64,000 nt of DNA from Mobula hypostoma. Its lineage: Eukaryota. Each line of letters begins with the position of its first letter. The first letter of the stretch is position 1. The stretch lies in the NCBI RefSeq assembly GCF_963921235.1, contig NC_086105.1:57908001-57972000 (forward strand). The letters are read 5' to 3'. Both the position numbers and the translations under genes were made by a program. The notes under the pieces were generated by a model. That model worked only from the letters and a program-made list of their open reading frames with translations. It searched no databases and was not told where the DNA came from. Shown one piece after another: positions 1-64,000 of this stretch.

Positions 1-1570
1 CCTCCAGGTACTCTGTAACCTCATCCTTGACAATCGACTCCAACAACTTCCCAACCACCGATGTCAAGCTAACAGGTCTATCATTTCCTTTTTGCTTCCT
101 TGCCGCCTTCTTAAATAGCAGAGTGACATTTGCAATTTTCCAGTCCTCCGGAACCATGCCAGAATTTTTATCGACTTTTGAAAGATCATTGCTAATGCCT
201 CCGCAATCTCCACAGCTACTTCCTTCAGAACACGCGGGTACATTCCATCTGGTCCGGGAGATTTATCTACCTTTAGACTATTCAGCTTCCTGAGTACTTT
301 CTCTGTCGTAAATGTGACTGCGCACACTTCTCTTCCCTGCCACCCCTGAGTGTCCAGTATACTGCTGATGTCTTCCTCAGTGAAGACTGATGCAAAATAC
401 TCGCTCAATTCCTCTGCCATCTCCTTATCTCCCATTACAATTTCTCCAGCATCATTTTCTATCGGTCCTATATCTACTCTCAGCTCTCTTTTACTCTTTA
501 TATACTTGAAAAAGCTTCTAGTATCCTCTTTGATATTATTTACTAGCTTCCTTTCATAGTTCATCTTTTCCCTCTTAATGACCTTCTTAGTTTCCTTTTG
601 TAAGCTTTTAAAAACTTCCCAATCCTCTGTCTTCCCACTAAATTTTGCTTCCTTGTATGCCCCCTCCTTTGCTTTAACTTTGGCTTTGACTTCTCTTGTC
701 AGCCACAGTTGCATCCTTTTGCCATTTGAAAGTTTATTCTTTTTTGGAATATATCTGTCTTGCACCTTCCTCACTTCTCGCATAAATTCCAGCCACTGCT
801 GCTCTGCCGTCCTTCCCACTAGTGTCCCTTTCCAGTCAACTCTGGGCAGTTCCTCTCTCATGCCACTGTAATTTCCTTTACTCCACTGAAATACCGACAC
901 ATCAGATTTCAGCTTCTCTTCTTCAAATTTCACAGTGAACTCAATCATGTTATGATCACTGTCTCCTGAGGATTCCTTCACCTCAATCTCTCTAATCACC
1001 TCTGGTTCATTACACAATACCCAATCCAGTACAGTCGATCCCCTAGTGGGCTCAACAACGAGCTGTTCTAAAAAGCCATCTCGCAGACATTCTATAAATT
1101 CTCTCTCTTGAGATCCAGTGCTGACCTAATTTTCCCAATCCACTCGCATGTTAAAATCCCCCACAATTATCATAACACTGCCCTTCTGACAAGCCTTTTC
1201 TATTTCCTGTTGTAATTTGTAGTCCACATCCCTGCAGCTGTTTGGGGGCCTGTATATAACTGCCATCAGGGTCCTTTTACTCCTGCGATTTCTTAGCTCA
1301 ACCCATGAAGATTCTGCACCTTCCAATCCTATACCACCTCTTTCTAATGATTTAATATCATTTCTTACCAATAAAGCCACGCCACTCTCTCTGCCTACCT
1401 GCCTATCCTTCCAATACACCATGTATTCTTGGACGTTCAGCTCCCAGAAACATGCATCTTTTAGCCACGTCTCAGTGATGGCCACAATATCATACCTGCC
1501 AATCTATAGCTGTACGACAAGATCATCCACCTTATTCCTTATGCTGTGTGCATTTAAGCATAACACCTTA
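1..1570 (-). mobile_element. CR1 LINE ORF2, 5' part (APE endonuclease into linker); runs off the left edge
   Basis: ORFs 1126-1485 (AITETW, VIYRPP, IIVGDFN) and 64-1017 (SDHNMI, KSPGPDGMYPRVLKE). Reverse strand near 1570 reads LNAHSIRNK. Few stops or frameshifts. Confidence 0.95.
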
Positions 1571-1770
1571 ATAACACATAATGCATCCTTAATAACAAAT
1601 AACACATAATGCAAATACTGATCCCTAATCAATCATATACCGTACTTTATAACCAATGCAACCCGTGGTCCCTAATCCAGGGATGGTGAACCTATAACAT
1701 ATGTGCCCAGGATGGCATGAACAAAAATTTTGTTGGCAGGAGGTGTGCAATGCTGCTCACCCCACAATTC

Positions 1771-2424
1771 GGAGGGAGGAGAAGATGGCAGCGCGACGCA
1801 GCGCGCGCGGCCATTCCGAATGAATATTAATTATGTGTAACTAGGGGGCCGTGCACAATCCGGATTTGATGGAGACAGCCATGATAAGTGCAGAGGAACA
1901 TCTGGAGTAATTTCTGAAATGCCTGCTTTGCTGCTGCTGTTACTGTGCGATCGAGAATCTCCGGAGACGAAGGCCCCAAATCCTCGGCTTTGCGTATCGC
2001 CCGTTGCCGGGGCCGGGGTCGAGCGCTCGGCAGAGATGGTGCTCGGTGCTCGGTGTCGAAGAGGTGGTCGGAGGCTCGGAGTTTTCGGTCAGACTCGGAG
2101 TCGGACTGTGGTCGGATGCTTCCAGGATGCTGCATCGACGAGTTGGCGGTGCTGGAGGTTTACCGTCTGCGTGAGATGATGGGACTTTCGAGAGACTTTG
2201 AGACTTTTGCTGTGCCATGGTCTGTTCTTATCAAATTATGGTATTACTTTGCACTGTTGTAACTATATGTTATAATTATGTGGTTTTTGTTCGTTTTTAA
2301 GTCAGTTTGTCATGTGTTTTCATGACATCATTCTGGAAAAAACATTTTATCATTTCTTAATGCATGCATTACTAAATGACAATAAAAGGGGACTGTGTGT
2401 CCTCATGATCATAATCATAATCAT
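1771..2424 (+). mobile_element. ~650 bp non-autonomous LINE-mobilised element, copy 1
   Basis: CpG-rich head (GGAGAAGATGGCAGCGCGACGCAGC), AATAAA, then (ATAATC)n tail. Homologous along its length to 4215-4852. Confidence 0.75.
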
Positions 2425-2829
2425 TCTTTACACACCAACCATAATAAGACAAACATTACTGCCGAATGATGTAGCAAATGATTTTTCACAGCCTGAGAGC
2501 AGGGAGATGCTTTAACAGGAAACGTTTCATGCAAGCTTGGTGCATGCTAGATGGTTGTAAGAATCTGTAACATTGAATGATACCATTTGAAATCCATGCA
2601 GACCTAACCAGTATTGGGATAATAATTTGGCCATTTGAAATTGGCTTTCCTCTGCTTATATTTTTTCTTGTGTCATTTGAGACAGAATGCTTGATATTCT
2701 GTGATTTTTTTAAAGTTGTTTTAGAGATACAGCACGGTTACAGCCCTTCTGGCTTAACAAGGCTGCCTCACCTAATTACACCCATGTGCCAATTAACCTA
2801 CTAACACAGTTGTCCTTGTGGTGATCAGA

Positions 2830-3530
2830 CGTGGCAGTTTTCTCAAACACTTGATCTCCCAAAAGTGGAACATCTAACGATTAAGATTTGTATTGTATTT
2901 GCCAAGAGAGTTCTCCTCCTTGTTCCTGACCGCAGATTCCATTCCGCCAACAGCTGACATTAATCAGGCAGTCACAATACTGTATGCTGCCGTCATCAAA
3001 CAACAATCTGCCCACCCTGACGCATTTCAAATCATGATCAGGGGCTTCAATCAGGCTTGTTTCAAGAAATCTCTTTCCAATTATCATCAGCATTCTGTGC
3101 GCAGCACCGGTTGTCCTAACACATTCAACCACTGCTATACTACAATAAAGAATGCCTACCATGTCATGCCTAGACTGCATTTTGGGAAATCTGATCATTT
3201 GGCTATCCTACCTGCCAACAGGCGGAAGCTAAATAGCAAGGCTCTAGAGATACGGACAACAAGGAAGTGATTGCAGGAGGCACAGTAGCTGCAAAGGGGT
3301 TGCTCCAAGACAATGGATTGGGCATTGTACAAGGACTCATCGAAGATGATTTGTCGTCAGGGACTTATAAAGACAATCGTAGATTACTATCTACTCACAA
3401 AATCATTCAGTGTCTTCCCCAACCAGAAGTACTGGATGAAACATGAGATCCACAATCTGCTGAGGGCCAGATCACTGGCACTCAGATCTGGTGACCAAGT
3501 AAGAAACAAGAGATCCAGGTATGATCTCCA
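2830..3530 (+). mobile_element. Rex1/Babar-type LINE endonuclease remnant
   Basis: ORF 2893-3270 has YLPREFS, HPDAF, HCYTTIKNAY, PRLHFGKSDHL; ORF 3313-3666 has FPNQKYWM. Confidence 0.85.
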
Positions 3531-4214
3531 GCCATGTTGTGTTAAGGTCAAGATTAGGTCTATTCTGGTCATATTGAATAGAGCCACAGATGTGGCCAAC
3601 ATACAAGGAAAGTCTGCAGATGCTGGAAATCCAAAGCAATGCACTCTATTTATCTTCTGCACTTAATAACCAAACATACAACATTCACATGGTCTCCTTG
3701 TTTAGCAATCCATGCCTCTAGTGTCCCCATTTCCAGCATCAGTGGTTCACATGAGAGAAGAAAACACCACCAACTCCTATTGTAATACCAACTACACTTT
3801 AAAGTTTACACATTAAAACCTCATTATTGGAAATGTCTTTCACAAGGTCTAAATGCTGGTGCACATTGAGGTCAAGTTCTTGGGGACCTAGTTGAGATTA
3901 TTTTAGCTCAGATACGTTTGCATTTAGCATTCTTCACAAGCCATTAAGTATCTTCTGAATTGCAGCTACCATTTTAATGAAATACCTGTTTTGAGGTTTG
4001 AGGTGCTTGTTTTAATACTGTCATGTAACCAAGGAGAGAGTGCACATGGAATGCTGTGTCTTTTTTTGGGTCCCCTCCCTCTAAAAGAGTCTCTTGAGGA
4101 GTTTCAGCTTGTCCCAGGGCCAGCAGGCCTGCTGTACGAGTAGGCTGGGACTGCATTTCAAAACTTAGAGGAATATAAGCAAATCTTATTGCAAAATACA
4201 GAATTCTTGAAGGC

Positions 4215-4852
4215 CTTAGATTATTAGGTTATTAGATTATGAGGACACGCAGTCCTCTTTTATTGTCATTTAGTAATGCATGCATTAACAACTGATACAA
4301 TATTCCTCCGGTGTGATGTCACAAAACACAGGACAGACCAAGACTGAAAAACTGACAAAAAACATGTAATTATAACATATAGTTACAAGAGTGCAACAGT
4401 ACCATAACTTAATGAAGAACAGGCCATGGCACAGTAAAAAAGTTCAAAGTCTCTCGAAGGTCCCACATCTCACGCAGACGGGAGAAGGAAGAAAACTCTC
4501 CCTGCCATGCCCAACCACAGTCCGACTCTGAGTCGTCCGAAAACTTGGAGCTCAGATCAACCCTCCGACACCGAGTACTGAGCACCATCTCTATCCAAAC
4601 GCTTCGACCTCAGCCTCGGTCGCCAGCAGCAGGCAAAGCTGAGGATTTTGGGGCCTTCCCTCCGGAGATTCTTGATCGCACAGTAGCAGCGGCAGCGAAC
4701 CGGGCATTTCAGAAATTTCTCCAGATGTTCCTCTGTGCTTTCACGTCTGTCTCCATCAAATCAGAATTGTCCATGGCCCCTATTTAACTGATACAATATC
4801 ATTTCACCGGAGAGCTGCGAGCGCTGCGTCGTCTCCTCCCGCCATATGCCAA
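4215..4852 (-). mobile_element. Non-autonomous element, copy 2, inserted in a decayed CR1 3' end (~4160-5090)
   Basis: Reverse complement aligns to 1771-2424. (ATAATCTA)n tail. Candidate TSD AAGGC at 4210-4214 and 4853-4857. Confidence 0.8.
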
Positions 4853-5659
4853 AAGGCACTGGCAGTGGAAGTAAGGATGTTTCCTCTGCTATGGGAGTCT
4901 CGGAGCAGGTGGCCCTGTTTGAGACTAAGGAGTAAGCAGTTTAGTAACATGAGAAGGCTTAGTCATTGATTCCATTCAATAGATTTCAGTAGATTGAGGG
5001 AATCGATTATTTACGTTAGAATTCGACACTCAAGTAGAGGACCGACAATGACTTGGATGAATGACGGTTGGCTAATTCTGCTTATTTGCTCAGTTTCTTG
5101 CACTTCTCTCAGGGAGATGAGATCTGTCAACTGAAATGAGTATTTTCAACTGTACTACAGTCACCCAGGAATGGAATAGAGTATTAGAATCAGAATCAGA
5201 TTTATTCTCACTTCTCATGAACTTTGTTGTTTTACAGCAGTAGTAACATAAAATAAACAAAAAAGATCACAAAATCAATAACGAGTATAAAAGAGAACGA
5301 AGAATGAGATCCTGTTGATGGGTTCATGGTCCAATCAGAGATATGATGATGGAGGAGAAGCCATTCCTGAATTGTGGAGCCCGAACACGTGACTCCAAGG
5401 GACCAGAGAGCACCGTGAATATTGACAAGTCATTGAAGGGCATGGGTCTATTGTGTAGTAAGAACAGAAAGTGAAGATAAGCCTTCCAGAAGTACGAGGA
5501 GACCATGAGTGAGTACACTAAATATCATGTAAAGTATGCCTGCTCCTGTTGTTCTTTGAGGTGCAGAGAACAGCCATACTCTGATGAACAGTGAAAGACA
5601 TTTATCATATGTGCAACCTATTAATCCAGTGAATTGATTGTCTCACCTTCTTTATTCTT

Positions 5660-6310
5660 GGCTCATTGACTTCAGGAGGAGGAAACTGGAGGTCCATATC
5701 AGGCATCAGAGGTGGAGGAAGTCAGCAACTTTAGATGATCATTTCAGAGGATCTGTCCTGGGCCCAGCACGCATGTTCTGTTGCAAAGAAAGCACTGTAG
5801 CGCTTAAGAAGTATGCAAAGATTCATCATGACATCTAAAACTTTCTCAAACCTCTATTGATATGTGGTGCAGTGTATATTGATTGTTGCATCACAGCCTG
5901 GTATGGAAACACCGATGACATTGAACAGAAAAACCCTTCAGAAACAGTGGATACAGCCCAGCACATCACAGATAAAGCCCCCTCAACCATCAGTCTCTTC
6001 AAGCAATGGCGATAATTTCTCTCAACTTCACTCTCCCCATCACTGAACTGTTCCCACAACCTATGGAATCAATTTGAAGGACTCGTCATCTCACGTTCTC
6101 GATATCTAATGCTTATTTGTTAATATTTTTCTCTGCTTTATTTGCAGAGTTTGGTTTTGCAGATTGATTGTTTGTCTGTCCTGTTGGCTGCAGACTGTCA
6201 CTGATTCTGTTATAGTTCTTGGATTACTGTATGACTGTAAGAAAACAAATCTCAGAGTTGTATATGATGACATATATGTACTTTGATAATAAATCTGCTT
6301 TGAATTTTGA
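5660..6310 (+). mobile_element. Rex1-type LINE 3' fragment
   Basis: Decayed LIDFRR and CITAWYGN coding, then 3' UTR AATCTCAG..TTGTATAT..GTACTTTGATAATAAA..TTTGA. Same tail seen at ~14486, ~46875 and ~51977. Confidence 0.75.
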
Positions 6311-7502
6311 TTGTCTCCATCTACTGGCAGTCATGAAAGTGCAAATGTACAGTGTCACAGCAACCGATCACTTCATGGTGCTCCGTTGCTGGACCTCTGA
6401 ATTAAATTAAGACTGTTCACCTTCAATACAACATGTCACAGATTTAAAGCGTTTTTATCTTTCAGTCAGGAAATAAAATCATCTTTAGTTTCTGATGCAT
6501 TTGACTTCCAATCACTTAATTTGGATTCATGGTCTTTCAAGACTGGGGGAGAGAAAAGGGAGCAAGGGAGAGATAGAACCAAAGGAAGTGATTGAGACAG
6601 GTACAATAATTACATTTAAAAGACACCTGGATAAGTACATGCATAGGCAAGTTTAAGAGGGCTTCAACTAAATGCAGGAAAATGAGATTATCTGAGGTGG
6701 GCACCATGGCCAGCATGAAGGAGTTGGACTAAATGCTCTCCTTCTGTGCCGAATGACTTAATGAATAAGACTTCCGAGCTGAATTTAAATCAAAGGATTC
6801 TAGCAGATCCCTAAATATCCACATCACCCCAAAAGGTCCATGGGAGCTGTTGCTGGTTGTTTAAAAGCTTTAAAACTGTAGCAAAGCAGTATTGTGGGAA
6901 TTCTTTGCATGTATTTAACAAACAGACAGTATATCATTGAAAATTTCTTTTTTCCTCTCTCTGAAGTTTACTGATCAAATTTTGGACAATTAATTATTTA
7001 GGAGTACTGCCAACCAAAGGAGGACAGGTCATCATGACATTCCATTTGAGCTGAGCATAGTTTCACTACCTGAGCTTTTTTATAAAACTACTAAAAGGAG
7101 GAAACTATGGTTCTGGATGTTATCTGCATAACCTATGCCTTCTCTGTGAGATAGAACTCTTTCATTACTGACATGCTTTTCATGATAAAAATATGTTTCT
7201 CCTCAGAAGCTGTAGCTGGTTTATAGTCCTTTGGCCTAGTTTGTAAGGCAACCTTTTTTGACAGTTGAGCTCCTCAAGTAATTAAGTGTCACAATAATTG
7301 CAGGCCACAAGTTATCACATACCCAGAGCAGTATAACCCTGTTAGAGTGAAGGGAACCTTGTCTAATAAGAGATATTGAAGCTCTGGTCAAGAAAAAAGG
7401 AAGCATAAATGGGATTTAGGAGATCAGAGAACAGTGAATCTCTTGATGACTATAGAAAAAGAATAAGAACACTCTTAAGAGGGATAACAGGAAGGGAAAG
7501 AG

Positions 7503-7791
7503 CAACACTCAACACCTATTCCTTCTTAACCTCTCCTGCCTATCACCACCCTGCTTCCCTTCCTCCACCCCTTGATCTTTCCCCTTACTGGTTTTTCACC
7601 TGGCTTCTCCTTCCCACCCTCCCCCCACCTTCTTTATAGGGCCTCTGCCCCTTCCCTCTACAGTCCTGATGAAGGGTTCCAGCCCGAAACGTTGACTGAT
7701 CGTTTCCACCGTTGCTGCCCGGCCTGCTGAGTTCCTCCAGCATGTTGTAAGTGTTGCTTTGGCCCCAGCATCTGCAGGGTATTTTGTGTTT
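7503..7791 (+). mobile_element. Penelope-like element (PLE) terminal-repeat insertion
   Basis: 14-bp TSD AGGAAGGGAAAGAG at 7489-7502 and 7792-7805. Same terminal sequence follows GIY-YIG coding in the PLE copies at 20010-20645 and 35325-36620. Confidence 0.85.
7661..7698 (+). ncRNA. Minimal type I hammerhead ribozyme motif
   Basis: CAGTC-CTGATGA-A-GGG(TTCCAG)CCC-GAAAC-GTT-GACTG. Helix I CAGTC/GACTG, intact core boxes, palindromic helix III. Activity untested. Confidence 0.7.
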
Positions 7792-9304
7792 AGGAAGGGA
7801 AAGAGAGTATGAGATGGATCTGGTAGATAACATTAAGAAAATTCTCAAAAGGCTCTATAGCTGTATTGAGTAAAAGGGTGGCTTGGGACAGAGTAGATCC
7901 CCTCATCAGGGTTGTATTTGTTTTCGGCACAGGAAAGGGGTAGGACTTCTCATGAATATTTCTCCCTGGTGTTTACTGATGAAAAAAATGGTTGTTCAAA
8001 GAATAATGGGAACATGTTGAGATGTTTTCATATTACCAGGATGGAGATACAGTACTTGTAACTTAAAGCTCATTAAGGTGGATAAAATCCCTAGAGCCTG
8101 GCCGGGTGATCCCTGGGCTCTGTGTAAGGCAAAAGAGGAAACTGTGGAGGCACCTGCTGAGATACTTGCTTCATTATTAGCCACTGCTCTGGCTCCCAAA
8201 GACTGATGTGGTAAATTTGATTTGCTGTTTAAGAAGGGTAGCAAGGACACTTTTGATCATTCTAATATCACTGGTTACTGGAAATTATTCTGGGGGAACA
8301 GAATCTACAAGCACTTGGTTAGACAGAGTCTGATTAAGAGTATGGTTTTCTGCATGGAAATTTGCATTTGACAGAATTTTTTTGGTGATTCTTGAAGATG
8401 TAACTAGAAGTGTAGATGTGGGTAGGACAGTGTCTATTTGGTCTTCACCAAGACCTTTAACAAGGTCCCACATGGTAGAAAGGTCTGGAAGATTAGTTAC
8501 CATAGAATCCAAGAAGAGCTATTTAAGTGTATTCAAAATTGGATCAGTGAAAAGAAGCAGATGGTGATGATGAAGGTTGTTTTCTCGAAATGGAGACTGG
8601 TGATGAGTCGTGCGTCATTTTGGTCAGTGTTGGGATCGTTATTACTCATTATTTACAGAAACAATTTGGATACGAATACACAAGGCTTGATCAGTAAATT
8701 TTCAGATGATATGAAAGTAGGAGTTGTTGATAGTGAAAAAGGTTATAATAGATTACAGGGGATCTTGATCAGTTAGTGAATGGGATGAAGGAATGGTAAT
8801 TAGATTTCAAGACAGATATGTGTAAAGATGCACTTTGGAAAGTCAAACCAGCATAAGATTTTTACTATAAATGGTAGGGAACTGTGGAGTGTAAAGGAAC
8901 AGAGGGATACAGGAGTACAAGTGCATAGTTTGTTGAAAGCAGTGTCACAGGTAGATAGGGTGATGAAGAAGGCATTTATAATGACAGCATTCAACCAGGG
9001 CACCTTGTTTTGGAGTTGGGACATTATGTTACAGTTATGTAAGTTGTTGCTGAACATACACTGAGAGTATTGTTTATAGTTTTAGTTACCCTGTTAAAGG
9101 AAAGAATTAGTTAAACTGGAAAGAGTGAGAAAAGATTTATGAGGATGCTGCCAGCCAATGATATCTGCTGTATATTAACAATCTTATAAAAGTTTGTTAT
9201 ACTTGATCTAGGTGAAGCATTTATTGCTCTAGACTTCGTCACCCTGTTCCAAAAATCTATTGGACTGTTTTCATATGCCCTCACATTGCAAATTAAAACC
9301 AGTA

Positions 9305-9600
9305 ATGCTCAGGGAGCTGGATTTGGTTCCAATCTCTGGTGCTGTCTGCCTGGGCTTTGTAGAACCCCACTATCCCTGTGTGGGTTTCCCAACATTTTTG
9401 CTTCCTCCCACATTCCAATGATATTGATGAGTTGATTCATTGGCTGCTATAAACTGCCTGTGGAGTAGGAGGGAGGCAGGAGCGAAGGGCAGGGAGTGTG
9501 GGTGTCGTTGAAAGGAATGCAGCAGTTAAATTGGGGTTGGTGTAGATGGGTACTCAGTATGAACATGGTGTGTTGATATGTCTATGTTCTATGTTCTATG
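9305..9600 (+). mobile_element. Decayed V-SINE/HE1-like SINE
   Basis: V-domain-like GTGTGGGTTTCC..TTCCTCCCACATTCCAA and (TTCTATG)n tail. Confidence 0.6.
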
Positions 9601-10897
9601 ATATAAAATATTTATGGGTGGAATCCAGGAACTGCAAAGATAAAAAGACTCTGATAGGAAATAACTATAGGCATGTGAATAGTAGTCAGGATATAGAGAG
9701 CAAAATACACACAGAGATTGAAAAAGCATGTGAGAAAGGCAAAGTTACAGTGAGCATAGGACTTTAATGCAGGTAGACTGGAAATCAGGTTGGTAGTGGA
9801 CCCCAAGAAAAGGAATTTATGGAATGTCTACATGATGGTTTTTAGAGCAGTTTGAGGAAAAGCCCACTAGGGAATAGAAATTTCTGGGTTGGTATTACAT
9901 AAAGAGGCAGACTTGATCAGGGAACTTAAGGTGAAGGAAACCAAAGGAAACAGTGACCACAATATGATGGAATTCACCCTACTGTTTGAGAGAGAGAAGA
10001 GAGTGAAGATCAATATCCTCATCACAGTTTTGCTAGAGCTGTTGGAGAGTGTTTAACTAATTTGCCGGGGGGTGGGAACTGGAAAGATAGGTTTGAGGAT
10101 GAAGCAGTTGATACCCAAGTAGATGCAGTATATAGTGAGACTGAGAGGAAGGACAGGCAGATGATACGGAAGAATTGCAGTCAGACAGATGAGTTGAATT
10201 GCAACATGGGGACAAATCATAAAGGGTTATGAATACAGGACTGATGGTACTAGATCTGAATGCACACAGTCTATGGAATAAGGTCGATGATCTTGTACTG
10301 CAGTTAGAGATTGACAGGTAGGAACTTATGGGCATTACTGAGTCCTGGCTGAAAAAAGATCATAGTTGGGAGCTTAGCATTCAAGGATACAATTGTATTG
10401 AAAGGATGGGCAGATCAGCAGAAGATAGGGCATCTCTATTGGTAAAAAGAGTGAAATAAAATCCTGAGAAAGAGGTGACATTGCGTAGGAAGAAGTAAAA
10501 TTCTCGTGGGTAGAGTTAAGAAACTGCAAGGATAAAAAGACCCTGGTAGAAGTTATATGTAGGCTTCCAAACAGTCAGTATTACAATGGAGTAAGAGGAA
10601 TTACAGAGGCATGAAAGAAGAAGTGTTCAAAGTTGATTGGAAGGAGCCACTCACAGGGGTGATGGCAGAATGACAAAGGCTGGGGTTTCTGGGAGGAATT
10701 CAGAAGGCTTAGGACAGATACATTCCAAAGAGGAAGATCTATTCTAAGGGCAAGATGAGGCAACTGTGGCTGATGAGGAAATACAAAGCCAGCATAAAAG
10801 CAAAAGAGTTGGTATATAATTTGGCAAAAAAAAATTGGGAAGTTAGAGGAATGCAAAGGCAACTAAAAAAACCTTAAGGAGAGAAAAGAATAAATAT

Positions 10898-11009
10898 AGT
10901 CAGTCATACTTTATTGATCCCGGGGCAAAATGGTTTTCATTACAGTTGCACCATAAATAATAAATAGTAATAGAACCATAAATAGTTAAATAGTAATATG
11001 TACTATTTG
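10898..11009 (-). mobile_element. Short 5'-truncated LINE-type tail inserted in CR1
   Basis: TSD AAATAT at 10892-10897 and 11010-11015; AATAAA plus (GACT)n end on minus strand. Confidence 0.55.
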
Positions 11010-11529
11010 AAATATGAAGGTAAGTGAGCCAATAATATAAGAAACAAATATGTATAGAATAAAAGAGAGGTGAGAGTAGATATTGGACCAATGGAAACTG
11101 ACACTGGAGTGGTTGTAATGGGGACAAAGAAATGGCAGATGAACTTAAGAAGAATCGTACATCATTCTTCACTGTGGAAGATACTAGCAGAAATTTGAGA
11201 ATGTTGGGAGCAGAAGTAAGCGTAGTTGATATTATTAAAAAGAAAGTGCTAGGAAAGCTGAAAAGTCTGAAGGTCGATAAGTCAACTGGAGAAGGTGGAT
11301 TACACCCAACATTTTGAAAGAGGAAGCTGAAGAGATTATGGAGGTATTAGTGAATGATCTTTCTGTAGGAGAGGAAAATTGCAAATGTCACCCACTCCTT
11401 ACGAAGGGAGAGAGGAAGAAGAAAGTAAATTATAGGCTAGCTAGCCTGATTTCAGTAGTTGGAGAGGTGTTGGAGTCCTTTATTAAGGATGATGTTTAGG
11501 GGTACTTGGAGGTTCATGAGAAAATAGTT

Positions 11530-11983
11530 GCAACACTATCTGGTATGGAGGGGCCACTATACAGGATTGGAAAGTTGCAAATTCAACCAGCTCCATCATG
11601 GGTACTAGCCTCCCCAGCATCAAGAACACCTTGAAAAGGTGATACCTCAAGAAGGCTTCATCCATCATTAAGGACACCCATCAGCCAGAACATACCCTTT
11701 TCTTACTACTGACATCAGGAAGGAGGTACAGGAGCATGAGACACACACTCAATGTTTCAGAAACAACTTCTATCCCTCCAGTTTATGAATGGACAGTAAA
11801 CCTATGAGCACAATTTAACTTTTTCCTTCCTCTCATTTGCCCTACTTACTGACTTAATTTAATTTTTTTATATAGATTTCTTATTGTAATTTATATTTTT
11901 TAATGCATTGCAATGTATGGCTGCTGCAAAACAACAAATTTCATTACATATGCCAGTGATATTAAACCCAATTTTGATTCTGA
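11530..11983 (+). mobile_element. Rex1-type LINE 3' end
   Basis: IWYGG, KASSIIKD and SGRRYRS coding; (ATTCTG)-type tail. Confidence 0.85.
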
Positions 11984-12619
11984 AGGAACCGATGCTTTGC
12001 TGTCAAGTTTTGCAGAAGTTTCTGAGAGATGTGGAGAGACGGATAGTGTTTCAGAGGCAGAGAGTCTACAGAAATATTTGGACAGCTTGGGAGAGTGGGC
12101 GAAAAAGTGGTAGATTGAGTACAGTGTAGGAAGTGTGGAACATGCACTTTGGTAGGCAGAACAAGGGTGTAGGCTGTTTATTAACCGTGAAGAAAATTCA
12201 GAAATCAGATGTGCAAAGGAACTTGAAAGTCTCAGTTCAGCATTACTTTCAGGTTAACTTGCAGATTGAGTTTGTAGTAAAGAAAGGAAGTAACCCCAGG
12301 AATGAAAAGCCTGATGTAACACAAGTGTTTGATGTCCCTGTGCCATGTACTAAATGAAGTTCAGAACGATGAGGGAACCGACAGGATACTGAATGGGCTG
12401 GACAGAAAGGAACTGGAGCGAACATTTCAATTCAGCAGGAGAGTCTACGATCCAGAATAATTTGATGCTCCTTTAGTGCTGAGATGAGGAGACCAGCAGG
12501 TGGTGAATTGTGGAATGTATTGCCTTGGATGGCAGTGAAAGCCAAGTCATTAGGCAGAGATTGATAGATTGTTGATTGCTACATGTGTTAACAGTTACTT
12601 GGAGCAGGCAGGACAGCAT

Positions 12620-13156
12620 AGGGCATAGAGAACTACAGTACACAAACAGGCCCTTCGGCCCACCCTGATCTTCTAGCTAAACCTATGTATCTCTGTAACC
12701 CTCTGACCCATATACGGTACCTATCCAAACTTTTCTTAAATGTTACAATTAAGCCCCATCCACCACTTCCACACTCACACCATTCTCTGAGCCCTTTCAG
12801 ACTCCTCTTAAGTATTTCACCTTTTACCCCAAACCAATGACCTCCAGTCTAATCGTAGCCAATCAATTTTTTTTACGGGGGCGAGCTTCCTTGCATTCAC
12901 TCTACCTACACCCCTCATAATTTTGGATACCTCCACAAGATACTCCTCATTCTCCTATGCTCCACTGAATAAAGTCCTATCCTGTTCAGCCGTTCCCGAT
13001 AAATCAGGTCCTCAAGCCCTAGTGACATTCTTGTAAATTTTCTCTGCACTCTTTCAAGCTTATTGATATCTTTCCTGTAGGTAGGCAACCAAACTGCACA
13101 CAATACTCCAAATTCAACCTTAAAATATTTTATAATACTTCAACATAACAACCCAA
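12620..13156 (-). mobile_element. CR1 3' end
   Basis: ORF 12915-13103 has YRKDINKLERVQRKFTRM; CR1 3' UTR GGGCCGAAGGGCCTGT. Confidence 0.85.
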
Positions 13157-14749
13157 TGTCACAAGGAACCAAATTTGCATAGTTGTTAAGTGGGGCAGAA
13201 GACACTAATTGCGAGTAAGCACCTTAACCATTTATTTACAAACATCTAAGCCGCCCTAAGTTCCTTAAAACTATGACCTTAAAATGTTCCTTAAAACATT
13301 TACTAATACTTTTACTCAAAATGCATTTCCTTAAATCTCCCCAAGTTACACAATTACAAAGCCAAACATTCAACAAAATGGTACTTACCTGCAGCAGACT
13401 TTCCCAATGGCTCTCCAGCACAGGTTGTGATCTGAAGAGAACCCCTAGTGAAAAGGACCAAGTCTCTCATGTGTGCTTTTCTTTTCCCTCTGGGGCACCT
13501 GGAACCAGAACCCTGGGTTGAGGCGCAAATGCCAGCCAATGGGAGAGGAGTGTTACATACTTCAAATGACTGGCCTGGCAGAAATGGCTTTTAACTGGCA
13601 ATTATTTTTCACCCCTGAAAGATGCAACATCAAGACGATTCAGCCCTCAGGCTATTATAACCACTGCACTTGTCCCACTAAACAACGTATAAAGCACAAA
13701 ACTACAATGCTCAGCACTGTAAGCCCAATAGTGACAACTCAGTGTACAATAGTAGTCCACCAACTTCCTAGCACCCTAAAAAGCCATCAGGTTCACCCTG
13801 GAGTGTAATGGCTATGGAACTGGTCACACGCTTTCTTAATCTTATCTGCCGTCTCTCGGATGTGATTAACTAGGTGAGTGATGACTTGTCGGGAAGGTAA
13901 GTGCAGCATTCTTGATGCTCAATAACAGCACAGTTTCATTTCAGCCGATACTCAGGTCAGCACATCCTCCATGTGCTCGAGAGCTATGGCTCTCTCATTA
14001 GCCAGTGTCTCCATCATAAAGGTCGTATGTATCAATTTCAGGTACAGTCTAGCCATAGCGTACTGGGGGAAAGGTCAGCATCTAAAACCTTTCTGCCCCT
14101 GTGATAGCCCTCTTACAGCACCAATCAACATGGGCAGGGTGATCATCCAGGGCACTGGGGTGGTTTACGTACAGCACCACATACCCAAGATAGCAGCAGC
14201 TGTACCACTCCATGAGGAGTCATGGGTAGGCCCAGGAACCATGTATTCACTAAGCGCCTTTCAGTGTCCAGGAAGTGCCCGCTAACACAGCAGCATTTGG
14301 TGCAGATAGTCATCGCGGCATACAGTTGCTGCTCACACTTGCTTTGTCCCACCGACTGGTTGGATCCTTTCCCGTCACCTGCCCTGTCGGCTGGGGAATC
14401 ACTTTCCAAGCCAGGGTTAAACAAGGTATATGGAGGGAGAAATCTGCCCTTAAAGCACTTACTCCTCTAGGAGTCAGTAAGGCTGAATCTCAGGGTTGTA
14501 TCTGGTGACATCTATGTACTTTGATAATATATTTACTTTTAACTTTGAGTTCAGGTGGTTCACTGCTTACTGCAGAACACCAGACACCACTGAAGGATTT
14601 GCAAAGAGCCAATTGCTTTATCTGTTGCTTCAGCTACACATTCATGCTTTCAATTCACCCCACCACTTGCAGGTACAATGGGATGTGAAACACTTACAAA
14701 ATGCTGGACTCTGCGACTCAGTCTGGGACCTGAGCTCCCATAAAATGCA

Positions 14750-15430
14750 GTTCAATTTAATTTTAATTGTCATTTAACCGTACATGAATACAGCCAAATG
14801 AGACAATTTTACTCTGAGGCCAAGGTGCAAAACACGGTACAAACGGCCATACATAGCACAAGTTACACATACCACATGCAAGATAGCAAGCACATAAAGG
14901 CATTAGTAAGATACCACAACACAAAAAAAAGTCCAGACTTGAGCGATCGATGCTGCAGAAATCTGCAGTCGACCACAATACAGCCTGTCGTTTGCCAGGT
15001 GAATACTGGTTGGGGGGTTGCTGGCGTATGTGAGCAGCAGCGACTCCAGTATAGACACTGCTCCACACTGCCCCAGGTGGAGCACACCGGCTCTGACATC
15101 TCTCTCCTGGCCGCTGTAAACAGGCGATACCGTGGCTTGAGGCCCCGAGTCTATTGAGTGCTGGAGAAATCTGCAGTGGACCACAATACAGCTTGTCTTT
15201 TGCTGGGTGAACGCTGAGGAGGCAGTACCGACTCCTGCCTGGATGCCAAGTAACACCAAACCCCATGGAGTGCACTGGCTTCAGCGCCTCTTTCCTGGTG
15301 GCTGCTTGAGGTCTAGTCCTTGTTAAGGTCAAGGCCACGCATCTCCCCCCGTCATCCACCCCTGCTCTCAGCTAATAAATCAGTGAATGGAACTTGTGGC
15401 ATTCTAAACTAATAATGTCCAAAGGGGTCT
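14750..15430 (-). mobile_element. Non-autonomous LINE-tailed element with internal 53-bp duplication
   Basis: Minus-strand 3' end GTTTTGCACCTTGGCC..TGACAATTAAA..TTGAACTG, matching the plus-strand tail at ~25225-25318. Repeat at 14951-15003 and 15159-15211. Confidence 0.5.
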
Positions 15431-16529
15431 TGTGAGTACAAGAAAAACAAAATGTGAACCACTGTCTCATTGAACTTCCCAGGGAATCCCATACATGGAT
15501 AACATTTTTAATCATTTTAATGTGTTTACTTGGTCAGCATGATCACACAGCAATATCACCAAGGTTTCAGAACATGTATCAACCATGGAAAGCACATACT
15601 GCTTTTTATTTTGTCACAGCAGAGGCCCAATATAATCTATGTGTCAGATCTGACCATCTCCCGTTCCCCTCTGGATATCTCCTGAAGAACCTGCCGGCCA
15701 TCACCTGGGCTGAACATTTTGGCCTCATTATCAGTTAACACCACCCCTAGAGCCTCCCATTTCCCTGTTACAGCTACCCGAAGTGTCCACTTTTGAGAAA
15801 TCACCTCCCAATTTAGCTCATGCCACTGAGACATCCATGCCACTATGCTAATTGGCTACTGCTTGGGATTTGGAATAGACTCCAAAAGACACTGTTGCTT
15901 CTCAGAGGGGTACAGTCATAGACACCAACTCAGCTAGTTGGCTGGAGACCCCCTCTCTCCACTGTGTGATGAGCTTATCAAGTCTCCCCAGGTTTCACAT
16001 CTACAGAACTATACATTCAACAAACAGGTACTCACAGTACCTGAGTGAGCAAGCTGCAGCACACTTTCCTAATGGCTCTTTAGCACTTGTCACAATCTTA
16101 CTCTAAAATGAGGCCCTAGAGAAAAAGGTAGAGTGTTTTGCAAGTGCAATTGTTCTTACCCTGTGGTACACAGAAATGGAAGCTGGTACACTGACATGAA
16201 AGCCAGCCAATCAATGACCGGCACAATGGAAACAGCTTTCAACCAAAGTAAGTTAACCCTTCATGTTACACCCACCTCCTGTACACATTACTATGATTTA
16301 TCAAGGCCAATGTGCCACAAGCTGTTTTTATGACCCTATCTACCTGTGATTCCAAATTCGAGGAATTATAGATCTATATGCGCAGGTCCCTTTGTTCTGC
16401 TAAACTCCTCTGTGCCCTACCATCTACACTGTAAATCCTCCCAAATTACAATAGCTCACACTTGCATGCATTGAAAGTAGGATTGAGAAAAGAAAAAAAA
16501 TGCTATGATTGAATGGTAGAACAGACTTG

Positions 16530-16788
16530 GTAGGTAGGTTGGTACATCGCATCCAGAGTTTCTCTGGTTAGCGGACGATTTCCCTCCACGCCTCTCTGAC
16601 GTAGTGGGGAATTGCATACGAGGCAAGTTACAGCAGTGGTTTGCCATTGCCTTCTGCTGGGTGAATTTCCAAAGAGATCACCAGCTCATATCCCAGCATG
16701 GATGGAAAGCGTGCAGGGGAGCCGGCTGGCTGGATTTGAACCTGGGACCTTTTGTCCCGAAGTCCGACGCTGATGCCACTAGGCCACC
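16530..16788 (-). mobile_element. tRNA-derived SINE with RTE-like bipartite tail
   Basis: A box TGGCCTAGTGG (16776-16786), B box GGTTCAAATCC (16732-16742), GAAGGCAATGGCAAACCACT motif, (CTAC)n tail. TSD AGA(A/G)CAGACTTG at 16518-16529 and 16789-16800. Confidence 0.85.
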
Positions 16789-16865
16789 AGAGCAGACTTG
16801 ATGGGCAAAATAATTTACTTCGACTCCTTTATCTGATGTCTAGCCTCAGCCTGATGTTTGCCTGC

Positions 16866-17168
16866 CTTGGACATCCATTCACGCACAACAGTTTCCAGTG
16901 AATCCAGTGAGCGGCAGCTTTTTGGGTGAAAACACCTTGGTAATGACAGAGGTCAGAGCAGAATAACAAGACTGGTTCAAGCTGACTGAATGGTGACAGT
17001 AACTCAAATAACCATGCGTTAAAACAGTGATGTGCGGAAGAGCATCTCCTAACACACAGTGTGTCAAATCTTGAAGTGGATGGGCTACAGCAGCAGAAAA
17101 CCATGAACATACACTCTGTGTCCAATGTAATAGACACAGGAGGTACCTAATAAATGCCGCTGTGTGCA
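16866..17168 (+). mobile_element. Tc1/mariner-derived non-autonomous DNA transposon remnant
   Basis: Decayed RGQSRITRLVQAD..TVTQIT..LKWMGYSSRKP (Tc1 N-terminal region) and right TIR-like GTACCTAATAAA..TGTGTGCA. Confidence 0.7.
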
Positions 17169-17774
17169 TTTCCCACCTTTCTTGTCCATTCTTTTGCTGT
17201 CAGATTTAACAAGCCAACTGATAACCCCACTTTTGGCCAAATATGACCAGCCTGGGAGGAACGCTCTGCCAGGTTGATGTAAAGAAGGATATATTAGGGA
17301 CATCTTAAGAGACTCAGGTAGGTGCGTGGATGAAAGAAAAATGGAGGGCTATGTGAGAGGGAAATATTGGATTGATCTTTGAGTAGGTTCACAGCTTGGG
17401 CTGAAGGGACTATTATACAATATGTTCTATATACAGTACAAACATATCCTTCCTTAATTAGGGAGACCAAACCCAAGAACAATATTCCAGATGCAGAATC
17501 TCTTATGCTCTATATAATTGGCACAAGATGCTCTATGCTTGTAGCCAAATCTTTTTCCAATAAAAACCAGCATACTGTTACCTTCCTAAATCCTTGCAGG
17601 AGCCGCACATTCACTTTAAGTAATGTGCGTGCAAAAAATTCTGTTCACCTAGAACAACAACATCTTTCAATAACCCACCACTTAAAACGTATTCTGCCTT
17701 ACTTTTTCGTTATTCATGGATTAACTCATATCTGTCCCCACTCACCTTATCTCTGCCCGTCAGATCAAAGCTGG

Positions 17775-18020
17775 CCGACTCACAGCACCTAGAGATGCTG
17801 CCTCACAGCGCAAGACCTAGGTTTAATCTCCCGGTACTATCATGTTTTTCCCTCTGTTTTGTGAATTTCGCTCACATACCAAAGATGTGCTGTTGGTAGT
17901 TTGGTGACTGGACACCGTAAATTGTCTCCAACCTGGAGAATTTGATTGGAGTGAGGATTAGTGGATGGTTGGTGGTCTGCATGGGCTGGGCAGATGCTGA
18001 AGGGCCTATTTCTGTCCCAC
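17775..18020 (+). mobile_element. Decayed V-SINE/HE1-like SINE
   Basis: GCTGCCTCACAGCGC head, CACATACCAAAGATGTG core, CR1-like tail GAAGGGCCT. Confidence 0.55.
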
Positions 18021-18346
18021 AGCCCATATCATCAATAGTTTTGCTTCATTGGCAGCATTGGTCATACTGTATGTAAGTAACTGAAAGGGCCATAAGACGT
18101 TAGAGCAGAAATAGGCCTTTTGACTCATTAAGTCCATCATGGTTGAGTTACCTTCCCTCTTAATGCCATTCTTCTGCCTTCTCCCTGTGACCTTTGACTA
18201 ATCAAGAAATTATCAACCTCCTCTTTAAATATACCCTATGATGGCCTTGACATGAATTCACCTCTCCCTGGTGAAAGATGTTCTTCCTCTTTTCTATTTT
18301 AAAGGAACATCTTTCTCCCTGCGGCTGTGTCCTATAGTCCTAGAAT

Positions 18347-18910
18347 ATTTCAAAGGTTTCAAAGGTGCAATTTAATGTCAGAGAAATGTATACAAAATAC
18401 ATTCTGAAATGATTTTTCTTCGCAACCATCCAAGAAAACAGAGGAGTGCCCCAAAGAATGAACGACAGTAAAATGTTCGAGTCCCAAAGCCCCCCCCCAG
18501 CTCCCCTCCCTCCTGCACGTAAGCGGCAGCAAGGAACAATCCCCCCTGCCCCCACCGGCAAAAAGAAAGCATTGGTACCCGCCACCAAGCACTCAAGCGT
18601 GAGCAAAGCAACAGCAAAGACACAGACTTGCAGTACCCCAGACTACTTGCTCACCTGGTACTTGACATACCAAGGGTTCTTTCCCTCCCTAGTAAGGGAG
18701 AAGGAGACGCCTCCGTTTCACAGAGAGAGGGGAGACATAACAAACAACTCGCTGGTTTACCATGTTAAAAGTTCGCTGCATCGCTTTTTTTCGAGCTCTG
18801 TGCCCAAAGATCTCAAGTCTGTGGGCACACAGCCAAAGATGTTCCAGCTCCCACGACCACCAGTCCGGGACACCGACCTTCGATCCGCCCATCTCCAGAG
18901 CCCCAAGATC
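18347..18910 (-). mobile_element. Non-autonomous LINE-tailed element next to a CR1 3' fragment (18090-18345, minus)
   Basis: (CCTTTGAAA)n tail; homologous to the element hosting the L1 (~52815-52925 plus 54948-55210). Confidence 0.65.
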
Positions 18911-20009
18911 CTTTCACCCTCCTTCAATGGTAGGTTATATTTACCACCTTCTAATCTGTGGCAGCCATCCTAGAATCTCTGAAAATTTGCAAGATGACTA
19001 CCCATGTGCACACTACAAATCATTCTTCTTCAGAACCTGGGATGTAGGTCATTAGACCCCTGATTTTATAACTTATCTACTCCTCTATTTTTTCCTTTAC
19101 TGATCTTATTTTGATTTCTTTGACTTTCTCATTCACTAGAATACCTGTAATCCTTCACCATCTCTGGGATGTTGTAAATTGTCCCATAATTAAACTAGGA
19201 TTAAATTGGAGGATTGCTGTGTGGCATGACTGAAAGGGCCAGAATGGTCTATTATGTGCTATATCTCATTTTAAAACAGTGTTCCTATTTGTGATCTTTA
19301 TTTGTTTCGCTTATTTAAAAAATGTGATCTACATCAGAAGAATTTTGTTGCTGTACTCTTGTTGGCAATTTTAGCTGAATCATAATCTTCATTCCACAAA
19401 GATCTACATAGAACTGTTTTCAGTAAACTGGATCTTTGCACTTAATAATGGCTTTGGATGATGTGCTATGAGTGAAATGCAACCTTAAGACAATATTTCT
19501 ATTATATGTGTTTTGAAAAGGCAATGTTCTTCTAGCCACACCAACACAAGAAGTAAACTCAGATTTTCCAGTAAGACAACTAAAAATGTAAACAATTATA
19601 TTTATTCATTATGCTCTTGTTGGTGTTCATTTTGCTGCAGGAACAGCCAAAGCAGTCAGATGTTGTACTTTACACCTGGTTCACCGCACTGTTTATCTAC
19701 ATTTCCGGTTTCAATCTGTTCCGGACAAAGGCACTTAAAGTTGTAGTATTAGAACCACAGGATGCACATATTTAGTGACATGGGGCAGCAATTTTCAAAA
19801 TTAATATTCAAATAAAGCATTACCCTTATAATTTAAGACAAATGAAACCCACAAAAATAAAATAATGTTAATACAATGTTGCAAATAAAACATTAACATA
19901 ATTAAAATATATTTAAAAATAGATGCTTGTGTTCAAAATGAAAGGTAGCATCTTTCCCCTAAGCATAATAGAGATCAGATAAGTTGGTGTAAGCAGAGTG
20001 CAGATAAAT

Positions 20010-20645
20010 AGAAAAGATTCTGCCGGAAATCCAGAGTAACAAGCACAATAAAATTGGAGGAACTCAGCAGGTCAGAAAGCATCTATGGAGAGGAATGAAC
20101 AGTTGACATTTTGGGATGAGACTCTTCATCAGGAATAGAAATGGAGGGGGAGGGGCCATAATAAGAAGTTGGGGAGAGTGGAAGGAGTAGACGCTAGAAG
20201 GGGAAGAGGTGATAGGCAAAACCAGGTGAAGGAGCGGTGGGATGGGAAATGGGATGAACAGAGAAGCTGGGATGTGATAAGAGGAAGAAGAAAGAATTTG
20301 ATAAGGGAGGAGAGTTGACCATGGGAAAAAGGGAAGGAGGAGGGCATCAGAGGGAGATGATAGGCACGTGAGTAGAAGAGAAGAGTTAAGAGGGGAGACA
20401 GAATAGGGAATGGATAAAGAGAAAAGGGAGAGGTGAGAGAAGTTACTGGACATTAGAGAAATAAATGTTTATGTTGTCAGGTTGGAGACTACTCACTTGG
20501 AATGCGAGGTATTCCTCCTCCAGCCTGAGAGTGGCCTCATCATGTTAGTGGAGGAGGCCACGGAACAACGTGTCGAAATGGGAATGCTAAGTTTAATTAA
20601 AATGGAGAGAGCCCACCTTTCATGGCGGACGGAGCAAAGGTGCAC
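20010..20645 (-). mobile_element. Penelope-like element 3' part
   Basis: Minus strand reads HDEATLRLEEEYL..LQPDNINIYFSN; pyrimidine-rich UTR; decayed hammerhead at ~20100-20137. Confidence 0.8.
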
Positions 20646-21739
20646 AGTGTCATGGAATATCACACCAATCAGCAAACAGATCGAGTCATCATAACCTGTA
20701 TCCACAAAGCACTAGATAATTACTATGAATGGTGTACTAGTATACAGCGTCATGGAACGCTACTTAAAATCTTGAGGACTAAAGACTCGAAAAAGGACAA
20801 GAAGAACGCAAATTACACAGAGGGAACCATTTATGCAGATTGTACCATCATTTTAGAAGTTGCTTGAAGCCAAATGTTCAGCCACTTTTTTCATTAAAAA
20901 CATCATCCTGTCAAATATCAGTTTTACAAGAGTTGGCAAGAATATACACAAGGAAGACAAAGCCAGATGGAAGTAAATTGGCAACTTGATTCAGCGTGCA
21001 CATCTTTTGTTTGGTTTCTCATCTCCCTTGGGCCCCAAAATTACATCCTGGGATAGTCTTAAACTCTTCCTTCCGTATCTTTAGCTTTGGCATTAATGGA
21101 TTTCTGAAACTACAAAAATGGCATTGACAGGCATTTGAAATACTTAATTATCTAGTGCTTCATTTCTTCATAATAGGTCCACAATCAAATCACATTGATG
21201 CAGTTTAAACAAAAAAAAAATCCAATTCACTCTAATAACAGAGAATTGAAATAAATTGCCAGTGAAGTATATCACAGTAGAGATTTCCCCTGACATCCAG
21301 GTACTCTTCCCCATCCAGCATCTGCCCAATAATGTATACGCTGTGGGAGGGAGGTGATATAAATTGTATGTATGCATCCTCATCCTCTGCATCCATTTTT
21401 GCAGATAAAGTATTGACTTAATTGTACCCAGATGTAAATTTTAAACAGGAGAGGAAAAAAAGAATTAGACAGCACTTGGGTTCCATGATGAAAGTTGACT
21501 CCTTATGTAGAGTCCTAAAATAGAATCACACATAAGGCAGGGATTGGCAATCAGTTACGGAAAAAAAAGATTCAATAAGAAGGGCTCCAAGAACATAATA
21601 CAGCTCATTTAGGCACTAGTATGGTAATATACACAGTTTTTAATTGTAAGGACCATAAGGCAAAGAAGCAGAATTATGCCATTCAGACCATCAAGTCAGC
21701 TCCACCATTCAATCATGGCTGACTTATTTTCCCTCTCAG

Positions 21740-22190
21740 CAGTGGGCAGTGCAATGTCTTTGGCAAGTAGAATTAAAGAGAATTCGAAAGCATTCTGCAT
21801 ATACCTCAGCAGCAAGAGGATGACTAGAGAGGTATCGGATTCTGCAAGGCTAAATGGGGGAATATGTGCTTAGAGGCAGAAAATGTGGGTAAGATCCTAA
21901 AAAAGTACCTTGTGTCAGTATTTATCGAGGACATGAAGGACAATGAGATCTGTGTGGAGTATACAAATATGCTAGTGTATTTTGAGATAAATATAGGGGT
22001 AGTTTTGGGTCTCTTAAAGAACAATATGGGAGAGAACGTCCTCAGGGTCCAATAGGAATTGCCCCAGCTTATTGAGAAAGGCATGAGATGAGATTGTTGT
22101 GCCCTTGACCAAAGTCTTCATATCCTCTCTGGCCACAGGGGAGGTCTCAGAGGACAGGTGAGTAGCTAAAGTCATTCCTTTATTCAGGAA
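21740..22190 (+). mobile_element. Decayed CR1 ORF2 fragment
   Basis: LASRIKENSKAF and ILKKYLVSVF segments. Confidence 0.75.
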
Positions 22191-22193
22191 AAG

Positions 22194-23140
22194 TGTCATA
22201 TATGCACGTGTTGGCATCTCCCAGTCTCTACCTAGCTAATTGGAGTGACTTGCTGCTCATTTTGAATTCATCACCTGCAGCCTATAAAACCCCAGTTCTC
22301 ATACACAGTCCTTGTTCACTCATCGAACCTGCTAGACATAACCAGTTGCTGTTAGCCTCCAGATGCCTCATTGCCTGTTGTGTTTACTATCTGTTCTCTC
22401 TTGTTTTGTGGCCACTCATGGCTTGTTATTTTGCAGTCTATCATTAAAATTATCACTCACTGCTAAACCGCCTTCGCTGCTCTGCTTTTGGATCAAGCCT
22501 CCTCTGCAGTTCCTGGCAGGTTGAGTGAGTGATCAATTGTTGAGCAGAGTATGCTCCCCAAAAGGAAGTCATCCATCGACATGAGTACATGATTCAGAAA
22601 TGCATGAAACCATTGACCATCTGCTCACCACTCTCTTCCAACTCTCCATCTCGGTCATTCTCAAACCCATCAGTCAATCTCCTGCCTCGGATCCACAGAC
22701 TCCACTGCCCGAACACTTCAATGGATCCCCTACATGATGCCTCATCTTCCTGTCCCTTTGCATCTTACACTTTGAGCTCCAGCTATCTCTATATTCTATG
22801 GGCCGAGCCAAGGTTACCCTCCTCATCGCTACTTTGAGTGGGCAAGCTCTAACCTGTGCCTCTGCTAGATGGGACGATAAAGTCACCATTTGCAACAAAG
22901 ATCAGGATTTAACTGCAGAGGTGTGCTGGATTTTCGAACATTCGTGAAACGGAAGGGAGGCTGCATTTTGGATATTTTGCCTATGTCAAGGCTCAAGCTC
23001 GGTGCTGGATTACACCATGGAATTCAGGACCATCGCTACAGAATGTGGCTGGAATGCTGAAGCACTGCTGGCCCAGAGCCATCATAGTCTCTCAGAGCAC
23101 TTGGAAGATGACCTGTCTTCCTGGGATATGCCCACCACAG
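22194..23140 (+). mobile_element. Gypsy (Sushi/chromovirus-like) 5' LTR plus decayed gag
   Basis: LTR-like TGTCA..TGGCA (22194-22518) with TATAAAA at 22283 and ATTAAA. 22705-23133 reads LPEHFNGSP..LHFELQ..AKVTLLIATLSGQAL..CQGSSSVLDYTMEFRTIATECGWNAEAL with 2 stops. Confidence 0.8.
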
Positions 23141-23324
23141 CCAAAAGCATCATCAATTAAGTCCCCCATATTGAGGTGGCTTATGTAATAACCTTCATGG
23201 TCATCAGCAAGAACCCTCAGTTCCATTCCCTAACCTATATCAGGTTGCAGGACCTTCATCATACTTTTGTCAGTGCACAGCAAGATTATCGTCAAAGTCA
23301 TTGTCCAATAGATTACAGATGCTG

Positions 23325-24175
23325 TCGATGTGTACAACCATTGTTGGTGGAATCTCAGGTAGTGACGAGAGGGCACACAGGAATGAGACATGCGAACTAG
23401 TGGAGTGGTGCTGCAGCAACAACCTGGCACTCAACATCAGTAAAATGAAAGAGCTGATTGTGTACTTCAGGAAGGGTAAGACAAAGGAACACATACGAAT
23501 TCTCATAGAGGGATCAGAAGTGGAGATAGTGAGCAGCTTCAAGTTCTCGGTGTCAAGATCTCTGAGGATCTTACCTGGTCCCAACATATCGATGTAGTTA
23601 TAATGAAGGCAAGACAGCGTCAATACTTTATTAGGAGTTTGAAGAGATTTGGCATGTCAACAAATACACTCCAAAACTTCTATATTTGTACAGTGGAGAG
23701 CATTCTGACAGGCTGCATTACCATCTGGTATGGAGGGGCTACCGCACAGGAACAAAAGAAGCTGCAAGAGGTTGTAAATCTAGTCAGCTCCATCTTGGGT
23801 ATTAGCCTACAATGTACCCAGGACATCTTTAGGGAGCGGTGTCTCAGAAAGGCGGCGTCCATTATTAAGGACGTCCAGCACCCAGGGCACGCCCTTTTCT
23901 CACTGTTACCTTCAGGTAGGAGGTACAGAAGCCTGAGGCACACACTCAACAATTCAGGAACAGCTTCTTCCCCTCTGCCATCCAATTCCTAAATGGACAT
24001 TGAATCTTTGGACACCACCTCACTTTTATTTGCTCTTTTTAAAAATCTATTCAATATACATAATTGATTTAGTTGTTTATTTTTTTCTCTCTGCTGGATT
24101 ATGTATTGCATTGAACTGCTGCTGCTAAATTAACAAATTTCACGTCACACGCCGGTGATAATAAACCTGATTCTG
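23325..24175 (+). mobile_element. Rex1-type LINE 3' fragment
   Basis: ORFs 23301-23597 (WCCSNNLALNISKMKELIV) and 23603-23992 (VESILTGCITIWYG, LPSGRRYRS). Confidence 0.9.
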
Positions 24176-25635
24176 TACTTGAGGAAAGAGCAAGCTGGCT
24201 TCAGGAAGATCAGAGGATCTTTACACTGCATAACATCTCAGAGTGGCAGAGACAACTTATGTAAATTTTGTGTACATTGATAAAGCTTTTGATAGCATCC
24301 ACAGGAAGAGCCTCTGGAAAATTCTCAGCGTGTAAGGGATGCCACCCAAAATTGTGCAAATTATCTAGTGTCTCTATATAAATTTTACCTGCACAGTTGG
24401 GGACTTCAGTTTGAGCTTTGAAGTCAACACAGGAGTCAGGCAAGGCTATGTGATGTCAATGATATTGTTTAACCTAGTGATTAACTGGGTTATGAAGCAA
24501 ACTGAAGATAAGCAAAGAGGTATTAGGTGAACTTTATAAGACCTTGACTTTGTGGTTGACCTCACATTACTGTCACATACACACCAGCACATGCAAGAAA
24601 AAAACTCAGCATCTGTGTACCTGTGGTGGTCAGTTTGGACTCAGAGTCAGCCAGGGAAAGACTGCGACCATGATGCTCAAAGTAGAGTCTCCTCCTACCG
24701 TCGAGGCATACTTTGTTGATTTGCCAACACCGACCCATTCACCAACCTGGGCAGCATCACTCGGCAGGTCGGTGGGACCAAGGACGACATCGAGTGCAGA
24801 CTTCAGATCAATGAGCAACGTATGGGGATCAACCACGTACAGCGTCCACGCAAAGATGAAGCTGGACCAGAGCTGTGTTCATTCCAGACTCTTGTATGGG
24901 TCAGAACGCTGGCGCATGACACAGAGTGACCTTGCCAAGCTGTGCTGGGCGGTCTTGAATATATACATATATATATATTTGAGTGCATATTTACATATAT
25001 GTGTGTGTGTCTGTGTCTGTGCATCTGCACACGCACGCATAGGTGTGTGTATGTATATGTATGTATGTATATATATACTTTTACTGATATTCTGTATAGG
25101 TTTGTTGACTTGCATACATCAAGCTGCGGTGTCGCACAGGGATAGGGGGTTGTGGGCCTCAGGACTCTCATTAGGTGATTGTGATCTTGTGTGTGCTTAC
25201 TGTGTGTGACAGTTGGTGGTGTATCTTTGCACCTTGACCCCGTAGTAATTCTGTCTCGTTTGGCTCTATTCATGAGTATTCATATATGGTTAGATGACAA
25301 TTAAACTTGAATTGAGTTGGTCTCTGGAAGATTCTCCATATTTGCTGGCCAGGAAAGATCTCCAACTATGCCCTACTCCTTCAGTGTTATCAAGAGGACA
25401 TGACCACAATCGTGATGATGAAATGTTGGAGATGGATTGGGCACGTGATGAGAGAAGATCATCAAGACAGCGTTTCATTAGACCCCTGAAAGGGGGAAGA
25501 AATGCAAGAGACCAAAGACAATTTGGTGCCATACTGTAGAGGTGAAATGAGGAACATGAACTACACCTGACACACAATAGCAAGGACAAGTGAAGACAGA
25601 GATGGAGGACTTTCACTGCTGCCCTAAATGCCTGC
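24176..25635 (+). mobile_element. Decayed RTE-clade LINE, interrupted at ~24950-25318 by a non-autonomous tail with (TA/TG)n
   Basis: LRKEQAGFRK, KAFDSIHRKSLWKIL, GVRQG, LLYGSERW and RWIGHV segments; 3' QRWRTFTAALNA. Confidence 0.8.
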
Positions 25636-25659
25636 ATATCAGTATATTGAAGCCTCTCC

Positions 25660-26660
25660 TAGGGAGTGAACAGGACTGAAGACTGAGATGTTAATAGGTG
25701 AATATTTTGGGATCAGTAATCATTGATCTATTAGTATTAAATTAGTTTTAGAAAGAGACAGGTTAAAGATCTGAATTTGGGCCAGACAAATTTTAATGAT
25801 ATTAGACAGGAACTTGAAAAAGTTGATTGGAGTAGGTTGCTTGTGGCAAAGGGACCACAGGCAAGTGTGAGGCATCTAATAGTGAGATATTGAGAGTTCA
25901 GGTTCTATACGTTCACGTTAGAGTGAAGGAAAAGGCTGGCAGGGATAGGAAACCCTGGATGAGGATGATTCTTAAGACTTAAGTCAAGAAAAATCAGGAA
26001 GCATAAGTCAAGTACTGGCAGCTGGGATCAAATGAGTTCCTGGAGGAGTATAAGGGAGGTATACTCAAGAAGGAAATCAGAAGGGCAAAAACAGAGATGA
26101 AATAATGTTGGCAGAGATGGTTCAGGAGAATTCAAAGAGATTTTATAAGTTTATTAAGGGAAAAAATTGGGAGAAAATAGGGACTATCAAAGCCCGAAGT
26201 GGATATTTTGTGTGTCCGCAGTCCCAATGTATAGGACCCAAGGAGTAGGATATGGATATGGACATTACATGCAGAAGGGTACTAAGACTTAAGACAATTA
26301 ATGGGGATGTCTTGGGGATAGTTGTCATAAGAGCAGAGGAGTTACTCGATGTCTTGAAACATATAAAGATACATGAATCTCCAGTGTCTGTTCAGGTATA
26401 TCTAAGGACACTTTGGGAAGCTTGAAGAAATTGTCGGAGCCCAGGCTGAGATACATGCATCACCCTTAGCAAAGGGGACGTGATGGAGGGTGGCAAATGT
26501 TGTGGATTCATTTATGTTACTGAAGAGGATTCTGAAAAATGAGACATACAAGGTAAAAAGACAAAGATTGATTACTGAATGGCAGCAGGGCTTTGTTCAT
26601 AGGAAATCACATCTTACAAATCCAACCATTGAAGAATTAACCAAGAAGTGGATGAGGGTT
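25660..26660 (+). mobile_element. Decayed CR1 ORF2 fragment
   Basis: ENSKRFYKFIKGK and QQGFVHRKSHLTN segments. Confidence 0.7.
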
Positions 26661-27304
26661 AAAAAAAGTGCTGATGAAAATTTTTTTTTGTCAAGTTTAT
26701 TGATCAGGAATCTGTGTTTTGGAGCAATAAACAAGATGATGGATGTACTAATGGAGTCAGGCTGGTCTCCTGTGGAAAATAAGTGCAGTTATTGTCTCAG
26801 AATGAGTCTTTTCATGTAGGCTTTTTCACCTCTATGACTTCCCTCCACAGGTGTTTCCTAACCTGATGTGCCTTTGGCATCTTGTGTGTTGCTCCAGTTT
26901 CCAGCATCTGCCGTCTCCTTTTAAGGAGTCTTACCTTTTTGTAGATGAAGATACAATAAAAATTTCAAATTTTACCATAAGTAATTCTAGAAAACTGCTG
27001 TTTTATGCAATAGAATGTGTCCTATGAAAGATGCTGTAAACACTTTTGGAAATAGTATAATATCAGAAAAGTCTCTTTATTTAGTCTAGTATAGCCAAAG
27101 GTGTATTGTGATAGAAATCTACCTGATTCCTGATATGGAAGCCCTCTGGAGAAGGCCATGTAGATATGAGCTTCACCCAGACCACAATAGATAGGAATGT
27201 TGTGCACAAAACATTGGTATATCCATACCCAAACTTTCTGCTTACAAGAAGCATAATTTTGATGTTACTTTTGCCTCCTGAACATAATGACATTTCCTAG
27301 AACA

Positions 27305-27827
27305 TCTTTTGGGACAAGAAGAGGGTCCACAGGAGGTTCACAAGGATGATTCCAGAAATGAAAGGGTTATCATACAAGGAATGTTTGATGGCTCTGGATC
27401 TGTACTCGCTGGAATTCAGAAGGATGAGAGGGATCTCATTGAAACATTTGGAATCTTGAAAAGCCTAGACAGGGTAGATGTGAAAAGGATATTTCCCATG
27501 ATGGAAGAGTCGAGGACAAGAGGACACAGCTTCAAGATAGAGAGGCTCCCTTTCAAAACAGAGATGCGGAGACATTTTTTTAGCCACAGGGTGGTGAATT
27601 TGTGGAATTTTTGCCACATGCAGTTGTTGGGCCAGGTTGTTGGATACATTTAAGGGAGAGATTGATAGGTTCTTGATTGGACATGGCATCAAAGGTTACG
27701 GGGAGAAGGCCGGGAACTGGGGTTCAGGAGGAGATAGAAAAAAGGATCAGCCATGATTGAATGGCGGAGCAGACTCGATGGGCCAGATGGCCTAATTCTG
27801 CTCCTATGTCTTATCATCTTATGGTCT
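27305..27827 (+). mobile_element. CR1 3' end
   Basis: ORF 27309-27653 has DLIETF, SRTRGHS, FFSHRVVNLWN; (TCTTATGG)-type tail. Confidence 0.9.
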
Positions 27828-28039
27828 AAGAAGGAAATCAAGCATTGAACAATCTGCATCAGGATTTTCAAGACAAAATGTATGGGTAATTCCTTTGTTT
27901 AATCAGATTGTTTATTATTTCCGAAAGTGCAGGAATTCATAGTCATACTTTACATGGTATAACCCCATCCAGTGGCCTTTTTGTAGCAACTTCCTACTTT
28001 TAGAGGCTTCTGATTTCTTACATATCCTCTCCATCAGGC

Positions 28040-28655
28040 TATCACGCCTTTCCACTCTCAGCTCTGATGCAGAGATTCGACCTGAAATGTGAATAATTCC
28101 TTTTCCACTACAGATGCTGCTCGATCCCTTGAGTTCATCCAGTCTGTTGCTCCAGGTTCTAGCATCTGTTGTCTCATGTATCTCTATCAGAAGTTAAATG
28201 CCTTTTCTACAGAGTTCTTTAAACTTTAGCGGAAACCCAAGCAAAATGCCAAAGAACCTTCTTAGTGCAGAGCGATTGAAGTGATGGCTGTACATTTCAG
28301 CCATTCCTTTCTCTGACATTCATCTGTAATAATGTATTTCCAGTCTTCAGACTCCTTCAGTCCTTTATCACTTACACTTATCACTTCCAGTTTCTCACAT
28401 AATTCCTGGTCATCCACCCACCCACCTTCCCCCTCACGTGGTCCCACATATCATCTACCATCTTGCTATCGTCCGTTTCCTATCCCTTGTTCTTTATCTG
28501 GTTTCTGCCTCCTTCATTTCAGTCCTGATGATGGATCATGGCCCAAAAAGTTGACTGTTTAATACCCTCCATTGAAGCTGCCTGACTTGTTGGGCTCCTC
28601 TGGCATTTTGCTTGAGTTGTCCAAGTTTTGCAGCAACTACAGAATATCTTGTATT
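28040..28655 (+). mobile_element. Two decayed PLE terminal repeats
   Basis: Degenerate hammerhead cores at ~28060-28095 and 28520-28557, each followed by the PLE end sequence. Confidence 0.65.
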
Positions 28656-28874
28656 AAATCCCAGACTTAATTGATCTTCCCTTCCTACTGCTTCAATGTT
28701 ACAGTGCGTGAACTGGCATGATAGGTAACTGTTAATCTGTGAGCAATACACTACCATCAGGGAAACCACAAACTAGTTCATTGCTTTTATACTCAAAAGG
28801 AAAAGTGCTTCAATTTAATACAGATAAACGACTAACAGCTTAGAAATTTGCACTGCCTTTTCCTGGCTCCCTTA

Positions 28875-29920
28875 ATTCCCTCAGGAGGAGGAGGTTGGTG
28901 TTCCATCTGCCAAGGCGTTCATCCGCTGTTGTCAGTGGACACAGAGGTGCACTCGCTCTGCCCTTCTCCGTGCCTCTGCTAGGTTCAGGCGTCAAGCTGA
29001 CCACCATCATGCCAAGGCCCACGTTACCGCCATGGACAGCATGTGTGGCATTCAACCCGAGACCTGCCCCTCACGATGGATTCCCACAAGCTCATTGGCC
29101 CCTTTCCCATCGCTAAAGTCATCAGCCCTGCTGCCATCTGTTTCAAGCTCCCCTCCACTCTCCGCTGCATTCATCCCACTTTCTGTGTCCCACATGTGTC
29201 CTGTCTCCAAACCACCACCACCCCTCCACGGCTCATCGATGGGGCAGAGGCTTTCACGGTGTGTCGACTGCTGGACGTTTGTCGCCGGGGCCATGGCCTC
29301 CAGTATCTTGTGGACTGGGAGGGCTACGGTGCTGAGGAGAGGTGCTGGATCCCCACCTGTAACATTCTGGATCCCTCTCTCATCAGGGACTTTCATTGCC
29401 ACCACACAGCTCTACCTGCCATGATGCCAGGAGGTGTCTGTGGGGGGGGGGCGGGGGGGGGTACTGTCAGTACCTTCAGTTGAACTTTGTCTCTTTGTGT
29501 GTTTTTCCCCCAACTGTCAGCCTGTGGTTTTGTATTGCCATGTGCTCCAGTCCCCACTCCTGCTGTAATCCGGCCCCTGTATTACTGAGTACTCCATCTC
29601 TCACCTGTTTCTCATTATTACCTGTACTGCTGCCACCTGTGTCTCATTGTGCTCCACCTATCATCTGCCTCTGTGTATTGCTCAGTGTATTTCAGTCCTG
29701 TGTTTTCACCTGTTTGTTGCCAGATTGTTCCAATGAATTTTCCCGAGCCTTTTCAGCATTCATATCTGTACTCTGTCCATCTGAATATCGACTCTGCCTG
29801 TTTCCCGATTCTGGTTTTTGGATTTCTCTGGATATTTTGATCTCTGCCTGAACTTTGACGCTGACTTTGTTTGCACCTCGGGATTTGTTACTCAATTAAT
29901 ATCACAGTGTGCACAGTACT
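28875..29920 (+). mobile_element. Chromovirus (Gypsy) integrase C-terminus, chromodomain, PPT and partial 3' LTR
   Basis: ORF 29043-29483 has IGPFPI..IHPTF and LLDVCRRGHGLQYLVDWEGYGAEERCW; G-run PPT + TAC, then TGTCAG at 29465. Confidence 0.9.
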
Positions 29921-29924
29921 ATTA

Positions 29925-31090
29925 ATATATATGGATTTCAGCAAGGCATTTGACAACGTACCCCATGCAAGACTTATTGAGAAAGTAAGGAGACATGGGC
30001 TCCAAGGGGATATTGCTTTGTGCATCCAGATCTGGCTTGCCCAAAGAAGGCAAATATTGGTTGTAGATGGGTCATATTCTGCATGGAGGTCGGTGACAGT
30101 TGGTGTGCATCAGGGATCTGTTCTGGGACCCTTGCTCTTCGTGATTTTTATAAATGAACTGGATGAGGAGGTGGAGGGAAGGGTTAGTAAGTTTGCTGAT
30201 GACACAATGGTTGGAGGTGTTGTGGATAGTGTGGAGGGCTGTCAGAGGTTACAGCGGGACGTTGATAGGATGCAAAACTGGGCTGAGAAGTGGTAGATGG
30301 AGTTCAACCCAGATAAGTGTGAAGTGGTTCATTTTTTGTAGGTCAAATATGATAGCAGAATATGGTATTAATGGTAGGACTCTTGGCAGTGTGGAGGATC
30401 AGAGGGATCTTGGGGTCCGAGTCCATAGGACGCTCAAAGCAGCTGTGCAGGTTGACTATGTGGTTAAGGAGGCATATGGTGTATTGGCCTTCATTAATCC
30501 TGGAATTGAATTTAGGAGCCGAGAGGTAATGTTGCAGCTATATAGGACCCTGGTCAGACCCCACTTGAAGTACTGTGCTCAGTTCTGGTCGCCTCACTAC
30601 AGGAAGGATGTGGAAGCCACAGAAAGGGTGCAGAGGAGAGTTACAAGAATGTGGCCTGGATTGGGGAGCATGCCTTATGAAAACAAGTTGAGTAAACTCG
30701 GCCTTTTCTCCTTGGAGAGACGGAGGATGAGTGGTGACCTGATAGAGGTGTGTAAGGTGATGAAAGGCATTGATCATGTGGATAGTCAGAGGCTTTTTCC
30801 CAGAGCTGAAATGATTGCTACAAGAGGACACAGATTTAAGGTGCTGGGGAGTAGGTACAGAGGAGATGTCGGGGTAAATTTTTTACGCAGAGATTGGTGA
30901 GCGCATGGAATAGGCTGCCAGCAACAGTGGTGGGGGCAGATACGATAGGGTCTTTTAAGAGACTTTTGGATAGGTACATGGAGCTTGCAATCATAGAGGG
31001 CTATTAGTAATCCTAGTAATTTCTAAGGTAGGGACATGTTCGGTATGACTCTGTGGGCCGAAGGGCCTGTATTGTGCTGTAGGTTTTCTG
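29925..31090 (+). mobile_element. CR1 RT region and 3' end
   Basis: DFSKAFD, QGSVLGPLLF, KFADDT, LVRPHLKYC in ORFs 29871-30296 and 30154-30900. Confidence 0.95.
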
Positions 31091-32514
31091 CTGCTAGTGG
31101 TTTGTGATTGGATCCCTTCTCCAGCGTCCTGACACTTGGCTTCCTCAAGGTGTGTTTTGATTTAGTCTTTTACACCTTATACGCAATTCCTTTTCTTTCG
31201 TGTCTAAATTCACTACCCCTCTCAAAATTCCATATTACCTTATCTTGCCGCTTTGGCCTTCCTTCTCACTGTAAGCATACCTGCCTTGTCCGCTGTGTGG
31301 TTGGTTTTTAACAACTTTCAAATGTCAGGCCTGGACTCCTCTTAAAAACAGCTGTTACAACTTAACTCGCCCTAGTTCTTGCCTAATTCTCTCATAATTT
31401 TCCCTGCTCCAATTTTATACTATCATACAAGGTTCATATTTATCCTTACTCTTTCATATCTTATAACTTAGAGTCATGATCACTATTCCCTAAATGTTAT
31501 CCCAAAGAAAGATTAGTTACTTATCAGTATCAAGTCTAGTTTGGTCCCTCAGCTCATTGAAATATCTATATATTGATTTAAGAACTTCCTTGATGCTCCT
31601 AACAAATTCCTCCTCATCTCAAACCCTTGCACAAAGAGGTCTCAGTCTGCTGTATATTAGGGAAGTTGAGGTCACTCACTACAACAATCACATTGATTTA
31701 CATTTTTCCATAACCTGTGTAGTGTATTTGTTTCTATGCACCCCTTTAACTATGGCAGGGGAGTGGGGTGGTAATTGAGTGGTATAGCCTGTAGTATAAT
31801 CCCATCAGAGTGATTGCATATTTCTTATTTTTTAATTTGTAGGATGGTCAAGATTCAGTATCCACTGCAGTCTGCACTCTTGCTGACACAGTCTCTGAAG
31901 GTGAATTAGTCTATTTGTAGTTCATGCTCATTGTGTCATAATTTACATTACCATTTCTCTCTCTAGAAGGCTGATATAGATTTCCAGTGATATTTTGGCA
32001 TGTCTGCACTGCACAACACGTAGTGGTGCACTGTCTAAAACAGCACACAAATCTTCAGCTTTGTTCTAACCAGACACTTACGCAGCTGCAACAAATCTTG
32101 TATCCTTCAGGTTTGCCTTTGCACTTATTTCCTGTATCAACTCATGATTCAGGAAAACTCTTTTAGTTGGGGATACTCAGGATATTGGTGGTCTGCACAA
32201 ATAGAAATTTTTTGGAGTATCGATGTTATTCTATGAGTATTTCATTCTATGTTTAATTCACTTTTTCTTTGTGTTAATAATGAATGTTCCAGTAAAGCAC
32301 AAATTTAAAGAGGACACTGGTAAAGGAACCAGGGAGTTTAAAGAGCAGTGGAACTGGGGCTCTGAGCAGTGAGGGTGCCAAGCAACCAGGGTACTGCTAA
32401 GTGGAGGGGAGTGTGGCACCTCGTGAACTTGTCTTCACAAATTTTTACAAATTTTGGCTTTGAGATTATTTTATCAGGTTAAAGTCCATGATTGTCTCTT
32501 TACCTACAAAAGGA

Positions 32515-32920
32515 CCATAACCTTCTTGTGGCTTGGAGGCCTGCATGCCTCGATGACTTGGAGAGGTATGTTGGCTGGACTCAGGACTTTATACTTTGGT
32601 TCTTGGTAGAACCACACATGCCTGAGAGGTCAAAGGGTAGAGGCCAGACTAAGTGTGCTCCACTAATCCTCCAGGTTCCTGGGTTATTTCAGGGCTTACT
32701 ACACTGACTGATAAAATAAAGTTGTTATAGAAACAGCAATGAAGAATCCTTCTACATCTGAGAGCATTGGCATTCCGGAGTCTCCAGCCAGGACTTGCAT
32801 GACAGACAGTGATGAAAACTAAGAGGAAGGTACTGACATGATGAAGGAAGCCCAAAACATGACCAGAGATGGAGGAACTTCATTGCAGCTGTAAATGCCA
32901 GTGGTTAATGGGCAGTAAGT
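32515..32920 (+). mobile_element. Short non-autonomous RTE derivative
   Basis: RTE-like 5' part; 3' end CAGAGATGGAGGAACTTCATTGCAGCTGTAAATGCC matches the RTE end at ~25597-25632. Confidence 0.6.
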
Positions 32921-33687
32921 TATCTGTTTAGCAGTTCCATTGGAGGATGGATTTTTCACCCCAGAGATTTAACTCACTGTCAATAGAAGCAGAACTGCTC
33001 ATCATATTTAAAATGTGTTCCTGCAGGGCTCCAGACTCCCCAGTGCTAGAAGATGAGATAATTATAGGTAGTCTTGTTGTTGACTGACGTGAACATAATG
33101 AGTCAAATAACTCTTCATGCATCATTAGTTGTCTATTAATCTATAATCAGAAACAGATTGTTATTTTCATGTTTTACTAAGTAAAATACCAACCCAGAAT
33201 ATAGCCCTGGGTAGCTAAATGACAAAGGATTTTACTTGTACTTAGCTGTATGGATAAAGTAGACATATTTGATCTACTTCCATTCAAATTCTCATCCATA
33301 ACTGTAATAAGCAGGCTTCAAATACTAAACACTCTGCTGGAGGAACACAGCAGGTCGAGTAATGTCTGTGGTGGTGGGGGGGAGTGGGGAAGGAATTTTG
33401 TCTGTTTTTGGGTTGAAACCCTATGGAGGCTTGCAGAACATGACCCAGTTCAGTGTTTACGTAGAATGAGACAAAAAAAAATCCTTTCCATTCCTGGACT
33501 AAATGTTTAACACTGAGTTAACAGGCTTCCTTAGACTGAGAAATTTAAAATTTTAAATCTATGCCTTTAATTATGCCTTTTGAAAATAACTTGTCATTTT
33601 TTGGTTTCTAACTACCTCTCTTCATTTGAAGAAGCTTAATAGCTAGCTACATCTTTATTGCTCTAAATACCACAGTAAAGTTTGAAA

Positions 33688-33820
33688 CTTCCTGATGAAC
33701 CGTGTCAGCCTGAAATGCTGACTGTTCATTTCTCCATATAGCTGCTCCCTGAACAGTTGATTTCCTCCAGTATTTGTACATTGCTCAAAGATCCCAGCAT
33801 TTGCAGAATCTCTTGTGTCA
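33688..33820 (+). mobile_element. Decayed PLE terminal repeat
   Basis: CTGATGA..GAAA..GACTG followed by TTCCTCCAG..CAGCATTTGCAG. Confidence 0.6.
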
Positions 33821-34499
33821 AAGTCTGAAACTTACTGTACCAACCTCATATCCCTGCAAAACAAAAGGATCAACGTGTAATCAAGGTGAACAACCATGGC
33901 AAGTGCTTTCTGCTTATTTTACAGGGATGTCATGGAGATTGTGTCAAGTTGAGGAGAACAGCAGCTAAAAATGGTCTGGCACCTTTGTTAAGACAGTCCA
34001 AGTGCTTATAACTACCTGTAAAGGCAAACACTATTAAGTTTACCAGTGCAATTACTCACTCAGTTGGATGAGAATGCATACCCAGGAACTTTGACTTTCT
34101 TGTCATTGATGAACTCTATCTTCAGCTGGAGAAACTGTGAAGATTGCCCTAGCAATAAGCATTCTCTGTTTTCAACAACTTCAGTCTCACTCTAGGTGTA
34201 GCAAGGCTATCTACAGGACTGCGGTGAGAATGCCTTTCCTTTCCTGGGAGCTCCCTGAGAGAACACAGCGTAAGATTGAAGCATTATCTGAGTTTATGAG
34301 TGATGTTGGGAAATGTCCTGATGAAAGATTATCAACACTCCATCTCTCCATTGATGCTGACTGGGCCATTTTGCTTTCATTTTAGTCCACATAAAATTCC
34401 ATAACTTTCATTTTGCAGTGGTTTTAATGCAGGCGTGTCATAAATTGATTCCCAGTGGAACAGAATAAAATGAAATTTGTATTAAACAAAGCTTGGTCA

Positions 34500-35200
34500 A
34501 ATGCCTCTATCCGATCTCTACTCAGCCTTTGCCACTCCATTATTTTGTTCAACCTCTCCTTGTAGCACATGCTATCTAATCTGAGCAGCATCCTGGCAAA
34601 CCTCTTTGGCACTCTCTCCAATGCCTCCACATCCTTACGACAATAGGTTGACCAGAAACAAATGCAATAGTGGAGATGTGGAATATCCAGATTCTTATAA
34701 AGTTGCAATATAATGTCCTGACTCTTGAACTCAATACCTCAACTAATAAAAGCATCATACCATAAAAGCCTTCTTACACCATATCAACCATTTTCGGTGA
34801 GCAATTGAACTGGACCCCCAAGTCCCTCTGAACTAGAACAGACATCCCTAATAAACCACTAACCCTATTAAATGGTGCAACACCTCACACTTTACTGGAT
34901 TGAACTCCAGAATCAGAAGATCAGATTATCAGAGATAATACTCTGTCTGATATGGCATGAAATTTCTTGTTTTGCATCATTAGAATTCTATAACCTACTA
35001 AGATCAACAAATTAGGCAAAGAGAAGGAATAATGAGGTAGTGTTCATGGTATTGTGGATGTTCAGAAACATGAGGACAGAGAAGAAATGGCTGTTCTTCA
35101 ATAATTATATGTGGGTCTTCAGATGCCTGTACCTCTTCCTGACAGTAGAAAAGTGAAGAGGGCATGTCCCAGATGGTGAGGATCCTTAGTGCCTTTTTGA
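34500..35200 (-). mobile_element. CR1 fragment (34500-34905) and Rex1 3' end (34909-35200)
   Basis: ORF 34424-34708 has MQLYKNL..KDVEALERV; (ATTCTG)-type tail and decayed GRRY-like coding. Confidence 0.75.
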
Positions 35201-35324
35201 GGCTCTGTGTTTGGGCTGCTCTTTTGCCTAACTTGATCATGCTGATTGACTGTGTTGCTAAGAGGACTAGTCCCATCTGTCTTCATTTGGTCCACAGCCC
35301 TCTAAACCTCCTATATTCATGTAC

Positions 35325-36620
35325 GAAAACAACACACACAAAAATACGAGAGAAACACAACATTTCATGCAGCATCAATGGAGTGCAATGACCAGTTGAC
35401 ATATTGAGCCAAGCCCCTTGATCAAGTCCAGAAAGAAATGGGGCAAAAGCCAAATGAGAAGGTGAGGGCTGGAGAAGAAGTAGAAGCTGGAAGGTGATAG
35501 GTGAAACAAGGTGAGGGGGAAGTTGGGTGGGTAGCAGAGGGGAGATAATGTGAGAAGCTGGGTGGTGATGTTAGAAGAGGTAAGGGGCTGAAGAAGAAGG
35601 AATCTTATTGGAGAGGACAGCAGAACAAAGGGGACAGGATGAGGAATCAGGGGGAAGTAATGGGTAGGTCATGAGGTTAATGGAGTGAAGAGGCCAGAGA
35701 TGTGGAAGAAAAAGTAGGGTTACAAGAATTTGAATAAATCGATATTGATGCCATCAGGTTGGAGAGTACCACGATGGCTTATGAGATGTTGCTTCTCCAA
35801 TCTGCAGCTGGCCTCAACATAATCGAGGAACTCATGGTCAGTCATATTGGTGTGGGAATGGGAATGTGAATTGATATGGGTGGCCACCACGTAACAGTCC
35901 ACCAATCCATGTTAGGTCACATCAGTGTAGACCAAGCTGCACCGGCAGCTTTGGATACAATAGATGACCCCAAAAGACACACAGGTAAAATGCTGCTTCA
36001 CCTAGAAGGACTGTGAAGGGCCCTAAATGGTGGGGAGGTGGTGGGGGGAGAGGTGTAGGGTCAGTTGTAGTACCTGTCACAGTTGCAGGGGCGAGTACCT
36101 GGATTGGGAAGGGATGAGCATGGAAGGAAATCTCAGAAAGAGTGATCACTGTGGAGAGCAGAGAATGGAGGGGAAGAGGCTCGTGTGGTAGTATGTATGT
36201 CGGGGGGGCAGGTGGGATTGGGTGAGGGAAATCATGTAGGAAATGGGAAGAGATACAGGTGAGAACTGGATTAGAGCTAAAGGAACACACATAAAAGTTG
36301 CTGGTGAACACAGCAGGCCAGGCAGCATCTCTAGGAAGAGGTACAGTTGACGTTTCGGGCCCAGACATTCCAGCATCTGCAGATTTCCTCGTGCTTGCAT
36401 TAGAGCTGAAGGAAATGGGAGAGGGAATAGCATCCTTTCAAGCAATAAAGTGTGAAGAGATGTAGACAATGTAATTGTGAGATTCAATGGGTTTGTAAAA
36501 GATGTCAGAAGATAACCTATCTTTACAGATCAAGGCAGAGAGTCCAAGAATGCAAAGAGAGGTATTGGAGATGGACCAAGTATGTTTGCAGGCAGGATGG
36601 AAGTAGGAGGCAAAGATGAT
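35325..36620 (-). mobile_element. Penelope-like element, GIY-YIG endonuclease region and terminal repeat
   Basis: GPSQSF*VKQHFTCVSFGVIYCIQSCRCSLVY (~35922-36025) and LEKQHLI..GTLQPDGINID (ORF 35720-35905). Confidence 0.85.
36286..36398. mobile_element. 113-bp PLE-end insertion with internal inversion
   Basis: TSD ATTAGAGCT(A/G)AAGGAA at 36270-36285 and 36399-36414. Confidence 0.75.
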
Positions 36621-36839
36621 GAGACTTTACTATGCTTACCTATCACTGATTTGAGTTTAATTAAAAATCAAGTAGGAAATGCATGATACAATACAAAGAA
36701 AAAGGTGGAATTAATAGAAAAACATTGATAGATTGAACATGTAAAACTGTGTTTCAAATTGTTACTTACAATTTACTTAAAAAAGTATAAAGTACCACGT
36801 GTAAAATTAAATTTTCAGGGATAGTTTGGTGATCACTAA

Positions 36840-37430
36840 TAGAACATGGGACACAGAACAGGACAACACAGAATTAGGCCCTTTGTTTCTGACTGACCAG
36901 GCTGCAGATTTAAATTGCACATCTCCTTATATGATGCATATCCCCTCACTCTTTGCCTGTTCGTGAGGGTACTCAAATGCCTCTTAAATGTTGCAAATCA
37001 TACTTGTTTCCAGCACTTGCCTTGGTCACATGTTCCAGGCTCCTACCACTTTATGTAATAAAAGTTGCCTCATAAATCTCTTTTAAGCTTATTCCATCTC
37101 ATATTTTAAGCTGTTTAAAAATTACAGCTGGTAATAGGACTTGCAGTACCTACCCTATCTTTACCTCCCATAACTTCATATTTTGTAAGATTGCCCCCCA
37201 GCCTGCAATCTTCTGGAGAAAACAACACATTTGTCCAATCCCTTCATATAGCTAATACTTTCTATCCAGTACCAGACTGACAATGCTCATCTGTATTTCA
37301 CCAAAGCCTCCACATCTTTCTTGTAACGCAGTGACCAAAATTGCACACAGTACTCCAAATTCAGCTCTGTAAGAGTTTTATACGTTTACACTTTCATTTC
37401 CTGACCTTTATTTTCAACACCTCAATATGC
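36840..37430 (-). mobile_element. Decayed CR1 3' end
   Basis: Minus strand LEYCVQFWSLRYKKDVEAL plus CR1 3' UTR. Confidence 0.75.
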
Positions 37431-38384
37431 CATATGGATTAAAGATTCATCCTTGTTGGAAATAGAAGATCCATGACTTTTAAACTCTAATCCTTGCATT
37501 TTAACGCAATAAATCGTGAAATTACTGCAATTCTCAACTAATTTATGGACTTCACTGTTCATACTGTGGGCAGGGTCACCACATATAGTGATAGAATCGG
37601 ACAGCTTCCCCTCACTACTGAAGGAAAAAAATCAAGCTGACACCCTGCCCAAACTTCTGCACAATTTCTGAAATTGCTGCCGCATATGTTGGAGCTAGAA
37701 GTGGCTGTATTTGGAGGAGCCAATGTCAGGGCTCAGATGGGTAGTAAACAAGTCTGAAAAGTTCTATGTGAACCACTATAGTTCACAAGTCTGGCTGCCA
37801 TTACATGGCCTCAAACAAGCAATGAACAACCACCCAAATTACTCATTTATTTTTAAGGTTGACATCAACTAATCCTCCAATGACAAAGCATTTTATCAAA
37901 GCCACTCAATCCTTAAATGTTCATAAACTCAAAAGGTTCTGCATATGCTGGAAATTTGAAGCAACATGCACAAAATTGTGCAGCCTGTCTTGCTGGGTTC
38001 CTCTGGCATTTTTTGTGTGTTCCTCAAATGTTCAGTGAATGTTGCATCATCAGTATCATCACCTTTAACTCACACAAACATTATTGCCTGTGGCACTTCC
38101 ACTGTTCTATCTGAAGCTGATGCATGATGCTCTAACAGCTTGCAATCACAGGTGTGGAATGCAGCTTGTTTGCTTCTCTTAAGTACCAGAATTCCCCTTT
38201 TCAGTGTAAGACCTACTTAAAACAATTTACCATTTTCTTTTATTGACAGATAAGCAATGAAGGACAAACTTTTATGTATCTAGTTGGTGTCAAAGTTTAT
38301 GTATTTAGTCCTGAGAGACGAAGGCCTTAGTGCTGGCAGTGATTTGTGTGTTTGCTATACAGACAGGAACATATGTACATCTCC

Positions 38385-39175
38385 ATATGACCATAAGACA
38401 TGGGAGCAGAATTGAGCCAGTCCGTCCATTGGGTCAATCTTCTCTGATGTATCTTCCCTTGCAAACACATTCTCGTGCTTTCTCTCCACATACTGTCACA
38501 CCCTTACTAATTAAGTGCATATCAGCCTCTGCTTTAACTATACCCAATGACTTGGCCTTCATAGCCATCTTTTGCAATGAATTACACAGATTCTCCACCC
38601 TCTAGCAAAAGAAATTCCTCCTCATCTCTGTTCTAAAGGGACATCCATATATTTTGAAGCTGTGCCCTCTGGTCCTAGTCTACCCGACTAAAAGAAACAT
38701 CCTTTCCATATCCACTCTATCTAGGCATTTCAATATTCAGTGTTTCACTGAGATCTCCGTCATTCTTTTAAACTCCAGCAAGTACAGGTGCAGAGCCATC
38801 AAATGTTCCTCGTACATTAACCTTTTCATTCCTGGGATCATTTTCGTGCACCCCTGTGGATCACCTCTAATGCCAGCACATCCTTTCTTAGAAATGAGGC
38901 CCAAAAATGCTCACAATACCCCAAATGTGGTCTGACTAATGGTATATAAAGCCTTAGTTTTACATCCTTGAAATTAATGCTAATATTGCATTTACCTTCC
39001 ATACTACTGACTCAAACAGCAAGTTAACTTTTATGGAATCCTGCACTAGTATTCCCAAGTCCCTTTCAACTTCTGATTTCTGAATTTGCTCCTCTTTTAT
39101 AAAATAATGTGTTTTTTTTTACTTCTACCAAAGTGCATAACTATGCACTTTGCACCATTATATTCCGTTTGCCAT
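38385..39175 (-). mobile_element. CR1 3' end
   Basis: MHFGR, LVRPHLG and RTRGHSF segments; (TCTTATGG) tail. Confidence 0.85.
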
Positions 39176-40229
39176 TGGCTTTCAGGGAACTTCACTGATA
39201 ATTCTGTTGTCTGAAAAGACAGTTTGATCTTATCAATGTAGTTTCAGATTAGATCAAACTCCTTCACCTTCTGTCTTGAACTGCAGTCCTTCCTTCAGAG
39301 TCACAAGTGTTTCAGGTATCATTCTGGGTATGGTATATGGGCATTGAAATTGGAGCCCCATAACAGACTGCCATGGAATGGCCGGGGTATTGGGGCTGGA
39401 GGAGATGGAAGACAGTTAAGAGGATGGAACATGACAACAATCCACCTGCATGCATCTTCTCCTGCTGTGGAAAGGAAGGGGAATTGGCTAATTCACCAAC
39501 ATAAATTGGGATCCCATGTCATAAATTGATGCTTGATGCTGTGACTGTGAAAAAAGACATTGAAGCTAGTGGATATGGAAGTCTTTATTTAGCAAAATGA
39601 GCAAGCATCATTCTCTCGGAAGGAGAGGCCTCCTGACCCAATACTACATCACATTTTTATACACTAAAGATCAAAGGTAACAGCAGGACAATTCTATAGT
39701 TATAAAATACCATATCTACAATGCTTCCTTTGACTTACATACAGTTTTCAAACACCTCCATCTTCACACCCACACTTTAGACACGCAAAATGAATGTTAA
39801 TTCCCACTGACTCTAGGCCATATTCATACATATGCAAATATCTATGGTCAAATGGAGTGTTTCTTTGTTTATCCCAAAATACAGCTCCAGAAAGCCCATA
39901 ACTCAGAGATGTATTTTAAATTCAATCTACAATTCACAATCAGGTCTGAAGACTGCCTAATGTTGAAATTAGTGTTTGCTATATAACATAACTCCAGAAT
40001 ACGCCCTAACGGTCCCTCCTCTTTTCTCTCCTGGACAAAAATAATTTTGATCCAGCAAAGGCCAGACCTTAAGGGAGAATCTAATCAAGTAGAGCAGCAA
40101 AAAATGCCCTGTACTTTGGATTGCTTTCCACAATTATCTATCATATCCCAATGTTCATCTCTATCTATGCTATCATCCCTAATGGCTACATACAAAATTT
40201 TAAGCAGAGGTTGTTCCAGAAATTTGACC

Positions 40230-42081
40230 TTCTTCTTCTTTTTCATGTGCCTTGCGTGTTACACGCTTGGGCAATCATGGCTCTCCACATCGAACGATCC
40301 CTCGCAGCATCAGTGATAACTCGCACACTTAGATCTGTTAGTTCTTTCGCAGTGTCCATATATTTTCTTCTTTGCCTTCCTCTTCCGCGTTTCCTGGGCA
40401 TATGGCCTTGTAATGTAAAGCATTCTGTTTCTCCCTTTCTGATGACATGGCCCAGGAATTTAAGTTTCCTCTCATTTAATGTTCTCATTAAAGATCTCTT
40501 TTGTATGGGCACGTTGGAGTACTCTCTCATTAGTTACCCTATCTCTATATGATATTTTCAGCATTCTTCTAAGAAACCACATTTCTGTTGCTTTTAAATT
40601 TCTTTGGAGTTCTGGTGTTATAGTCCATGTTTAGGAAGCATACAGCGAGATTGACCAGATGTAACATTTTAGTAGCCTAAGCCTTGTTGTTATAGAAATG
40701 TGTCTGTTGGTAAAAATGGGTTTCATATTTTTGGAAGTTGGTTTTGGCAATGGCAATTCTTCTTTTTATTTCTACTTTACTTCTAGCATCTTGTGATATA
40801 AAACTACTAAGGTAATTAAAGCTGGTCTTTTATTCAATCTCTTGGTTACCGATGTACAATTGGCAGTTGGGAGTACTCTGCTGTTTTGATATTACCATAC
40901 ATTTCATTTTTTTTACAGTTGATGGTTAGATCAAAATCTGCACTTGTTTGTACTACTTTGTCTAGGAGGATTTGTAGGTCTTCTGCAGCAGTTGCTATTA
41001 GGGTGGTATCGTCTGCATATCTTATATTGTTGATGTTAACACCTCCAATTTTTATCCCATCTAGGTCTTCTATTTCTCTGAGAATCATTTTGCTATAGAT
41101 ATTAAATGATTCCGGTGAGGCAACGCATCCCTGTCTAACTCCTCTTTGAATCTTAGTCCAATTGCTTATATTATCATCAATTTTTACCGCCATCGTTTGA
41201 TTTCAATATAAATTTTGAAGCAGTTGTTGGTCCCTTCCGTCAATGTTTAGCTTAGCGAGAATTTGAAATAATTTTTCATGTTGCACTTTGTCGAATGCTT
41301 TAGTGAAATCAATAAAACATAAAAAGACATCATTTTGATATTCAATTGCCCTTTCTGAAAGTATTCACAGTATGAAAATTGCATTCCTAGTTCCTCTATC
41401 CTCAATAAACCCATATTGCAGTTTAGAAGTTAACTTATTTTTAATTTGACCAGAACAATTCTCAGCAAAATCTTTATTATGTGACTCATAAGACTGATTG
41501 TTCTATAATTTTCACAGTCAATCGTTCCAGGAATTTTTGGCAGAGTTATAAATACCGATTTGATGATATCGTCAGGCAGTACACAAGAATCATATATGCC
41601 ATTAAACAGTTCAAAATGAATATCTTTGCCCAGATCTCTAGGGCTTGTATCATTTCCACTGAAATTTCATCAGGTCCTGTGGCTTTACCATGTTTCATGC
41701 TTTTCAATGCTTTAGTTATTTTTTCTTTGGTAATAGGTGGGCCAGAATTAGGGTGTTTAATATCTGGGGATTCCCCTGTATTATCTTCAAAAAGCTGCTA
41801 TATACACTGAATCCACCTCTCACATACTTTATCTGGATCTGTTGGTATAGATCCGTCTGCTGATCTTATACATCCTGCAGAGCAGGTTGTCTTAATTCTA
41901 GTAATTTCCTTAATTTTCTTGTGCATTTCGTTGCTTTTGTTAATATGGCCTTCTACTTCCTTGCATTTTTGATGCAAACATTCTTCCTCTGCAATATTGC
42001 ACAATTGTCTGGTCTGTCTGTCTAGCTCTCTGTATTGCACTTTATTATTCTTCACTAACCTTCTTTGTTCCATCAGATCTA
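40230..42081 (-). mobile_element. 5'-truncated RTE-clade LINE
   Basis: RGVRQGCVASP, NNIRYADDT, RKLKFLGHV, RGRGRQR; (GAA)n tail; TSD AAATTTGACC at 40220-40229 and 42082-42091. Confidence 0.95.
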
Positions 42082-43033
42082 AAATTTGACCAACAGTTTT
42101 AAAATGCAGCTTTGTCATTTGTATGCCCTGTTGCCTCCTTCCGTGTTGTCTGATTGCAGTTTAATCACATCCTTTACCTTCACCCCTTCATTCTCTGATA
42201 GCTGAAACTCAGCAGTGGCTATCAGTGGTTATTTTCTAGTTGGGGCATCAGCAAGGTAAATGTATCAGGTTCACATGCAACAGTTCACACTCTATGCTAT
42301 GACAAAAGATTGTCAGAAAGATTAGATGAACAAGTCTGTCAGACCCTTTCACCAATGTAGGAGGGGTTGGTGTGGTCTCTACTTGAATGGCTGCAAGGAC
42401 CTCACCCCAGTGACACTCCCTTAAAGATTATCCATTCAATCACTGGACCAACCACTGGAAGGGCCCAGTTCATTTGCATTCACTCCCCATTCTGATTAGG
42501 GTGACTGCCTTCGGGCGCTGTGTGTAATTTCTTCTCTTTCTCAGTCTGCCATGCCATTGAAGTTGTGGAACCTGATGTCTCTGCTGTAACTTGGATCCCT
42601 TCCCATCTATTTTCCTCAACATCTTTCTACTCTGAGTTATACAACCAATCACCCACCTTCAGCAACTAGCCTTTATTACAGGGTACAGTTACTGTTATAC
42701 ATTAACATACTTTCCACGGTTTGCTATCGTGCCTTCTTGGTGTCCTCTGCCTCTGCATTTGCTGTGGGTCTGATTCTATCGGTTGGTCAGAACTGATGCA
42801 GTCCTCTGATGTTCAGTACTTTTCTCTGCAAAGACACTTGCTCTGTCTGTGAGGGTGACAAGAAGATGGGTCATATGGTTTAACCGGAATCCAGTGTTCC
42901 CACTGGCTGTAATCTGAATCCAGTGTTTCCACTGGCTGCCTCGTCGAGACTGCACACCAACGCAGGTGTCATTCAACCACAGCACCATCCATGCTTCTAC
43001 CCACCTGTCTTTTCAACCAGCTCCCTTACCATG

Positions 43034-43611
43034 TGTTAGGGTGAGTTTTTGGGTAGATGATTCATTTACACTTAAATGACTCTGGCCACCAGTCTTCTGT
43101 TTGACAAAGTACTGTGGATTGAGTTCACTACAATGCATTTCCTAAAAGCTGTGAATATCAGGATACTAGCCGGAAGCTGTGGATGGAAGCGTGAAGTTTA
43201 CAGGTAGTTTTGAAGACAGTATTATCTATACTTTTATGATATCAATTGTCCTCTACGTTAGCACATAAAATACCAAATAAATGTATTGTGGATTTGACTT
43301 GCACTCCTAAAGGCTGTGAGTACCAACCCAGACACGTTGGCATCAGGAGGAAAGGATGAAGTCAGAAGGTGTAGTGTTTGTAGGTTGCTTCTAAAGGAAG
43401 CATTGTCTTTGCATTGTCTATAACCTTTTAAATAGCGATTGCCCTTTGTGTTTAGCATATAAATATGGAGCCCACATTGGGCTAGCAGACCTTCCTACCG
43501 AAAGCATCTCCATCCGTAGATGCCTGCTGTGCCTTGTTGTGTCGAATAAAGAAGCTGCTTTGTATCTACCAGTGACTCTGTCTCTCCAGTGATTTCATCC
43601 ACGCTGCAACA
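43034..43611 (+). mobile_element. Solo LTR
   Basis: TGTT..AACA termini, 5-bp TSD CCATG (43029-43033 and 43612-43616), TATAAAT ~43458, AATAAA ~43545. Confidence 0.8.
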
Positions 43612-45319
43612 CCATGGCTTGGTCACTTGGCTGTGGGAGGACTATCTTCTCTCCCTCTTGTTCTGTCTGATCTACAACGTGTTGCTGCTGTTTTGCTTGA
43701 TCCCTCACTGAGTTACACTAGTTACAGTGCTCCTTCACATCTCCATGTAGTCTTACTAATTTACCATTTGTAGTGTTTTTCTGTACACTTGTAATTTCTG
43801 TTGCTTCTTGTTCTTCCATTACCCTCCTCTCACTGATGTCTGCCCGTTCCTTCCCTTTCTGCTCCTTACTATCACCTTTCTGGTGAACCTTTACTTCAAT
43901 CACCGCTACCTCCTCAGCACCTGCATTATTTCTAACAACTCCTGGTTGTGCTTGGCTCCTTTCTTTGTGACCTCCTGACATGATTCCCACATATTGCCGG
44001 CCCCCTAATGAACCTTGGGAAGATCTGCGGATGACCACCATTGGCAATAGAGGCTGCCGTCATCTGTTTGTCTGACCTCACCAGCTCTGTAATCTGGTCA
44101 GCAGTCAAATCAGAAAGAAGGGCGCTGCTGCAGATTCAGCCTGCTGTGGTGAGTGATTCTCAAACTTCCCCTCTTTTCAGGATGCTGCCTCGAACCATGG
44201 CCTGAGAGGCCACAGCTGTAACAAATCATCTCCTTGATCCTCCCAGATCTCTTCTAGCAGTTCCTTGCTATGTGCCCCAGCTGCTGGCGCACAAAGCAAG
44301 TCCTCTGTTATGTCACAGCAGCTACATCCACTGTAGTAGCTACTTTATGAATTCCATTCCCCCTCCTCTGGTCTATCTCACCGGCCCATGATACTATCGT
44401 GGAGTAGGTCAATCCCACCGCTATCCCCAACTATAAAACTTCCAGGTGAGCTGAGTTCAGGCCTTCCTTTGATATTTTCAGGAAGACTGGGTCATCCCTC
44501 CCTGGAATATCCAACCCTGAATACTCCTCATATGCTTGATAGTTACGCTCTGCATAATCTATGGCTGACCCATCAACTCTCCGAACCACTGACATCATTA
44601 TTCCTCAGTTATTCTCACTTTTCCCTTAAAGAAGCAATATCTCTCTTCATTGCTGGCATTCCGGTAGTTACCCATGTACCACCGTCCATTCCCTGAGCCA
44701 TACTGTCCCACATATTCCTCGGGCATTTCACTTTCACCAACATCCGTTTGTATATCTTTAGTGTGCACCTGGTGAATTTCAATCACTTCCTCGAGCTTGC
44801 GCCAGAATTCTGCATTTCTGCAGATGACCTTAAGTGAGGGCAACTCTGACAAAATGCTTTGCTTCTCCCTGAAGGTGAAGAGTTTATGGACAGTCATAAT
44901 CAAGGTCAAGGGCTGCCTTGGGTCGTCAGGGTTCTCGACTTGACATTGCCAGACCTTAAAAGTGCCATCCTGACAGATATATCTGGGTATAGCCTCTCCC
45001 TCAAATATCTCCACAAAAATTCCTGCAATATGCAAAATATAAATGGTGGTTAAAAATTAAACTGTACATTCATAAAACATAGTACATAGTTTGCAAACTA
45101 CTACTTATGTATGCCTGAACTCATAATGCCTGTTGTATTGCGTAGCAAGTAAAACTGTTATACCAAAGTTACCAGTTTATTCTTAAAACACTCACAAGTG
45201 CATCTGCTACCACAGTTCCCTGAATGCATAAACATGCATCCTGCTGGTCAGTAACCACCCTTCACAACTGGTGTCTGTCTCACTAAATTAATGCAAAATG
45301 CCTAGACTCTTACTTAAGA

Positions 45320-45322
<3 letters not shown>

Positions 45323-45382
<60 letters not shown>
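45323..45382. repeat. (TC)n(AC)n compound microsatellite
   Basis: Read directly. Confidence 0.95.
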
Positions 45383-45602
45383 CACTTTTATATCTACCAG
45401 TTCCCCTCTCCATCCTCCCTGATAGTTTGTGATCCAATGATCACAGAGCTGAGCAGATCCACGTGTGAGTATTAATCTTAAAAAAAGACACTGTCTATGA
45501 CACGGCACATAATCATGATGATGATGATCCTGTTTATAAAGGTGATAATGAATTTTGCTGCTTTTCATTTTCATAACCTTGTTTCATTTAGTTTTTATTT
45601 AA

Positions 45603-45815
45603 AGATAGAGCACAGTGACAGGTCCTTCTGGCCCAATGAGCCATGCCATCCCATTACACCCATCTGACCGATCAACCAACTAACCCGTCCATCTTCAGAA
45701 TGTGGGAGGAAACTGGAGCACCTGGAGGAAACCGACACTATCATGGGAAGAAAGCACAAACTCCTTAAAGTGACAAAAACTGAACCTGAGTCCTACCGCT
45801 GTAATAACATTATGC
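45603..45815 (-). mobile_element. V-SINE/HE1-like SINE with CR1-type tail
   Basis: TGTGGGAGGAAACTGGAGCACCTGGAGGAAAC (V domain, reverse) and GGGCCAGAAGGACCTGT tail. Confidence 0.75.
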
Positions 45816-46951
45816 TGGGTGCCGCCCAGTGCACTGGTTTCAATGCTGAATTCAAGTGCTGTCTCTGCATAATATGCATACTCCCCCTGTACCCATGTGC
45901 GGTTCCTCTGTATGTCTCATTTTCTCCCAAATCCTAACAACGCATTAGCTGGTCCTCTAATGCAAGCTCAGGCAAAAGGAAACTTATGGCAGATGATGGA
46001 CGCACAAATTAAACTCAAACTTGTACTACATGAGGGAGAATGAGTGGAAGGGCTACAAGGAAAGGAGAGGAATGAGAATGGGATTACTCCCCAGGACCAT
46101 GGAAAGGACACAAGGAACAAAATGACAACCTTCTTTGATCTATGAGCAACACAAATCTATGCATTTAGAATTGCAGAGATGATATAAAACACCTGACTGG
46201 CCTCTCTAGAACTGGTTCATCAGAAGAGACGGGCAGTGAAGCGGATCGGATGGGCACCCCTCTGCCTGAGTCGGAATCCAGCAGCAGTGCTGTAGTCAGT
46301 TCACCATTTGCATTGGAAAAACCATAATAAACAACTTGCTTCAGTTCCTTTCTTAACAATTCTTCCCTCAGTAAACTATTACTGTCTTCATCAACAATGT
46401 AACATTGTTGGTAAATTGTGAAGTTGGTTTATTATTGTCACATGTACTGAAGTACATTGAAAATCTTTGTTGTGCATGCCATCCACACAGGTAATTTCAT
46501 TACAGCAGTGCTTTGAAGTAGAACATAGGAAACCAATACGAAATGAAGAATAATGTTTTACAATTACAGAGAAAGTGCAGTGTGAACAATAAGCTGGAAG
46601 ATCATAATAAGGCGTATTCTAATATTATCTTAGATTTACTTTGTATGCCCATCGAAATACACAGCACCATTATTTGGGAAATAATTATTTGGGAAATGTA
46701 CTTAACATTTATTGCTTATTTATTATTATTATTTCTTTGTTTTTTTTCTTTTGTATTTACACAGTACAGTTTGTTGTATTTTGTACATTGGCTGTCTTTT
46801 TGTCTTGTTGGGTGTGGTCTTTCATTAATCCTATTACGTTTCTTGGATTTACTGAGCATGCCTGCAATAAAAGGAATCTCAGGGTTGTATGTGATGCATA
46901 TAGGTACTTTGATAAGTTTACTTTGAAATTTGAAATCTTGTCTCGCTGACG

Positions 46952-47699
46952 TGCCTTTGAAAAACAATGCTATAGCTCCCCCTATGGTACAGTTGATGAA
47001 TTCGCCATTAATGAGGAGAGACTGCATTCACTTTTTAGTCTATGTTAAACTAATTATTCCCAGTTGGGATTAGTTGGGACACAAGATCATAACAATGTAA
47101 ATTATGAGGTCAAGAGTTCATCTCATGATATTAGAGGACCATTCACTATCTAATTACAGCAGGATGGAGGCTGTCTCTGAGCCTGGTGGGACATGCATTC
47201 AGACTGTTATAACATCTGCTTGATTTTGGGGGCGGGGGGCACAGGGAGAAGTGAAAACGTACGGGGTGGGTAGGGTGCTTGATTATGTAGGCTGCTCTAC
47301 TGAAGCAGCAATATGTGTAGACAGAGTCTAGGGTAAGCAGACTGGTTTTCACGATCTGCTAAGCTGTGGCCACTACACTGCAGTTTTTTCACATCATGGG
47401 CAGTGCGGTTCCGATATGAAGTTGTTGTTAATATACTCTGACTTCTCTGATCCCAAGGCGGCAGTCTACTCTGGAGTGGAATGTGACCTAAAATTGTGTG
47501 TTCTAATAACCTGCTCGTTACTTTACAATGCATGGCCATCAAACCACACTACACCCATTGTACCTCATGCATGCCTTTGAAGAACAATGCTATAGCTCCC
47601 CCTATGTACAGTTAATAAAGCTGCTGTCACTGACGAGAGACTGCATTAAGGTCTGTCTGTTAATTGAATTGTTCCCAATTAGAATTAGTTATGACACAA
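46952..47699 (+). repeat. Imperfect ~130-bp direct repeat (46952-47084 and 47572-47699)
   Basis: TGCCTTTGAA.AACAATGCTATAGCTCCCCCTATG..GAGAGACTGCATT..GACACAA occurs twice. Confidence 0.85.
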
Positions 47700-48619
47700 A
47701 CACCAGGACAGAATTCTCCAGCTGTTCATTCGATTACCTAACAGCGCTGAAACTGAAGAAATATTCCAGACAAAAGGGCTTTTCTACCTGCCTGCCTCAA
47801 TATACAAGAACATATGTTGACAAGATATAGGAGTAGAATCAGGCCATTGAGCCCATTGAGTCTCACCCAGCATTCAATCTGAGCTGATTATTTTCAACCC
47901 CACCTTCTTGCAGTAAGCCTTAACCCCTTTACCAATCAAGAGCTTCTCAATCTCTGCCTTAAATACAGCCAATGTCTCGGCCTCCACAGCCCTGACAACA
48001 ATTAATTCCACAAATTTTTCATGCTCTAGCTGAAGACATAAATTCCTTGTCACCTTTCATGAAAATGAATGTCCCTTTGTTATTGCAAAACAGCCACAAA
48101 ATATTCTCTATAATCTGTTCCAACTTCAAAATATCACCCCCACCACACTGCCAATAAAAGTCCACAATGAGAGCCTACAAAACATTTTCTTAGCTTGAGA
48201 GCCAGCTCTCAAGGAACACGAAGATCCTTGATGGTAATCCATGTGGAGCAGCACTGTCTCTGGCTGTTTGTGGCACAGAGCAACCAGATACCAAACCAGG
48301 CACAAAGCTCATCATGCCCTGGCCAGATGAGACCCCCATTCTCCCAAACACTTCAGAAACTTGAACTATTCAGAGCAGACAGGCTAAGGTATGGAGAGGC
48401 ACCACCTTCTCCTCAACACCCTTCATATCTGTGGGGAGAATAAGTGAACCAGAGTTTGCACCATCTCCCAGTTCAATGTCACCATCACTCTTGCCACTAA
48501 TTATACTGGAATGGTGCAGAACCATCATTTACATGTCTAGCAGCATAATTGCATTAAGGGCGCAATTCATTACACACTATTGGAATCTGGTTGAATATCT
48601 CTGTAAAAATTGTGACACT

Positions 48620-49300
48620 TTTTGGCAGCAGTATGGTGCCAGATGCAACAAGTTACTGTAAGTTACAATTAAAATAAAATAAATAAAGATTGCAAAAGAA
48701 GAATAGTGAGGTAGTGTTTATGAACTATTGACAAATCTGACAGAGAAGAATAAGCTGTTCCTAAAATGATGTGTGGGTCTTCAGGCTCCTGTACCTCCTC
48801 CCTGATGGTACTAATGAGAAGAGGGCATGCTCTGGGTGGTGAGGCTCTTTAATTACGGATGCAGTCTTTCCGAGACATCGTCTTTTGAAGTTGTCATCGA
48901 TGATGGAGAGGTTTGTGCCATGATGAAGATGTCCGAGCTCACAACAATTGCTGCCTCTTAAATTCCATACAATGGCACCTCTGTACTCAGTGATGCAACC
49001 AGCTATAGTGCTGTCCAGTTCCATCTGCAGAAAGATGCTGGAGTTTTTGGTGATACACCAAATCTCCTCAAACTCCCAATGAATTATAGCCACTGGTGTG
49101 CCTCCTTCACGATTGCATCAAAGAGTTGGGCCCAGAACAACATCTCTGAGATGTTGACATCCATGAACTCGAACTTGCTCAACTTATCCACTGCTGCCAC
49201 CCCTGATCAGGACCGGTGTACGTTCTGCCAATTTCTCCGCTTGAAATCCATGATCATTCTTCAGACATTAAGTGCAAGGTTGTTGCTGTAACACCACTTA
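48620..49300 (-). mobile_element. Rex1-type LINE 3' fragment
   Basis: ORF 48761-49093 ends ASVIKEPHHPEHALFSLVPSGRRYRSLKTHT. Confidence 0.85.
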
Positions 49301-49476
49301 ATCAGTGTAAGTTATTAATCTAAAATCATTCTATCTATATGAACACTTTTTAGATGTTTTGATATTTAACAGCAGCAGAGATCTCTCAGGTGTACTACAT
49401 ACAGCACAGAACAGGAATAAGATCTCGCTGTTCAACCCATTTTGTGCCAGACTAATTAATCTGGTAATTAAAACCT

Positions 49477-51826
49477 TGTAGCCGCACTGATACGCGATGA
49501 GTGAAAACAACACACTGACTCAAGTAGGGTCAGGTTGAACCGTTTACTGTTTGAATTGGCGCGCTTAAGTGCCTGCTCCCAGCAACCCCTGCTCTTTGTG
49601 GGGCGGAAGCGATGTCGGCTTCCGGGCCGAGGTCTGTCCCGCACTCAGAGTCCTCTTGGTTGCCGTCGGCTGCAGACTCACCGGCGACTGCTGGAGCCGG
49701 TTTGCTTGCGGCATGGCGAGCCACCACATGAACCCCCCAGAACCGGCGCTAGGGGGTGCAGGGTCCGCAGCCTGCACACACTCAGTTCTTTTAGCTGGCT
49801 GGCCTTAACGTCATGGGGGTGGTACCGCAACCGGGCGTTCAAGGTCCAGATGCGCCGGTTTGAGACAGTCAATGGTAAAAGTCTCATCCCGACCGCCACT
49901 GACGAGAACACAGGTCACTCCATTATGGCGCACCACCTTGTAGGGTCCCTCGTATGGTCGCTGTAGGGGTGGTCTGTGCACGCCTTGGCGGACGAAAACA
50001 TACTTGCTCTGTTGTAGGTCCCTGGGCACGAAAGAGGGTGTTGTTCCGTGATGGGATGTCGGGACTGGGGCAAGTGTTCCAAGCCGCTCCCGGAGTTTAG
50101 TTAGGACCCCAGCAGGTGTGTCCTCCCGGCCACGGGTTGCTGGCGCAAACTCACCGGGAACCATGAGCGGGGCACCGTAAACCAGTTCGGCTGATGATGC
50201 GGCCGGGTCCTCCTTGGGTGCCGTGCGGATGCCAAACAGCACCCAGGGAAATTTGTCCACCCAGTCTGGCTCTTGGAGGCGTGCCATCAGGGCTGACTTC
50301 AAGTGCCTGTGGAAACGTTCCACCAGGCCGTTAGACTGCGGGTGGTAAGCAGTCGTTCGGTGGAGCTGGGTTCCGAGGAGTTGTGCCAGTGCAGACCACA
50401 AAGCCGATGTGAACTGCACACCCGTCTGAAGTGATGTGGGCTGGGAGTCCGAACTGTGCCACCCAGGTGGTAATCAGGGCACTGGCACATGTCTCCGTGG
50501 CCATGTCAACGAGTGGGACAGCTTCCAGCCACCTCGTGAACCTGTCCACCATGGTGAACAGGTATCTCGCTCCTCTCGAAACTGGCAGTGGGCCGATGAT
50601 GTCCATGTGGACATGTTCAAACCTCCTATGTGTCGGCTGGAAGGGTTGCAGTGGGGCCCTCACGTGTCTCTGGATTTTGGAGGTTTGCCAGTGCGTGCAT
50701 GTCCTGGTCCAGTGACCGACCTCCTTGTGTAGGCTGTGCCACACAAACCTGTCTGCGATCAGCCGGATGGTCGCCCGGATGGAAGGGTGGACTAAACTGT
50801 GCAAGGTGTCAAAAACGCGGTGCCTGCAAGCGGTCGGAAAAATGGGCTGAGGTTGCCTGGTGGACACATCGCAAAGGAGCTTCTTACCTTCGGGCCCAAT
50901 GGTTATGTCTTCGAGGCGGAGTCCTGAGACTGCGGTTCGGTACGCCAGCATCTCTCCATCCAGCCGTTGCGCCTCAGCTAACACCACATATTCCACCCCC
51001 CCGGAGACAGAGAGTACACTGATTGGACTGAGGTTCGTGACAGTGCGTCTGCCACACGTTGTTCTTCCCGGAGATGTGCTTGATCGTGGTGGTAAACTCC
51101 GAGATGTACGACAGATGGCATTGTTGGCGGCCCGACCATGGGTCCGACACTTTGGCAAACGCGAAAGTGAGGGGCTTGTGGTCTGTGAAGACCGTGAACT
51201 CCCTCCCCTCCAGGAAGTACCTGAAGTGCCGGATGGCAAGGTACAGGGCCAGCAGCTCCCTGTCGAAAGCGCTGTACTTAAGATCTGGGGGTCGTATGTG
51301 CCGGCTGAAGAAGGCGAGCGGCTTCCACTGCCTTCGATGAGCTGCTCGAGCACGCCCCCAGCTGCCACGTCGGAAGCATCCACAGTGAGGGCAGTGGGGG
51401 GTGGACTAGGAGTGTGGTGTTTGCTAGCGCGTTCTTGGCTTGTTCGAAAGCTGCCTTTGCCTCCTCTGTCCAGGTGACCTCTTTGACCTTGCCGGACAGC
51501 AATCCAAAAAGGGGCCGCATGATCCGGGCCGCTGAGGGCAGGAACCGGTGGTAAAAGTTAACCATCCCAACAAACTCCTGCAGGCCTTTAACAGTGCTGG
51601 GCCTGGCGAATTGGCGGATGGCCTCGACTTTCGCCGGCAGGGGCACAGCTCCATGGCGGTCGATCAGGTGTCCCAAGAAGTCAATGGCGGGTAGGCCGAA
51701 CTGGCACTTGGCGGGGTTGATAGCCAGGCCGTAGTTGCTCAGGCGGCGGCAGAGCAGGGGTAACTGTGCTAGATGATCCTGGCGGGAGTGGCTGGCGATA
51801 AGGATGGCATCCAGGCAGATGAACAG
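49477..51826 (-). mobile_element. Gypsy LTR retrotransposon, 3' half (RT end, RNase H, integrase, PPT, 3' LTR), frameshifted
   Basis: ORFs 51278-51676 (FVGMVNFYHRF), 50331-51383 (DASD, HMDIIGPLP, VDRFTRW), 49811-50419 (TAYHPQSNGLVER, PYEGPY). LTR 49477-49728; PPT ~49729-49744. YLDD decayed to CLDA at ~51815. Confidence 0.95.
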
Positions 51827-52925
51827 AAAGTCAATGGCTTTGTGTTTTGCATTCTATGTCTTTCACTTTTTTTTGATGTTTGGGTGGTTTGATCAGTTTT
51901 TTGCTCATTGGTGTTTGCTGTTTTTCTTTGAATGTGTTCCATGGTTTGTGTCTCGTGGCAGTCTGTGGGAAGATGAATCTCAGGGATGTATACTACATAC
52001 AAAATGAGATAATAAATCTACTTTGAATCTTTTAATTTATGTCAATTACCTGTAGAGAATAAAGTTGGTAAATACTCTAGAGTGTATCATGCTTTTAAGA
52101 TCTGAACAAGGGAAAACAAGATGCAAACGAACATTAACTTTAGCATAAAATCATCAGCATTTAATTAACATTAGCATAAAATCAAGCATTTGGCCAGTGT
52201 TAAACGATAAATTGAATATTTCGTCAGTATAGTTCATTTGAGAACAAAGCAGCAGAATTAGGTGACCACTTAAGCAAACCGTTGAATTGTCACAATCGAG
52301 GCAGAGAGCAGTACAGCTTTGGTACAGGCCCTTTTGCCAAAAGAGTCCATGCTTACCAGATTGTCCATCACCCCAGTCCCAATAGCCTGTGTTCAGCTCA
52401 TTTCCCTCCAGGCCCTAAATGATGCTATCATCTCTGCTTCTCCCACTTCCTCTGGCAGAACATTCCATTTACTCACCAGTGTCTACCTGAAAATATTGCC
52501 CTTTGAGGGCCTTTCAGAATCATTTCCCTCCCATCCTAAATCGACGCTCCTTTTTGGACTCCCCTATCCTGGGGAAAATATTGTTGCCAACCACCTCATC
52601 TAATCTCTCAGAATTTTAAACACATCTCTAAGTTCATCTCTTAGTCTCCTAAATTCCAAAGAGTGAAGACCTAGCCCAGCCAACCTCCATAACTCCGGGC
52701 CTCTGGAGCAATATACAATGTATTAGTTCATAACAGATCACCCAACTAGATTGAGAACATTTCTTAAACTCTCAAAAGAAAGTAGATTACCCGATATAAT
52801 TGAAGTGAACTAACACCTCACAGAGAAGTGACACCTCTCTGCCCATTTTGAAGGAGAGAGCGAGCCTGCAGTATGTCAAATTGTCCGGTGAAAATATTTT
52901 TTTCAGCTGCTGATCATGATCTTTC

Positions 52926-54947
52926 TTTTTTTTTAATATAATTTTTATTGAGTTTTCAAGTGATACATGAGGGAAAAAAATATCTACCCTCCCCCCTCCC
53001 CTTAACTCTCCCCCCCCGATATATACTCCTACCTAAAAAGAAAAGAAAAAAAAAGAAAAAAAAGGAACGGCCTGAATATTGGAAGGTTTGCACATGCTCC
53101 ATGGGATAAAAATAAATTTTATATATATTTGTTACTTTCCCCCAAGGAACCCAGATCTTCATCATCGGAGCTATAAATAAGGGCTCCAAAATATTCAAAA
53201 ATGTTACATATTTATCTCTTAAATTCTAAAACATTACTTAGCTTCTCAACTCTCATAGTTCCCTGGGGAATCTCTTTGAACTTCACCATGTTGCTATGTG
53301 TTTCCCTCCCAATCATCCAGGCAAAAAGAAAAAAAAAATAGATAGATACAAAAAAAGAAAAAACAAAATACCCCCCTACTAATGTTGTGAATGAAAAGAT
53401 ACACAACACTACCCCCCTCCATTGTGCGGGTCGTGGCTATTGCCACGCTTGCACACATGAATAACGTAGCGATTGGACAGTGTTTCTTCCAGCTCCCCCG
53501 TAACAAAAAATTATATATATATAGAAAAAAAAATTAATGTTATTATTCCCAGCTAATATTCCTCAAATTGTAACCTTTCTTCCCCTCCCTCATATAATTA
53601 ATAATATATTTATATATTCATCTGCCTAAAAATTCAACAGGCCTAATCCTTAATCCAGTCTTCATCTTCAATCCATCTCGCTCCCCTAAGTTTGTTCTTG
53701 TATGTGGTGAATATTCAAGGAACCTCGCACAAACTCCTCTGCTTTCCGGTAATCGTCAAAAAATCTTTTTTCTCCACCAGACAAGAGAATCTTCAAGGTT
53801 GCAGGATAACGCAATATAAATTGATAACCGTGATCCCATAGGGCTTTCTTCACTGGATTGAACTTCTTCCTTCTTTTCAAAAGTTCATAACTTATGTCAG
53901 GGTAGAAAAAAATTTTCTTCCCTTCTATCACCAGTGGCCCTTTTCTCTTCTTGGCAGCTTGGGCAGTCACCTGTAGAATCCTTTCTTTGTCTTGAAATCC
54001 TAAGAATTTGATTAAAATTGATCGTGGATATTGGTCATCTTGTGGTTTTGGGCTCAGAGCTCTATGTATCCGCTCAATTTCAATTGATCGGTCTTCCTCT
54101 TTCATTTGCAAGGTTTTCGGGATCCATCTTTGAAAAAATTCTATTGGATTATCTCCCTCTATACCTTCTTTGAGACCAACAATTTTAATGTTATTACGTC
54201 TAAAATTTTCCAACACGTCCACTTTCTCCAAGAGTCGATTTCTTTCCGTGTTCCAGACAAGCACATTATTTTCTGTTTTTTCCACTCTATCGTTAATATG
54301 CTCCATTGTTCTTTCCATCTTCTGAAGTTTCTTATCCATTTTATCCTGTCTTTTCATAGCTTTATCATAGCACATCTTCACGTCTCTAAGCTCTGTTCTT
54401 AATTTTCTTAATTCAGCCGTTAACTGCAATAAAGCCTCTCTTATGTCTCCATCGTCTCCTTTACTTCCAATCTCTTCCAGTTCTTCCTCCTCTTCTTCAT
54501 CTGTATTCTCTGCGCTATCCAATTCTGACTCTGATTCACTTTCAGTTGCAGTGGCCGTCAGTTCTTGTAGTTTAAATTGTGTCGATTTGCGCATGCGCAA
54601 TTCCGGCATCTTCTTCCGAGAGACCGCTACCACCGTCATTGCTCCCTGTACTTCTACGCCGGAGATAAAATGCGTCTCCCCTGAAGGAGATCCAACCTGA
54701 ATCCGAGGTTCCATCACTGCAGTAGGCTCTTTTATCTTCCCATCTCGCGGCGACTTCACAACAACAGACTTCTTCTGTTGCGGTTTACGAGGCATATCAT
54801 AGAGTAGGCTTACGAAGTTTATAAGTAGTTTTCGGAAAGTATTTATTAACTTTACTTTGTTTAAACGGTACTTTGCTGATTTTTTACGGGAGAGCTAGAT
54901 TTACATGTCTCAATCCTACGTCATCACGTGACGCCCCCCCCCACCCC
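52926..54947 (-). mobile_element. Full-length ORF1-only (half-L1-like) L1 element
   Basis: 14-bp TSD GATCATGATCTTTC at 52912-52925 and 54948-54961; AATAAA and A-tail at 52926-52949; G-rich CpG 5' end. Confidence 0.9.
53686..54795 (-). CDS. L1 ORF1p (coiled coil, RRM, C-terminal domain), intact 369 aa
   Basis: RRNNIKIVGLKEG, IERIHRA, PRSILIKF, YPDIS, RRKKF, YPATLKI; acidic N-terminal tract. Confidence 0.9.
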   Translation of the reverse strand: MPRKPQQKKSVVVKSPRDGKIKEPTAVMEPRIQVGSPSGETHFISGVEVQGAMTVVAVSRKKMPELRMRKSTQFKLQELTATATESESESELDSAENTDEEEEEELEEIGSKGDDGDIREALLQLTAELRKLRTELRDVKMCYDKAMKRQDKMDKKLQKMERTMEHINDRVEKTENNVLVWNTERNRLLEKVDVLENFRRNNIKIVGLKEGIEGDNPIEFFQRWIPKTLQMKEEDRSIEIERIHRALSPKPQDDQYPRSILIKFLGFQDKERILQVTAQAAKKRKGPLVIEGKKIFFYPDISYELLKRRKKFNPVKKALWDHGYQFILRYPATLKILLSGGEKRFFDDYRKAEEFVRGSLNIHHIQEQT

Positions 54948-55224
54948 GATCATGATCTTTCCAGGGGCCTCTGCTATTGCTTGCTTGATGGGTGGAGGGT
55001 GGTGATGATTTTTGCTGAAGTAAATGGGGGAGGGTGATGCTCAATGTATTGCAGCTGCTTGTGCATGTGGGGGACTTCGGGGTATGAACACTTTTACCGT
55101 CACTGATTCTTTGGGGTGCTCTTCTGTTTTCTTGGATGTCCGTGAAGAACAAAAACTTCAGGTTATATATTCCATACGTTCTCTGACATTAAATATAACT
55201 ATTGAACTTGTTTGTTTTTTCGAT

Positions 55225-55537
55225 CTGAGGTTTACTTATTTGTCATGTGCACTATGAAATATCAAAAAATACAGTGTGTGTTATTTGCAACAATGACCAA
55301 CAGAGTCCAAGGATGTGCTGGAGGTTGCCCAGCCAGTGTCACCATACTTCCAATGCCAGAATAACATGCCCACAACTCACTAAACTAAGCTCACATCTTT
55401 GGAATGTTGGAGGAAACATGAGCACCCAAAGGAAACTCATGCCATCGAGGGGAGAATGTACTTACAGTGATGGGAATTGAACCCAGGTTACTGGCACTGT
55501 AAAGCATTATGCTAAATGTTGTGTGACCATACTGCCC
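55225..55537 (-). mobile_element. V-SINE-like element with non-CR1 tail
   Basis: tRNA-like head (GGGTTCAATTCC B box), V-domain-like core, tail ending CACATGACAAATAAGTAAACC. Confidence 0.6.
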
Positions 55538-56921
55538 AATATACCAGGACAAACGTACTGAGCAATAAATACATTCTGGTGTTTGGTCCCTATTGATCAG
55601 GTGGTACTTGAAATACACAGTACAAGACAGTTAGTGTATAGGACAATGCTATTTGTTTTAATTTTGACCTAAATGAAATTGCCAAATTGGTGTGGCAACA
55701 ACGGAGCTGAATTGATGTGATTCTGGGAATTTAACAATTAGCACCTTCAGTTTTAAAGGAAACAAGGTATGCTTCCTGCAACAGTTTGATCAGGAGGAGC
55801 CACGGAATAGAAAGGTTGAAAAAATATTTACCTGTACAAATATGATTTATTGAGGCTTGAACAGTTTATAATATAGTATTAGTAACAATGAAATTAAGGG
55901 AAGAAACAGAATCTTATTTTGTTCACAACTGGTAAAGATTTTAAGACTCCTTTTCACAAAGCACGCTAATCCTGTTGAGGTGGCAAGGAAGATAGATGAA
56001 ATAATCAATAAAGTATGATAATGTTGTCAAACTAGAGAAATCACTGTATATTGTGTGCACAATACCTGTTAATTGTTTGATAGGATATTTCCATCATACT
56101 CACACTCATTATTTCCAACATAAAACATTAAAGAGAGTCAGCTAGAACATCTTATCATTGGGCCTTTTACTCTGCTGTGTGACTCAATGTCTCCCCCCCC
56201 CCCCACTCCCACCCAATGTCTATGATGACCATCAAATACTTATCTATCCTGTTACCACTTACCAGCACTTGGACTGTAGCCTTTGAAGCTTAACCAATTC
56301 ATGTGTTCTTCTTTTGCAAATATTGTGGTATCTCCACTAAGTTCTCAGGCAGCCATCCTCTCAGCGATATTCCTTTTTCCCCTTGGTTCCTTTCTTAGTG
56401 GTCAGCTGAAACCCCTCCAATCCACCTTTAAATTCCTTCCCCTCCCCTTGTTCGACTTGGCTTAGACCCAACCATGAAAAATGACTATGTACCATATCTA
56501 TGCCTTTGATAATTTATATACCTCCCTCAAGCCATCCTTCAACCACTTTTTCATTGGAAAGAAGGATTTGTTGAATCAACTGGAGAAAGTTTGTTCTTCC
56601 ATTTTAAAGCCCTTAATTGATATACAATATATACAGTAATTTGAAGCTTTAATTGTGTCAGACAAAGGAGTACAATTATCCATCAGTTGGCTGTGAAAAG
56701 ATGGTGTTTAAATAGAAACAAATGATTCACAAACAGGATGATAATCAGCCCAGCACATTATCCACTCTGAATCGGGTCGATCAGGGTCGTGAACTGCAGG
56801 AACAGCGTGTGACACGGACCTGGCCCAGTGTCAGTGGAATGGAGAGCGTGTTAAAGGAGAGGGAGGTGCGGGAAAACCAGGCATGTTAGGCAGAACGAGG
56901 CAGTGGATTGCTTGGCCCTCG

Positions 56922-57823
56922 TCAGAACTGGGTGTGTTTTATAATAAGAGTCAGAGGATATTTCACAATATCTTTCAGCTGCTCCCTAAAAAGCGTCTGG
57001 GTCACAGCGTAAAGAGCCGTATTCGTGCAGCAGCTAAGGAGCTGCAGCATGTAGGCCACCTCCTGCATTGAATAAGGTGGAAATTCTGTCCCCTGCATAA
57101 GCTGAATCAATTGGACCCATATATAATTTGCTGTAAACAATGCCCATAATGAAATGAAGTTCCCCGAAATTGCCAGCAATAGGATGAGGGATTTTCTGCG
57201 ACTTTCCATCTCTGTGTCTCTGGGAGTTTCCCCAGTGCCGGGACCTCGGAGTCTCTTGCGGGCTCTGCTGGCCACCAAAATGTGTCTGATGGTCACTGCG
57301 TTGAGCAGCAGTACCAGGAGAAACGGGACCACAGGGGTGAGCAGGTAATGAAGGATAGCAATTGTTCCCCAGACTGGAGAGCCCAGAACACCATTCCTTG
57401 TACCGCAAAATCTGGGGTTATCATCAACAAAATACACACCTGTGAGAATAATATACCAGAAAATATTCTTTGAACAGCTCACAGCAGTCACTGTCCCCAT
57501 GACTACTGCCGCCATTCTCTCAGTGCAATATTTATTCCTCAGTCTCTGGTAACAAATGGCCACACATCGATCAAATGTGAAAGCGACAGTAAACCAGACC
57601 GAGCAGTCTGTGGCTGCGTAAATCATGGCTGCTTGGATGTTACACATGCGGAGCGAAAACAGGAACCTGAAGTACTTCGAATAAACAACCGGAATCTGCC
57701 TCAAAATCAGGTCGAGAAAAACGACCAGAAGATCTGCCGCTGCCATGGCAACCAGGTAGTGAGTGACAACTTTGGAGAGTCCGCACTTCCCCCGGGATAG
57801 AATCGCAATCGTCACAATGTTCA
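56922..57823 (-). CDS. GPR139-like class A orphan GPCR, main coding exon (end of TM1 to stop)
   Basis: NIVTIAILSRGKCGLS, YLVAMAAADLL, SVWFTVAFTFDRCVAIC, LLLNAVTI, RRKSLILL, LLSCCTNTALY; no stops; pyrimidine tract + TAG acceptor at 57824-57825 (phase 1). Exon 1 not located. Confidence 0.9.
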
Positions 57824-58624
57824 CTATGGGGGCGGGGGAATAAACAGGTGGATTATGTATGAGGCCAAAGAATAAGATAACAGATTCATTGAGAACGTTT
57901 AGTAGTGAAACCACCTGGTTTCCTTGGCTGCGTGAGTCTGGGGAAAACACTCTCCGGTCCTGCCTTATACCCTGGTATGTGTGCATGCTGTGTAATTTGC
58001 TACCCGGTTACAAATTGGTTCCAGGAAATAATGGACTGTACACTGCATACGATGAAACGAATTATCGGTTCTCCCCAGCGTCTTCTCAATCCATCTCCCG
58101 CTGAACAAAAAAACCCAAGACTAACCTTATTGTCCCTCACCAAGAAAACCTCCCCCAGATTGGATGGCACATTTTCCACATCAACCTGCAGCTTCAACAG
58201 GCTAAACGCAGAAAAGACTGCTTTCCCAGAGCTGCTAAATGAAATACCTATAGCATAACAGTAAAGATGTGCACCCTGCATTATAATTGTGTAACTGTGG
58301 TTATAAATAGCAACGAGGATATCAACATAAGTTGCCGCTTACAAGCATGCACAAATACCCTCGGCTGATGTCGAAGTAGGAGTGCTTGTTCCAGCTCTTG
58401 AGCATTACCCAAACTCCTTGGAAAAATGTGAGGGACTTAGTCCAGTTTTGTGTTCCTGATTATTTAACAAAAGCAATGGACGCAAGGAGAAAAAATGTCT
58501 GCTTCTTCTTTTGGCCTTTACCCAGAGATCCTGGGTCACTGGGGGAGTGTGGAGAGGCGGCCTGCGCATGATGTGGGAGGTTAAGTCAGAAGAAATATTC
58601 CAGGTATATTCAGGTCTAAGAAAT

Positions 58625-61580
58625 AGACAGGTATATTCCAAAAAAGAAGAAATTTTCGAGTGGAAAAAGGATGCAACCATGGTTGACAAGAGAAGTCAAA
58701 GCCAAAGTTAAAGCTAAGGAGAGGGCATACAAGGAAGCAGAAATGATTGGGAAGACAGAGGATTGGGAAGTCTTTAAAACCTTACAAAAGGAAACCAAGA
58801 AGGTCATTAAGAGAGAAAAGATGAACTATGAAAGGAAACTAGCAAATAATATCAAAGAGGATACTAAAAGCTTTTTCAAGTATATAAAGAGTAAAAGACA
58901 GGTGAGAGTAGATATAGGACCGATAGAAAATGATACTGGAGAAATTGTAATGGGAGATGAGGAGATGGCAGAGGAACTGAACAAGTATTTTGCATCAGTC
59001 TTCACTGAGGAAGACAGCAGGATACCGGACACTCAAGGGTGGCAGGGAAGAGATGTGTGCGCAGTCACAATTACGACAGAGAAAGTACTCAGGAAGCTGA
59101 ATAGGCTAAAGGTCGATAAATCTCCTGGACCAGATGGAATGCACCCTCGTGTTCTGAAGGAAGTAGCTGTGGAGATTGCGGAGGCATTAGTGATGATCTT
59201 TCAAAAGTCGATAGATTCTGGCATGGTTCCGGAAGAATGGAAGATTGCAAATGTCACTCCGCTATTTAAGAAGGGGGCAAGGAAGCAAAAAGGAAATTAT
59301 AGACCTGTTAGCTTGACATCGGTGGTTGGGAAGTCGTTGGAGTCGATTGTCAAGGATGAGGTTACAGAGTACCTGGAGGCATATGACAAGATAGGCAGAA
59401 CTCAGCATGGATTCCTTAAAGGAAAATCCTGCCTGACAAACCTATTACAATTTTTTGAGGAAATTACCAGTAGGCTAGACAAGGGAGATGCAGTGGATGT
59501 TGTATATTTGGATTTTCAGAAGGCCTTTGACAAGGTGCCACACATGAGGCTGCTTAACAAGATAAGAGCCCATGGAATTACAGGAAAGTTACATACGTGG
59601 TGTTACGAGAATACACATAAAATTAAGATGTTTGCTGGCCTGGGCTAGCATCAGTGGCATCAGCAGTTGGTCTGCCACCTGCCCTCAGGGGAAGGAGAGA
59701 TAAGGAACAATGGAGCAGCGTCTGGAGATGTGTAATGAAGGGACGTGGGAGAGAGAGCTGTCTGGAGCGGCTCCCCCTTTGAACCCTGAACTGTTTGAAG
59801 TGGTGGACAGGCGATACCCCAGCAGGGGGATAAAAAGGGACAGGTTTGCTAACACAGACACACACGCCACCCGAGGTAACGAGACCCTGGAAGCGGTGCG
59901 CCTCTCACGAGTGGGTGAGAAGCACCAGACAACGACAAGGGTGGAAAGGTACGATCAGCGGGAACCCGGTGTGTGTCCGCCCTTGCCTGGGTGCCGGGTT
60001 CACTGCAGAGGATCGACCGCATCTGGAGGAGGGGTCACAGTCGGTGACCTCAGGTGACATCACCAAGGACCCGCCCAAATGCTGTTTGTGAGCCATCTCG
60101 CTGGTCTGTGAGCCATCTCGCTGGTCTGTGAGTGAAGCAGTGTTCTGAATGATCAGTTGTTCCTATTCTATCTCTCTCTCCCCCCACGTTGTCCCTCGCC
60201 ATGGCAACGATTACTGCGAACTGAACTGGACTGGACTTTGAGTCATTTTGAAATTTGGTCATTTACCCCCTAGACAACGATAGAGCTTGATTGATGCTGT
60301 TATCTTAATTCTGTGCACATGTGCGTTTATCATCGCTGAACTGTTGCATTTATTATCCTTTCGATTACTGTGTTGCTTGTTTCTTTAATAAAACTTTCTT
60401 AGTTCTAGTACTCCAGACTCCAACTGAGTGATCCATTTCTGCTGGTTTGGCAACCCAGTTACGGGGTACGTAACAGTGGATAGAGCGTTGGCTGATTGGC
60501 AGGAAACAGAGAGTGGGAATAAAGGGATCCTATTCTGGTTGGCTGCCGGTTACCAGTAGTTTTCCGCAGGGATCAGTGTTGGGGCCGCTTCTTTTTACAT
60601 TGTACATTAACGATTTGGATTATGGAATAGATGGCTTTGTGGCTAAGTTTACTGATGATACGAAGATAGGTGGAGGGGCCGGTAGTGCTGAGGAAATGGA
60701 GAGTCTGCAGAGAGACTTGGATAGATTGGAAGAATGGGCAGAGAAGTGGCAAATGAAGTACAATGTTGGAAAGTGTATGGTTATGCACTTTGGCAGAAAA
60801 AATAAACGGGCAGACTATTATTTAAATGGGGAAAGAATTCAAAGTTCTGAGATGCAACGGGACTTGGGAGTCCTCGTACAGGATTCCCTTAGAGTTAACC
60901 TCCAGGTTGAGCCGGTAGTGAAGAAAGCGAATGCAATGTTGGCATTCATTTCTAGAGGAATAGAGTATAGGAGCAGGGATGTGATGTTGAGGCTCTATAA
61001 GGCGCTGGTGAGACCTCACTTGGAGTACTGTGGGCAGTTTTGGTCTCCTTATTTAAGAAAGGATGTGCTGACGTTGGAGAGGGTACAGAGAAGATTCACT
61101 AGAATGATTCCGGGAATGAGAGGGTTAACATATGAGGAACGTTTGTCTGCTCTTGGACTGTATTCCTTGGAGTTTAGAAGAATGAGGGGAGACCTCATAG
61201 AAACATTTCGAATGTTAAAAGGCATGGACAGAGTGGATGTGGCAAAGTTGTTTCCCATGATGGGGGAGTCTAGTACGAGAGGGCATGACTTCAGGATTGA
61301 AGGGTGCCCTTTCAGAACAGAAATGCGAAAAAATTTTTTTAGTCAGAGGGTGGTGAATCTATGGAATTTGTTGCCATGGGCAGCAGTGGAGGCCAAGTCA
61401 TTGGGTGTATTTAAGGCAGAGATTGATAGGTATCTGAATAGCCAGGGCATCAAAGGTTATGGTGAGAAGGTGGGGCAGTGGGACTAAATAGGATAAAATG
61501 GATCAGCTCATGATAAAATGGCGGAGCAGAGTCGATGGGCCGAATGGCCTTCTTCTGCTCCTTTGTCTTATGGTCTTATG
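58625..61580 (+). mobile_element. Young 5'-truncated CR1 LINE interrupted by a solo LTR
   Basis: ORFs 58671-59648 and 60513-61487 (NYRPVSLTS, DFQKAFDKVPH, PQGSVLGP, KFTDDT); (TCTTATGG)n tail. Confidence 0.97.
59601..60475 (+). mobile_element. 875-bp solo LTR
   Basis: TGTTACG..CGTAACA termini; TSD GTGG at 59597-59600 and 60476-60479; AATAAA 60387-60392; 20-bp tandem duplication ~60088-60132. Confidence 0.93.
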
Positions 61581-62489
61581 GAAATCTTTACTGCTGTTTG
61601 TTGTGCACTAAACCAGTGTGTGTGGTGTTGTCGGATCAAGCTGCTGCCATTATACATTGCCAGTGACCTTGGGATACTCCAATGGAATAACCAATCTACA
61701 CTCTAATCATTAGCTAATGACCCAGTGACCATGAGGTGGTTTCAACCCCCGCGGTAAGTGTGGGGGAAATTACTTGGTCCCTGCTACTGATTATTCCTTC
61801 GTGAGCTTGGGTTACGTTGACAGAATCATCCAGGATCCTTCAATTAGTTATTTTGAACTGACCCTGATTGGGGTGGACAATCAATTCAAATTCCTGCTCC
61901 TGATAGTTTCCCAATAACTCTGATTTTGATTGGACAACAGGCCAGGCACCTTGGCCTTTACTCCATTGTCCCTGGATTAATATAAGGAAATCAATCCAGT
62001 TTCTGCTCCAGTCTATTGCCCCTGTGCTAGCGTGGGGATGACAGCTCCATTTCCAGGTCCCAATGGTTACAGAATGAACTTGGCATTGTTGGTGAAAAAG
62101 CTCAATTCTCATCTGTTGATCATTACATTGTGTGGGCGAGTCAGCCATGTTCTACGTCATTGCATGGTGAACCTTGGACTTGGACCCCACCTCCACTGAC
62201 TGTGTTCCTCCTCTTTACCGTTTAAAAGACCAGGTCACCATTTGACCTGTCATCTCCTTAACATTCACTGATTTTGATTGCCATCTTTGACTCCACCTTG
62301 TACACTTTAACAGATTGCTCATTCTTCAATCCTTCTCTCCCATATTCATCCACAGGTTAGTAAATATGAGCTACCTGTTCTTATGCCAGTTAATGAACCT
62401 ATAACAAAGACAGTTCTCCTTTCCCACATTGCTGCAGACAAATCTGCAGATCCAATTCTTTCCAACATTTTCTGCTTTATTTCATAAAA

Positions 62490-63035
62490 TTTAGATTAGG
62501 GCCCATTTGGAGTATTTCATTCAGTTCTGGTCATCCCATAGTAGAAATGGCGTAGAAAGTGCAGAAGAGGCTTACCAGGATGTTGTCTGGACTAACGGCC
62601 AACACAATTCCGAAATGGATGGACAGACTTGGGGTTGTTCTCTCTAAAGTGGTTGAGGCCAAGGGGAGATCTAATAGAAATTTACTTGATTATAAGAGGC
62701 ATTGATAGAGTAGATAATGTGCATCGTTCGCCCAGGCTCAAAATGTCTCATACTCAAGGGCATGCAAATCAAGTGAGGGAGTTAGCTTAAAGGAGATGTG
62801 TGGGCGTTTTTTTTTACAAAGAGTGGTGGGTGCCTGGAATGCGCTGCTAGGAGTGACAGTGGAAACAAATATGATAGAACAGAGGCATTTAAGAGACTAT
62901 TAGAGATTAGAATGTATGAGATTAGATGGATATGGATGTTTTGTAGACAGATTGGATTAATTTGGTTAGACATTTACTTTCCAGTTTAATGAGTTTGGCA
63001 AAATATAGTGGGCCATGGGACCTGTTTCTGTGTTA
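62490..63035 (+). mobile_element. Decayed CR1 3' end
   Basis: PHLEYFIQFWSSH and RGDLIE segments plus CR1 3' UTR. Confidence 0.8.
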
Positions 63036-63281
63036 TTTGTTTCCATTTTCTTTTTTTTTGAATTCCATCTTTCATGCAAAAACAATCCCTTGTCAACAGA
63101 TTCACATATTGGCATTAGAAAGTAAATGCCAGAAATTATTTTTTTCAAGACAGTGAACACTGGTTTGACTGCTGCATCCATTTCAGAGCCAAGGACAGTG
63201 ACAGTCACATCAAACACTCCGAGAAACTGCAGGGGAAAATGAACAAGAGGGACCAGTGATTTTATAAGGGATGAAGAACTT

Positions 63282-64000
63282 TGTTATTCCTCTTGCGACG
63301 GGGTCCTGAATTACCCCTATAAATGGTGCTCGATTACCCCTATGAACTGTGCTTTTGAAAAGAGAGAGAGAGTTATTTAACACAAACACCTTTAAAAGAG
63401 AAAGAGAGAGAGACGAAGACTGCTCAAAGGTTGTTTATACTTTCTCCGAGGACATTGCCTGCTTGTACAGACAGAGAAGGGAGGTGTTATTTGAGAGACA
63501 GTTGGTACTCCCTACGGTGAGATAAATAGTAGGTCAGATGACAGATCTGAGACACATGATTTTGGACACTGAATGAGCTTTGTTGTGCCCACAGAAAAAA
63601 ATGGATTTTGGAGGATTGATCAGTGGCTCTCGCAGTGTGAACAGGGTATGACCAGTGGGGAGTTATTCATGTTGTCAACCCCCGTCTGGGTTGACAGCTC
63701 CACCACAGAAGAACTGTGCCCTTTGTTGTGGTCACAGTCGGTGACTTTTAAAGGATTTCGGAGGACAACGGGAAGATTGACAGTCAGCTCACCTGAAGAC
63801 TCAAATCTCTCCCTCTCGCTCTCTCCATCACTACTCAACTCAATACCATGAACTGAACTGAACTTTACTCATCATCGTAAGTCTGTCTCTATTTACCTCT
63901 AGACTTGAAGAAGCTTGGTTTTCATATAGTTCCACACTTACTGATATACTTACTTACATATAATCATTGCTAATCTGTTTGATTTATCTGCATTTATTTC
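63282..64000 (+). mobile_element. LTR distantly related to 59601-60475; runs off the right edge
   Basis: Starts TGTTA; shares GGTCACAGTCGGTGAC, GAACTGAACTG and ATTTACC..TAGAC in the same order. Confidence 0.65.

What the first reader, a model, noticed from the sequence alone, without database searches (positions are those of the whole stretch)
52912..54961. Complete ORF1-only 'half-L1' element with perfect 14-bp TSD
Seen: a 2022-bp unit bounded by GATCATGATCTTTC, with 5' UTR, uninterrupted 369-aa ORF1p, spacer, AATAAA and A-tail. No endonuclease or RT is present. About 53172-53225 reads NLRDKYVTFLNI(frameshift)WSPYL*, which looks like the last codons of an L1 ORF2. Known: ORF1-only HAL1 elements are described in mammals. 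Inference: either an independently arisen non-autonomous family moved in trans by L1 ORF2p, or a single copy that lost ORF2. A family keeping ORF1 intact would imply a cis requirement for ORF1p.
Basis: partly seen in the sequence, partly recalled or inferred. Interest (0 to 1): 0.75.

Follow-up and report, generated by a model that had tools for sequence, protein, structure and literature searches.

The report
ORF1-only half-L1 in a devil ray
This is a real 2-kb jumping-gene copy in the devil ray Mobula hypostoma that kept the first L1 gene and lost the copying enzyme; it belongs to a small-element family known from mammals (HAL1), so it is a new example of a known kind, and this copy looks like a decaying fossil.

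Summary
On the minus strand, window 52926-54947 is a 2022-bp poly-A retroelement. It is flanked by a perfect 14-bp target-site duplication and carries an open 369-aa L1 ORF1p homologue. It has no endonuclease or reverse transcriptase.

A full-length L1 from the same genome (L001) shows what is missing: about 3.6 kb, from about 22 nt upstream of the ORF2 ATG to about 78 nt before the ORF2 stop.

The window is Mobula hypostoma (100% identical to OY992600.1). A second copy on another chromosome (L002) has the same junction and its own 16-bp duplication. Contigs of a second species' DNA run also bridge the junction. So the deleted form itself retrotransposed: it is a HAL1-like family, not a one-off deletion or an assembly collapse.

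Two unchecked first-reader notes report further 2-kb half-L1s on other DNA of this genome.

Selection on ORF1 is not shown:
- L002 has two stop codons.
- The differences between the two copies look neutral.
- The window copy carries private changes at four residues invariant in seven other batoid ORF1s, plus a codon deletion. Its open frame fits chance (P about 0.4).

Hemitrygon akajei has an ORF1-only L1 with a different junction.

Verdict: new member of a known kind, moderate interest.

The parts
52912..52925 (.). Target-site duplication, copy next to the poly-A tail (GATCATGATCTTTC)
   Evidence: Perfect 14-bp direct repeat with 54948-54961. Contig X1 record 2 spans 52808-52949 with no differences.
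52926..52934 (-). Poly-A tail, 9 A (T run on the + strand)
   Evidence: L001 and L002 end the same way, with short A tails.
52935..53170 (-). L1 3' UTR, with the AATAAA signal at 52944-52949
   Evidence: Aligns to the 3' end of full-length L1 L001 13155-13471 and to L002.
53171..53224 (-). Remnant of the last ~18 codons of ORF2 plus its stop, with a private 1-nt insertion near 53188
   Evidence: Reads NLRDKYVTFLNI / WSPYL*. L001 ORF2 ends NLRDKYVTFFNIWRPYLQKIGWHI*. Most family contigs lack the extra base (table 4).
53224..53226 (-). Deletion junction (spacer joined to ORF2 tail). Placement is ambiguous by 1-3 nt of microhomology. No GT..AG.
   Evidence: BLASTN jumps from L001 9563 to 13155. 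The same junction is in L002. Breakpoints are the same against Hypanus L1s. Bridging contigs: X12 rec 9, X9 rec 25, X5 rec 17.
53226..53685 (-). Complete ORF1-ORF2 spacer (~460 nt). It ends ~22 nt short of where the ORF2 ATG would be. It holds a small upstream ORF (53212-53289) that runs across the junction.
   Evidence: Colinear with L001 9104-9563. The ORF2 start MTNLLNFLSFNVNGLNGP lies just beyond.
53686..54795 (-). ORF1, 369 aa, open: coiled coil + RRM + CTD of L1 ORF1p
   Evidence: It is 76% identical to the ORF1 of full-length L001 (P0001) and 87-89% identical to L002's ORF1 (P0003) over the part P0003 covers. Private changes R248S, R266G, A276V, A277T and one codon lost in ENF(S)RRNNIK.
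54796..54947 (-). 5' UTR (152 nt). The conserved terminal motif CGTCACGTGATGACGT is at 54918-54933, preceded by 14 G-rich extra bases at 54934-54947.
   Evidence: The same 5' terminus is found in L001, L002, L004-L008. Promoter function is inferred.
54948..54961 (.). Target-site duplication, copy next to the 5' end

Best explanation
Window 52926-54947 (minus strand) is one insertion of a HAL1-like ('half-L1') non-autonomous retrotransposon family of Mobula hypostoma. An L1 lost about 3.6 kb, which is almost exactly ORF2. The loss runs from ~22 nt upstream of the ORF2 ATG to ~78 nt before the ORF2 stop. The join has 1-3 nt of microhomology, with no splice signals. The resulting 2-kb unit keeps the L1 5' end and UTR, ORF1, the whole inter-ORF spacer, the last codons of ORF2, the 3' UTR, AATAAA and the A tail.

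Shown: this deleted form was copied to at least two different chromosomal sites, each with its own target-site duplication.

Inferred mechanism: the unit is transcribed from the internal promoter at its conserved 5' end and polyadenylated. Endonuclease/reverse transcriptase is supplied in trans by co-resident full-length L1s. Insertion is by target-primed reverse transcription at loosely L1-type sites (TG/GAAAGA, TC/AAGATG), and is full-length because the RNA is short. ORF1p made from the element may coat its own RNA.

This particular copy is most likely an inactive, neutrally decaying fossil whose ORF1 has stayed open by chance.
For: Homology:
- ORF1 matches L1 ORF1p structures.

Anatomy of the deletion:
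- The element is colinear with full-length L1 L001 7859-9563, then jumps to 13155-13471.
- The missing part of L001 encodes Exo_endo_phos and RVT_1.
- The ORF2 start lies just past the 5' breakpoint.

Same genome:
- Window 46922-64000 is 100% identical to M. hypostoma OY992600.1. L001 and L002 are other chromosomes of that assembly.

Second copy:
- L002 is colinear over the whole element at 93% by BLASTN and 94.8% by alignment.
- It has the same junction.
- Its flanks are unrelated, and it has its own perfect TSD AAGATGTGTTCCAACT.

Other runs:
- Junction-bridging contigs occur in a second species' DNA run and in two small runs of organism A.
- Loose ends at 53225 and 53229 read into the ORF2 start and the ORF2 tail. 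So full-length L1s at least 90% alike co-exist with the element.
- Summed word depth over the element is 9,000-36,000, against about 20 for unique flank contigs. This is rough and is not a copy number.

Decay of this copy:
- ORF1 divergence from L002 (5.0%) equals that of the spacer and UTRs (4.2-7.6%). Synonymous share is 16.5 of 55, against 15-16 expected under neutrality with the observed transition bias.
- Four private replacements fall at residues invariant in seven other batoid ORF1s, and one codon is lost.
- P(ORF stays open after 22 random substitutions) is about 0.4.
Against: - Only two copies with the junction could be read directly. The other two in this genome are unchecked first-reader notes.
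- Copy number rests on summed contig depth, which the tool itself says is not a copy number.
- No intact autonomous partner was found: L001's ORF2 is frameshifted.
- No empty orthologous site was recovered. The joints skipping 2123-2128 nt have only 21-22-nt sides and do not fit the TSD.
- Transcription is not shown. The 'RNA?' runs are guesses and could be low-coverage DNA.
- Trans-mobilisation and the promoter are inferences.
Confidence: 0.85

Rival explanations
1. One-off event: a single full-length L1 insertion that lost ORF2 after integration, or an assembly collapse at this locus.
For: A post-insertion internal deletion would also leave intact TSDs. The window holds only one copy.
Against: L002, on another chromosome, has the identical junction and a different perfect TSD. 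Independent contigs from three other runs bridge the junction. Contig X1 record 2 confirms the flank/TSD/poly-A joint.
Confidence: 0.02
2. Recurrent by-product: each ORF1-only copy is made afresh from full-length L1 RNA, either by the same aberrant processing (non-canonical splicing) or by a reverse-transcriptase template jump at a hotspot. On this reading there is no self-propagating half-L1 lineage.
For: Only two copies were read. Their differences look neutral, and there is no sign of selection specific to a half-L1 lineage. Spliced L1 insertions are known in mammals (own knowledge).
Against: - The deleted segment is not bounded by GT..AG or AT..AC in L001 or in the loose-end sequences.
- The two copies share the breakpoint to the base.
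- The two copies share a 20-nt gap after the ORF2 tail relative to L001.
- They share 7 of 31 letters that differ from the family majority.
- Hemitrygon's ORF1-only element has different breakpoints. This argues against a fixed hotspot.
Confidence: 0.1
3. One reading: the family is maintained with ORF1 under purifying selection because ORF1p is needed in cis, as proposed for guinea-pig HAL1.
For: - Both copies descend from sources with an open ORF1. L002's two stops are private single substitutions.
- dN/dS against the full-length subfamily is 0.38-0.46, and the synonymous share of 57/152 exceeds the neutral ~29%.
- Among listed ORF1 sites where the window and L002 share a minority letter, 4 of 6 are synonymous.
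- The Hemitrygon ORF1-only element also has an open 366-370-aa ORF1.
- Literature: HAL1 coding capacity was kept for ~29-44 Myr in guinea pig (PMC3627910, citing Bao & Jurka 2010).
Against: - The window-L002 comparison is indistinguishable from neutral (P 0.3-0.4).
- ORF1 is no less diverged than the non-coding parts.
- One of the two copies is broken.
- The window copy has hits at invariant residues.
- The deeper dN/dS signal can come from the autonomous L1 lineage before the deletion.
Confidence: 0.3
4. A host gene derived from L1 ORF1 (L1TD1-like domestication), or a processed retrocopy of such a gene.
For: There is an open 369-aa frame. RefSeq calls related ORFs isoforms of host genes.
Against: The unit starts at the L1 5' terminus, ends with the L1 3' UTR and A tail, has TSDs and is multi-copy. 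The RefSeq names come from L1 ORF1s lying in introns of host genes.
Confidence: 0.01

Closest known systems
HAL1 (half-L1) of mammals (Smit 1999; Bao & Jurka 2010, as cited in PMC5753468, PMC3627910, PMC4859970)
   Same: It derives from L1. It encodes ORF1p only. It keeps the L1 ends and a poly-A tail, is flanked by TSDs and is dispersed as the short form. It is presumed to use L1 ORF2p in trans.
   Different: The host is a cartilaginous fish. The texts I could read describe HAL1 only in mammals. It arose from a batoid L1 by an independent deletion that removes ORF2 almost exactly and keeps the whole 460-nt spacer. Long-term maintenance of ORF1 is not shown here.
HeT-A (Drosophila, Jockey clade) and Ag-Sponge (Anopheles, CR1 clade): ORF1-present bipartite non-autonomous LINEs (PMC5786205)
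   Same: These are non-autonomous LINE derivatives that keep the 5' and 3' parts and the first ORF and lack RT.
   Different: They belong to different LINE clades. HeT-A has a telomere function. No special target or function is seen here.
Spliced L1 insertions (SpIREs) and internally deleted L1 copies of mammals (own knowledge)
   Same: Both are L1 copies lacking an internal segment but carrying a poly-A tail and TSDs.
   Different: There are no GT..AG borders here. Here the deleted form is found at more than one locus with the same junction.
Full-length batoid L1 (L001 in M. hypostoma; L004, L007, L008 in Hypanus sabinus; L006 in Hemitrygon akajei)
   Same: The 5' terminus motif, ORF1, spacer and 3' UTR are the same. 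L001 is 84-86% identical to the element over the shared parts.
   Different: These carry EN + RT. The element lacks them.

Membership tests
HAL1-like (ORF1-only non-autonomous L1 derivative) | Derived from the L1 clade: an ORF1p with coiled coil, RRM and CTD | tested here: met
   PDB 2ykp/2yko/2ldy E 1e-10 to 3e-11 over residues 179-357. ORF1 is 76% identical to the ORF1 of a full-length L1 in the same genome. Pfam is sub-threshold only.
HAL1-like (ORF1-only non-autonomous L1 derivative) | No endonuclease or reverse transcriptase, but both L1 ends retained | tested here: met
   There is a 3.6-kb gap against L001. The gap encodes Exo_endo_phos + RVT_1. tblastn finds no EN/RT in the element. The 5' terminus and 3' UTR align.
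HAL1-like (ORF1-only non-autonomous L1 derivative) | The short form itself retrotransposed: several copies, same junction, different TSDs | tested here: met
   The window has a 14-bp TSD and L002 a 16-bp TSD, with the same junction and unrelated flanks. Junction contigs occur in other runs. Only two copies were read in full.
HAL1-like (ORF1-only non-autonomous L1 derivative) | Mobilised in trans by ORF2p of a co-resident autonomous L1 | not testable with these tools
   Indirect only. Full-length relatives at least 90% alike are present (loose ends). Target sites are L1-like. No intact ORF2 was seen.
HAL1-like (ORF1-only non-autonomous L1 derivative) | ORF1 coding capacity maintained in the family (purifying selection) | tested here: inconclusive
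   NG86 dN/dS is 0.59 (window-L002), which is neutral once transition bias is allowed for. L002 has 2 stops. dN/dS is 0.38-0.46 against L001.
Spliced L1 insertion (SpIRE-type) | Deleted segment bounded by canonical splice donor and acceptor | tested here: not met
   The deleted segment starts TTGGAG... and ends ...CTTATA in L001 and in the loose-end contigs.
Domesticated ORF1 gene (L1TD1-like) | Single-copy host locus without transposon ends | tested here: not met
   TSDs, an A tail, L1 termini and multiple copies are present.

The most novel reading that the evidence does not exclude
Batoid rays repeatedly spawn ORF1-only L1 derivatives. At least two independent deletions are seen: Mobula and Hemitrygon. 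These may persist as their own lineages with ORF1 under selection. That would extend the HAL1 argument for a cis requirement for ORF1p from mammals to cartilaginous fishes, that is, across jawed vertebrates.
Probability: 0.3. Interest if true: 0.55.

Novelty: new member of a known kind. Interest (0 to 1): 0.4.

Why it matters
In the texts I could reach, half-L1 elements are described only for mammals. There they are used as natural evidence that L1 RNA needs its own ORF1p in cis, while ORF2p can act in trans.

A family of the same design in a devil ray, plus an independently deleted ORF1-only copy in a stingray, suggests this design arises repeatedly wherever L1 is active. It also gives a second, very distant vertebrate lineage in which the cis-ORF1p idea can be tested by counting and dating copies.

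For genome annotation there is a practical point. RefSeq models in four ray genomes label these ORF1s as isoforms of host genes (TADA1, ADAT1, STXBP6, FAM122B). Those labels are artefacts.

Tried and rejected
- Exact-protein look-ups of the window's ORF1p and of the neighbouring receptor ORF found nothing. The genome was identified through the receptor's annotated homologue instead.
- A second word search with the N-terminal 180 aa found only P0003 again.
- The search of earlier findings by sequence was blank, which means nothing.
- Read laying had only Logan contigs. This gave no true copy number, no strand, no transcript ends and no clean empty site. The joints skipping 2123-2128 nt have 21-22-nt sides and do not match the TSD, so I do not count them.
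- The 'RNA?' runs may be low-coverage DNA, so I claim no expression.
- Bao & Jurka 2010 (PMC2923044) is not held. I cite it only through papers that cite it.
- One literature search with 'half-line' was swamped by mathematics papers.
- Searches for elasmobranch or Mobula L1/HAL1 literature found nothing relevant.
- I built no family consensus and no repaired frame. L002's stops were read as X.
- I did not run the big representative search or structure prediction, because homology was already clear.
Full report
**1. What is there**

The feature lies on the minus strand. GATCATGATCTTTC occurs at 52912-52925 and again at 54948-54961, enclosing 2022 bp. In element orientation the unit reads as follows:
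- 14 G-rich bases (54947-54934).
- The motif CGTCACGTGATGACGT, and the rest of a 152-nt 5' UTR.
- An open 369-aa ORF (54795-53686).
- A 460-nt A/T-rich spacer.
- 18 codons plus a stop of an ORF2 remnant (53224-53171).
- A ~235-nt 3' UTR with AATAAA (52949-52944), and a 9-A tail.

The ORF matches the solved human and mouse L1 ORF1p structures over its RRM and C-terminal domain (2ykp E 2.7e-11). Pfam gives only a sub-threshold Tnp_22_dsRBD hit. The window holds no second copy. It has no L1 EN/RT near the element.

**2. Which genome**

Word search of ORF1p returned only batoid ray proteins. The best were two from Mobula hypostoma (P0001 76%, P0003 89%). The locus of the neighbouring receptor's annotated homologue (P0014) is 100% identical to window 46922-64000 over 17,079 nt. 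So the window is M. hypostoma assembly GCA_963921235.1, record OY992600.1. L001 (OY992603.1) and L002 (OY992594.1) are other chromosomes of the same genome.

**3. What was lost**

L001 is a full-length L1 with its own TSD (aacagtgaattag).
- The element aligns to L001 7859-9563 at 84%, then jumps to 13155-13471.
- The skipped 3.6 kb carries Exo_endo_phos and RVT_1. L001's ORF2 is itself broken into three frames.
- The ORF2 start (MTNLLNFLSFNVNGLNGPVKRKR) begins ~22 nt beyond the 5' breakpoint.
- L001's ORF2 ends NLRDKYVTFFNIWRPYLQKIGWHI*.
- The extra base that shifts the frame there is private to this copy (table 4).
- The deleted segment is not bounded by GT..AG. The join has 1-3 nt of microhomology.
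- The same breakpoints appear when the element is compared with full-length L1s of Hypanus sabinus.

**4. Family or one-off**

L002 aligns colinearly with the whole element, at 93% by BLASTN and 94.8% over 1997 aligned columns. That includes the junction. Alignment stops exactly at the element's ends. L002 has its own perfect 16-bp TSD, AAGATGTGTTCCAACT. The deletion therefore predates both insertions, and the short form was retrotransposed at least twice.

Laying Logan contigs of four runs gave the following:
- Junction-bridging contigs in a DNA run of a second species (X5 record 17).
- Junction-bridging contigs in two small runs of organism A (X9 record 25, X12 record 9).
- A contig confirming the flank/TSD/poly-A joint without any difference (X1 record 2).
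- Loose ends at 53225 and 53229 that continue into the ORF2 start and the ORF2 tail. So full-length relatives at least 90% alike co-exist with the element.
- Summed word depth of 9,000-36,000 over the element, against about 20 for unique flank contigs. The tool warns that this is not a copy number, so I take it only as 'high-copy'.

Two first-reader notes on other pieces of this genome describe 1997- and 2037-nt half-L1s (s1-142714, s1-144790). I could not check them.

**5. Is ORF1 kept by selection?**

This is not shown.
- L002's ORF1 has two in-frame stops and two in-frame insertions.
- Nei-Gojobori dN/dS is 0.59 between the window and L002. But 80% of the differences are transitions, and simulation with that bias expects 15-16 synonymous of 55, against 16.5 observed (P 0.3-0.4).
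- ORF1 is as diverged (5.0%) as the spacer (4.2%) and the UTRs (5.6-7.6%).
- Against the full-length subfamily, dN/dS is 0.38-0.46 with a modest synonymous excess. That signal can date from before the deletion.
- In one search's table, at 24 of the 31 element sites I extracted, L002 carries the family-majority letter and the window alone differs.
- Of the 22 such sites in ORF1, 9 are synonymous and 13 are not.
- The replacements include R248S, R266G, A276V and A277T, at positions invariant in seven other batoid ORF1s. One codon is also lost from the conserved ENFSRRNNIK motif.
- An ORF of this length stays open through 22 random substitutions with P about 0.4.

This copy is best read as a decaying fossil from a source that had an open ORF1.

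**6. Wider context**

Eight batoid ORF1-bearing loci were inspected.
- Five are full-length L1s: L001, L004, L006, L007, L008.
- Three are ORF1-only: the window, L002 and L005.

L005 is from Hemitrygon akajei. It is ~1.68 kb with an open 366-370-aa ORF1 and the TSD AATTGTGAGTGCCTGG. Its junction is different: the spacer is joined directly to the last ~100 nt of the 3' UTR. As a single copy, it could also be a post-insertion deletion.

**7. Comparison with what is known**

HAL1 is described as a non-autonomous L1 derivative that encodes only ORF1p and arose several times in mammals (PMC5753468). Its coding capacity was kept for ~29-44 Myr in guinea pig, which was taken to imply cis-ORF1p and trans-ORF2p (PMC3627910). 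HeT-A and Ag-Sponge are the analogous ORF1-present derivatives of Jockey and CR1 (PMC5786205). I found no report of such elements in cartilaginous fishes. The primary HAL1 paper could not be read, so absence from the literature is not established.

**8. Verdict**

- The family reading is supported.
- The cis-requirement inference is open.
- This is a new member of a known kind, of moderate interest.

Noticed in passing
L005:12693-14367 (Hemitrygon akajei CM108229.1): A ~1.68-kb ORF1-only L1 with an open 366-370-aa ORF1 and the TSD AATTGTGAGTGCCTGG. Its deletion junction differs from the Mobula one: the spacer is joined to the last ~100 nt of the 3' UTR. It is either an independent half-L1 or a one-off deletion.
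   Followed up: partly
window 53212-53289 (-); L001 ~9490-9590: A small upstream ORF sits in the ORF1-ORF2 spacer (MVKFKEIPQGTM.VEK..NVLDWSNFVKNND* in L001). Its stop lies 4 nt past the ORF2 ATG in another frame. The arrangement would suit termination-reinitiation for ORF2. It is conserved between L001 and the half-L1 copies up to the junction.
   Followed up: no
window 54918-54933 (-); L001 7863-7878; L002 7863-7878; L005 12696-12711: All batoid L1s inspected, from three genera, begin with CGTCAC(G/A)TGATGACGT, an E-box plus a CRE-like half-site. This follows a variable run of extra G's (4-5 in most, 14 G-rich bases in the window copy). It is probably the core of the internal promoter.
   Followed up: no
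P0001, P0005, P0006, P0011: RefSeq names L1 ORF1 products lying in introns as isoforms of host genes: transcriptional adapter 1, tRNA-specific adenosine deaminase 1, syntaxin-binding protein 6 and FAM122B. These are annotation artefacts.
   Followed up: partly
L001 vs L007/L008: ORF2 pieces are 80-88% identical in protein between Mobula and Hypanus L1s, while ORF1 is only 41-54% identical. ORF1 evolves far faster than ORF2 in these L1s.
   Followed up: no
window 52843/52848 -> 54972: Contigs of both DNA runs (X1, X5) show joints skipping 2123-2128 nt around the element. The sides are only 21-22 nt. The coordinates do not fit a clean empty site (52925 -> 54962). Unexplained, perhaps a repeat-driven chance join.
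   Followed up: no
window 58671-59648 (+): A 325-aa ORF has distant reverse-transcriptase similarity (23.6% to the L001 RT piece, E 3e-12). It is another, unrelated retroelement remnant.
   Followed up: no
window 56922-57986 (-): A GPR139-like receptor ORF lies 2 kb upstream of the element on the same strand. Its best hit is the M. hypostoma RefSeq model P0014 (94% over 90%), whose 16-kb gene model ends at this exon. More than 1800 homologues (E <= 1e-30) were found, most of those listed from sharks and rays, so this is a large expanded family.
   Followed up: partly
window 50001-52000: A GC-rich stretch (57% against ~42% elsewhere) has overlapping long ORFs on both strands (50331-51383 -, 50860-51477 +).
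   Followed up: no
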